Source: Jimgerdemannia flammicorona (lineage: Eukaryota). Taken from it: 63,875 nucleotides of DNA. The notes beneath the pieces are model-generated. The model did no database searches, was not told the DNA's origin, and saw only the letters and a program-made list of their open reading frames with translations. Of this stretch, positions 1-63,875 are shown one piece after another (within the stretch, counting starts at the first letter, position 1; each line of letters opens with the position of its first letter). The translations under genes and the position numbers were made by a program. Where the stretch lies: the NCBI GenBank assembly GCA_003990765.1, contig RBNJ01000015.1, positions 1-63,875 of the forward strand, read 5' to 3'.

Positions 1-1187
1 TTAATAGACTCATAGTCTTACAGATTTTTATTGGAAGGAAACCTAGACTATATAGGCCAAAACCCTCCCCCACTACCCACTGAACAATATCCCCCCATTA
101 ACCTAGGCTACTAAATTGTCCAGCAGTCCCACTGCTCCAGCTATACCTGTTGAACACTGGCTATGTCAACCCCCATGACATATACTAGACATGTCTGCTC
201 ACCAGGGCTGGATCATCATTTACACATGAGAGCACACCTATGCGTCAGATCTAGCAGCACCAGGACTAAATAAAGAATAGCCCCCCAAACCTCAAAAGAA
301 AGCCTGAGGCAAAGAAAAAACCCCCCAATCAATCAACAGAGAGCAAAGCAGATTCAAAGTGGGTGAGTAAAGGACTTATATATAGCACCTTCCTCAAAGG
401 ACTTACACATGGGCTAGGGCCTGAAAAGACTCCACTCCCACTCTCCGAGCCTGCAGGCCTTGATTACATTACCATATCAGCTCTCAGTTCCAGTTGGGTA
501 CTGCCAAATGAGGAAGGCCCCACTCCCCAAGCCTGCAGGCCTCAATTGTATTGCTGCATCAGCTCTCAGTTCCAGTTGGGTACAGCCAGAATACTGGCCC
601 CTGCACCACTCCACCCCCCACCAACCAATCAAAAGGCCTCACTGAAATATTATCTGCCTCAGCCCCAATGACTGCCCTCAGTCTGATACCCCACTGGTCT
701 ACCATTATCACCCATCCTCCTATCTGTGATGGCCATCTCCCCTCCCATCTCAACAACATCCAAAAAACAGTCACCTATGCCAGAATCACACTCGCCAGGA
801 TGCTCACTAAAGCCAGAGGGCCCCACCACAGATACCAAGGACCTGCAGATAACCTACACTGAGCACTTGACACCCAAGGTCAGCCAACTCCCTACATAAT
901 CCATGACATACTGAGACAGCACCTTGTTGGCAACAGCAAAAGGAAGAAGGCACTGCACCAAAACAGATATACTCCAGATGTAGCTAAAGGCATCAGAAAC
1001 TACAAAAAAGTAGAGAAGACACTGATCCGACATCAATAAAGGGGCAACTTATCACTATTGCCCTCCTCCCACTATACCCATACAGATATAGCAAACCAAC
1101 CCAAGGTAGAGGGGGTAATAATAGGGGAAAGGAGACTCAGAAGGTCACCTACCAAACCTTGTGACCAGTAAGGTAGTGGAGAAAGGG
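1..1187 (-). mobile_element. ~1.2-kb non-autonomous poly(A) retroposon (SINE-like), copy 1, inserted into the 3' LTR of Gypsy family A
   Basis: Homologous to 57798-58965 over ~620-1187 and ~1-130. Both copies share the 5' end (minus strand CCTTTCTCC[A/G]CTACC) and the 3' end AATAAAAAT...GAGTCT[A/G]TT(A)n. No recognisable ORF. Confidence 0.7.
435..595. repeat. Internal tandem duplication of a ~65-bp module, with an ~82-bp period
   Basis: ccactc..c.agcctgcaggcct...tcagctctcagttccagttgggta occurs at ~438-500 and ~520-582. The second retroposon has a single copy at ~58220-58285. Confidence 0.8.
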
Positions 1188-1189
1188 TC

Positions 1190-2168
1190 ATATATATCAT
1201 ATGTTTTGCATACTTCATACATATTGTAAAGGATAACATCATCACTAATGATATCATCACATTTAGCGGTAGCAGAGACTCTCCAATCTATGAGGTTCTC
1301 TTCCACAAAATAAGAAACAAATGTAGAGTCTTGGGGAGATCTAACCTGGATGCTGGGGCCTTGAAATGCTAAGATCAATTGTTGCAGAAATTGATCAGGA
1401 TTGTCCTCAAGAATGAAATTTCAGAATTCTCCTACCTCATTACTGTTGAGAGTAATAGTAGACTGGGTTTCTGTGGCCACCATGGCCTCTAGTGTATTAG
1501 TATAGTAGACTGACAGTTCCTTGAAATCTGAGATCCTAGTGTACTCTAAGTTGGGAATTGATCATAGTGTATACCTGAAGACCTGGTAAATCTTCTTAGC
1601 TATCCTTATTTCACATACATCTATGGAGGTGATATCTTGTATTTCTTAGTGACTAGTCTGAGGGAATTTCCAGTAGAGGAGGTATTCTATTTTATACTCC
1701 TACCATATCCAGAGGCATTCAGTAGTGATAGTGATCCTTGTTTCTATTTCATAGTAGTAGAAGATATAATGATAGGAGTCACTAGTACTCAGGTTGATGC
1801 TAGGAGTCCTTCTTGTATGGGTCCTTGTAGCTCTTCTGATATCTTAGAACATCTTTTCCTGGACTGAGGGGTCTTAGTGGTTTCTGAACCTTGAGGTTTG
1901 GTAAGCAGCAGGCATTTTGTTTATAGTAAGTCTTTAGAACTATTTCTGTGAGCTTTGTTTGGATTGCTACTACTGTGGTTTCTTGATTCTTCTTTTATAT
2001 TTCTTGAGATGTCTGTCTTATGGTCACAATAACTCACAGTTGGTCATTATTGCTCATCTTATAGTCTGGATAAATTATGCCATATAATCTTCTTGTGCTT
2101 TGATCTGGTGACTTGTAAGAAAAGACTGTCTCCTATGCTGATATCATTATTCTAAGATCACTATTATA
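1190..2168 (-). repeat. 3' LTR of family A copy 1, interrupted at ~1188 by the retroposon
   Basis: Colinear with 8460-9439 and preceded by the polypurine tract. Confidence 0.9.
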
Positions 2169-2559
2169 TCTTCCTCCTAGATAAGGATCTTCTCTTGAAT
2201 GTTCTTATTTATTGGTTCAGTTCTGAAAAATTTGCTGATCCTATAACCTCTAGTAGGGGGTTGAAAAGTGGTACTTATGGACTAGTGTCTTCTCTATATA
2301 TTTTGGTGTAATGGTGAAGAATTGCTCCTTTCATATAGAGCAAGGGTCTGATTCTGATCTTGACCAATCAGTTGACAGTTTGAACTCCTCTGGCTTCAAA
2401 AGTCTCATGGATAAGTAGTTGCTAGTACTGTATCTCTTAGAGAATGGTCCAGACAGATTACTTACTAGTTATGAGATATGCTATTATGATTTGTGGACTA
2501 GAACCTCATAGGCAGTCATCATATTTTGCTTCTCTTAGATAGGTTTATGATACTTCTTA

Positions 2560-5500
2560 AGTCTGTTCCTATATACTATAGTAGGCAGTATGGTCTCTGA
2601 GAGTTTTTTAGGCCAGAAGGTAGTTATCTTGATATCTTGCACATAGAAGAGTCCTTCTCATTTGAGCTCCAGTTTTCATAACTATGAGACTTCTACTATA
2701 TTTCAGTATAGTAGGATCTTTTCTCCAATTTAGATGGGTTCTAGGGTTTTGTAATTCTTCTCTACATTCTTCTTTGTCAGCACTTGTAACTTGATGATAT
2801 AATCTTCAGCCTTCTTTCTGATTTAGTATAGTCTCTAGATTTCTGAGTCAATCTGTCTCCAAGTTAAGTCTAGATTTATGACTGAGGTTCCATCAGAATC
2901 TTCTTCTCTAAAGAGCAGTTCTCTTAGGGTAAAGTATATACTCTGTAATCATATATCTCATAGAACAGAGAGGGCAGTTGGGAGATAGTTATCCCAATTG
3001 TCATATGTGTCTGAGATCTTCACCAGAATGTTCTTGAGAGTCTTGTTGGTTCTCTCTATCTGTCTATTTCCTTGAGGGTAGTATGCAGTGGTCTTGATAT
3101 ACTGAATCTTATATTTCTAATACATTATCTCATAGAATCCATTGACAAATTCTGTGCCACAGTCTGTGGTGATTTTCTTTGGTGTCTTGTAATGGCAGAT
3201 GATTTCTTGGTACAAAAAGTCAGCTATAGAGAGAGCATTGGCTTTTTGTAATACTCCTGCTTCTATTCATTTAGTAAAGAGGTCTATAATAACTATAATA
3301 TAGTAGTTTCCTGATAGTATCACTGATAGCAGTTTAATAATATCCATTGTGATATAGTAGAAGAGGATAGGCTTGATTCTTGATGACCTAGATATCTGGT
3401 CTTGCTGATCTTATTTCTGTTTTTAGTACTTATCACACTCTTTAACAAATTGATATAGGTCTTCTTTTATCTTAGGTCACTACATAGTTCTTCTTGCTTT
3501 ATTGTATATGTTGGTTCCTTCTAGGTATCCTTGTTTGTGTACTTCCTTCATTACTTGATACTTCTTATATTCAGGTATTATAAGCTTTCCTCCTTTTCTG
3601 AGTATGGTGTTGTCTAGTTCAAATTGTTTTCAAGTTTAGTTGATAATAGTAATAGTCTAGGGTTTGAAGTAATTGGGCATCTTCTACTGCCCAAAATAGC
3701 TGATTAATCCATAGTATAGCTCCTTATTTATATTGAAAAGTCTTGATGGAGGTGTTTTGAGGTATCCTTGAGAGTGTATCAGTATTGACATTAGTTCTTC
3801 CTGGGTGGTGCTTGACAGTACAGTCATACTCTTGCAGTCTGTAGATCTATCTAGTATATATTCCTTTGAGGTTCAGAGTATGGAATAGCCAGACAAGAGC
3901 AGAATAATCTGTTCAAATAGTAAAGTGTTTCTTAGCTAGGTAGTAGTGGAACTTATCTACTGCTTAAACTACTACTAAGTATTCAAGCTTATATGACTCA
4001 TAGTTCTGTTCTGCTCCATGGATACCTCAGCTTATATAGGAGATGATATATTCATGTCTATCTTTCTTCTGAGCTAGAACTACTTCAAGTTCTATAGCAT
4101 TTGTATCTGTCTACAGGATGAACTCTAGATTCCAATCTGGTTTTCTGAGGATGGGCACTTAGGTGAACTTGATCTTGAGTTCATTGAAGGTTTTTTGATA
4201 TTCCTTAGTCTATTTGAATTTGGTTTCCTTCTTCAGTAGCTCATAAATAGGTGCTGCAATATTAGAGTATCCTTTGATGAATCTTCTGTAGTAGGAGGCC
4301 AGTCCAAGGAAGACATGGACTTCTGTAGTTGTTCTGGATCTTGAGTAGGCTGCAACAGTCTCAATCTTCATGGGGTCTGTGTGAATTCCAGTCTGGTTGA
4401 TAAGATGTTCTAGATAGATGATTTCCTGAGCTGCAAACTTATACTTCTTAGGCTTGATATAGAGACCATGCTCCTTGAGCTTCTTGAGAGCTAGTTGTAT
4501 ATAGTTGACATATTTCTGTATAGTGTTGCTGAAGATAATCATATCATCAATATAGACAAAGAGCTATTTTCCAATCTCATTGCTGAAGACTCTGTTCACC
4601 ATTCACTGAAAACTTGCTGGGGCATTATACATTCCAAATGATATTTGCAGATAGACAAGATAGTATCAGGTATGATTAGGGCTGATTTCTTACTAGCATC
4701 TTGAGTGAGACTAATCTGATAGAAGCCTGAGAATAGATCCAAGGTAGTGTAGTATTTGACTTCACTTTCAAGAGTGGTAAAGATTTCTTAAATATTTTGC
4801 AAGAGCTGCCTATCTTTCTTGGTAATTACATTGAGCTTTCTGTAATCAATGCAGAGTCTTGGGGCAAACTCTCCAGGCTTACTTCCTTTCTTTGGGGTGA
4901 GGACAATAGGTGAAGCCTAGGGGCTGATAGCTTGCTTGATAATTCCAGCTTCTTCTATTTTCTTGAGTTCTGCTTGCAGCCATTCTCTATAGGCAGATGG
5001 TATAGGTCTGGCTTTCTGGTAAATGGGCTTAGTATTACTAGTGTCAACTTTATAGTAATACTTGAGTTCTTGATTGTAGATATCTCTGAAGTCTGTGGCA
5101 AGTACTTCTTTGTTCTGGTATAGGATCTTAAGAAGTTGTTCTTCTAGAGAAAAGTTTTCTCCAATAGTATATATGTACTTATTCTGGTCCTTGCTTTCTT
5201 GTGCTCAAGTTCAGTAATCTTGATAGTAGTATAGACTCCTCTTTCAGTAGATCCAAAGCCTTGTACTCCTCTCTTAGTCTTGATGAGTTCAATGGCTTCA
5301 GTGATCTTGGGCTTCTTAACTTCATAGATCAGTATCTGGCCAATTCTATATACTTTTTGACTTTGAATGAGGTAGTGGGGTTATGATTCTTAACTATGAG
5401 GAAGATCTCACCAGTGTAATCAGGATCAATTACTCTTCCTTCAACTGAGATTTCACTTTTGGCCAGACTGCTTCTGGTCTTGATAATTCTGACATGGTTC

Positions 5501-6400
5501 TCTAATAACTTGACTCCAATTCCAGTACCAAGTAGAGTAGTGGTCTGTAGTTCAAGGGTAGTATCTTGAATACTGGCAAGATCTATTCCTATAGCTCCTT
5601 CAGTCTTGTATTCTGAGATCTTAGCTTCAGGGTAAAACTTCTTAACCTTGAGGGTGATGTCTGGTTCTTATTTCTTCTCATTATCACTATTAGCTTGAAG
5701 CTCTGGGGACTGGTCATCTTCTTTGGCTTCCCTTTTTGCTTCAGCAGCTTCTTGCTTATGCTTTTGTTAGTGGATTTTCCTGACTTCACTAATACAGGAC
5801 CAGTAGTCATTCAGGTATTCAGAGCAGTACATTCTAGTACTATGGGGGCATCTTCCTTGAGGGGCATAGCTATTGATGATTTTATTATACCACTGCTTAT
5901 CTGTGAGCTTAGGTGTTTTGCTCTTGTTCTTGTACACTGAGTGCATAAAGACTTCTATGTCTTTCTCATCTTCTTTCTCTATGTCTGGTAGTACTCCTTT
6001 GTGGACATTGATAGAGACTTATATCTTTCTTCCTCTATAGTTAATCTGCATCTTCTGGATATTAAGATCAATGACAGCTTTAGCCTTATGAAGCCATTGG
6101 TTGCCAATGAGGATATCATAGTTAGTGGCACTTGTAACAATCATGTCTACTGAGATAATAGCTCCTCCTATCTTGATGGATACTTCTCAGATCTTGTCTA
6201 GAGGGGTAGCTTATATGCCATCTACTGTAACATAAACTATCTTGATGGACTCTTCAATATCTCAGCCTAGACAGTCAATTGCCTTCTTGCTCATGAGATA
6301 TTCTCTAGCACTGGTATCAATGATGGCATCAAAGATACAATCTTTGATCTGATATGTAGTATAGGCTGATATCTTGTGCTGATCTTCAGATTCTTTTCCT
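2560..6400 (-). pseudogene. Family A pol (protease, Cys/His-rich spacer, dUTPase, RT, RNase H, integrase)
   Basis: ORF fragment 4210-4542 is the RT C-terminus. Other motifs are readable across stop codons. Confidence 0.9.
5340..5640 (-). pseudogene. dUTPase domain in family A pol
   Basis: Reads ...KTEGA(A)GIDLASIQD...LGTGIGVKL..NH(A)(G)IIKTRSSLAK.EISVEG(G)VIDPDYTGEIFLIVKN, covering dUTPase motifs 1-3. Confidence 0.9.
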
Positions 6401-7868
6401 GAGTCTTTGAATTCTTCTTGTACATTGTAAGCTTCTATAATCTTGTACTCTTGATTCTTGGCAATAGTTGTAAGTTCTACTATTAACTGCTATCTAAAGG
6501 CAGGAACTCCAGCTAGTTGTCCAAAAGTAACATTGACCTTCTATTCCTTGAGGTCCTTATAGATATCATACTAATGGATCTTAGTCTTGTGTATCTTCTG
6601 TTCCTTCTTGCTTTCACTTTCTCTTGAGACTGGAGTAGTGTCTTCAATTATTTAGTAGGCAGCTTCATCTAACTTCATATCTTGATCAATCTCCTCAAGT
6701 TGGATCTTGCTTTGAATAGTGATAGCTAGGGGTCTTTTTTGGTCTTCCAACTGGCTTACTGTTGCCCTTCTTATCATAGAGCTTGGACCAGGTTCTGGAA
6801 TCTTCAGTAATAGGGTAGAATTCAGACTCCTTATAATATTCTTCATCATCAGTATCACTAATCTCCTTGATGACTATTGTATTGATTTGTTCTCTGGTTC
6901 TAATAGTATTGCTAGATTGGATCATACATTTTGTTTCAGTTATGTAACTCTTTGTATAGTGACCTTCTTCTCCATATCTAAAGTATATGATATTGCATTC
7001 TTCTGTAGCAACTACAAATCTCTGTACTGGTCTCCTTTTGATACTTCAGACTTCTCTAATAATATCACCAAGGTGTATAGTTATCTCAGCAAACTGCTTG
7101 GTAAGTTCCTCCACTGAATCAGCTTTGGCTATCTTGAGAGTAGGTGGGGATAGTTGTCTGTTTATAACTGTGGTAGATATGATACTGGTTAGCTTTGATG
7201 GCTCTATTTTGATGCCAGTTATTTTCTCTATTGAGTGTTCAGCAGAGTATCTGGCAGTCCAATATCTCTATACAAAGACTACTTTCTGATCAAGAGTCAG
7301 AGTAGCTGGGATAGACTGGATTACTAGGGTAATTTTAGGGTAAACTTCTTTGAGGAAGGTTGAATCTGCTATTTATTTCTTAAGAGTATTATCATAGCTA
7401 GCCAAGACAATCTGGTGATAGATTTGAATATAGAATAAGTTGAGATCTTTACTAAGTCTCTGATAGATAGGTTGAGTTGATCCTTGAGAGCTTGCTTGAT
7501 CTCTTCAGTATAGTATATATATAGTTCTGAGGAAGGTCTTTATATTGGTAAGTTTGGCTGTACTAGCATCAGTAATAGTAGCTACATTGAACTTATCTCT
7601 GACAAGTCCTCTGAGGCTGACTAGTAGAAGGACTAATTGTACATCTACACTAAGAGCTTGTATGGTAGCAAATTATTCAAAGTCTTCAATAAAGGTCAGG
7701 ATTGACTCTTCAGTAGTATATCTATAGAATATAGAGGGATGTATTTCCATCTTATCTTGTTCTTGTAGGGGTAACTCTTGTAGTCAGAGTAGTTGTTATG
7801 GTAGTTATTCATTTTTCAGCTTGAAAGTGAGGGATTCATCTTGAATCACCAGTCAATGGATACTAAGT

Positions 7869-9439
7869 TGTTACATAGTAGTCACTGAGTCCTTCAAATG
7901 TATCAGATTCTCTCTAAGGTATATCTCTTAGACTAACTACAAGTTTGTTATAAGTAAGTTTTTATTGAAGTATCTTCCCAAGGTCTTATAGTCCTTAAAC
8001 TTCTTATCTTTAAACTGTCTTATTATCTCTTAGATTACTTATATGGAATTGAGAGTAAGTAAACTTGACTGACTTTATTCTAAAGAAAATAAGAGGGATA
8101 TTTATATAAAATATAATTTGATGGTTGCTAAGTTATAAAGCTAAATATAAATTCCAATAACCAAATAAAATACTGGAACATAGAAAACTACAGTTGTAAG
8201 TATAAGTTCAAGTATATGTACAAATAGTTGCATAAGTTCAGGATATTAGTAGAATTTCAGTAATCTAGGAAAAGGATATCAGAAGAATTTCTAGGTTATA
8301 CAAGATCAGAATGTCAGAAGAATAACAATTATATAAGAAAAGAATACTGGTAGAATCCAGTATTACTAAGAACTTAAAGCAGAATATTCAGATTCATGAG
8401 TACTTCATCTTCATCATTGCTGAAGGAGATGAGATCTATAAACATTTCATTCATCTCATTGCATATGTCATGTATTTCATATACTTCATGTATGTTATGT
8501 GGAATGATATCATTACTGATGATATCATCACATTTGGCAGTAGCAGAGACTCTCCAATCTATAAGGTTCTCTTCCACAAAATAAGGAACAAATGTGGGGT
8601 CTTGGGGAGATCTAACTTAGATGCTGGGGCCTTGGAATGCTGAGATTAATTGTTGCAGAAATTGATCAAGATTGTCCTCAAGGATAGGATTTCAGAATTC
8701 TTCTACCTTATCACTGTTAAGGATAATAGTAGACTGGGCTTCTGTGGCCACTATAGTCTCTAGTATATTGGTATAGCAGACTGATAGTTTCTTGAAGTCT
8801 GAGATCCTAGTATACTTTAAGTTAGAGATTGATTACAGTATATGTCTGAAGATCTGGTGAATCTTCTTGGCTATCCTTATTTTGCATATATTCATGGGGG
8901 TAGCATCTTGTATTTCTTGGTAACTAGTCTGAGGGAATTTCCAGCAGAGGAGGTTTCCTATTTCATACTCCTGCTATATTCAGAGGTATTTAGTGGTAAT
9001 AGTGATCCTTGTTTTCATTTCATAATAGTAGAGGATATAATGATAGGGGTCATCAGTATCCAGGTTGACACTAGGAGTCCTTCTTGCATAGGTCTTTATA
9101 GCTCTTCTGATGTCTTGGAACATTCTTTCCTAGACTGAGAGACCTTGGTGATTCCTGGACCTTGAGGTTTACTAAGCAGTAGGTATTTTGTTTATAGTAA
9201 GTCTTTAGAACTATTTCTGTAAGCTTTGTTTGGATTACTGCTACTACAGTTCCTTGATCCTTCTTTTATATTTCTCAAGATGTCTGTCTTATGGTCACAA
9301 TAACTCATAGTTAGTCATTATTGCTCATCTTATAGCCTAGATAAATTATGCTATATGATCTTCTTGTACTCTAATCTGGTAGCTTGTAAGGAAAGGCTGT
9401 CTCCTGTACTGATATCATTATTCTGAGATTACTGTTACA
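7869..9439 (-). repeat. 5' LTR of family A copy 1 (1571 bp)
   Basis: TG...CA termini; TATAAAAG box at ~9270 on the minus strand; matches 1190-2168, 34857-35402, 39390-40895 and 41322-42321. Confidence 0.9.
8374..9186 (-). pseudogene. LTR-embedded ~270-codon ORF of unknown function
   Basis: 813 bp (271 codons) from AAA-ATA to TAA. The ATG is intact in the 3' LTR copy at 1915. The frame can be restored by comparing LTR copies, and stops differ between copies by transitions. Confidence 0.7.
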
Positions 9440-10182
9440 CTGTATTTGTAACTAAAAATTACTCTAATATATCTTAGAGTACTTTTGTATACTATTTGCA
9501 GTATAATATTTCTCTGCTTTAAATTTCATATTATTCTTAAATAAAATATTTAACATTAGCTTATATAGAATAGCAAATAAATCTCAATAGAATAGTATAT
9601 ATTCACAAGTCCAAGTTTTGAACATATGAGTGATGTTAAAATTTTTGTAATTGAAAGACTAATTTGAAAAAGAGAATTATTAATTATTTATCAATTTAAT
9701 AGGAATATTAACTATTTAATTATATATTACTCTATTTTTAGCTACTATATCTAAAAGTTTTATCATCTCTCTTAAGTTTATAAACTGAAGGAGCCTGTTT
9801 ACTATTGAAATTCTTCTATTTGCAAATATATTAAAAAGTTTATTTGCAATCTTTTGGAATATATTTCCACTTCAAAACAATAGATTTGTGAGTCAAATTT
9901 CTCTATCATTCTTCCAAACATATAAAGGATTGTTTATGTTAGTTATAGGTATTTATCTAAGTTTAGAAATAAATTTATTATCCTATATAAGTACTTCCTT
10001 GCTGTTAATAATCTAACTATTAGTTAGTTTATATATAATATAATCCTTACTAAACTCCAATATAGTAGATGGGCTTCTCTAATCTTGAAGTAAATTATTA
10101 TTATTGCTGAAAAATAGACTTTTCTGTTCTTGAATTGAAGATAAGTCATCACTGCTAATATTATCTTGAATTATATATATAT
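9440..10182 (-). mobile_element. AT-rich decayed coding fragment, possibly a Plavaka/CACTA-like transposase
   Basis: Minus-strand remnant NPLYVWKND.EI.LTNLLF.SGN..QKIANKLFNIF...LLQFIN.REMIKLLD. The family assignment is weak. Confidence 0.3.
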
Positions 10183-10944
10183 TGTAACAAGCAATAGAAT
10201 TGTACGACCAAAATCATAAATTAGCCATATACTATATTTAGTACACTAAGCAACCAAGACTGCTTTATTATGCTAATCTGTATAATTAGCCAGAGATATC
10301 AGAAATAGTATATTTATCTATACCAAGTAGGTATACCATACCTAGTAGATATACTGTACCATCTAGAAATACTTACTATAGATAGCAATCTATAGTTAAT
10401 AATATAGTAACCAGTAGCAACCACAACTATATAAAATATTCCAGAGATAAGAGTGAATAAACCTCAGTCTGAAATTTGAACCCAAAGCAAAAGACAAGTC
10501 TATCTACTATACTTTGAAAGAAACTCTATAGCCACTGCTAGGAGATTATAAGCTTTGCCATTTCTATTTTCACTCCAGTCCACTTTCCAATACAAAGCCT
10601 GAAGGAATCCACTAAGTTCAAGAAAGAACTTTACTGCCATTTGAGTAATTCACTACTTAAGAAATAAGCTACTATTTTCAAGAGAAATCTACTATCTTGT
10701 TATAAAGCCAGTTTATTGATATAACTTCATAGTGATTCTTATGCAAATAAAGCCAGTCTTGATGTAACTTTGTCAAGAGAAGAGAATCTGAGTTATTTCT
10801 CAGAAGTCCACTAATTCAGAAAGAATCTACATCACCTAAATTATCTACTACTAAGATATTTATCTATTCTCAGTGAGCTCAGTACAGAAGAACCTATGCC
10901 ACTCTCTATTCTTAATAAACTGCTAATTCAGGAAGAATCTATGA

Positions 10945-11005
10945 CATCTGAGTTATTCAAGTTATTCAAGTTATCTGAGTTATTTGAGTTATCTGAATTA
11001 TTCAC
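10945..11005 (+). repeat. 9-bp tandem repeat (GAGTTATCT-like) in the family B LTR
   Basis: gagttattc/aagttattc/aagttatct/gagttattt/gagttatct/gaattattc. Fewer units at ~33578-33600. Confidence 0.8.
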
Positions 11006-11445
11006 TACTAGTATAATTCTCAATAAATCAATTCAGAAGAATCTATAACATTTAAGAAGTCTACCAATTTAAGAGAATCTATACCAAATTGAGTTATCTA
11101 CTAGAAATCATATACTTTTAGAGATCACTATTACCTAAGAAGGAAAACTACTAAATTGCAAGATAATCATATATAAGGAACCTGTATACTTTTGAAGATT
11201 ATCATGCTATATCAAAATCATCTACCATATATACAAAACACCACTATATCTAGAGAACTATCCCAATAAGAAAATTGATATACAATTTGCTTACAGATAT
11301 CTAGCTTTGACTATTATATCACTAAATACTAACAAGAAAACCAAGAATATTTTATTACTTTTAACAAAGTAACTGGGGGCTCAAGCCAAACTATATCAAT
11401 CTTCAATCTTATAATTTACCTCTATTGAGCTGAGCACATCACATT

Positions 11446-11463
11446 TGGGGGCTCAACTGAGAA
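11446..11463 (+). promoter_or_regulatory. Primer-binding site, probably tRNA-Pro
   Basis: TGGGGGCTCAACTGAGAA lies 2 nt after the LTR end; copy 2 reads TGGAGACTCAACTAGGAA at ~19488. Resembles the MLV PBS-Pro TGGGGGCTCGTCCGGGAT. Confidence 0.75.
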
Positions 11464-14400
11464 GATTCCTAATTGATATAACTTTTCAGCTTATAAGAAC
11501 CTATAGTCAAACTGGATATATTTGATATAATACTAATTTCTACTACTATAGGAGAACCAGTTATCACTAGCATCTAGATAGGAAGAGAAGTAATTACCTC
11601 AAGACTTGCCAACTACTCAGTATCAGAAGGATCTCAACCAGAAACCAGTATAGTCTGAAATCCTCTATCAGATCAACTAGATAACATAGGCAGCCCTATT
11701 GGAGACTTTGAAGAACTTGCCTAAGAATTAGAAGATCTTATTACACAAGCTCAAAATCCTGTAGTCAGATACCCCACAGCAGTCCTACCAATCTCACCCA
11801 TTGAACCTTTACCACCAGCCCTTACAGAACTGGAAGCAGCTCCTTCAAGAATACCTAGACTCATTCTACTTCACCCAAGGTCTAGAATACCATCCTCAAG
11901 ATACCCAAGCACCCCCATCTCTAGTGATAGTTCAGAAAGTAAATTAGAGTCAAAATCTGAATCAGATCTAGACCAGAACCAAAATCAGAAGAAAGTGATA
12001 ACAAAATAACCACCTTACTGCCAAATTTTACAGGATGTCTAGAGGAAGATCCTAGAGAATTCCTTGATAGAATCAAGGAAATCACAGCTCTGAGAAATCT
12101 CTCAGATAAAAGAAAAATTGCCATCTACAAGGCCCAGCTCAGAGAACTAGTCAGAGGAATTTTTCACTGAACAATAAATGACCCACACTCAGAACTGATA
12201 ATATAAATACAAGTAGCAATATCCTACAAGCTGGAATATATAGCTATAGTTCACTGGCTCATCAAAAAATATACAGGAAACAAAACCTACTATAAGACTT
12301 AAGAATCTATCATGGAAATGAAGATGAATCTTAGAGAATCACCCAGAGCCTTCTTTATAAGAATCCAGAAGAGATTGTATATAGCTGAGTTCAATGCCAC
12401 CAACCAAGATATCATAGGTCTAATAATCTTCATAAATGGGATTCCTCTGAACATTGCTCAGTATGTCCACACTCTAGACATCAGAAGGTCTGAAGAGCAA
12501 GTAGATGCAGCCCAAGGATTTTTTGATATCAGACAAGGAACTATCTAGAGTAACTATGACAAGAATGATGATAAAGAAGACATCCTAGTCAAAGCCCTAT
12601 AAGGACTCTTTCAAGAACAAGAGAGATCTGAAGGAAGAAGACTAGCCAAAGAAAGAAAGAAGAATAGAAGTGAAATCTAAGACCTCAGTTCTAAGTTAGA
12701 CTAATAGGTTGGATAGATTGAAAAACTCACTATATATGAAAATCAAAGTTATCAAGATAACAGAGAATACCCACCTCAGAGGAGTCAAGATTATTCACTA
12801 AGAGATAACAGAAACTACAAGAAGATACTCTGCCTGAGATAGAGCCTAAGTCCAATGCTTCCACTGTGGACAATTTGGACACTATGCCACTAAATGTGAT
12901 AACAAAAGAAGTGACTGAAGGGACTCAGAACCACCAAACCAAAGGAATGATACTCAGTACAAGAAGACTGAAGCCCATCCTGTTGAAGATTTTGAAGAAG
13001 CAAGTAACAGTGAAGACTATAGTGACCTAGACTTATATTCTACCAAGGTTACTACCTAAAAAACAGTCTACCCAGTAGAGAAGAATTATCTAAGAAGAAG
13101 ATAAAGAACATGAAGAAGAATAAGTAGAAACATCTCCCTGGACTCTCTTATCTTTTATCTCTAAGACAAATGAGCTGCCACCAGAAGATAAAGAAATAGA
13201 GCAAAAGAACAGAAACCTACTGCCCCAAAGCCTAAAAAGAAGTACACCCTGAAGATCATGTTCAGATACATCTATAATGAAGCTTTGTAGAAGATTCAAG
13301 AAGTCAAGATGGAAGTCTCTCTCCTGCAGTTCCTATAACTGATACTAGCTGGAGTCCAAAACAAATTTCTGAGGACCACTAGGTCTAGCACTAGCTGGGT
13401 TCCCATTACATAGCAAGAGCCAGCTCCCACACCCATCCAAGCTGCAGAAAGACATGTCAGCACCTACCTATATAGAGATATTGGAGGACAAAAGGCGAAA
13501 ATCCTCATAGATACAGAAGTAGCTATCTGTATTATTGCCAAATGATTCCTGGATACCCTCCAATGGCCCATTGATAGACCATCCAACCTCAGCATCATAG
13601 TAGCAGATGGAGTCCAAACTCAACTCCTTGGAGAAGTACAAAACATCACTATCTCTCTTGGACACATTCAGTTCTCTATTTCAAAAGCTGTTGTCACTAA
13701 AGCTATTACCTATGATATGATACTTAGCACTAACTGGATGAAAGAGATGAATGCAGTTGTTAATATCAGTCAATAAGTACTCAAGTTTGACTACTGAGGT
13801 AAGAAGTACAGAGTTAAGGTGACCAGCTATGAGCAATTGAAGAAGAAGAAGAAGGTCACTATCTAGGAGGAATATATCAGTAGTGAAGAATCTATTACAG
13901 AAGAGGAGGAAGAATCTAAAGATGGAAATGATCCCAGACTCAATTCCCAAATTGACCTAGTGGATGATAGGCCAGAAGACAATGTATGGACCAAGAACAC
14001 CATCTCTATTACTATTGGAGCCATTGCAGGAGAAATCAAAGGATGCCCTACCTGTCTCAAGGGATACAAATATCCCAAGCACTCCTCTAAGATTATTGAG
14101 ACAAGGAATTCACCTGGCATAGCCTGCCCTGAGTGTAGAAGAAAAAAGAAGAAATTCAGACATGTTTCAGAGACACCTATAATTGAAGCTATAGAAGTAT
14201 AAGCAATCTGGGATCAAGAGTTATTTGAGGAAGAAGAAACCCCCAAACAGGAAGTTCCCAAACAAGAAGTATCTGAAGAAGAAGAAGTCCCTGAACTCAT
14301 TCCCTAGAATGACTCTTGCTGGACACTACCTAAAGATAATGACCCTTGAAATATTGAAGAAGGACCCAGTATAATCCCTATTATTCCTAAATAAGAAACT

Positions 14401-15121
14401 CACTAAGAGAGAGCCTTTCAGTTAGGAAGATGTCTACATCAAATAGTCTTCCACTCTCTTTGAGACTACTGCTATCAGTGCTATCTACTAGACTAATAAG
14501 AAAGACAGAGACTCTAAAGATTGGAACCCCAACTACAGTTGTATAGTCAACTATCTTCCAAGAAGTCACTACTAAGTTGCAAAGTCAATTTAGAGAGCAA
14601 GATCTCTTTACCCAGACAGAAATATACTCCTTGGCCACCCTTCCCCCAATATATAACTAAGATGGATACTGATTTCTGAAACAACAAGAGATCAATAACC
14701 AGGAACAGTATTTCCAAGTAATGAGATATTGCAATCATAGAAAACACCCAGACTGCTGAGACTGCAGATATCAGAAGATTTATCTCAGTTTTGATATTGT
14801 GATTCATACCTTGAAGAGAGGAGATAACAGAGACTAGATCCAAAAAAGTCAGACTAAGAAGCCAGGAAGAAGGACCCTTAAGATCTATAATTTAGGAAAA
14901 GACATCTTAGCTCTCATCAGATATACAATCTGCCAAGGATGGGTAGAAGATGTCACCAACTTTATGGAAGTCCTAGACTCTATAGGAAAAAGAGGAATCA
15001 ACTATCTCTGAGATCCATCTACTGGAGCCAGATGACTACACCTTAATCTCAGAGCCTGAAGACTTCCTGCTATTGGAGCCTCAGCTCAGAGATAGCCTGA
15101 ACTTAGCAAGGATGTTGCCCA

Positions 15122-15525
15122 GTATGCTCTGCTACATCCTAAGGCCAAACCTCTGACCAAAGCTCATCAAGAAGATATAGAGTATAACCTTCACAGTCTA
15201 GAGGATGAAGCCATTAAGTTTGAAAGAATACTGATTATCAGAACTGAACTAGCTATGCAGCCACTCCAAGGAACTTACATCCAACTGACCTCAAGGTCTA
15301 GACTTGCCAGATAAGAAATATCCATAGAAGGAGAAACTATTAACCCAAGATATATAGGTGAAATCAAGGTCATCCTATATAACAGTAGTATAGAATAGCA
15401 CTAAATCATGAGAGGATAGAAGATTGTCCAAGCAGTCTTCATGAAGATCAAAACCCCATAATTGTAAGAAGTCTCCAGACTGACTGAAGGAACAAGGCAA
15501 GCTGAAGGATTTGAAAGCTCAGATA
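15122..15525 (+). pseudogene. dUTPase domain, family B copy 1
   Basis: Consensus with 23190-23595: YALLHPKAKP.TKAHPED.GYDLHS...IRTGLA...GTYIQLTSRSGLARQGIS.EG.TIDPGY.GEIKVIL...RGQKIAQAVF...RQAEGFGSSD, covering all five motifs. Confidence 0.93.
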
Positions 15526-15728
15526 AGAAGGAAGTATACCTCCTTCAGATCAATCATCTCAAGAGGAATTCTCTTCAGCAAGTATATTACCAACTAGTTA
15601 AACTGCACAAGAATCTCATCCTAGAGTCTGGAGAACAAACCATCTTTGAAATCTTTACACTACCTGACCCCAGAAATCTCTTCTTCAAACTCAATGAAGA
15701 TACATATCTCAAACCTGGATATAGAAGG

Positions 15729-16284
15729 TATTCAATTTGACTTTCATTTGATTCAACTTTTATTCAGTTTGGCTTTTATTTAATTTGATTTGGTTTTCAT
15801 TTGACTTTTATTTAGTTTGACATAAGTCATGTGACTTTTAGAATCACATGCTTTAAGGATATCCAATTTGAATTGATTCAATTCAGTTCACATACTATGC
15901 TACTCACAATAAACACTCTCTTCCAATATATTAACCATATCAGAGAAACTGTTTTCACTACCACCACTACCTATGGAAGATACCAGAGCAGTCTTAGTAT
16001 CAGTAGATACAACTTCAACAAGTGTAAGTATAACCTCATTACAACAATCTAGTATGGAGAGAAGAAAAGAAAAAGAAAAAGAAAAACTACAAAAATGCTC
16101 TAAGATCTGAAAAGAATTTACAAAGATAGACAAAAATAGTGAAACTAGAGTAAAATATAATTACTGTTCAGCAATATATAAATTTATAGAAAGTTCAACA
16201 ATAAATATGTGGGACCATTTTACTTGGAGCTATAAAGTTAATCAAGCCAGAGTAATAGATTTATTTATTTCACAAGTATTATTA

Positions 16285-16334
<50 letters not shown>

Positions 16335-19113
16335 CTATTTTATTCATTATTACTTAAAATTTTCTTATTATAATAATAGCCAAAATTCAATGCACAATTA
16401 TTTCAAGAGAAGCTTATTTGCTGGATTATTCAGGATAATCAGCCTTTCACAGTTGTTGAGAATTCAGAACTAAGAGATATTTTTCACCTTTTGAAATCAG
16501 ATATTACTATTTCTTCTACTGGAATGATTCAAAATAAAATCAGATCAACTTTTGAACAAAGTTGAAATGCCATCAAAATTAAACTATAGATAAATCTTAA
16601 TAGTTTGAATCTTAATTCAAATAATCCAAATTTAATTTAATTCTAATAATCTGAATCTCATTTAATTTATTGGAAACTAGAATATACCAGGTTGAATATT
16701 CTTCACTCTTGATACATGGATATTGTCAAATATACACATATTTCTTAGAATTAATGTACATTGGAACTATCAGAATTAGTGACTCAATTCTATGTTAATT
16801 GATTTTATTGAGCTATCAGGATCTCACTCAGGTGAAAATCTTGCTGATATCTTCTTAAAGTATATTAAATACTTTGGTATACAGACAAAAGTATATATTT
16901 TTCAAAAAGAGTATTTTTGTACTTTTAGATTATTGTTTAATATTTAAAAATTATCTTACATTTCAAATTATTTACTCTAGATATTGGCTATAACAACAGA
17001 CAATATAATCAACAATAATGTTTTATTTTAAATAATTCATAAGGAGTTCAATCATATTGGCCTAAACTATCTATCAATATAACATATATATATGATATAT
17101 GGCTCATATCATTAATCTGGCTGTTCAGGATTTTTTAATCTATCTGAAGGCTAATCAAGATACTATTGATATAACTGAGGGTAGAGAAATTTCAAAACTT
17201 TGAATGATCATTATGAAGATTCAATCATCTTTACTATGTCAAGAGGAATTTATTAAGAAGTGCAAAATATTTGGACTCAAACTGAAAGAACTTATTTTAG
17301 ATATCAAAACTTAATAGAATTCAATATATTCTATAATTAAGCAGACCTTAGAATTTTCAGATATAAGTCTTTTATTTATTTTTAAATTCAATTTAAAATT
17401 TAATTCAAAATTCAATTCAAATAATATAATAAATTTATTTTCTATAATATATAGCCTTTAACTATAACTATTATCACAGATAAAGATTTAAGAAAATATG
17501 CTATTGAGAGCTACACTTGGAAAATATTGAAAGATACTGTAGAAATTCTAAAGAGCTTCAAAATGGTAACAGATCTTGCTGCTCAAGAAAAATATCCAAC
17601 AATCTATTCTACTGTTCTGATTTACAATTTCTTACTGAATATATTAGAAGAGCATGATGAGAAGATTTAAAAAACTATAGATAAGCAATTGAATACTACA
17701 AAAGAGCAATCAAATACTACAAGAGAGCAATCAAATACTATTCATCTGACACTAATGATGGCTATTGATAAGTTGAAAATATATTATTCAATAATAGATA
17801 TTCCAACTTATTGTATTAGTACTGGTAAGTAAAATTTTGAAACTCAAAAACTATATAAATTTTATATTTTCAATTTTTATATTTTCAATTTATTTTTCTT
17901 TGAATATATCAGTACTTGACCTCAGACTTAAACTATCATATTATACATCTCATGAATGAGAGTCTGAATGGATTGAGGCTGTCAAAAGAGTTGTTTATAC
18001 AACTTATAATAAAACCTACACCCCTCTCTCTAGATCAGTTTATCAAGAATGATCTAATATTATAGATAGCAAATGTAGATGCTTTAAAAGTATAGACACT
18101 TTGTGAAAGCAGGCACTTTGAAAGCTTAAGATATGGCAGACACTTCAATCTAAAATGTATAAATAAGTACTTCTGATGTGAAAATTTCTATAAAAAATAT
18201 ATATATATATATATATATTCTCTTCCTCTCCCTATATCAATCTTTATATACTTATTAAAGATCTTACCAGAGCATTGCAAAAAATGAATCAGAGAATCCA
18301 TAAAGTCTCCAGCTAGCTTAATGAAGGAAATAAGTCTAGAGTTAAATATAAGAAAATAAGAATGAAGATTACTGAGGCAATTCAAAAATTTGATCTAGAT
18401 ATAGACAAAGTATTCAAGGTCAAACCCACTACTTCTGCTATTGATCTAGACATAGATGAAGCATTTGAGGCTAAACCCACTGCCACCACTACTACTGCCC
18501 TAAATGCTGCTACCACCATTGATATTTCAGACTCAGACATTGAAGTGGAGGATAATGTACTTACCAACACTACTGCTATTAAGATTTTGGATTTAGACAT
18601 TGAAGTGAAGATCAATGATATGTTTGAAATTTCTGACAATAATACTCCAAACATTATAATTTTGAGTAATAAGGAGATTCCAGTTCCAAAAAGATATCAT
18701 CTATATATCAGTTGCTATAATTGTAGATAATATGGAAAGAAATATAGTATGATATCTCGAATCTGTCAGAAGATCAATCCCTTGACTCTGAATCTATCTC
18801 TCCAAAAAAGAGCATACAATAATACTCATCAGGCAGCAGTAGCTAGATATAAGAGAAATCATTGATAGTCTGTATCATTGATAGCCTAGCCTGTATTGTA
18901 ATCAATAAAATTTTTGTAACATTATTATTTGAATAAAGCCTCCATTTAATTTGACCCTAATTGAATTGAGGCTCTATTCAATTTGACTTTCATTCAATTT
19001 GACTTTCATTCAATTTGACTTCCATTTAACTTGAAAAAATTCCGATTTAATTCAACTTTTCAGACCTCTCATTTGATTTGACTTGATTTCATTCAATTTA
19101 TTTATGAGCACTA
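15729..19113 (+). mobile_element. hAT DNA transposon 1 (intron-containing transposase pseudogene; left TIR lost)
   Basis: BED-finger remnant ~16150-16220, WIIQDNQPFTVVEN ~16420, FTLD.W ~16705, HSGENLA ~16825, TTDN ~16995, AHIINLAVQD ~17100, LD(P)RLK ~17915. TTCAATTTGACT subterminal repeats at both ends; terminal GAGCACTA at 19113. Confidence 0.88.
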
Positions 19114-19164
19114 GTTATACATAAGGAATACCCATGCCATATATATATAATTACCACCATATCC

Positions 19165-19310
<146 letters not shown>

Positions 19311-22300
19311 TAAGGAAATTGACTGTAGATACATATTCAGCTTTGACTATTATACTACTAAACACCAAGGACCTCAGGAATCTTAGAACATTTTGTTACT
19401 TTTTGATAAAGTGACTAGAGGCTCAAGCCAAACTACATCAATCTCTAACTTTGTAATTTGCCTCTATTGAGCCAGGCATATTATATTTGGAGACTCAACT
19501 AGGAAGATTTCAAATCAATATGACTTTTCAGCTCACAAAAACCTATAGTCAAACTGGATACATTTGATATAATACTAATTTCTGCTACTACAGAAGAACT
19601 AGTTATTATCAGTATCTGGATAGAAAGAGAAGTAATTATCTCAAGACTTGCCAACTACTCAGTATCAGAAGGATTCCAATCAGAGACCAGTATAGTCCAT
19701 AATTCTCAACCAGATCAACTAGACAATATAGGCAGCCTGTTGGAGACTTTGAAGATCTTATTGTATAAGCTCAAAATTCTGCAGCCAGATACCCCACAGC
19801 AGTCCCACCAATCTTATTTATTGAATCTTTACCCAGCTCTTACAGAACTGAAGCAGCTTCTTCAAGAATACCTAGGCTCATTCCACTTTGCCCAAGGTCC
19901 AGAACACTATCCTCAAGATATCCAAGTACCCCCATCTCTAGTGATAGTTCAGAAAGTGAATCAGAGTTAGAATCCAAATCAGAATCTGAACCAGAACCAG
20001 AATCAGAAGAAAGTGACAATAAAATAGCTACCTTACTACCAACCTTTGCAGAATATCCAGAGGAAGATCCTAGAGAATTCCTTGATGAAATCAAGAGAAT
20101 TGTAGCTCTGAGAAATCTCTCAGATGAAAGGAAAATCACCATCTATAAGGCCCAGCTCAGAGAACTAGTCAGAGAAATTTTCCACTAAATAACAAATGAC
20201 TCATACTCAGAACTGGCAATACAAATATAAGCAGTAGCATTCTATGAGCTAGAATATATAACTATGGTCTACTGGCTCATTAAAAAATATGCAGGAAATA
20301 AAATCTACTATAAGACTTAAGAATCTATTATAGAGATGAAGATAAATCTTAGAGAATCACCCAGAGTCTTCTTTATAAGAATTCAGAAGAGAATGCATAT
20401 AGCTGGGTTCAATACCATCAACCAAGACATCATAGGTCCAATGATCTTCATAAATGAGATTCCCCTGAACATTGCCCAGCATGTTCATATACTAGGTATC
20501 AAAAGGTCTGAAGAGTAAGTAGATGCAGCCCAAGGATTCTTTAATGTCAGACAAGAAACTATCTAGAGTGATCATAATAAGAAGGATGATAAAGAAGACA
20601 TTCTGGTCAAAGCCCTACAAGGACTTCTTTAAGGATAAGAAATATCTGAAGAAAGAAGATCAGCTAAGGAAGAAAAGAAGGACAGAAGTAAAATCCAAGA
20701 CTTTAGTTCCAAGTTGGACCAATTGGTTGGACAGATTGAAAAACTCACCATTTGCAAAAATCAGAGTTATCAAGACAACAGAGGATCTCCACCTCAGAGG
20801 AGCCAAGGTTTATCCACCAAGAGATAACAGGAACTACCAGTAAGAGGAAAGAAGATACTCTGTCTAAGACAGAGCCCAAGTTCAATGCTTCTACTGTAGA
20901 TAATTTAGACACTATACTACTGAATGTAACAATAAAAGAAGTAACCAAAGGGACTCAGAACCACCAAACTGAAGGAATGACACTCAGCATAAGAAGACTG
21001 AAGCCTATCCTATTGAAGATTTGAAGAAGCAAGCAACAGTGAAGACTACAGTGACCTAGACTTATATTCTGCCAAGGTTACTATCTGAAAAACAGTCTAC
21101 CCAGCAGAGAAAAAGAAGAGATCTATAGAAAGGCCATCCAGGAATATCAGCAGAAGAATTATTCAAGACGAAATGAAGAACATAAAGAAGAACAAGTAGA
21201 AACACCTCTCTGAACTCTCTCATCTTTTGTCTTTAAGACAAATGAGCTGCTACCAGAGGATAAAGAAATGGAGCAAGAAGAATGAAAACCTACTGCCCCA
21301 AAACCCAAGAAGAAGTACACCTTGAAGACCATGCCTAGAGACATCTATAATGAAGTCTGACAGAAGATTCAAGAAGTTAAGATAGAAGTCTCTCTCCTGC
21401 AGTTTCTATAACTAATACTAGCTAAAGTCTGAAACAAATTACTAAGGACCACTAGGTCTAGCACTGGCCAGGTCCCCATTCCACAGCAAGAGCCAGCTCC
21501 TATACTCATCCAGGCTACAGAAAGACATATCAGCACCTACCTACATAGAGATATTAGAGGACAAAAGGCGAAAATCCTCATAAATACAAGAGCAGCTGTC
21601 TGTATCATTACCAAACAATTCCTGGATATCCTCCAATAGCCCATTGATAGACCATCCAACCTCAGCATCATAGTAGCAGATGGAGCCTGAACTCAACCCC
21701 TTGGAGAAGTATGAAACATCACCATCTCTCTTGGACACATTCAGTTCTCTATCTCAAAAGCTGTTGTTACCAAAGCTATCACCTATGATATGATCCTTGG
21801 CACCAACTAGATGAATGAAATGAATGCAGTTATTGATATCAGTCAACAAATACTCAAGTTTGACTATTGAGGCAAGAAGTACATAATTAAGGTGACTAGC
21901 TATGAGCAATCAAAGAAGAAGAAGATCACTATCTAGAAGGAATATACCAGTAGCAAAGAATCTACCACAGAAGAGAAGGAAGAATCCAAAGATAGAAATG
22001 ATCCCAGACTTAATCCCCAGATCAACCTAGTAGATAACAGGCCAGAAGACAATGTATGGGCTAAGAACACCATTTCCATTACTATTGGAGTCATTGCAAG
22101 AGAACTTAAAAGATATCCTATCTGCCTTAAGAGACACAAGTGCCCCAAGCACTCCTCCAAGATCATTGGGATAAGGAATTCACCTGGCACAGCTTGCCCT
22201 GAGTGCAGAAAAAAGAAGAAGAAATATAGACATATTCCAGAGACACTTGTAGCTGAAGCTACAGAAGTATAAGCAATTTGGGGTCAAGAATAATCTGAGG

Positions 22301-25300
22301 AAAGAGAAGCCCCTAAACAGGAGATTCCTGAACAAGAAGTATCTGAAGAAGAAGAAATCTCTGAACTTATCCCTGAGATAATTCTCACTGCATACTACCT
22401 GAAGACAATGACCTCTGGAATGTTAAGAAAGTATCCTACGTAATCTCCATCATTCCCAAGAAAGAAACTCACTAAGAAAGGGCTTTTTGACTAAGAAGAT
22501 GTCTATATTAAATAGTCTTTCACTCTCCCTAAGACTACTGCTATCAGTGCCATCTACTAAACTAGCAAAAAAGACAGAGACCTCAAAGACTGGAACCCCT
22601 GACCACAGTTGCACAGTCAACTATCTTTCAAGAAGTTACCACTAAGTTATAAAGTCAATTTAGAGGATAAGGTCTCTTTACCCAAACAGAAGTATACTCC
22701 TTGTCCACTCTTTCTCCAACTTATGACTAAGGTAGATATCAATTCCTGAGATAATAAGAGATCAATAACTGGGAACAGCATTTTCAAGCAATGAGATATT
22801 GTAACTATAGAAGACACTCAGACTGCTGAGACTGCAGACATTAGAAGATTCACCTCAGTTATGATGTTGTGATCCATATCTTGAAGAGAGAAGATAATAG
22901 AGATCAGATCCAAAAAAGCCAGACCAAGAAGTCAGGAAGAAGAACCCTCAAGATCTATAATTTAGGAGAAGACATCCTAGCTCTCATTAGATATAAAATC
23001 TGCCAAAGATGGGTAGAAGATACCACCAACTTCATAGAAGCTCTAGACCCTACAGAAAGAAGAGAAATCAACTATCTCTAAAATCCCTCTATAGGAGCCA
23101 GATGGCCACACCTCAACCTCAGAGCCTGGAGGCTCTCTGCTAGTGGAGCTTTAGCCTAAGAATAGTCTGAACTCAGCAAGGATGTTGCCCAGTATGCCCT
23201 GCTACATCCCAAGGCCAAACCCCTGACCAAAGCTCACCCAGAAGATATAGGATATGATCTTCATAGTCTGGAGGATGAATCCATCAAGTCTGGAAGAACA
23301 TTTATAATCAGAACTAGACTAGCCATACAGCTATCTCAAGGAACTTACATTCAACTAACCTCAAGGTCTGGACTTGCCAGACAAGGAATAACTATAGAAA
23401 GAGAAACTATTGACCCAGGATATATAGGCAAAAAAAAGATCATCCTGCACAACAGTAGTATAGAATGGTACTAAATTATAAGAGGACAGAAGATTGCCCA
23501 AGCAGTCTTTATAAAAGTCAAGACCCCACAATTACAAGAAGCCTCTAAACTAACTAAAGAAACAAGACAAGCCAAAGAATTTGGAAGCTCAGATAAGAAG
23601 AAAGTATATCTCCTTCAAGTCAACTATCTCAAGAGGAATGTTCTCCCACATATACTACCAACCAGTCAAACTGTACAAGAATCTCATCCTGGAGTCTGGA
23701 GAGCAAACCACCTTCAAAATCTTTATACTACCTGACCCCAGAAATCTCTTTTTTTGAACCCAATAAAGATATTCCAAACCTGGATATAGAAGGACATACA
23801 TTCTCTGATAAGATGAATCCAGTGCACTCCCAAGCAACCAACCAAAGTTGGGAAACCATCATATTGTCAAAAGGAACCATCATAGGATATCTGGTGTCTT
23901 TTCTCAATCAAACTCATAGAGAAGTTTATGAATTAAACTTATTGGGAAACAGCAAAAGGTCTCAGAAGAAAGTAAAGACCCCTCTGTGACCCAGGAGACA
24001 GTGAAGCCTTCTACTAACATTGGAGAAGAATTGACACCCCAGTAATGGCAATGACTAGTAGAACTCCTCAACAAATATCAAGATATCTTTACTACTAATT
24101 ATGATAACCTACTATATAACTCATCATATCACTATAGCATAAATATAGGAAATGTAATACTCATCTAGCAGAAACTCTATAGAATACCCCATCACCTAAA
24201 GATATTTGAAAAAGAGCACATTTAAGAACTCTTAGACAATAGTGTCATCTGACCCTTAATCAGCCCCTAGGCCAGTTCTATACTTATTATACCAAAGAAA
24301 GAAAGATGGAGACTCTATGTAGACTATAGGAAGCTCAATTTAGTCACTGAAAAAGATATCTACCCTCTGCTCAGAATTGATGACCTCTTGGACCAGTTAC
24401 AAGATGTCAGATACTTCAGCAGTATGGACCTTTTCACAGAATTCCATAAGATTTCCATAGACCCAAAAGACATTTAGAAGACAGTCTTTCTTGCTCTAGA
24501 AAAACTGTTTGAGTATCTCTAAATGCCCTTTGAACTTTGCAATATACTCCCTACCTTCCAGAGGATGATAAATTCAGTTTATACCCCCCTGATTCACTAC
24601 TGCTTAATTGTATATATAGATGATTCAAACATATATTCAGCAAATTTTGAAGAATACTTGCACTATCTAGAAGAATTCTTCAAACTTACCCACAAGAACC
24701 ACCTAAGACTCAATACCAAGAAATGCTATTTTGGGAAACAGAAACTTGAATTCCTTAGATTCATAGTTTCAAAAGAAGGAACCCATGCAGACCTAAAGAA
24801 AACTGAGAAGATTAACAATTGGCCAGTATCCAAGACCCCAAAGGAAATACTATCATTTCTGATGCTAGTATTCTACTATAGAAGATTTATCAAGGACTTT
24901 GCCCAAATCACTACTCCAATATGAGTCCTTCTCAAGAAAGAAGTATCTTATAAATAGACAGAATCACAAAAGAAAGCCTTCAAAGAACTCAAGAACTATA
25001 TGACTACAGCACCAATCCTTGTGTGCTCCAATCTATAAAAGCCATTCATCTTGTATACAGATACTTCCAAAGATGGCCTAGAAGTAGTTTTAGCCTAAGA
25101 AGAATTTGACCAACAATACTATATGATAGCTTATATAAGCTGAGCTACCAATCAACAGTAGATGAACTATGGTAGTACCAAACTGGAATGCCTTATAGTC
25201 ATATTAGTGGTCACTCTGTTCAAGCATTACCTTATTGGAAAAAGATTCACTCTAATCACAGACCATACAGCTCTCAAATGGCTATTTAACTGTAAGGAAT

Positions 25301-26032
25301 CTTCCAGAATCTTAGTCTACTAGATCCTTATTCTTTAGGATTACAAAATCACCATCATCTATAAAGCAGGAAAAGCTCACAACAATTTTGATATATTTTC
25401 CCATCAGCTCCAATGAATCAGAAGAAGGGTGTCCCCAGGAACTATACTCTAAAGGAAGCTCCTCAGACTATCAAGACACAAGAAGATCTCATCTGAAAAG
25501 AATATCAAAAAGCCCACCAAGGACAGGCAAACATAGAAGAAAAGCTATGAAAAATATACCAACATTGGCCCAACCTTAGAACTCAAGTCCAGGACATACT
25601 CAAGAAATGTGATATCTGTCAGAAGTACCAAAGAAGAAAGAACCATCAAGCACCACTATAACCAATTATACTACTAGGCAATATCTTTCAGAGATAGAGA
25701 GTAGATGTAATTAGACCCCTACTAATTATACTAAGAAGAAATAAGTATATTCTTATATTCATAAAATATCTGATCAAGTAACCTGAGGCTTTTCCAATAA
25801 AAATTGCAGATGCCTTAACTATTGTAGACCTTTTCCATAGACTCACACTCAGATATAGACTCCCAGAAGAACTCATCTCTGACTGAGGTACAGAATTCAT
25901 CAATAATATAATCATAAGTTATGCCCAAATTCACACTGGTAACATTCAGGTGATATAAGACTCAGGCAACACTTTCGACAATGTTTTTGGTAAAAGGCAA
26001 CTAGCAATATAGAAAGTGATGAACATACAGGT

Positions 26033-29000
26033 GCATGTACTAGGTCGGGTGGACCTAGGGCCTTTGACTGGCAGCAGGTGGGGAGGAGTTATGGCCTGGG
26101 GATGGGGGCCTTCAGAGGGCCAAAGAGTGGAGAAGGCTCTGGAGGGGGACCAGTGTCCAGTGGCAATGGGGGAAGATCTGGTCTCCTGAGCTTTGCAGAC
26201 AAGGTTAAGGGGAGTCGGTGGCCAGCTGGTACTAGGGCTGGTGCTGCTGAAGGGAAGGGCAAGGTGAGCCTTGGGAGGGGGGGTGGTGCTCTGACTGGGA
26301 GTGCAGGCATAGGGGCTGGAGGTGCTATGGCTGGGGGTGTGACTATTGATGGGGTGTGATGGGGAATCAGGAAAAAAAAAGAGATGTGATGGCTGATGGC
26401 CAGGTGGAGCAGGGGTTCTCGATATAGAAGAGGAACCTGGCAGATGGTGTAATGGGGCTGGTAGTGACTCTGTTGCTCAAGAAGTCAATCTCAGAGTTTG
26501 TAGTGACCTTGTGCTTCTGGGGCTTGGCAGTAATGGTGAGGATGGTTCTGGGGCTTGTTTTGAAGCAGGTGGCTGGGGCAGCCTCAGTGAAGTTCTTGAA
26601 GGGTCTGGAGGGGGTCAAGGTGGGCTTTGAGAAGGTAGGCCCACTGGATGAGGCACTGAAGACTGGAGTCATGGTTGGGGAGATAGTGGTCTCCATGGTG
26701 TGGTGCTTGTGATGGGACCCCAGGGTGGTGCAGCTTCTGGTGAAGGGGGTGCCCATGGTGACTAAGGAGGAGACTAGGAAGAGGGTGGAGGAGGTGATGA
26801 TTGAGTATGGTGATGTGGTGGACATTGGCTTTCAGGTGTAGGAGGGGACAACGATAAGGATGGGCAACATTGATGTCAGGATTTGGCTGGTGGGCAAGGA
26901 GGCTATGGGGAAGGCAAGTGACTGGTCTTCTGTGCTGATGTGGGGGGCGTTCATCTGTAAGGTGTCAAGGGTGAAGAGGAGTAAGGAGGAGGAGGAGGAC
27001 TTGTTAGAGGTACTGGAGGAGATGAGTGGAGCTGTGGAGAGGAGGGCAAGGGCCTGGAAGATGTTTGAGGAGTCAACACATCTGGAGGTTGTGGATGGGA
27101 AACACATCCATACTGACAGGAAGCAGTAGGAGCAGGTACAGGAGCACAGGAGGCAGAGAGAACTACTTGCAAGTATGAAAGTAGAGGCAAAGCAGAAGGC
27201 GGTGAGAGCTGAAGGGTCTGGGGGTGTCAAAGCCAGTATTTGGGTGAGTAAAGGGGTTGGGGAGGTAGAGGCAGGCAAGGAAGGGGCTGAAAAGATACTG
27301 AGCAAGGACCCCTATACTGATGGCACTTTCGAGGTTTGGGAGCAGAAGCGATGGACAACAGAGGATACATCAATGAAGGGGGCCTAGCAAGTGTACTTTG
27401 GAGTCTCTGATGTGGAAAAAGGGGGTCAGGTGGTGGTGGTTGGTGAGGATAAGCTAGTGGATGTCCCTGAGGAGGAGTGGGATGAGGCTGCCAGTGTAGG
27501 GGCTGACACCATGATGTTGGACATGGGATGGCCAGGGCTCCAGGAGGGAAGGAGGTGGGGAACTTGCTGTGGATGAGCAAGGTGATGGATAACCTCACAG
27601 CTGAGACTTTGAGGGAAGTGGACCTGCAGGTAATGCCTGAAGAGTATTGGACATAGATTTTGCATGGCGAGGGAGTGGTGGAGGTACTGAAGGGGGAGAT
27701 TCTTTCGATTTTCCTAAAGGAGGAGGGATATGAGATTGATGAGGTGAGGAGGGCTGAGCTAGCAGTGGTCACTGGTGAGCAGGCAGCATACGGTTGGGTA
27801 GAGTGGTATGGTTTGCAGTTCTGGTAGGAGGCCTGTCTGGAATATCATGAGGACTTTGAGGAGCAAGAAGATGGGGCAATGGTAGAACTTCTGGGAGGGT
27901 TGGAGGCACAGGAAGCTGGTGAAAGAGAACTAGCTACTGATTATGACTTGGATTTGTTGCAGGAGGAGTGGGATGTGGAATTGTAGAGGGTGGGTTCATG
28001 ATACAACTTTTTTTCTCTTATAAACAGTACAACCAACATCTTCTCTTTGAATGTGAATAGGCTAAGGGGATCTGGGCAGCATAAGAACATTTTTAATTGG
28101 CTCAAGGGATTGGAGGCCAATCTCTTTTTACTGCAGGATGTTTGGTGTGAGGATGAGGATGATCAGGTTGAATGGACTAGGGAATGGGGTGGGGCTACTA
28201 CTTGGTTTGGAAAAGTGGCGATTCTGGTGAGGAAGGGTAGAGGAGACTTGGGGGGTATTGGGAGCTGGAGTGATTGCTTGGTCTGGGGAGATTGACATTG
28301 GCCAGGGTGGGAGTTGGTGAGGGTTGGCTCTTGCTACTGCCCTGTGGCTAGGGGTGAGAGGATTGCATGGATTAAGGAGCTACTGGAGGAGGGTATTCTC
28401 TTGGTGGAAGGGGTTGATGTGCTTGGGGGGGACTAATATGGTTCGGGATCAGCATCTGGACCAAACTGATGGTGAGAGGAGTATAGGAGAGAGAAGTGGA
28501 GGCCTGGATGCATGAGAGGAGGTGGAGCAGCTGAGCTCCTTAGGGGATATGGGCAGAATACAATGGGGCAACTCCAGGGTCTACACACATTGGGTGAATG
28601 GCTTAGGTATGAGAATTGACTGGATTCTGATAGCAGAATGCTGGGGGTCTGATGTCTGGAAGATATTGGAGGTGGAATAGTGCCCATAGTCTGATCACTA
28701 GGGACTGTTGGGACAGAGGTAGTTTGGGGGGAGTGGAGATGGACTTGGACATTGGTGCCTTAACTCCTCCCTGCTGGCTGAGAAGGGGTTATGGGATTCA
28801 TAGGTGGAGGACATTCAGGCAAAAGTTTCTTACTGGAGGTATGAGGGTTTATCAGTGGATGTCCATTGGATGAGATTGAAAGAGGCTACGAGGGTCTATT
28901 GGGGAGGGGCTGGGAGAGAAGCTGGGAGACAGAGGAGGAAGTGCACAAGGTGTACTTCCAACAGGCTGAGGAGAGTGCAAATGGATTGGGCAGGTTTGCT

Positions 29001-31742
29001 TACTTCTGATGGAGTAGAGGATTGGAGGTTAGTGTGGATTAAATTGGAGATAATGGAACTGCAGCAGGTGTTGAAAGAAGAGGAGGAGATGTATATATGA
29101 GGTATGGCTACTAGGCTAAGATAGCAGGGCTTGAGGAGGGTGAGCAGTCTACTAGATATTTATCCCATCTGCTCAAAGCTAGGAGGGTGAGACATTGGTG
29201 GGATAGAGTCCTAGATACTGATGGGGATATGGTACATGGCATGCAACAAATCTTAGGGGTTTTGAAGGAGAGATGACAGAGTTTGTAGAGTAAGGAAGAA
29301 GGGGGTATTGATGAGGCAGCTATTGAAGATACATTAGGGGAATGGAGGCCACTGCAAGTGGCTGGACTGGATGACTTGGCCTTGCTGGTGCAAGGTGAGG
29401 AGATCCAGAGTGCCCTTGTGGCAACTAAAACTGGAACAGCACCAGGAGAGAATGGACTACTGTGGGACTTCTGGAAGAAGATAGTTAAGGTCTCCAGCAT
29501 TTTGGGTGAGATGACTGCTCTCTGTGATCATGTTCTTCAGAGTGGTGAGTGGGTTGGAGAGCAGGACCTCAGGCTAGTGGCTTTATTGTACAAAGACAAG
29601 GGGAGGAGAGAAGACTGGAAGAACTAGTGACTGATCATGCTTTTGGATATAGATAGAAAGATGGTGACTAAGGTGGTTGTTGCAAGGCTACAGAAGGTTG
29701 CCCAACAGGTGCTGGGGGAGGAGCAGCGGGGCTTTGTTGGAGGCAGACTTATAAGAGATGGGACTGTATGTCATTGAAGGAGCCCAGGCTTGTGGCCTGG
29801 ATGGAAGGTTGGTCTTCTTGGACCAGGAGAAGGTCTATGACCAGGTCTAGCAGGTTTGGCTGGACAAGGTGTTGGATCATATTGGTGTTTCTCTAGGATT
29901 TCGGGCTTCTATGGTGAATCTGCTAGAGAGCAGTCAGGCGGCGCTGATGTGTAATGGTCACTGTAGTCTGGCATTTATCTTGAGAAGAGGGATTCCTCAG
30001 GGGGACCCCCTGTCCCCTATTCTTTATACCCTCTCATTGGAACCATTGATGGATAGGATTTGCCAGAAGGTAGTAGGGCTCTCTATCTATGACATAGTGT
30101 GGAAGGTGGGAGCCTTTGCAGATGATATAGTGGTTGGCCTTGGGTCTGTGGCAGATGTCGAGGCACTTAAGGAGACAGTAGAATGGTATGAGAATCACTC
30201 TGGGGCAAAGCTCAACTGACATAAGTGTGAGACTATGGTGCTAGGGAATGGGCTGGTGGGTGGGGACATCATTGGAACAATTGTCCCTACTGGTGAGGTA
30301 GTACAGTATCTGGGCATCTTCCTCTCTGTATATGGCTCTGTCTTGCCATGAGTGTGGTGGGAGAGCAGGGTGGCTGTTTGGGGGGAGACCCTTTGAGGTT
30401 GGGGAGGCTGCCATATCTCTCTAGTAGAGCAGGTATCAATTCTGAATATATACTGGTTCCCCAAGCTGTGGTATGTGGCCTACTACCTAGATTTCTCAGC
30501 TTGGGTAGTGAAGAGGCTGACAAAGGTGGCTAGGGATTAGATTTGGGCAGAGAGGAGGCCCCAGATCAGTTGGGATACTCTTGTGACACCAGTGGTCAGG
30601 GGAGGTCTTGACCTTGTGGATTTTCCTAAGAGGTTGCACTGCTTGCGAGCCTGGTGGTTGAAGAGAGCAGCTAAACTGCAAGGAGGGGGTTGGGTGCCTC
30701 TGCTGCAGAAGGTGTGGGAGATGAGAACCTCTCCCTGAGGGTTCTCAGGAGATCTACTCTCTTTGGTAGAGCTCAATAGAATTTGGAGGCTGTAGTTTAA
30801 GGGCTTTTGGTGGAGAGTGGTTGATGGAGTACACAGAATTGGTCTGTGTTGGCAAGGCAATGAGGGGGTGGTGTTGTGGGAACCTAGTATATGGCAATAG
30901 GATAGACTGCTTCTGGGGGGTGCTCCACTTACTGCTTTTGATATTGGGGATGGAGTGGAGTGTCAGCAGGGTCTTGGCCAGGATCTTGGCTGAGTGGTTA
31001 GTAGGCAGTTGGGATTGGTGAGGAGTGGGACTGGGCAGGTATCTGGTCTTAGAGTGCTGAGGTATGGCAGTGGCTTCCCCCCAAGTTTTGGGTGGTGTGG
31101 TGGCGAATGCTATAGAGGAATGTCATGCTGAATTTCCACACTGGATATCTGGTAGATGGTGGCTGTTTCGATTGTGAGGAGTATTACAATGTAGGGCAAG
31201 CTGGGGGTTTGGTGCAGATGCTGGAATATTGGCTGGGAGAGTGTGAGGTTTTGGGAGACTTTTGGGTTGAAATAGGGAATAGACTGAGTGTAGAGTACAG
31301 GCTGGTGGATGAGGGGGATTGCTGGGAGGACTTGAGATCTTGGCTAGTAGGGGGGGTGGGTGATAGTTAGCTTACTGTCGGGTGGGTGTTAGTAGTTTGA
31401 GTGGGATTGGCAGGATATTGGCTATTTGTATTTGAGGAGAGGTGGCAGATGAGACTACAGGAGAAGGTTTTAAGGTGGGAGGAGCTGTTGGAGGATCTGA
31501 TGACTAGATGGTGGATAGGTTGGAGTCCTTCAGGGGGGCAATGGTGAGGTTTGGTGGTGAGGATATGCAAACAGAGTGGTGGAAGGGTAGGGATTGTATT
31601 CGATAGATTGGTGTTTTATCAAGAAGGGGTAGGGGGGAGGGGCCCCTCTAGGGGGATTGGATAGGGGGTGGGTTTGCTGTACTTATGAGATAGATGGGTG
31701 TAATAAAGGAAGAGTCCAAGTGACTATAAAAAAAAAAAAAAA
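26033..31742 (+). mobile_element. Non-LTR retrotransposon, L1/Tx1-like clade (ORF1 plus APE-RT ORF2, degenerate)
   Basis: APE start FSLNVN.LR...FLLQD ~28040; APGENGL ~29440; EQRGFVGGRLI ~29720; RGIPQGDPLSPILY and AFADD in ORF 29869-30219; AATAAA at 31702 and poly(A) 31729-31742. The 5' boundary is approximate (25927-26035). Confidence 0.92.
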
Positions 31743-32824
31743 TATGCAAATAGACCACATCATACTACTCTCAGACCAATAGTATGACAGAAAGAATGAA
31801 CCAGACTATCAAGAAAAGACTTGCCTGAGTTAATCCTACTAACTGAGACCTCTGCTTACCTGAGATTCTATGGGAAATTCAGAATACCCCTGCTGCCTCC
31901 ACCAAACAGAAGCCATTCAAAATGATGTTTGTCAAGAAAACCAAAACTACTGATCATGAGAATCTCAGAGACCTCCTCAAGAAGGCAGAACAGTTATGTA
32001 ATCAAGCCTAAGCTCAGATTATCAAAGCTCAAGAAAGACAAAAAAGTACTATAACTAGAAGCAGAAGGATCAAAAGATCAAAATTGTAGATCAAGTACTA
32101 GTTTGGAGAAGTATGATTGAAATAAATTTTGCTACCAAACTGGAGCTCAAGTGGAAAGAACCTTATCTTATATACAATATCAGAGGAACCAGCATCTATT
32201 TAAGAAGCATAGATGGATGAACCCTCAGAACACTAGTATACATCAACTACCTTAAGATATATCTTTCCATTATAAACCAGAAAATTGACAACTATCTCTA
32301 GACTCTTATCCTTAGTTCTCTCTAAGCCCTATCAATTCTTCTGCCACAGTTCTGAGAGCCCAATGGAATATATCTTCAAAGAATCTGGATCTATCAAGAA
32401 AACCTCACTCTGGCTGAGAGACTACTTCAGATCCACCAGCTATAGACCTACTATGCAATTAGAATAATTATAGAATCTTCTCCTCTCAGACCTGGTCTAT
32501 GTCTGCAATACCACTGATCTGAACAGAAGAAATATCACTGCTGTAGAAAGATTATATACAATCTACAAATGAAATCCTTCAGCTCTAATCTAGACCCAGT
32601 TCTTTCTGAATTATCTCTAAAAAATAGCTCTGCCCACCTACCTCAGTATTATTCACTAAGTTGAGATCCTATTTCTCAAGGAAAAAGAAGAGCCTTTAGA
32701 ATGGAGTGACCATAGTATAAACAATGAAGATGATGGAACAGGTATAGATACAGAAGCTACTTATGCTTATTGAGATGATGACTGAAGAATAGTCTGAGAC
32801 AGACTATCCTTTAGTGAGGGCTGA

Positions 32825-34062
32825 TGTGATGAGCAAATAGTATAATATAGCCAGATGATATGAACTCTCAGCATAGTATAGTTATTTATACACATCATCA
32901 TACTTATAATTAGCCAAGATACTAAATCAGAGTTGTTTATCTGTATTCTGAGGACATACCTATATCCAACAGACACACTTATATCCTACAGATATACTCA
33001 TATCCTATGGACACACTCAAACATTACCAGAAATAGTAAATTATAATTATCTAGATAGTAACTAGATAGCAACCATAATATATAAAATACCCTAGAGACA
33101 AAAGTGAATAAACCTTAGTTTGAAATTTGAGTTTAAAGCAAAAGACAAGTCTGCCTACTATACTTCAAGAGGAACTCTATAGCTACTGCTAGGAGATTGT
33201 GAGTTTTGCTATTTCTGGTCTACTTTCTGATATAAAGAAGAGTTTGTTACATTTTTGATTTACTTGCTAAATAAGTCTTAAGATTTGCCACTAAAGTTTA
33301 AGGAAGAACTTTACTGCCTTTTGAAGAGAAATCTGCTGCTTAAGAAATAAGCTGCTATATTTTGGTCTGTTTGCCAGATAAGTCTGAAGAGAAATCTATA
33401 TTCCCAAAGAGCCTTAAGGAATCTTACCACAAGTCAGTCTCTTGATATATCTTTACAGTGGAGTCAGTTCATCTGATGTAACCCTGTATAAATGAAGCCA
33501 GTCTTTAATATAACTTACAAAGAATCTGAGTTATTTTCCAGAAGTCAACTGATTTAAGAAAAGTCTGTAACATCTTAAGTTATCTGAGTTATTGAGTTAT
33601 CTGTACCATCCAGCCATATCAATTATCTGCCACTTCTAGAAGAACTACTGAGTTATTATTTCCAGTGAGTTTATTTAGGAGAATCTGTACCAAATCAGAT
33701 TATCTGCTAGAAATTATATACTTTTGAAGATTATTACACCAAGATCATTATGTAGAAATCACATACTTTTGGAGATTATCATACTATATAGAGATCATCC
33801 ATCACTCAAGAAGAAAAACTACTAAATTGCCAGACCATTATAAATAAGAAATATCTATATTACATATGAAATTACTACTATACTTAGAGAATCTATCTCA
33901 ATAAGAAAATTGACTGCAGATATCCAACTTTGACTATTATACTACTAAATATCAAGAATCTTAGAAATTTTGTTACTTTTTGATAAAGTAACTGGGGGCT
34001 TAAGCCAAACTACATTAACCCCCAACTTTGTAATTTGTCTCTATTGAGCTAGGTATATTACA
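32825..34062 (+). repeat. 3' LTR of family B copy 2
   Basis: TG...CA termini; homologous to 10183-11443, with a more divergent U3. Confidence 0.88.
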
Positions 34063-34856
34063 CTAGTACTAATATAATAAATTAGAATATTTGTTATTGA
34101 ATAATATATCTTCAACTTAATAATAGCTATAGTTAGTGCCAGGTGAATAATATTTAGCTCTTCTGTATATTTTTAAATTTCTTAATTATTATTCTCTAAT
34201 ATATCTATTAGAAAATTATAAATAAGAATAATAGAATAAATTATTAAATATTTATAATAAGCTGTAAGATCTGTTGCTTGTTAAAGTACTTTAGTATACC
34301 AATAATATCTTTTAGCATCTATTAAATATAGTCTTCTATAGTATATTTTTGTAAATCTTTATTAGCTACATATAACTGTTGAGATTAAAGACTATTAATA
34401 AATTAATTTATTAGATTATTTAAAAAAAAAAAATAAATATAATATAATCAGCTTATCTCTGATAATTTTAAGATCTGTTTAACTATCAAATATATTGAAT
34501 TCTATTAAGTTTTAACATACAAAATAAGTTCTTTTAGATTGTAGACTCCAAAAGTTTTATATTATATAGTAAATCTCTCTTAATGTTGTGGTAATAATTA
34601 GGATTAATTAGAGCTTTGAAATTATTTCTCTAGAACCATCTTTACTCACATTATTATTAGTTTTTAAATAAACTTAAAGTCCTAAATAGCCAAATTAATA
34701 ATATAAGTCAGGTAGTATATATGTTATATTAGCTGATAGTTGAGATTAGTATAATCAAACTCTATCCTAATTATTTGAAAAAACATAGTATTGTTAGATA
34801 TATTGTCTGTTATTATAGCTAATATCTAGAGTGAAAAATCAATAATTTGAATATAT

Positions 34857-37800
34857 ATCTTATATCTCTTGGGAACTAGTCTGAGAGAATTTCCAGTAGA
34901 GGAGATTTTCTATTTCATATTCTTACTATATCTAGAGATATTCAGTAGTAATAGTGATCCTTGTCTTTATTTTATAGTAGTCGAGGATAAAGTAGTAAGA
35001 GTCACTAGTACTCAGGTTAAGACTAAGAGTCCTTCTTATATGGATCCTCATAGCTCTTCCAATATTTGGAATATTCTTTCTTAGACTGAGAATTCTTAGT
35101 GGTTCCTGAATCTTGAAGTTTGGTAGGCAGTAGACATTTTATTTATAGTGAATCTTTGAGCTATTTTGGAGTTTTGTGAGTTTTTTTTTTGAGTTACTAC
35201 TGCTATAGTTCATTAGTTCTTCTTTTATATTCCTTGAGATATCTATCTTATAGTTGTGATGACTTATGATTAGTCATTATTGCTCATCTTATAGTCTGGG
35301 TAAATTATGCTATATATATAATCTTCTTGTACTCCAATCTGGTGGTTTATAAGAAAAGGCTATTTCCTGTGATGATGTCACTATTCTGAGATCACTATTA
35401 TATCTTCCTCCTGAATAAGGATCTTCTCTTGAACATCCTTATTTATTAGTCTAGTCTGAAAAATTTGCTAATTCTATAATCTCTAGTAGGGGGTTGAAAA
35501 GTGGTATTTATAGACTGATGTCTTTCTTATATATTTTGGCATAATAGTGAAGGGTCACTCTCTTTATATAGAGCAAGAGCCTAATTCTGATCTTGACTAA
35601 TCAGTTGATAATTCAAACTCCTCTAACTTCAAAAGTCTTATAGATAAGTAGTTACTGATACTATATCCCTTAGAGAATGGTCCAGACAGATTGCCTACTA
35701 GTTATAAGACATGCTGTTATGATTAGCAGACTAGAACCTCATGGGTGGTTATTATGTTTTACTTCTATTATATGAGTTCATGGTACTTCTTGAGTCTATT
35801 CCTATATACTGTGGTAGGTAGTATAGTCTCTAAGAGTTTTTTAAGCCAGAAGATAGTTCTCTTGATATCTTGTATATATGTAGAAGAGTTCTTCCTATTT
35901 AGGCTCCAGTTTTTGTAACCATGAGACTTTTACTATATTTCAATATAGTAGAACCTTTTCTCCAATTTGAATGGATTCTAGGGTCTTGTAATTTTTTTCT
36001 GCATTCTTTCTTATCAGTGCTTATGACTTGATAATGTAATCTTCTGCCTTCTTCTTGATTTAGTATAGTCTCCAGATTTCTGAGTCAATCTGTTGCTAAG
36101 TTAGATCTAGATTTATAGCTGAGGTTTCATTAGAATCTTCTTCTCTAAAGAGCAGTTCTCTTAGGGTAAAGTGTGTGCTCTGTGACTATATATCTTATAA
36201 GACAGAGAGGGCAGTTAAGAGATAGTTATCTCAATTTTCATATATTTCTAAGATCTTGGCCAGAATATTCTTAAGAGTCTTATTGGTTCTTTCTATCTAT
36301 CTATTTTCTTGAGAGTAATATATAGTAGTCTTGATGTGTTGAATTTTGTATTTTTGATACATTATCTCATGGAATCTGTTGATAAATTCTGTATCACAGT
36401 CTGTGGTGATTTGTCTTGATATCTTATAGTAGCAGATAATTTCTCAGTATAGGAAGTCAGCAATAGAGAGAGCATTGGCTTCTTGTAATGCTCTTACTTC
36501 TATCTATTTGATAAAGAGGTCTACAATAACTATGATATAGTGGTTTCCTAATAGAGTTACTGATAGTAGTCCAATAATGTCTATTGTAATATAGTAGAAG
36601 AGAATAGATTTGATTCTTGATGATTCAGATATCTGGTCTTGCTGATCTTGTTTCTGTTTTTGGTACTTGTCATACTCTTTGACAAATTGGTGCAGGTCTC
36701 CTTCTATCTTAGGCCACCACATAGTTCCTCTTGTCTTATCATATGTGTTAGTTCCTCCTAGGTATCCTTGTTTATATACTTTCTTCATTACTTGATACTT
36801 CTTATATTCAGATATTATGAGCTTTCCTCCTTTTCTGAGTATAGTGTTGTCTAGTTTGAATTGTTTTCAAGTTCAGTTGATAATAGTGATAGTCCAGAGT
36901 TTGAGATGGTTGGGCATCTTCTGTTGCTCAGATAGCTGATTAATCTATAGTATAACTCTTTATTTATATTGAATAGTCTTGATGGGAATATTTCAGGATG
37001 TCTTTGAAAGTATATCAGTATTGGCATTGGTTCTTCCTGAGTGGTATTTGATAGTACAGTTATACTTTTGCAGTCTGTAGATCTATCTGATATATATTTC
37101 TTTGGGGTTTAGAGTGTGGAATAGCTAGGTGAGAGCAGAGTGGTCTGTTTAAATAGTGAAGTATTTTCTGGTTAGGTAGTAGTGGAACTTGTCTACTGCT
37201 CAGACTACTACTAAGTATTTAAGCTTATATGACTCATAGTTCTGTTCTGCTCTATAGGTACCTCAGTTTGTATAGGATATGACATATTTATGTCCATCTT
37301 TCTTCTAAGCTAGCACTGCTCTAAGTCCTATAGTACTTATATCTGTCTACAGAATGTACTCTAGGTTCCAATCTGATCTTCTAAGGATAGATGCTTGGGT
37401 CAACCTGGTCTTGAGTTTATTGAAGGTTTCTTAACATTTCTTGGTCTATTTGAATTTGATCTCCTTCTTCAGTAACTCATAGATAGGTGCTACAATATTA
37501 GAGTATTCTTTAATAAATCTTCTGTAGTAGGAGGCCAGTCCAAGGAAAGCATGAACTTCTATAGTTGTTCTTGATATTAGATAGGCTGCAATAGTCTCAA
37601 TCTTCATAGGGTCTGTGTAAATTCCAGTCTGATTGATGATATGTTCTAGATAGACAATTTCTTGAGTAGCAAACTTATACTTCTTGAGCTTAATATAGAG
37701 ATCATACTCCTTGAGCTTCTTGAGAGCTAACTATATGTAGTTGATATATTACCATATAGTATTGCTGAAGATTATTATATCATTAATATAGATAAAGAGC

Positions 37801-40800
37801 TATTTTTCAATCTCATTACTGAAGATTCTATTTATTATTCACTGAAAACTTACTGAGGTATTGCATATTCCAAATGGTATTTGCAGGTAGATATAAGTTA
37901 TATCAGATATAATAAAGGCTGATTTTTTACTGGTATCTTAAGTGAGATCAATCTGATGAAAGCCTGAGAATAGATCCAAGGTGGTGTAGTATTTGGCTTC
38001 ACTTTCAAGAGTAGTAAGGATTTTTTAAATATTTAGTAAGGGTTGTCTATTCTTCTTGATGATTGTATTGAGCTTCCTATAATCAATGCAGAGTCTTAGA
38101 GCAAACTCTTCAGGCTTACTTTCTTTCTTTAGAGTGAGGACAATGGGTGAAGCCCAGAGACTGATAGCTCACTTGATGATACTGACTTCTTCTATTTCCT
38201 TGAGTTCTGCTCACAGCCATTCTCTATAGACAGATGGTATGGGTCTGGCTTTCTGGTAGATGGGCTTGGTATCACTAATGTTAACTTTGTAGTAGTACTT
38301 GGATTCTTAATTATAGATATCCCTAAAGTCTATGACAAGTACTCCTTTATTCTAATACAGGATCTTGAGAAGTTGTTCTTCTAGGGGAAAATTTTCTCCA
38401 ATGATATATATACTTATTTTGGTCCTTATCTGTCTTGTGCTCAAGTTCAGTAATCTTGGTGGTAGTAAAAACTCTTCTTCTAGTAGATTCAAAGCCTTGT
38501 TCTTCTCTCTTAGTCTTGATGAGTTTGATGGCTTCAGTGATCTTAGACTTCTTGACTTCATGGATCAGTATCTGATCAATTCTGTCATACTTCTTAACTT
38601 TAAATATAGTAGTGGATTGTGATTCCTGACTATAAGAAAGATCTCACCAGTATAATTAGGATCAATGACTCCTCTTCAACTGAGATTTTGCTCTTAGCCA
38701 GACTACTCCTGGTCTTGATAATTTTAGTATAGTTCTCTGGCAACTTGACTCCAATTGCAGTACCAAGTAGAGTAGTGATCTGTAGTTTAAGGATAGTATC
38801 TTGGATGCTGGCAAGATCTATTCCTATGACTCCTTCAGTCTTATATTCTGGGATCTTGGCTTCAGAGTAAAACTTCTTAACCTTGAGAGTGATATCTGAT
38901 TCTTATTCTTCCTTATCATCACTATCAGCTTGAAGCTCTGGAGGCTGGTCATCTTCTTCAGCTTTCCTTTTTACTTCAGCAGCTTCTTGCTCATATCTTT
39001 ATTTATAGATTTTTCTAACTTTACTGATATAGGACCAGTAGTCATTCAGGTGTTCAGAGTAGTATATCTTAGTACTATAGAGGTATCTTTCTTGAGAAGC
39101 ATAGCCATCAATGATCTTATTGTACCACTGCTTATCTATGAGCTTAGTTGTCTTACTTTTGTTTTTATATACTAAGTACATAAAGACTTCTATATTCTCT
39201 TTATCTCTTTTCTCCATATCTAGTAGTACTCCTTTGTAGACATTGATAGAGATTTATACCTTTCTTCCTCTATAGTTGATCTGTATTTTCTGGACATTGA
39301 GATCAATGATAGCCTTGGCCTTATGAAGCCATTGATTATTAATAAGGATATTATAGTTAGTAGTACTTGTAATAATCACATCTACTAAGATATATATATC
39401 TCTTAGACTAACTACAAGTTTGTTATAAGCAAGGTCTTATTGGAGTATCTTTCTAAGATCTTATAGTCCTCAAACTTCTTATCTTTAAACTGTCTTATTA
39501 TCTCTTAGATTGCTTATAAGAAATTGAGTATAAGTGAACTGAGGAGACTGACTTTATTTCAAAGAAAATGAGAGAGATATTTATATAAAATATAATTCAA
39601 TGGTTGCTAAGATATAAAGCTAAATATAAATTCCAATAATCAAATAAATAAGATACTGAAACACAGTAAACTTTAGTTATAAGTACAAATTTGAGTATCT
39701 GTATAAATGGTTATATAAGTTCAAAATATCAGTAGATTTTAGTTATATGTATGAGAAAAAAATGCTAGAAGATTTAGATGTTTAGATAAACAGTTATATA
39801 AGAAACTCAGAGCAGAATATTCAGAACCCTGGGGGCTTCATTTTCATTACTACTAGAGGTCAGGATGTCTTCAAAAGAAATGAGATTGGTGAATATTTCA
39901 TCTATTTCATATATATCATATATTTCATATGCTTTATATATGTCACCAATTAGTGAGATGATATCATCATATTTAGTAGTGACAGAGAGAGCAAAGAGAT
40001 CAGGGGCTCTTCAATCTATGAGATTCTCTTTTATAAAATATAGAACAAATATAAGATCTTGAGGAGATTTAATCCAGATACTAGAGCCTTAGAATACTAA
40101 GATTAATTCTTGTAGAAATTGATCAGGATTATTCTCAAGAATGAGATTTCAGAACTCTTCTATGTATCTCACCACTATTGAGAGTAATGGTGAATTGGGC
40201 TTCTGTAGCCACTATGGCCTTTAGTATATTTATATGGTAGGCTGACAATTTTTTGAAGTCTGAGACTCTGGTATACTTTAAGTTGGAGATTGACTATAGT
40301 ATATATCTGAAGATCTGATAAATCTTCTTAACTATTCTTATTTCATATTCATCTATGGGAGTGATATCTTGTATCTCTTAAAGACTGGTCTGAGGAAATT
40401 TCCAGCAGAGGAAGTTTCCTATTTCATATTCCTACTCTATTCAGAGACATTCAGTAGTAATAGTGATCCTTGTCTCTATTTTATAACAGTTGAGAATAAA
40501 GTGGTAAGAATCACTGATACCTAGATTGAGGCTAGGAGTAAGTTCTCATAGCTCTTCTGATATCTTAGAATATTCTTTCTTGAACTGAGAATTCTTGATA
40601 GTTCCTGGATCTTGAGGTTTGGTAAATAGTAGAAATTTTGTTTATAGTGAGTCTTTGAGCTATTTCGGGGTTTTGTGAGTCTTGTTTGAGTTACTGCTTC
40701 TGTGGTTCCTTAGTCCTTCTTTTATATTCTTTGAGATATCTATCTTATAGTTGTGATGACTCCTAGTTAGTTATTATTACTCATCTTATAGCCTGAGTAA

Positions 40801-42321
40801 GTCATGCCATATGATCTTCTTATGCTCCAATCTGGTGGCTTATAAGGAAAGGCTGTCTCCTGTGATAATATCACCATTCTGAGGTCACCATTATAATATA
40901 TAGATATTACATATCTAATATATATATATTTCTTAGAATTAATACATACTAGATTTGTCAAAATTGATAACTCAACTATATATATATTGATTGATTTTGT
41001 CAAGTTATCAGAATCTCATTCAGATAAAAATCTTACTAGTACTTTTGTAAACTGTTTTCAAGATTTTGATATACAGACAAAGGTATATAAAAAACAAGGC
41101 TTTCAAAAAGATCATATTTTAAAAAGATCAGAATTTTGAAAAAGATTGAGTTTTTAAAAAAGATCAGATTTTCAGATTTTTGAAAAAGTTGGGTTTTTGA
41201 AAATGGTCAGGTTTTCAAAAAAAAAAAAAAGTCAGGTTTTTGAAAAAGATTAGATTTTTAAAAAAGGCCAGATTTTTGAAAAAGATTGAGTTTTTTTTTA
41301 AAAAAAAAAAATTATCTTATATGTACTACTCTCATAGATGCATATGAAATAAGGATAGCCAAGAAGATTTATCAGATCTTCAGACATACACCATGATCAA
41401 TCTCCAACTTAGAGTATACCAGAGTCTCAGACTTCGAGGAATTGTCAGTCTACTACAAAAATGCACTAGAGGCCATAGTGACTATAGAAGCTCAATCCAC
41501 TATTATTCTCAATAGTGATGAGGTAAGAGAGTTCTAGAATCTCATCCTTAAGGATCAATTCTTGCAAGAATTAATCTTAGTATTCTAAGACTCCAGTATC
41601 CAGATTAGACCCCCTCAAGATCTATACTTTGTAGAAGAGAACCTTATATGTAGATTGGAGAGCCTCTGATCTTCTTGCTCTCTCTACTACTATCAAATAT
41701 GATAATATCATCCTACTAATTGATAATATATATGAAGTATACAAAATGTATAATATATATAAAATGGATAAAATGTTCACCAATCTCATTTCTTTTGAAG
41801 ACATCCTGATCTCTAGCAGTGATAAAGATGAAGCCTCCAGGATTCTGAACATTCTGCTCTAAGTTTCTTATATAACTATTTATCTGAATATCTAAATTTT
41901 CTGGTATCTTTTTCTCATACAACTGAAATCTACTAGCATCCTAAACTTATACAACTATTTGTATAAGTACTTAAATTTTTACTTATAACTAAAGTTTTCT
42001 ATATTCCAGTATCTTATTTATTTAGTTATTGAAATTTATATTTAGCTTTATATCTTAGTAACTATTGAATTATATTTTGTATAAATATTCCTCTCATTTT
42101 CTTTAAAATAAAGTCAGTCTTCTCAGTTTACTTATACTCAATTCTATGCAAGCAATATAAGAGATAACAAGACAGTTTAAAGATAAAAATTTTGAGGACT
42201 ATAAGACCTTAGGAAGGTACTCTAATAAGAACTTACTTATAATAAACTTATAGTTAGTCTAAGAGATATACCTTGAAGAGAATCTGATATAATTGAAGAA
42301 CTCAGTACCTATTATGTAATA
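34857..42321 (-). mobile_element. Ty3/Gypsy family A, copy 2 (gag deleted; 3' LTR split by an inversion)
   Basis: 5' LTR starts at 40895. A deletion at ~39390 joins the LTR to the protease region. dUTPase ~38580-38880; RT ~37450-38290. The 3' LTR runs 35402-34857 (-) and continues as 41322-42321 (+). Apparent 4-bp TSD ATAT within hAT 2. Confidence 0.88.
41095..41310 (+). repeat. ~20-bp minisatellite (TTTTGAAAAAGATCAGAT-like) in a hAT intron
   Basis: About 10 degenerate units follow the GT donor at ~41083. The corresponding hAT 1 intron has roughly one unit (~16898-16920). Confidence 0.75.
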
Positions 42322-42590
42322 ATATCAATAGTGAAGAATATTTGATTAGATATATTCTATTTCTAAATAAATAAATCAAAATAAGATTAATTCAAAGTTA
42401 TTCAATATTAAAATATTAAATATTATCTATAATATAATTTTAATAGTATTATATTTATATTGAGAGGCCAATCTAATTTCATTTTGTAGAAGAAATAGTA
42501 ATATCTGGTTTCAGAAGACAAAAAAGATCTTTCAGCTCTGAATTCTTAATTAAAAAAAAAAAAAAAAAAAAAAAAATTAAATAATTAAAA

Positions 42591-42637
<47 letters not shown>

Positions 42638-43405
42638 TTTAATTTAATTTTTTTTTTTTAATATCTCTTATATAGTTATATAAACTTATTAGATTTTTTA
42701 TTATTAAAAAAAAGAGAAAGTTTTTATAATATAAATTTACTATATTAATCTTTATATTATTTTAATATAAAAATTGAATTAATTTATATAATTTAAAAGT
42801 ATTAACTTTATAATAGTTTATTTTATTTTATTTTTATTTTTATTTTTATTTTAAGTAAATAGGTTTTAGCTATTAAATATATTAAAATGAAATAATGTTT
42901 ATATAAAAAGAGAAATATATATTTTAAAGTATTAAAAAATTCAATATATAAAATAACAGAATTTTATTTTAAATATAAATAATAAAAATATAAATAAATA
43001 TTCATTAAAGATGAATATATTATAAAGCTACAATAGATAATATTCTGCATATACCATACATTGCTACAAATGGTTTCAACTCCCTCATCCTGCTAGGATA
43101 GGGTAAAGTGTTTTAAGGGGATCCGGTTTGCGTTTGCGATTGCAACACATTGGGGTATATGTGAGTTTCGCCTCATTCTTTCATATCATTTGATATATTC
43201 ATATCGCAATGATAGGCACACACCATTAATACCCGAACATCATTAGATATTCTATCATCGCATTAATTAGCAAGAAAATATTGGTATTGTGGCGATGGGA
43301 ACGAGATTATGAAACACCGAGATTAAAGGCTGTGAAAGCGAGAGGGAGATGTCAATCACAGTTTTGCGAATCCAGCATGGGCGACTTGAAACAAGGGTCA
43401 TCTGC

Positions 43406-44479
43406 TCACCTCAAGAAAGCGCCAATGATTGCCAAGATGGCAAGGATAGCCCACGAAGGGGTGGCGGTGTTCGCGGCAATACTACTGTTATTGATGGTGA
43501 TCGTAGGAGTGGGACCCGTCAAGGTGACATCTGCGGATTGTCGAGCAACAGGGTGTTAGGACCAACGTGAGGGAATCGCAACACGTGACGAAGGCTTTTT
43601 TTGTTTACATTGACGAAAGTGATATCCAAAACGTCTTCTCACTGACCTGCGAGTGTCGTGGGGACCCAGGTAGTGACAACGACGTTGGAGGCGGTGGTAA
43701 CGATGGTGAACACCTGTAATGACGATGAACACCGCGCAGGTGAGAAAGCAAGCACAAGATGGACGAGGATTTAATAACCGGCATGGAAACCATAGAAACG
43801 GACGTACCTGGGTACCGTTTACAGTGGTCACGAGGGTATTCAGGAAGAGGCTGCTGACCACCTGAGTCGTTGGAACAACAGTAGTGATGATCGCTATATG
43901 ATTGCATGGAGATAAGGTGAGAATTGATCACGATCATCGCAAGCAGCCACGTCATCGCTTCGCAATGAGCACCACTCCAACAATGCACCCACCTGTGACA
44001 GTGTTCGATACGGTCGCCGCAACCGTCGACAAAACTGTAGTCACGACAGTCTTGGTGATCGTCTGGTTCACAATGGCGGTTTTGATGTCGGTTGTGGTAA
44101 CCTGGCCCCCAGGCACGGTAACGGTGGTGGGTACGACGACTTGCGAAGTCGAGGTTGCCACGATGACCGTATCCTGTGAGACAGTATCGGTCACGTAGAC
44201 GGTTTTGGTTGACACCACAGTGACGACGCCTGGAACCGAAGAGAAAACGGCGGAAGCGCGGTTAACCGAATGATTGAGAATAGATCGCTTCACCGGAAGC
44301 TGTATGTATCGTACCGGCCTTCGAAAAGGCCTGCACCAATAGAAATACAAAGTAGACTTACAGACGTAACGAGCCACCAATGCCCTGTACTTAATCATGT
44401 TTTTTAGCTTTGGAACGAGGCCAGCTGACGCGACGGTCAAGCTACCTAAGACGAGCAATAACAATGCGAAGACCTTCAT
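43406..44479 (-). CDS. Secreted Thr/Val-rich, probably GPI-anchored cell-surface protein (multi-exon)
   Basis: Signal peptide MKVFALLLLVLGSLTVASA; T/V-rich exons with GT-AG introns; hydrophobic C-terminus ...TATPSWAILAILAIIGAFLR*. Confidence 0.8.
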
Positions 44480-45299
44480 GATGTATATTGGCTATTTTTG
44501 TTTCTCGAAAAGACGTTCAAGGAACTGTCGAGTGTTGTTGAGACGAAGGAGAGGGCGGGGGATCTCGTCGAGAATTCACAATGATTCGCAGAAGGGACAG
44601 ACGAAACTTACGCAATCAGAGAAGGGGTCAAATGAATTGGAAAAAATGTGCTGTTCCACAATGACAACCCCGTCGTGAGCTTTGGTCAAGCCGGGTGTAA
44701 CAATAATCAAAACCGAAAACGGCTACGGGTTAGCGCAAATCGGCAACTGGTTTTGATTGGGGTTTCAACAATGAACTTTTTTTGTGTGTGTGATTAAAAC
44801 ACTTCGCCCAAAAAATCCATGGGTTGTTGCTCAATTAAGACCGATGCTCAGCCAGCAGTATGTTTCCCTAATGGACTGCGCAATTATGGATGTTTCGCAG
44901 CGTCAATTGATTCCTCTTGCCAATTGACGATCACGAGCCAATACGTTAAGTCAAATGTTTGCCAGCCTAGCCTCGTTGGATTTAGTACTGTTGAGATGGT
45001 TTACCGATCGACAAACGATCATCGTGCAACCTCAACCTTAGCAGAAGAAAATGACAAGTGCAATATGTAGGTAGATCTGCTTAACATTACACAGAATTGG
45101 AAGGAAGTGGTATGCCCTGAGATCGTGGTTCAAAAAAAGTCTCAGGATCGCGATTTCATTTTCGAACGTAATATATTAGCTATGATAGTTATTACAGACG
45201 GAATAATAGTGTATCTACGATTAACCCACAACCCGGTTATTTCACGCCCTATACACAATCTAATTATATCATAAGTATGGGTGCACAACGGATGGCAGC

Positions 45300-46218
45300 T
45301 CAAGCCATACCAAGAAAAATGCTCGCAATGGTCAAGAGAATCAAACCTGCCACAGAGATGAGGCCGGTAGGGGTAAGCGCGCTCGCACCGGAGCCCTCAA
45401 TGGCGAAGTTCGTCGGGTTTAAAGTGACGGTAGAGCCTGGATGCAAGAATGATGATGTTATATGATTGGATTAGACATTCGAGGGACCGATATGCGGCAA
45501 ACCCGACGGGGGATAAACTTACCGTTGATGACAGAAACGAATGAGGCAACAGAGGTAGAAGGTAGAGACGTAGAGATCACGGTGGAGATCACGGTGCCGC
45601 TGCAATGGATGAAATGGAGCGGGATTATCATTCAATATCCATAATGTGGAGTTGAGAAAGTTCAAAACCTCAATGTATACATAATAAAGGAACTTACCTA
45701 ACGGTGGTGATAAGAGTTGACGGGATTACGCTGGTCGCCGTGAGAGTCGAAGGTAGGTTGGTGAAGGCCGTGGCCGTGATAACCTGGGTCCCGGTCGAAG
45801 TGACGGCCGTGTTAATGGTACTAACGAGAGTGTTTGTTACTAGAGAGGTCTGGGTAGAGGTCACATCGGCGATGATGGTCTTGGCGACACCTGAAACCGT
45901 GGTCGGGATAAGGGTGGTGCCGACAACGACCGAAACCTGAGTAGAGACGACGAAGACCGTGGTGGTCTGGACATGGGTCTCCTCTACGATAGTCACCACG
46001 GTTGAATAGCTGTAGTCGGGCACGGGTACTGTAAGAACGATGGGGTTCGGTAAGAACGTGTCGGCGGTTGGAGTATGCAGCACTTCGGTTTCAGAGCAAA
46101 GACCTCAATACTTGCCATATTCACTATATGAATCAGCAGCAGTAGTAGTATTAAAAATAGCAACCTCTTGTGCAGAAGATGCGATTGCCAGGAGAGCAAG
46201 CAAAGCAATGAACTTCAT
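45300..46218 (-). CDS. Secreted Thr/Val-rich, probably GPI-anchored protein, likely paralog of the neighbouring gene (multi-exon)
   Basis: Signal peptide MKFIALLALLAIASSAQ; T/V-rich exon ~45698-46090; C-terminus ...GSGASALTPTGLISVAGLILLTIASIFLGMA*. Confidence 0.82.
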
Positions 46219-49200
46219 GACGATGAGCAGTAACGTGGAGGGCTTGAAGGATGTGCGCATTGAGCCTGCGCAAAGGTGAAAGTACGCGAGAACGAGTCTG
46301 GAGCGAACATACAACAGAAAGCAACACCAAGTGATCTATTCATTGGGCAATTACCTTGAGTCACGTTAGGAGACTGATATGGTTTGCTAACGACCGCACA
46401 CTTAGCACGAGGGCCGCCGGATACCAAAACTTTTGCAGCCGGAAAACACTTGCACTGAAAAGAATTCGGAATAGTTCTTTCGGGACTTAGTTGCCCTGAA
46501 TGCAGTCAAGCCGAATAATGATGCAGGGGTTAGATTACCATAAACGGAGTTGGCCGAGTGATTCCTGTTCTCCATATCTGCAAGGTCGGATTTGGAAGGC
46601 CAAATTGTCAATCAACCATTAAAATCTGTTTCGTTTCTTTCAATTGTTCCATCGGATCTTATTGCCGTAATTGAGAATGTTGGGATGGCAACTCGATATG
46701 TCAGCACGTGACTTACTCCATTCCATCAGTTTTACGTCATTCATCAGTAACGCGACTTACGCATTTTGAATAAATCGCCTCTTCTGTTCGTCACAACAAG
46801 GTTATGAGCCCCGACCTACAACAGAGGATAAAGACATTGTTTAAAAAGGATGTCAGTTAATGTATATGGCTCTTTTAGCATTTTTTGGTTTAATATCTGA
46901 GACAAGGTTCATGAGATACGGAGGAGACGTGAGGCAGGGCCATCATCAGTCGGTCTATTTGAAGTAACTTTATCCCGAACCGAAGAAATAAGTCAACGCA
47001 GTGACAGGATGGTCGTGGTACAGATCTGAGTAGGTGCCCAGAGTGGGTGGAAAGGTTCACAAGGTCTATTTATAAACCGCCTACGCGAAGGAAGGATCAC
47101 ATAGACTGCGATACGTGTGACGAAAACCACTCTTCGTGAATCCGGCAAATGAGTGTGTCAGTTTGGTTCTGATCATGAAGTCATGTGGGCGAACCTCCAC
47201 ATAATGATCAAAAAAAAAAAAAAAGCATTATCCCAATAATTATTAGCAAAGTCATTCTCACGGTGGGTCACTCCGATTAATGGTTATTATGTTATAAAGT
47301 CATTGACAATTCGTTTAGGCAGAATGGTCAGACTAACCCCTCTGGATGAATAAAAAAAAGTAATTGCAAGCATGTATGTAAGCCTCACATTTCTAACAGA
47401 GCCATTCGATTGGCTAACCATTCCAACATCCGGGATGCTGGTCAACCTCGTGTTTGGAATGGTTACGCGAGCGGCGCAAAGATTTCAACGATTTGCCACA
47501 CCCCTTGACAATTGATTAACCTTGACAATAGATTAATACCGTTGTTATTGTTGACACCGTGAACTAGAATGCAGATCAAGCCCACCCTAAGTTCCTGTCA
47601 TGCTCAAAGGGTAAGTGTGAAAGCTTTCCTCTCTGAAAATTGTGCCAGGTGAAACAAGGGGTTTTTAAGGTTGGGCGTGAGATTTTGGTATATACGTTCT
47701 AACGATGCGAACATTAAGGTTCTGGCCGGAATTTTCTTCAATATTTTGCACGCTGAATCGCCATCATCAATCATTCTTTCTGACGCTTGTTCAAACACAA
47801 GTCATTAGGTATCTCAATTCTCTATGTCCATCAATTGTCAGTATAAAAACGCGTATCGAATGTTGCTGTACGCTACGTCGCTTTCTTATACAGCAACGTT
47901 TACACGGCATACATTGTGTTTGAGTATCTCCAAACACTGGTGAATAGCATTTTACATCGGCTCTTGCTTCTTCACGACTCCATGTGATTCCATGTGATCG
48001 AAATCGTACTGTTATAACCAATCTAATGCGACTATCACGAGCACCGAATTGAAGAATAGGTGTTGGATGCCACGGAAAAGCCGATTCTCACACGAAAAAT
48101 AAAACTCTCGACTTGTGGTCCCTGCTACCTTAGAGACTGATGGAGCGAATCGCTGACGTCCAGCAAGTGGACAAATCCCAACAATGTCTATCCGATTACG
48201 TGAGTCTTAGTTTATAATCATATGCCCATGACATCAAAATAGTGTGAGCTCAAAGATATGTTCATGCTCCTAGAGGTTGTTTAGCTTAAATACTTAACAT
48301 TGAGAAGCATGGGCTATTAATGTCATGTGCTGCTAAACATTTGCTCGCTTGTACTGTTACTCTTGCTGATATTCTACATTCGAAATGCTCGTGCCATGGG
48401 TAGAGTAATTGGGCTTTCGAGACCAGAATTACTATTGTTGCATTTGCGCATGAAGCTGACGTATCGTTCCTTGATCCGATGACTATGAAAATGAGTTGGA
48501 ACACTCGTAAGCTGCATTTCGTCTCTGGTGACGGTAAGCATTTTTTTTTTTTTTTGACATTGGCTTGTCAAGGTCATTGGCGAGGCTTACCGATGACAAT
48601 GTACATTCCTGTGGCTACCGTATTCCCACCCAATTTTTTGGGTGAACCTTAGAGCCAGTGACCAATCTCACAGCGCGTAAACCCGGTAACATCAACGATC
48701 ATACCAACACATTTCTTCTTCCCCAAACATTTCATAGGAACCCTCCACTGCTACTATATATAATTACGTTTCTTTGCGGCAATATCTGGAAAAATATTAA
48801 AGAGACAAAAAGTGGTTACATTCCAAACGTCACGCGGAAATGCAAGCAATACGTGCGAAAAAGAAAATTTGTTGAGGGATTGAACTACGCCGACGAAACT
48901 GGCGCTATCAATCTGATCCGCCCCGGCAATCGGTCACCCGTCACTCGATAATATATATCCGAGCTTACTTCCATCTTTGTCAATCCAATGCAATTCAGTA
49001 AACATTAGTAACGAGAAATAGGTCAATGCGATCACTCCTTGACATCATGGTATGGAACTCCACATATCGAGCCATTAGGTTCAGGATGAAAAGGTCCACA
49101 AGGGTTACATTTCCATATTTCCCCGCATTACAAGCCGTTTTGGTACGACGCAGATTGGGTTTAGAGAGAGTATGATCAAATTTAACAGTGGCTGAACACC

Positions 49201-50094
49201 CTTGGTATAGACCGAACGCCACTGCCCATGATACACAAGTTTCTAAGTAGAAGGGCCCGAACAATGATAGGTTTTGTATGTCACGTGTGAACTAAAGTTC
49301 GAGCATCTGACGCAAATTAATGGCCACGGATACACGCTATTTACATGATTGCATGTGTTCACTTCGTTTCCCCAAAGTCGCGGCTTTGTAGATGTATGAA
49401 AGACCCGATCCAGAGTTTGGAGGATGATCGAACGATAGCTCAGCCCATCGCCCTTTTTCTCCCCAATCGAACACGCGCTAGCGCATAAACGCGTTCTTCG
49501 ATCCTTTCATGGGTTGAAAACATATAGACTCTATGATCTGGCGCACGTTATGCCATATGTGATTGTTCCATTTTCTGTCCAACTTCAAAAGGTCAGACTG
49601 CTTGATATGAAGCAAGCATTACCATCGTCGATTATGAATATTCGAAGCATAAGCCTTTCTATGACAGGTATCGATCAGCACTCATACATCTTTTTTATTT
49701 TATTTTTCCCCTTTCATTGCGTCTGTTTGCTCGAATGATTTCCTTGCCGGTCGTTGTCACGCTGCAAGCAGGCTAGTCAACATCAAAGCTACCACTTAAA
49801 AACGCAAAATTGTAGCAGCGCGAGGCAGAATAACGTCGATTGCAATAATTGCAATGCTGAGGCTCTGGATGCGTCAAAGGCAGATTCACGGGATTTGTGG
49901 GACTTGATAGAAAATCTCCCTATTTTCCTTTTCCTCTCCAATGAAAACTGCTGGTACGAGCATCGTACTTCTTGGTCGATGAGGATCTTTGATGTCATCC
50001 CACCGCGCCCAAAACTGGAGTACTTTGAACGGAGACGCCGTCGTCATTCGTTAATTTGGGGCCCAACTGCTCAATCCATCGGACATTAGGCAAA

Positions 50095-50130
<36 letters not shown>

Positions 50131-50568
50131 TAACGCTACAAACAACACACCAGAGAAATTGATATTCCTTGGTGTCTGAGCTACCTGAATATTGTCCCCT
50201 TCGCCAATCGCATTTTTCATTATCATTATTATTATTAACCTTTTCGAAATGATTCACATATCCATTTCAGTCATCTCCACGTATAACCTTATTACACGAC
50301 AGCACATATCGCGTTATCGCAATGGAAGGCAAGATAACAAACTTTCTTCTCAGGAACTTTGACGCTTCTGCGGCGGTAGCGTGTGTACAGAGTCTGGTGG
50401 TGATGGGAATTGTGCTATTTGCATTTGGGCTAAATTTTGCTGGTCGAGTTGGCATGACACAAGGATTGTTTGGCATTGAAAATCCTATAAAGTCTATATA
50501 CACTCTGCGACAAGAATACATTACCTCTCAACACAACACATAAGTTTCAGTCCATCAGAGAGTCAGAC

Positions 50569-51681
50569 ATGTCTTCCACAAATGCTCTTTCCAAATTAAT
50601 GGGCCGCAAGCCTGAAGTCATTAACGTCAACGGCATCGTCAACCCCAACACCGTCTCGGCGCACCTGAACATGCTCGCTCTGTTCAAACGACTCGAGTAC
50701 AAAACCGAAAAGACCCTCTATCATTCGCTCCGAGCTGCGCTACGTCAAGTGGATGAATGCGCTTAACGAGCAAAAACCCGATGTGATAGTAGGTCCACCC
50801 ATTGATCGAATTGTATTTTCGCATCTTCTGTTTCAACACAGCTCACAATTTATGCGGATCGGGTTAGATGTCGCCATGATATGGCATGCCCACTTCCTCA
50901 AGCCCATCTCGCCTGTATATACAAGCTCCACATGCTCGAATATCAATTGCCAGTAATCAGGATCGTACGTATCAATTACTCGCCTTTTCCTATATCATCA
51001 ATGCTTCTGGATCGCTTCCTATTTAGCCTTTCCCTCATATCATAGGCCGACGTAGCGATGCAGGGATATGATGCTGTCGACTCCGAGTCTGAAAAGTGGT
51101 GGATTCAGAACATCGGCGATGACGAACCCTACGTGCTCGTGCACAAGCTGCTTCAGGCGACCAACTATCACTTCAAATGCCCGTGGTGCAACGAGATTAC
51201 CGAGATCTCTTGGTGCCGACGCTGGATATCGGTGGGTGAATGTATTGTGTTGCTTCTTTGTGTGGTCTGTTTCACGTGCGGCATCCTCTCATCGCTATTG
51301 CCAAATCCACCTTATAGACATTTCCTGGCATACGCATATGCCCTACCACCAATTCATCCTTCTTAGTCGCGATTTTCACCAGCGGCAACTGTTCGGCCAC
51401 AACCCCATCGGCACGGCCAACAGCGCGTGCGGAACGTAGACGAAAATCTCCTCGTGCGGCTCGGCCGACACAACGAACACGAGCTTGCTAGCAGATGTAC
51501 CACCATCAGCCCCTCTGGCGGCGGGGGCAGCAGCTCCCACGCTTATGCCGACCACAGTTCACACACTGGGAGTTCGTGTAGCAGGTCGTCATGTGGTTGT
51601 GGTGGCGGTGGCGGGTGTTGGGCAAGGTGCGGTGGTGGTGGTGGTGGCCATAGCGGGTGTGGTGGGTCGCATTTCTGGTAG
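50569..51681 (+). pseudogene. Glycine-rich domain protein (GRDP/DUF1399-like), frameshifted and probably internally deleted
   Basis: HL.ML..FKRLE, PPID/VAMIWHAHFL.P, CPWC and a Gly/Cys-rich C-terminal tail, spread over several frames. Confidence 0.65.
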
Positions 51682-52009
51682 TAGGCGGCATGTGTTAAAG
51701 GGTTTAGGGATGTGTGGGTGTTTTACCGTCGAGGTATGTGGTTATTAGCTATATCCACAACGCATCGTTTGTGAAAACAAATCTCGACTTGAAGCCTTTC
51801 ACATTATAAACAGCGGTTCACAACAAGCTACGACGTCAGTTCTTATAACCAAGTTTATCGGGTTGATCCACCCACACTACACAATAATATGCCAAAACGC
51901 CAATTGTTACGAACCGGGGCCAGGTAGCCCACAGCAATCCACACCAAACAAGCATGCTGCATCGTGCTCCATCCTCCCTGTTGTTCGCTGACACTCGCTA
52001 TACTCTTGA

Positions 52010-53418
52010 CTCCCAACCGGGGAAGCCGACAACTCAGTCCGCTACAACTCGCGCTATACTGCTCGTGGATTTAAGCGGATCGTGCAGCGTGACGACAAAG
52101 TAATAGTGTTCGGGCATGATCTGTGTCAGACTACCCTGGCCCGTGGAAGAGCTTCTACCACCGAATAAAGGCCGCGGCCAGCACCAAGACGGAAACCATG
52201 CGGGAAGAAGACCCGAGCCGCGAAAACGTCAATGTTACCGTGACGCCTAATTTCCCCTTACTCAAGGAGATGATTGACGACGGGTTGGTCGTCGTGGTGA
52301 AGACGGACGCAAACTTGTTGGAGCAGATTGATACGGTGACTTTGAGTAAGCGCTCTTATGTGTGTTTTTACGCAAGCACAACATTCACATTTCAGGCTTC
52401 TCAACACGATTTTCGGATGACACTAGGACCCAAAAAGCTCTTTGACTACAAAGCCTTCGATCCGACCCTGAACGGCATGATCTGTGCCTCACACAATCAA
52501 AGCGACGCCTCTACTTCTGAGTACTTCAATTTCTGCCTCAACTTTGGTCGGAATGTCAGCTTCAAAGTCTTTTCCATCCATTCGAGACTATTCGCCACCC
52601 AATGGGCCGTCCAAAACAATCCCTCGTGGCGTCATACATCCACTCCTTCCTCTCCGCCCACTACGTCATCCTCCCTTGCTACCCCTACCACTTTGGCTGG
52701 AAAGGCCTGGACGTCCTCTTCGAAGGCAATGCGATAGCTCCTTCCGGTCGGACGGCCACGTTCCACGTGCCACGCGCAAACACGTGGCCACGTACCCTTC
52801 TTCGCCTTTCACACGATCAACGCATGGGACGACAAAGACGATATCGTGCTCGACGTGTGCGCGTACCCCGACGCCAAGTGCGTCGCGCGGACGGTCGGGT
52901 TTGGGAAAAGGGGCGGCATGGCCCCGGATACGTCGACGGTCCGACGATACCGTCTCAAGGATGTCGGAGGGGTGGCCGCGAGGCAGGCGGTTGGAAAGAA
53001 CCTAACCCCGTGGGCTGGGTACGACGTTCTCGGGGAGGGCCTGGACCTCGCGAGGATCCACTCGGGGTATGAGAAGAAGTCGTACCGGTACGTGTATGGC
53101 GTGGGTATGGATGACAGGTCGGGGTGGAACGTGATCAAGAAAATTGATTTGGAGAAGGGCGAGGGGAGCAGACTGTGGGCGCGGGACGGACTTACCGGCT
53201 CGGAGCCCGTGATGATTCCCAGGCCCGGGGACGTGGAGGAGGATGATGGTGTGGTGCTGTTTATCGCGAATGACGAGTCGAGCGAAGTTGGAAGGTGCAT
53301 TTTGACGGTGTTGGACGCACGCACGTTCGACGAGATTGCGAGTGCGGCGATTGGCGAGTTTAAGGGGCTCACCGTGCATGGGAACTATGTTGATAGAGGG
53401 ATGCCAGCAATCCAATAA
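52010..53418 (+). pseudogene. Carotenoid oxygenase (RPE65/CCO family); N-terminus not found, frameshifts present
   Basis: VRYNSRY, NVNVT, KTDAN, ICASH, SYIHSF, FHTINAWD, YRYVYG, SEPVMIPRPG..EEDDGVVL, VLDA, TVHG. All four Fe-ligand His motifs are visible. One intron at ~52346-52425. Confidence 0.85.
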
Positions 53419-53922
53419 AATACTTGATTCTTGGCAATTTCACGTCCGGAGTTACCCTGAGGCGCAGGTATTGAAGGAAGAGGGTCAACATGTAGATGGC
53501 AGAGGTGGATAGGGGGGCTTATTGTATGATTGACCTTTTGAATATAAATCTATATCACGATAACCACTTTTCGTCATCCGGAACAGAGATCGGAGAATGT
53601 AAACTATTTTCATATCGTACATTGTCTGGAGACTGTGTGGTGATACATCATGAGAGATCGCTATGCTGAAATTATCAAAGGGTCCGCATCTGCTCAATAG
53701 TTGGAAAGGTTGCTTTCATCTTTTGCAAAAGTCATCACTTTAATTATCAAAAGCAACTATATCGCATACTTCATTTGAGCCGACAAATAATCCTGCAACG
53801 GGATGTAAAAGATGCAAAGTTGATATCATTGCTGATAAACATGAGCAGAACAGATATTTAGCAAATTTCATCACACTACATCACTATAGAAGAACCATAC
53901 AGAGGCAACCTCCACCTTAACT

Positions 53923-55617
53923 TTACCCTTTCAACCAAACCACATCCCCCACGACCTCCATTCCTCCAGCAACGCCAGTATCTTCCCACAAAATCTCTTC
54001 CGTCCCCTCCACCCTGCGCCAAATCTTCGCCCTCACCACGGCATCCAACGTCTCCTCCACTTTGAGCCACATCGCCTTCCCGTCCCGACCAGGAGCCCGC
54101 AGGGGTACCCCGCCCCCGATCACCCGCGTTGCCGTCACCTCCAGGAAGAGCCGCTCGCGTCGGTCCGAGACCATTAGGTGCACGCGTTGGGTTAACACAA
54201 GAGGTGCAGACGAGTCGGTCATCTCTGGAGTCGGAGGGGAATCGGGATCGCCGTGGTGGACGGTGATGTCAAGACGGTGCTGGCGCGCGAAGGTGTAGGT
54301 CGAGAAGTTGAGGAGGGTCTTGTTTTTGGGGGGGGATTGCGTGTCGAAAGCGGAGGCGAGGGAAGACAGGGCAGATGCATCACTTAGGTGGAGCGTGATT
54401 AGGCGGCCGGGGAAGTGAAGGTACGAGCCCAAGAAAGGGAAGGTGTTGGTTAAGAGAGTGGTCAACTGCCAGTTTGGGTCGAGGAGAGGAATGTCAGCGA
54501 TGGAGATCTGGGTAGAGGAGGGCAGAGGGTTAGGGTTCGTGCAGGTGTCTCGTACGCATTTGCAAACCATAAACTACAAACGCGAGTCCACCACGCCCAG
54601 ATGAACAAAAGACATACATACCATCAACCCAGTCCCCGGGCTCCTCCCAAAGCTATTCGATTGTATCCAAATCCAGCTCTGCGGGAAATACATTCCCCAA
54701 TCCTTCTCAATATACCCTTCCCCAACTCCTTCACCAACCTCGAACTTCTCCACCAACTCCTTCCCACCCTCGCCCTCAGGATCCCAAAACTCCACCTCCC
54801 CCCGCACGCCATGATACATGCTTACAACACCATGATTGCACTCCAGAAACGGTAAATACGTAAACGGGCCCATCACACTCGGCGCATACGCCGTCCGCGG
54901 CAGCGGATTTGTCTCCGTGAACACTAGTGACCCCGTCACCGACAGTCGCCGGGGGTTCACGCTCGCCTTCGGCTTTGGCGCGAGAGTCTTGAGAAGCAGG
55001 GAGAGAAGCGCATCGGTCTCCTCAATGGGCGCTTGCTCCGCGATGATGCGCGTAAGGTCATGCGCGATCTGCGCGCGGTATGCGTCCCACTCCGCTTCCT
55101 TCACGTCGACGAGCCGACGAGCATCCAGCGATGCCACAATCCCACTTTCATCAAACACGTTCCCAGTGCCGATTCGTATGCGTAGCTGCCCTGCGTTCAG
55201 AGCGCGTTCATCGTGGAACTCCGAGGCTCCGAAGCGGTAGTACAATGTTTCGGGTAGCGCGTCCGCGAAGACCATGATAAAGGCGTGATCGGCTATGCGG
55301 GAGTCAGAATCACCGCGTGCGCGGAAGATGCCTGGGATGAAGACTATTGAAGTGTGTGTGCGCGGGTCGACTGTTTTGAAGTACCAGCCTTCGAAGAAGG
55401 AGGAGCCCACGTGTCGGCCATGGTAGTGTTCGGGGTGCAGAGCGTTCTCGACGTTGCCCAGGATCAGGGCGAGCCGCGCCGTGCCGGTCGCGTGGAGGGT
55501 GTAGGCGAGGAGGGAAAGGACGGTGGTGAGGAGGACGAGGACGGCCTTGGTGGTGGTGGTAGTGGTGCGGTGGCGGGTAGAGAGGGCGGTTGGGTCTCTG
55601 GGTTTGGGTTCATTCAT
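53923..55617 (-). CDS. Tocopherol cyclase-like protein with an N-terminal membrane anchor (exons 55617-54622 and 54507-53923; ~526 aa)
   Basis: FFEGWYFK, MGPFTYLPFLECNHGVVSM.H, GYIEKDWG..FP..WIWIQSN.F. A phase-0 GTATGT...CAG intron joins the two ORFs in frame. Confidence 0.88.
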
Positions 55618-55732
55618 GGCTCAGAGTTTCAGAAGGGGTCGTCTTTTCATGTGAAGGTTATTGCAGTTGCGTCACGAGTGTGACCAAAATAAGAAAAGGG
55701 AACGTATTTAGATGTAGATTCTCTCATTGACG

Positions 55733-55870
55733 CCTACATTGGAACCTATACATTCCTTTTTTTTTTTTTAACGGAAGGAACCTATACATTCCTTATCAAA
55801 CCTCACATTACTGTGTAAGTTACAAGTCCTGCAAGGGAGTAGGCTCCCGCGCCAACCCTTTCAGGCTGAC
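55733..55870 (-). ncRNA. Putative omegaRNA scaffold / right end of the IS607-Fanzor element
   Basis: Consecutive hairpins GUCAGCCU-GAAA-GGGUUGGC, GGGAG-CCUA-CUCCC, UUGCAG-GAC-UUGUAA and CUUACA-CAGUAA-UGUGAG overlap the Fanzor 3' end. The CCUA loop is complementary to the terminal UAGG, suggesting a pseudoknot. Confidence 0.7.
55741..55794 (-). mobile_element. Micro retro-insertion TTCCGTT+(A)n with a perfect 18-bp TSD
   Basis: GGAACCTATACATTCCTT at 55741-55758 and 55777-55794, flanking T11+AACGGAA. Confidence 0.85.
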
Positions 55871-57320
55871 TCTTGGTGAGGTAATGAAGGAGAATGTTGC
55901 GAGCGCCATTGAAATTGTGGTCAAGCTTCGTCTGATATGCTGGACAGTGAAACACCTTGGACCCACCTAGGCCATGGTGGAGATATCCACAGTACCTGCA
56001 TGTCTTGGAAGTGTACTCTTCTGTACAGAGAATGATCTGACACCATGGGTGCTCACATCAGATGCTGCTGAAAACCGAAATGCAACTATGTACACATTGC
56101 ATGTGTAATCTTAGAATGAATACGATATTGCCCTGGCAGGAGAATGATGTAATAGTTCTCACACAGCCACCGTGCAAGCTTGTGATGGCAGTCATCGATC
56201 AGGCACTGTGGATATGCAGCATGACATGCCGCAACCTGTAAATTGCAATTTTGTATCCCTTTGACTGTAGATAAGATCATCTTTTAAAATCATTTAGCAG
56301 ACAAATTAAAGTTTGAAAAAAATGATTTTTTGAAACATTGTTTTTCTGTTAAAAATATATCTCAATTTATTTAAAAAAAAAAAAAAAAAATTTTTTATAA
56401 AATTTTTACCAAAGATAGAATTATTATATAATAATTTCTTTTTTAAAAGCTATTATGATTTTAAAAGTTATAAACTTTTAAAATCTTACCTCTAAATATA
56501 AGTGCAAAACAGTCAAAGAGATATAAGTTTGCATAAGTAAATAAAATACTTTAGCAAAAATGATGTCTGCTCAAATTCAATCTCATATATACCAAACTAT
56601 CTCAGACTGATCTGTAGTATTATGCTTGTTCACCTTCTTATAGATGCTGTCCTGCTTGCTCTACAGCCTGTCATATATGGTTCAGTCTGTAGATACAAAC
56701 AATATTATTTTTCTCCCAACCCACTTAGGTTGTATCTAGTTATAAATATTTATATACTAGAATCTAGTACAATAATCTCTACATCTCTTTTACCAGACAT
56801 AGGGCCTTGGCTCTCAATCTACATATTAAGAAATATAGAGATATAGAGATAGAATTTACTAAGATGATTTATCATAAGCTGACTATCATATCTAAGACTA
56901 ACTGGTAGAGGCTCAGAAGATCTCATATTGAAGAGAAATATAAATTTACCATATGATTTCTCCCAGTACTTGGAAAGTATTATAACTAATTATTAATGAT
57001 CCTTTTTTAGAATAAAACTTCATTTGAAACATCTTGTATTTTACTATAAAGTTAGAGGTATACTCCTTGAGAAGATAATTCATAGTCTCATCATAGATAT
57101 TATATAATATCTTCAGAATCAACTTATCATTATTCTTGAAGTTGAAGGTATTGAGATACTATGTTTATAGATCTTTCTTATAATATTTTATATCTTTATT
57201 TTGAACTATAGTGAGGTACTGATTGTAGGTCCACCATGCTGCCTCCATCTATGCTCTGAGCCTTTTCTACTTATTATAAGAGAGAAAAGGTAGATATATT
57301 GCATCTTACTTACTAGAGGT
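55803..57320 (-). pseudogene. tnpB: Fanzor2 / IS607 TnpB RNA-guided nuclease
   Basis: W(T)YNQ ~57230; RuvC-I IIVLDS(G)...FIT.YN ~56760; LIDDCHHKLARWLCENY.IILLP; EHPWCQIILCTEEYTSKTCRYCG...LGGSKVFHCPA...LD(H)NFNGARNILLHYL (RuvC-II Glu, Zn finger, RuvC-III). Confidence 0.92.
56241..56611. mobile_element. ~370-bp AT-rich insertion splitting the Fanzor gene
   Basis: Fanzor coding sequence resumes on both sides. CTGTA is repeated at 56236-56240 and 56612-56616, a possible TSD. Confidence 0.55.
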
Positions 57321-59157
57321 TTTTCTTTTTTTCTTAGAGATCTTAGACTTCTTTAATAATTTCTCATCTTCTTTTGCAATTAGCAGTAGAATATACATAA
57401 CTCATTATATCATACTATAAATACTGTAACAATGGAAAGTAGATCTTTTGCAAACTTGCTAGTCTCATTACTAAATACTAATATCAGAACTAAGTATCAT
57501 AAGTTGAGTTCTATTTTTTACAAAAATTTACTCTATGAGCTCTGATCTGAAATGACACAGCTGGTCTTTTTGAATAACTACCACTTTTTCAACTCCTCCT
57601 ACATATATATATTCCAAAAAAACTATAAAATCTCTGCATTTCTAGTTAAGTTCTGAACTAATATCACTAACAATCTTATAGTCTGAGAAATACTGTTGCA
57701 GGTCAGCAATTTGTTATTCAAGGTCTCATTATTGATGTTCTCTGGTATAGCAGACCTTGACCTTTTTTGTGGTCTAGTTTGTTGGTTAGTTGTTTTGTTT
57801 AACAGACTCTATGTCCCATGAATTTTTATTAGAAAGGAATCTAGACTATATAGGCCAAAACCCTTCTCCACCACCCATCAAGCACTGTCCCCCCATTAAC
57901 CTAGACTAGCTATTGTCCAGCAGCTCGACTATGCCAGGCACAGCAGGGCAAAGTAGCCCACACCTCATTCTGCACACCATACTCTCCCTACTACCAGGGG
58001 AAACCCAGCCATATACCAATGACCGAAAGCACATACCCAAGAACCCAACATATGTACAAGGCCATGCTCAAGCCAAATAGAATAGCCCCTGCCACTCCAA
58101 AGAGAATGACAGGCAAAGAAAAAACCCTCATCAAAGCACAATATGGTGGGTAGGGCCTGGTTCTCCCAGTCGAGGTGAGTAGAGAACTTACACGTAAGGC
58201 AGGAGGAAACCCCCAATACCCCACTACTCAAGTCTGTGGGCCTCGATCATGTTGCCATGTCAGCTCCCAGTTCCAGTTGAATATAGCCAAGATGCCTGAA
58301 ATGGGTAGCCTCGAGCCCCCCGACCCCCTCTGACAACTGGGGCCCAACTCCATGAATTGCCAAAAGAAGCCGAGAGTGACACCTATCACCTAACCATACC
58401 GCACCAATCAAAAGGCCCCACTGAAGCAGCACCCACTCCAGCCCTGATGACCACCCCCAGCCTGGCACCCTACTGGTTCACCATAATCACCCTTCCTCCT
58501 ATCTGTGATAGCCATCTCCCCTCCCATCCTGATATCACCCAAAAAACAGTCACCTACGCCAGAACTGCACTCGCCAGAAAGCTTGCCAAAGCCAGAGGGC
58601 CCCACTACAGGCACCAAGGACCTGCAGGTAACCTATACTGAGCACTTGACACCTAAGGTTGGCCGACTCCCTACATAGCCCGAGACATACCGAGACAACT
58701 CCTAGTTGGTGACAGCAAAAGGAAAAAGGCACCGCACCAAAATGGGTACACCCCAAATGCAGCTAAAGGCACCCGAATCTGCGAAAAAGTAGAGGAAGCA
58801 CTGATCTGATACTGATAAAGGGGCAACTCATCACCATTGCCCTCCTCCCACCATACCCCTGCAGGCACAGCAAACCAACCCAAGGTAGAGGGGGTAATAA
58901 TAGGGAAAAGGGGACTCAGAAGGTCACCTACCAAACCTTGTGACTGGTAAGGTAGCGGAGAAAGGAGTCTTGTTGATTGATTGTTACCAAAAGCTCTTCA
59001 CACATCTGTAATAAAGTAGTCATTTGCTACCAGAGGTTCTGACAATGGCAATTTTTCCAAAGATGGCCCACTGTTGCAGTGTTTCAACCAAGACATCATA
59101 TATCTCTTGTATTTTGCTCATGCTTGTGTATGTAGTATTGGTTTGAGCCTGGTGTAT
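57280..59157 (-). pseudogene. tnpA: IS607 TnpA: MerR-type HTH plus serine recombinase, interrupted by a retroposon
   Basis: (M)HQAQTNTTYTS.SKIQE.YDV.VETL..WA..GKIAIVRT.G.K.L at 59157-58990; KVCY.R...HQ..DLE.QIADLQQYF.DY.IVSDI.S.LN.K...VV..KD.LC.F..EL...DLLSIVTVF at 57770-57420. Confidence 0.92.
57798..58965 (-). mobile_element. ~1.2-kb non-autonomous poly(A) retroposon, copy 2
   Basis: Homologous to 1-1187. 16-bp TSD TTGTTG(G/A)TT(AG/GA)TTGTT at 57779-57794 and 58970-58985, differing only by transitions. Confidence 0.8.
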
Positions 59158-59463
59158 TTTGTAGGATTGTGGAATAATGCGGAGTATTCACAAAAGGTAA
59201 TATGCGCGTTTCGCATGTTGCTTTAAAAAGGTAACGCCACTAAATGTACGGTCATGTGAATTGATAAGATGAATTGTGTGGTTTATTCCGGAATGTTCAA
59301 CGGTTGCTCCAATCAATACTGCAATCCAAGGTTTTCGGTCCAAGAGTTCGGCGAGGGTAGGGTGGGTGGCTTGGATGCACGGATGTGACGTCATATGCAC
59401 GCAACTGAGTTTTTGATATTTTTCCAAGAAACACCCAAACTCACATCCACTCACAACCACATC

Positions 59464-60058
59464 ATGGTCAAACTCGAAGAAGTCAGCGCCGACCACGTCG
59501 ACGACGACCTGAGTCCGGACGAGGACGACGAGGACGATGATTTCTCCGACTACTCGGACGACGACGACGACCGCGATGACGAGTCCTTTATAGACCGTAT
59601 CTACGCCCTGCGCGACATCATCCCGCTCAAGCGTCGCGACGCCATCGCTCAGAACGCTAGCCGCATCTACGGGTGGGGCAAGGCTGGCATATCGTTCGCG
59701 GGAAAGTCTGCTTGGGTACTCACTACCACCATGCTCTTGCTCGTTTTGCCACTTGCACTGGAGATTGAGAAGGAACAGGCGCTGATTGCCTATGAGAAGG
59801 AGGCGCAGATGCAGCAGCAGGGCGCGCAGCAGGTATGGATCTTTGAGACGGGCGGTTAGGAACGATTTTGGTGTATCCACCTCATGACCAATTATTTCCT
59901 AACATATACCTTCTCTAACGCATTCACGACACATTAAAACTATAACCCCACAGATGTTGACACCCAACATCTATGGCCAGTCGCAACCCGGTCAGCCGCA
60001 GCAGTCGCAACCCAGCCAGCCGCAGCAGCAGAAAGGCATTGTTCCTCACGGTTTCTAA
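59464..60058 (+). CDS. TOM22: Mitochondrial import receptor subunit Tom22 (exons 59464-59832 and 59954-60058)
   Basis: MVKLEEV, acidic N-terminus, ESFIDRIYALRDIIP, TM segment GKSAWVLTTTMLLLVLPLAL, C-terminus ...GIVPHGF*. In-frame GT-AG intron. Confidence 0.96.
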
Positions 60059-60603
60059 ACCCGCGATCCCGGCGTGGGAAAAAGTCGTGGGTAGGCGTAC
60101 ATACCTACATACGCTTGATCGAATGACGGCGGCAAGGTGTAGAGACGGTGGATGGAAAAACGAACAATTAATATAGATTAGGTTGGGTGAGGGATTGTAT
60201 TGCCGCGCCCGCGGACATGTTTGAATACACTTTGGAGATTTAGGGCTGATTGGAAAGCATCCATCGTTATGATGTATAAGACGTGTCTGCATGATTAAAC
60301 ATTGAGATGAATGACCACTTGATTACAATCAGGCTTGCAGTGGTACCGAATTGTTTGCTTATTTATAAAGTAACGTGCAGTCACGGCTCTTGAAGGAGGT
60401 TCTTATCCCACGCGCTTTCCCACTATCATATACCAAAAGAACTGCCAAAAAAAAAAAAAAAAGAGGGGACTATATGCGATTTTATTCGCAACTGACGTCT
60501 CGTGCACTCATTCGCAAGCCACCAATCCACCCCGTCGCGTCGAATCACATCCGCATTGCAAAACGCACCCCGAACACTCGAAACACTCCCATCGACACTT
60601 TTT

Positions 60604-61429
60604 TCACTCCAGCTTCTTCCCAATTGCCTCTTCCTTGTATGCTTGCATAGGCAAGGCACAGTCGAACATGAACAAATATGCAAGTATATCCCACATGTAA
60701 AAAACACTCGCACGAATCCAACATCCCTTCTCACGCCCTCGCAAAGAAACACACGTACCGGATTCCTTTTGGTGTTTTGGTTCTCAATCACGTAGTATGG
60801 CTCGTCCTCCGTGGCGGGCACCGCCTTTCGGTTGCCGACAGGCTGCGGTGAGGTGACGAGAGTGGATACGGTAATTTCGTTATGCAAGGATGAGGGGAAT
60901 GGGCGACCAGATACGCTAAAGCATATCTCGTAATTACCTCGGACTTGGTAATAATTTTCTGATACGACCAATTGTCATATTTTCTGTGTAAATGGGGTAA
61001 AATGAGGTGGATTGTGGGTTGTGGAGGTCAAGATGCGGAGGTTTCGTCGGATGGGTGGCGTAAAGAGGTTTCAAAGCACTTACGCCCAATCGGACTGTCG
61101 TCGTCGTCGTCGTTTGGCGAGGGTGAGCACCGAAAGCGTGTAACCAGATCATCTCATTACATCACCCAAAATTGGCGGTCTCAAAACACCACCAACGCCA
61201 AAATAGCAGGAAAAAAAAAAAAAACTTGAAGGGGAAAAGTGATAGTAACTAACTAGTACAGGACCCGATCCTCGGTCTTGTATGTGAACTTCTTGGACGT
61301 GTCCAGCGTGTGCGACGTGTGGAGCTGGCGGAAGGCGAGGACGCCAAACAGGCATGGCAAAAGTGAGGGCAATGGGGTTTTTGGGAGAGCTGAGGGGGCG
61401 TCAAGGAGAAGAGTGGACAGGATGGCCAT
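60604..61429 (-). CDS. Hva1-type TUDOR domain (DUF2945) protein, 5 exons including an 11-nt microexon; two 1-bp A-run deletions
   Basis: ...TYKTEDRVLYY|PIG|QNMTIGRIRK(IITKSE)|PVGNRKAVPATEDEPYYVIENQNTK(KES)|AYKEEAIGKKLE*. The N-terminus resembles a mitochondrial presequence (FRQLHTS). Confidence 0.72.
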
Positions 61430-62500
61430 TGTCGAAACTACGTTTGGCGACGGTTAGAACGTTGAGTTGTTGGATGGATGCAAAATGAGCAGGGACGGTT
61501 ATAAATAGGAAAGAGGAAGTTAATTTATCAGAGGATGACGGTATGATGTAAGGGATCATGCGCCCGCGCTGTTGACGCAATGATAGCGAAGGGCAGCCTG
61601 ACGTGATTGTCGGACGTAATGTCATAAGGAAACGGCCAAAGCCACCACATACATCATGCCTAATGGGCATTCATGCGCGTAAATGCATCGTGTATATTTG
61701 TCATCGAATACACATCAGGATTGATGTCGCGCATTTCATGCACATACATAAATCACATCAGAACAAACTAATGGTGGTTTTTGCCACATTTGCCGCTAAA
61801 TGTTTGTAAAGCAACAATGGAAACAATGGAAAAGACAGATTTCACAACATCTATCTGGAGCTGTAGGTATGTACATTCATTCATTCTCTTTACAAACCAA
61901 AGCACGTGCACAGATCGCCTTTCAACCGTCCGCGCTTCTCTACACTGATATTGACGTACGAAAGCCATTGTTTGGCTTTGGCCCGGTCACATAATAGTAG
62001 AAAAAATAACCCGCAAGCTTGCTATGATGCACATTGAGACGTGGGGCAAATAAATATAAACAAACCGAAATGCATAAAATCGCTGTTTGTCACCTGTGCC
62101 CATCTGTCCATCAAATCACAGTACTGACCTTACTTTAGTCGTCATCTGGACCTCGTTTGGACGATGCGATCAGGCCAGGCATTGACTTATTATTCGGGTT
62201 AGGCTATAAGATAATACGTCATAAGGCTGCGAAATTGACAATAGATCGCACGGGATAATACTTGTTATTGGTGACACAAATGTATATTCAAACGTGATTG
62301 ACAAGTGTGCAAGCCCGATCAATTATTGGCATTCTCGCTGTGTGCTTGGGTACACACTATTATATTATTATTTTATTGCGCACGATTATGACAGGAGAAA
62401 GGAGAGGCTTGGCACGAATATACATCTCCCACCAAGATAACAACCAGAAAAAGAGATTAGGTAATGATTAAACTGAAATTCTATGTCGGAAGTTTTTTAT

Positions 62501-63875
62501 CTAAGAGATGTAAATGTAATCCACCTCCACTATGCCGTTTCCTGGAAATTTGTTGAAGGTGACGGACTTGAGGGCGGTCAGGTTGGCGCCAAACACCGTA
62601 AGAGGAATCGTGAGTTGCTGCCAAGTGTCGACGTCGGTGAGGGCGTATGTGGTATTGGGGCCCACCGCGACAGCGTTGAATGCTTTCACGGTACCGCAGG
62701 CAGTGGGGACGGCATCTTGGAGGTTAACGTTGAAGCTATATGCCTTTTTGCCCGGGAAGCGGAACGCAACATTTAGATTGGTGAAATGGCTGTAGTCGTT
62801 GCATTCGGTGTTGGGGCCGAGGAGCGAGTACCAATACGAGGCATTCGAAAATTCGAGCAGGAGCCAGTCAGCCCACACCGTAGAGCGATCTCGCATAGTG
62901 TTATCGTCGTATGTGTATTGGTGGAGCGAGTTGTTCTGGTTGTTGTAGCGCACAGGATCAGAAAAGTCGTCGACAACAACACGCGCGGGCACAGCAGGGA
63001 CTGGTATTGGATGCGCAACACTCGTGGTAATCGCAAAGGTTGAATTCGGGGTGACGGTTGGGGCCGAAAGGGTTGAAGTCGTCGAGGCGGTCGAGAAGAT
63101 GAGCGTATAGGTGCCGGGTGCGACAAAGCCCGAGAGGATGACGGCGCCAGGGACGGGCACTGAAACCGCCGTGGTTGCCTGGACGAGTTTCCAGGTGGTG
63201 GGGTAGTTGAGCGTCAAGTTCTTGATGGCCATGGGTAGCTTGACGATGGCGTTGACGGTGGTGCCAGAAATGGTCCAATCAATACCAGCATTGAGCCGCG
63301 CCTTTGTAAAATCGCCGCGGCCGCCCATGGTGTCAAAGTAGGAGATATTCCGGACGAGGGGATGGAAGGCGTTCTGGAAGTCGAGCTTGTCCGAGAAGAG
63401 CTGAACCCGTGTAGCCCACGGAATGCCGGCACCAAAGGAAGTGGGGTGGAGCAGGAAGGTGTAGGAGCCTCCGTACTTGGCGATCTTGTGAACGAGCGTG
63501 TACTGCTGATAAAGCGCGCTACCACCAGTGTAGTTGCCAGTGCCTGGGAGGGCCCAGACGCCGTTTATGGGGTCAAGATCCTCGTCAGAGGTAGTCATGC
63601 AGAACTCGAACACGTCGACCTCTTGGGAGTAACCGCGGTTGGAAAAGAGCTGATAGGGTAGGTTGGTGTTCTGGTCGTTGGCGGCGCCGGTCGATGAGTA
63701 CTTAATCCCGTTCTGTTCCCAGATGTCGGGCATTTCGTTCGGGTAGAGGAGATGACCAGTACGATAGCTGCGCACGATGTCGCCCTTGGTGCTGATGGAC
63801 TCGAGCAGGAACTTTGAGATGCGGACCTCCCCGATGAGCGAGTGACCGACGGTGGCAAACCAGAGCACGTTGGTG
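62501..63875 (-). CDS. 3' part of a polysaccharide deacetylase (CE4/NodB)-like protein with a Thr/Pro linker and a C-terminal CBM-like beta domain
   Basis: Uninterrupted ORF of >455 codons open at the window edge; SYRTGHL.YP, G.KYSST, FEF..T..DE, LLHP; C-terminal VVDDFSD...WQQLTIPLTVF...VEVDYIYI. Confidence 0.65.
   Translation of the reverse strand, partial: TNVLWFATVGHSLIGEVRISKFLLESISTKGDIVRSYRTGHLLYPNEMPDIWEQNGIKYSSTGAANDQNTNLPYQLFSNRGYSQEVDVFEFCMTTSDEDLDPINGVWALPGTGNYTGGSALYQQYTLVHKIAKYGGSYTFLLHPTSFGAGIPWATRVQLFSDKLDFQNAFHPLVRNISYFDTMGGRGDFTKARLNAGIDWTISGTTVNAIVKLPMAIKNLTLNYPTTWKLVQATTAVSVPVPGAVILSGFVAPGTYTLIFSTASTTSTLSAPTVTPNSTFAITTSVAHPIPVPAVPARVVVDDFSDPVRYNNQNNSLHQYTYDDNTMRDRSTVWADWLLLEFSNASYWYSLLGPNTECNDYSHFTNLNVAFRFPGKKAYSFNVNLQDAVPTACGTVKAFNAVAVGPNTTYALTDVDTWQQLTIPLTVFGANLTALKSVTFNKFPGNGIVEVDYIYIS

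Follow-up and report, generated by a model that had tools for sequence, protein, structure and literature searches.

Does the minus strand of this fungal contig carry an IS607-type transposon with an RNA-guided Fanzor2 nuclease, how much of it still works, and how did it decay? The whole stretch of DNA analysed, called the window here, is 63,875 bp long and comes from a member of the Endogonales (Mucoromycota), an early-diverging soil fungus. The element that we delimit at 59304-55730 is very probably a decayed eukaryotic IS607-type transposon that once encoded a Fanzor2 RNA-guided nuclease; its kind is already known, and as a single dead copy it is ordinary. A first-pass annotation, made from the letters alone, had proposed an IS607-type TnpA, a Fanzor2 and a guide-RNA scaffold, decayed, on a fungal chromosome, and this is borne out by the protein domains, the collinearity with relatives and the scaffold. 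Its description of the element as complete was wrong: the copy has suffered deletions, no fewer than 10 stops and no fewer than 3 frameshifts, and it carries a nested repeat of 1.17 kb as well as 360 extra AT-rich bases; the living form measures approximately 2.1-2.2 kb. The parts of the element are listed below, from its left end to its right end.

59304-55730, minus strand: the whole IS607-type element, a dead copy of 3,575 bp
59122-59304, minus strand: non-coding left end, starting with ACCGTT (59304-59299), with a sub-terminal inverted-repeat arm at 59296-59275
58966-59142, minus strand: MerR-type helix-turn-helix part of tnpA, a pseudogene, located by tblastn and blastn
57801-58965, no strand assigned: non-coding repeat of 1.17 kb, nested in the tnpA linker
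57206-57800, minus strand: serine-recombinase core (57779-57489) and C-terminal tail of tnpA, located by NCBIfam NF033518
55803-57398, minus strand: Fanzor2 (TnpB-like) pseudogene, located by collinear tblastn with 35 relatives and by Pfam PF07282
56211-56570, minus strand: 360 extra AT-rich bases (GC approximately 20%), in phase, without counterpart residues in the relatives P0004 and P0005
55730-55870, minus strand: remnant of the omegaRNA/reRNA scaffold, covariance-model match of 74.8 bits (E=2.8e-12)

Ends of the element and evidence of mobility

The left end was placed from three sequences only, the window and the related loci L001 and L014, which have in common ACCGTT followed by GAACATTCC.G.A.AAACCAC and differ from one another in everything upstream. 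The window is without 11 bases that L001 and L014 have between ACCGTT and the second motif; the placement requires this 11-base indel, and a MAFFT alignment placed the end differently. The left end first given, 59236, falls 68 bases short of the conservation with L001 and L014, which reaches approximately 59304, and the right end first given, 55733, lies three bases inside the actual end at 55730, as seen from the right ends of relatives. Six right ends were compared (the window, L001, L002, L014, L016 and a sibling contig from run X3); all finish with GGCGT and then diverge, so that their flanks all differ, with CGT constant in each.

These termini, ACCGTT at one end and GGCGT at the other, contradict the proposed GG core, the core common to both being CG(T). 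The flanks GGAGCA, before the element, and CAATGA, after it, contain no target-site duplication, and both ends carry CGT, which is the arrangement expected of IS607 elements, with a short core at both ends and no duplicated target. The inverted repeat is imperfect and only sub-terminal, joining 59275-59296 with 55786-55807 over 22 nt at 77% complementarity (pair I9 among the 195 reported). Movement within this genome, as previously claimed, is supported by at least one further copy with a different right flank in contigs of the same organism; L002 and L014, for their part, are 99.6% identical across 2,059 bp and have different flanks. These natural junctions suggest a target of ACCG/T and, with it, a TAM-like (A)CCG motif, the guide being predicted to begin after the constant T.

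The recombinase and nuclease genes

The MerR-type helix-turn-helix of tnpA was located at 59142-59017 by tblastn with residues 2-43 of the MerR-fused relative P0068 (its Pfam PF00376 part), with a possible ATG at 59121-59119, and blastn aligned this part of the gene to positions 373-602 of L001 at 66.5% identity. The recombinase core matches NF033518 (transpos_IS607) over profile positions 49-153 of 187, with E=1.2e-13 and 51.1 bits (curated cut-off, 110). Even with this score below the curated cut-off, the two matches uphold the MerR-HTH/serine recombinase originally read on the minus strand. On the window's three read-through frames no Resolvase or MerR Pfam domain was detected, PF07282 being the only match. 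The nucleophile motif is YTREHQ in the window and YARVSS in relatives, the tail DLLSIVTVF agrees with L014, and the C-terminal region overlaps the start of the Fanzor gene. In L014 the tnpA gene is interrupted by a GT..AG intron of 65 nt, whose branch site is TACTAAC.

The repeat nested in the tnpA linker is 70.3% identical to positions 1-1229 of the window over 1260 columns. It is absent from L001, where its two flanking sides abut at 592-602, and from the intact relatives, and numerous contigs from runs X1-X3 fall on it. A solo-LTR or coding reading of this repeat was rejected: a search of its six frames found no Pfam domain, and its borders are without a clear duplication.

The nuclease gene maps collinearly onto residues 33-413 of P0004, a relative of 416 aa, and an 84-aa C-terminal ORF matches Pfam PF07282 (TNB) with E=6.1e-10 and 39.6 bits, above the cut-off of 26.3. 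The overlapping RuvC/zinc-finger nuclease first annotated is thereby confirmed; the NCBIfam model NF038280 (IS607_TnpB) gave an insignificant match to the window (E=0.22). Segments aligned to P0005 contain 10 stops, and successive HSPs lie in frames 2, 1, 0, 0 and 2. RuvC-I, with the family consensus DPG, reads DSS at 56764-56756; a single C>T or G>A suffices for each of P>S and G>S, and DSS would fit a decayed DPG. The shifted catalytic Glu is kept at 56021-56019, six residues ahead of the first CxxC (E-EYTSKT-CRYC, 56021-55989), the rule for its position in Fanzor proteins being taken from the available text of PMC10711439. Three of the four zinc cysteines are also kept, the fourth being Tyr at 55937-55935. 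DHN at 55922-55914 replaces the family DRD (LDHNFNGARNI in the window versus the invariant LDRDxNGARNI), and the RuvC-III Asp of the pattern D-x-N-G/A-A-x-N-I, which stands ahead of xNGA, is thus Asn in the window. The nuclease of this lineage also has a lysine-rich N-terminal stretch. Judged by these frames and motifs, the window copy descends from a Fanzor2 member but has become a pseudogene and is not a working member. Neither the nucleophile motif of the recombinase nor DPG and DRD of the nuclease can be read in it any longer, and the element is therefore incapable of acting now.

The 360 extra bases sit between the R and C codons of the family motif KKIR/CLIDDCHH, and across this region L001 has 269 bases versus 593 in the window; a 30-base deletion lies near 56134. 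For an intron reading, the stretch has CAG at its 3' border, but its 5' border starts GCAGAC, underivable from GT via C>T or G>A changes. The stretch may be an insertion or a degenerate intron.

Relatives of the nuclease

Among the protein candidates, 424 of 434 matched at E<=0.001. The best named relatives belong to Glomeromycota fungi, with 64-71% identity over the C-terminus, and the cut-off of the guided_TnpB model was passed by 7 of the 11 relatives tested. A sequence expression combining DPG with the shifted Glu, drawn from the available text of PMC10711439, matched 103 of 120 relatives; five of the top relatives fail it (P0001, P0002, P0006, P0007 and P0026), possibly because their gene models are truncated. 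Among solved structures, P0004 is best matched by 9b0l, "TnpB-like protein L79", over nearly its full length with E=5.4e-24, compared with only E=3.6e-07 for ISDra2 TnpB. The first-pass annotation had suggested rebuilding an ancestor from multiple copies, which is unnecessary because intact relatives exist (the proteins P0004 and P0005 and the loci L001 and L002). The intact, recently mobile relatives from soil metagenomes (L002 and L014, with the tnpA intron) are better material for an enzyme than a resurrected consensus.

The guide-RNA scaffold and its pseudoknot

The 3' end of the element folds more stably than all of 200 shuffled sequences (200/200, z=-4.4). Its parts, in the order of the predicted RNA, are the following.

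55870-55851, minus strand: upstream stem, found by single-sequence folding
55848-55835, minus strand: pseudoknot hairpin, with the loop CCUA at 55843-55840
55834-55823, minus strand: conserved UUGCAGGACUUG
Within 55730-55870, minus strand: hairpin spanning the stop codon
55741-55776, minus strand: private 36-base duplication (TTCCGTT, A13 and a second copy of a 16-base unit), creating the fourth hairpin
55737-55733, minus strand: pseudoknot 3' strand GUAGG, with the terminal UAGG at 55736-55733
55732-55730, minus strand: constant CGU
55710-55729, minus strand: predicted guide-equivalent flank CAATGAGAGAATCTACATCT, host DNA adjoining the right end

The pairing of the CCUA loop with the terminal UAGG had been put forward together with a covariation analysis of the right end, which we carried out, and the pairing is real and covaries in relatives. 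In a 14-sequence seed the pseudoknot positions are 95.7% paired, as against 26-45% with the partner slid; a 27-row alignment was made with a covariance model in which the pseudoknot is not encoded, and there 97.9% of the cells pair in the 24 rows with both sides, as against 44-62% in slid controls. Changes on both sides were found at three of the four pairs, in 10, 4 and 6 sequences. The same pseudoknot is described for IS607 TnpB and Fanzor2 in the available text of PMC10711439 and PMC11832414.

Four clean hairpins had been reported, of which two hold up as family features, the third and fourth being two copies of the 16-base unit. The inventory was also incomplete, as it overlooked the conserved upstream stem, found just ahead of the pseudoknot hairpin in 20 of 22 sequences by single-sequence folding, which was used because this stem is too variable for a MAFFT/RNAalifold alignment. 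The 36-base duplication is absent from L001, L002, L014 and L016, and the X3 sibling contig, which departs from the window at 55777 straight into the terminal 11 bases, is likewise without it. The guide flank had been sought beside the right end, but its predicted start lay three bases too early and included the constant CGT; because CGT is constant at all six right ends, the variable guide is predicted to start at 55729. Rfam families gave no match in the window at the gathering threshold or in six relatives at E<=1, and therefore no match to described TnpB-associated RNA families such as RAGATH-18 (in the available text of PMC11061315). A weak covariance-model match at 9106-9228 (E=0.36) was rejected: no more than two of its four pseudoknot pairs fit, and none of the relative proteins maps to that place.

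The working of the living form can be outlined from what is established for IS607, TnpB and Fanzor2. A serine-recombinase transposase, with a MerR-like HTH and a catalytic core, would move the element as double-stranded DNA, and the overlapping gene would encode the Fanzor2 nuclease. Transcription of the 3' end of the nuclease gene and of the right end would yield the scaffold RNA, continuing into host DNA as the guide, and a scaffold hairpin loop would pair with five bases near the RNA 3' end to form the pseudoknot. The nuclease-RNA complex would then cut the empty donor site beside a short motif, and repair would restore the element. The present copy inserted and then accumulated heavy directional C>T/G>A mutation, the nested repeat, the 360 extra bases, deletions and frameshifts.

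Host setting, decay and alternative explanations

The element lies in the promoter region separating two divergently oriented fungal genes. These flanking genes are spliced in contigs from runs X1 and X3 (joints 54507>54622 and 59829>59951), and a flanking protein is 100% identical to an NCBI protein named from an Endogonales fungus, so that the setting is that of a eukaryotic genome, as Fanzor2 implies. The contigs from runs X1-X3 (share 0.07-0.08) leave most of 56574-57743 and 59148-59381 uncovered, a gap that is uninformative on expression or absence.

Decay was measured at 504 columns conserved in four relatives. The window differs at 133 of them, by 115 transitions and 18 transversions, in agreement with the earlier statement that the damage is mostly transitions. 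C>T or G>A accounts for 98 of the 133 changes, and 98 of 216 conserved C/G positions are lost (approximately 45%). By context, the changed conserved positions are CpG 19/24, CpA 21/39, CpC 14/35 and CpT 5/28, and in 32 of 43 cells the residue facing a stop is Q, R or W. In the AT-rich bins, 20.5 kb in all, the CpG observed/expected ratio has a value of 0.03, versus 1.09 in the flanking genes. The element shifts abruptly from a heavily mutated block (GC approximately 30%) to a lightly mutated 3' part (GC 44%, 10/52 conserved C/G changed). [quoted passage not shown]

Two other readings of the element itself were weighed. It could be bacterial, an IS607 element that belongs to an endosymbiont or a contaminant or that was transferred very recently, with a TnpB outside any fungal Fanzor2 lineage. 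Endogonales do carry endobacteria, TnpBs of the cyanobacterium Microcoleus are among the matches at approximately 55% identity over the C-terminus, and bacterial TnpB and IS607 models of NCBIfam recognise the family. We nevertheless consider this extremely improbable: the element lies on a single 63,875-bp contig between spliced genes and beside a fungal-named protein, shares its directional decay and CpG loss with the surrounding fungal repeats, contains a host repeat, has fungi as its closest named relatives, and has a close relative with a spliceosomal intron in tnpA. The conserved 3' structures might, in turn, be recombinase DNA sites for binding or synapsis, and not, or not only, an RNA scaffold. 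IS607 ends carry transposase-binding repeats; in the window the sub-terminal inverted repeat joins the two ends, and by eye a similar motif (ACATTCC ... AAAC..CAC) recurs in both ends of L014. Against this stands the loop that covaries with a strand approximately 100 bases off by Watson-Crick and G-U pairs, the signature of an RNA pseudoknot, which according to the available text of PMC11832414 and PMC10711439 is present in the ApmFz2 cryo-EM structure and needed for ISXfa1 activity. One sequence can also serve both roles, and we regard the DNA-site reading as unlikely, and the remnant as that of a guide-RNA scaffold.

The route of decay is less settled. Ordinary decay, by slow deamination of CpG-methylated transposon DNA and drift, has in our judgement about an even chance of being the explanation. 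CpG is the most affected context and is strongly depleted in the AT-rich bins, and to our knowledge RIP has been described from Dikarya and not in the host lineage. The available text of a kingdom-wide RIP survey treats Mucoromycota for genome size and gene presence/absence, not for RIP (PMC12543289). However, CpG alone is insufficient to account for 98 lost positions among 216 conserved C/G, CpA and CpC are also heavily changed with CpT largely spared, and the heavily mutated block has an abrupt border. The conversion of approximately 45%, the order CpG > CpA > CpC >> CpT and the sharp edge would be consistent with a RIP-like, repeat-targeted cytosine mutator in Endogonales that silenced this IS607/Fanzor2 element, with a far less mutated sibling surviving elsewhere in this genome, a tentative reading that we hold possible and rather doubtful. 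If general in Mucoromycota, RIP-like decay would bear on how transposons are restrained in early-diverging fungi.

Comparison with known systems

Fanzor2 within IS607-type elements has been described before, "broadly in fungi" in the available text of PMC10432273 and PMC3627910, and one more dead copy adds little for that reason. The natural insertions of this lineage do reveal the ends of the element, a pseudoknot with rich covariation and a target motif that is likely to be (A)CCG.

Fanzor1 proteins such as SpuFz1 resemble the window lineage as eukaryotic, TnpB-derived RNA-guided nucleases with DPG and a shifted Glu. They differ in belonging to other transposon superfamilies and in being without the pseudoknot, as far as the available text of PMC11832414 and PMC10711439 goes. 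A PDB search with P0004 did not return SpuFz1 at E<=0.01. Cyanobacterial "pro-Fanzor" genes, being bacterial, are not known to have spliceosomal introns; unlike these prokaryotic TnpBs, the window lineage has the 65-nt tnpA intron and the lysine-rich nuclease N-terminus. The two share the DPG and shifted-Glu fingerprint and an IS607 TnpA partner (available text of PMC10711439).

The TnpB/reRNA system of ISXfa1, from Xylella fastidiosa, likewise combines a serine-recombinase partner with a pseudoknot, there essential for activity, and the base that is constant on its right flank is part of the scaffold and not of the guide (available text of PMC10711439). The constant T after CG in the window lineage is analogous to this base. 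ISXfa1 is bacterial, with crossover GG and TAM GGG, whereas the window lineage has CGT at both ends and no GG core. The mimivirus IS607 element with ApmFz2 (9b0l) also pairs a serine-recombinase TnpA with a Fanzor2 with rearranged catalytic Glu, and the pseudoknot of the ApmFz2 omegaRNA, between a 5' loop and guide-adjacent bases, resembles the window scaffold (available text of PMC11832414). ApmFz2 has a giant-virus host and TAM GGG, whereas the window lineage is fungal and its junctions suggest (A)CCG; further differences are the three constant bases CGU between the pseudoknot 3' strand and the flank, and the pseudogene state of the window copy. NlovFz2 of Naegleria lovaniensis is an active protist enzyme, in contrast to the dead fungal copy in the window, and the likeness concerns the TAM: this Fanzor2 of a cellular eukaryote has a measured TAM of 5'-CCG (available text of PMC10432273), which matches the ACCG at the left junctions here.

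Relatives and anatomy of the element

The minus strand of the window was inspected and translated in three frames between positions 59600 and 55400, and the following features succeed one another along it.

Features of the minus strand between 59600 and 55400, in order
Minus strand, HTH-like stretch (..VETLQQWAIFGKIAIVRTSGSK.., three-frame translation), first in order
Minus strand, block of odd composition, 1.2 kb, after the HTH-like stretch
Minus strand, recombinase-like stretch (..DISSELN..VVVIQKDQLCHFRSELIE.., three-frame translation), after the 1.2-kb block
Minus strand, long TnpB-like frame with many stops, finishing as a clean 84-aa ORF (CTEEYTSKTCRYCG...LDHNFNGARNILL)
Minus strand, hairpin-rich tail, after the TnpB-like frame

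The 84-aa ORF was matched by the Pfam profile PF07282 (Cas12f1-like TNB) at E=6.1e-10, over the cut-off, while six other ORF pieces gave no match over the cut-offs of the profiles. When the three frames were read through, with stops written as X, for NCBIfam and Pfam searches, the IS607 transposase model NF033518 was found at 57779-57489 (E=1.2e-13, profile positions 49-153 of 187). Its score of 51 bits against a curated 110 is what would be expected of a wreck; Pfam, applied to the same read-through frames, found neither a Resolvase nor a MerR domain.

A protein search scored on the C-terminus placed 424 of 434 candidates at E<=0.001, with Glomeromycota fungi as the best named relatives (64-71% identity), together with many unnamed soil-metagenome proteins and proteins from brown algae, yeast (Lipomyces) and cyanobacteria (Microcoleus). 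Thirty-five of these relatives were mapped back onto the window by tblastn, in which the intact nuclease P0004 from metagenome locus L002 covered the whole nuclease frame (residues 33-413 of 416 on 57287-55833), and the MerR-fused model P0068 aligned with residues 2-43 on 59142-59017. The cut-off of the NCBIfam model guided_TnpB was passed by 7 of 11 relatives. Among solved structures, the top match of P0004 was 9b0l, 'TnpB-like protein L79' (E=5.4e-24, nearly full length), and ISDra2 TnpB scored 3.6e-07; SpuFz1 was not among its matches at E<=0.01. Passages of Yoon et al. (PMC10711439) give DPG at RuvC-I and a Glu located six residues N-terminal to the first CxxC as the Fanzor/pro-Fanzor fingerprint, and their expression for DPG plus the shifted Glu fits 103 of the 120 relatives listed. 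The window's nuclease retains this Glu (EEYTSKTCRYC), but reads DSS where the family has DPG at RuvC-I, shows the fourth zinc Cys replaced by Tyr, and has DHN where DRD is invariant in the family.

The lysine-rich N-terminus of the nuclease frame (KEDEKLLKKSKISKKKRK at window 57395-57310; EEDEKLPKPKKNKSSK at ~2230-2300 of metagenome locus L014) looks like a nuclear localisation signal, comparable to one described for ApmFz2. The tnpA of L014 contains a 65-nt GT..AG intron (1981-2045, TACTAAC branch site), also present in L002, which splits VVTRK from DRLCRFG; the window's tnpA is continuous there, without an intron.

Insertions, deletions and frame damage

A metagenome scan yielded 80 loci, of which L001 was used for DNA comparison with the window and aligned in four collinear blocks.

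Collinear blocks between the window and L001
Window 59195-58972, L001 373-602
Window 57787-57568, L001 592-821
Window 57577-56649, L001 885-1814
Window 56056-55779, L001 2083-2397

These blocks identify ~1.17 kb (58965-57801) as an insertion, which is 70% identical to window positions 1-1229 and in which Pfam found no domain. This nested repeat (57801-58965 and 1-1229) is ~1.2 kb long, non-coding and strongly strand-asymmetric, with a C- and A-rich plus strand; one copy lies within tnpA and the other right where the contig begins. It is covered at 85-99% likeness by 1,628 contigs of one soil-metagenome run and by many contigs of X1 and X3, two sequencing runs whose contigs fit the window.

A further 360 bases (56570-56211, GC ~20%) lack a counterpart in the relatives and lie in phase between two codons. 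Within the nuclease frame, 10 residues are deleted after LLP, 10 stops occur in the alignments of P0005, an intact relative from L001, and HSP frames 2,1,0,0,2 imply at least three frameshifts. The first-pass annotation had described a complete IS607-type TnpA, Fanzor2 and omegaRNA element: the arrangement of tnpA, TnpB-like frame and structured tail is upheld, while completeness is contradicted by the insertions, deletion, stops and frameshifts.

Element ends and mobility

The right ends of the window's element, L001, L002, L014 and L016 (the last also a metagenome locus with a relative) all close with ..TGTAGGCGT, and their flanks diverge directly afterwards. A 1,841-nt contig from X3 (record 17), a sibling copy, aligns to 55777-56053, where it differs by 14 letters and 16 gap letters; beyond this stretch the unaligned end, inspected by eye as the reverse complement, has the same terminal 11 bases followed by a different flank. 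The right end is therefore placed at 55730, and the 36 bases 55776-55741 are a duplication private to the window. At the left end, ACCGTT and then GAACATTCC.G.A.AAACCAC are common to the window, L001 and L014, which differ from one another in the sequence upstream. We infer a left end at 59304, tentatively, because 11 bases between the two left-end motifs are missing from the window and MAFFT put the gap elsewhere. Compared with these ends, the earlier coordinates of 55733..59236 need revision on both sides, and the guide start proposed with them lies 3 bases too early. An imperfect 22-nt inverted repeat, one of 195 pairs reported, pairs 59275-59296 with 55786-55807.

L002, a 5'-truncated copy lacking 110 bases, is 99.6% identical to L014 across 2,059 bp in unrelated flanks, so the lineage has moved recently somewhere in soil.

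Two likenesses were also seen in the flanks. The sequence ACCGAAA(A)CCTTGGA (14/15 bases) is common to the left flanks of the window (59339-59325) and L002 (~120-137), abutting the element in L002 and lying 20 bases off in the window; possible explanations are target preference, an older element end and coincidence. L001 (2411-2421) and L014 (3560-3568), whose elements are just 88% identical, have right flanks that are alike over ~10 bases (TAACTYAATA), a possible sign of homing or of a preferred target.

RNA scaffold and pseudoknot

The fold of the 188-nt tail has an energy of -59.6 kcal/mol (z=-4.4) and beats 200 of 200 shuffles. Across relatives, the hairpin loop covaries with the bases just upstream of the terminal CG, as seen by eye in the loop/terminus pairs CCTA/TAGG, CTTA/TAAG, CTAC(A)/(T)GTAG, CTCG/CGAG, CCTGT/ACAGG, CTTG/CAAG, CCTTT/AAAGG and CCTAG/CTAGG. 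In a 14-sequence seed, the pseudoknot pairs in 95.7% of cells, against 26-45% with the partner slid by 1-3 columns. A covariance model encoding the hairpin only gave 27 matches in 81 sources, 24 with both pseudoknot sides and three cut by contig ends. On its alignment, pairing holds in 97.9% of the cells of the four pseudoknot pairs, with both-side changes in 10, 4 and 6 sequences; both cells that fail to pair come from a doubtful match at window 9106-9228. The CCUA:UAGG pairing proposed from the window alone is thus borne out by covariation, and helix extension gives a core of CCUAC:GUAGG. An extra stem lies directly upstream in 20 of 22 sequences, with z<-2 in 18 of 22. No Rfam family matches the window or six relatives.

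Directional decay

Decay was counted in the central 1.1 kb, over 504 columns at which four relatives carry the same base. Changes are present in the window at 133 of these (47 C>T, 51 G>A, 17 other transitions, 18 transversions), in agreement with the earlier reading that most damage is transitions. The changed fraction by context is 19/24 for CpG, 21/39 for CpA, 14/35 for CpC and 5/28 for CpT, and in 32 of 43 cells a stop faces Q, R or W. Damage is far lighter in the 3' 350 bases (10 of 52 conserved C/G positions changed). Over the AT-rich bins, ~20.5 kb in total including parts of 1-25 kb, 32-43 kb and 56.2-57.8 kb, CpG observed/expected is 0.03, whereas the flanking genes reach 1.09. Judged from base composition and substitutions, the element and the AT-rich blocks appear to carry a RIP-like footprint in an Endogonales (Mucoromycota) host. 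Such decay in a Mucoromycota genome is the most interesting loose end of this analysis. CpT/ApG is in excess (1.4) in the AT-rich blocks.

Host neighbourhood

The downstream neighbour, a minus-strand gene of the tocopherol-cyclase family (54574-55617, PF14249), is 100% identical to an NCBI protein named from an Endogonales fungus, and genes flanking the element on both sides are spliced in X1 and X3 contigs. Its start codon lies ~113 bases from the element's right end, which places the insertion in a shared promoter region. Elsewhere in the window, a decayed LINE-like retroelement (25900-32100, plus strand; Pfam RVT_1, E=1.8e-14) has a sense strand unusually rich in G (GC skew +0.33 to +0.51, GC ~50%).

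Proposed target motif and comparison with known systems

CGT occurs at both ends of the element (left junctions ..|ACCGTT, right GGCGT|..). The GG core expected at first is that of ISXfa1; the ends here share CGT instead. Passages of Yoon et al. (PMC10711439) set out a model in which crossover takes place at a shared dinucleotide flanked by fixed bases; under it, ACCG|T would be the target here and (A)CCG the TAM-like motif. This predicted motif agrees with the TAM 5'-CCG measured for NlovFz2, as given in part of PMC10432273. The scaffold pseudoknot likewise agrees with that of IS607 TnpB and Fanzor2 in passages of PMC10711439, and with ApmFz2, where base pairs join the 5' region to positions -4 to 0 according to a section of PMC11832414.

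A literature search turned up no paper joining 'Fanzor' and 'Glomeromycota', though supplementary tables may list this genome. Since Fanzor2 within IS607-type elements has been on record since Bao and Jurka (in passages of PMC3627910), and Saito et al. describe Fz2 as broadly present in fungi (in part of PMC10432273), the window's element is an additional, dead member of an already described IS607/Fanzor2 kind.
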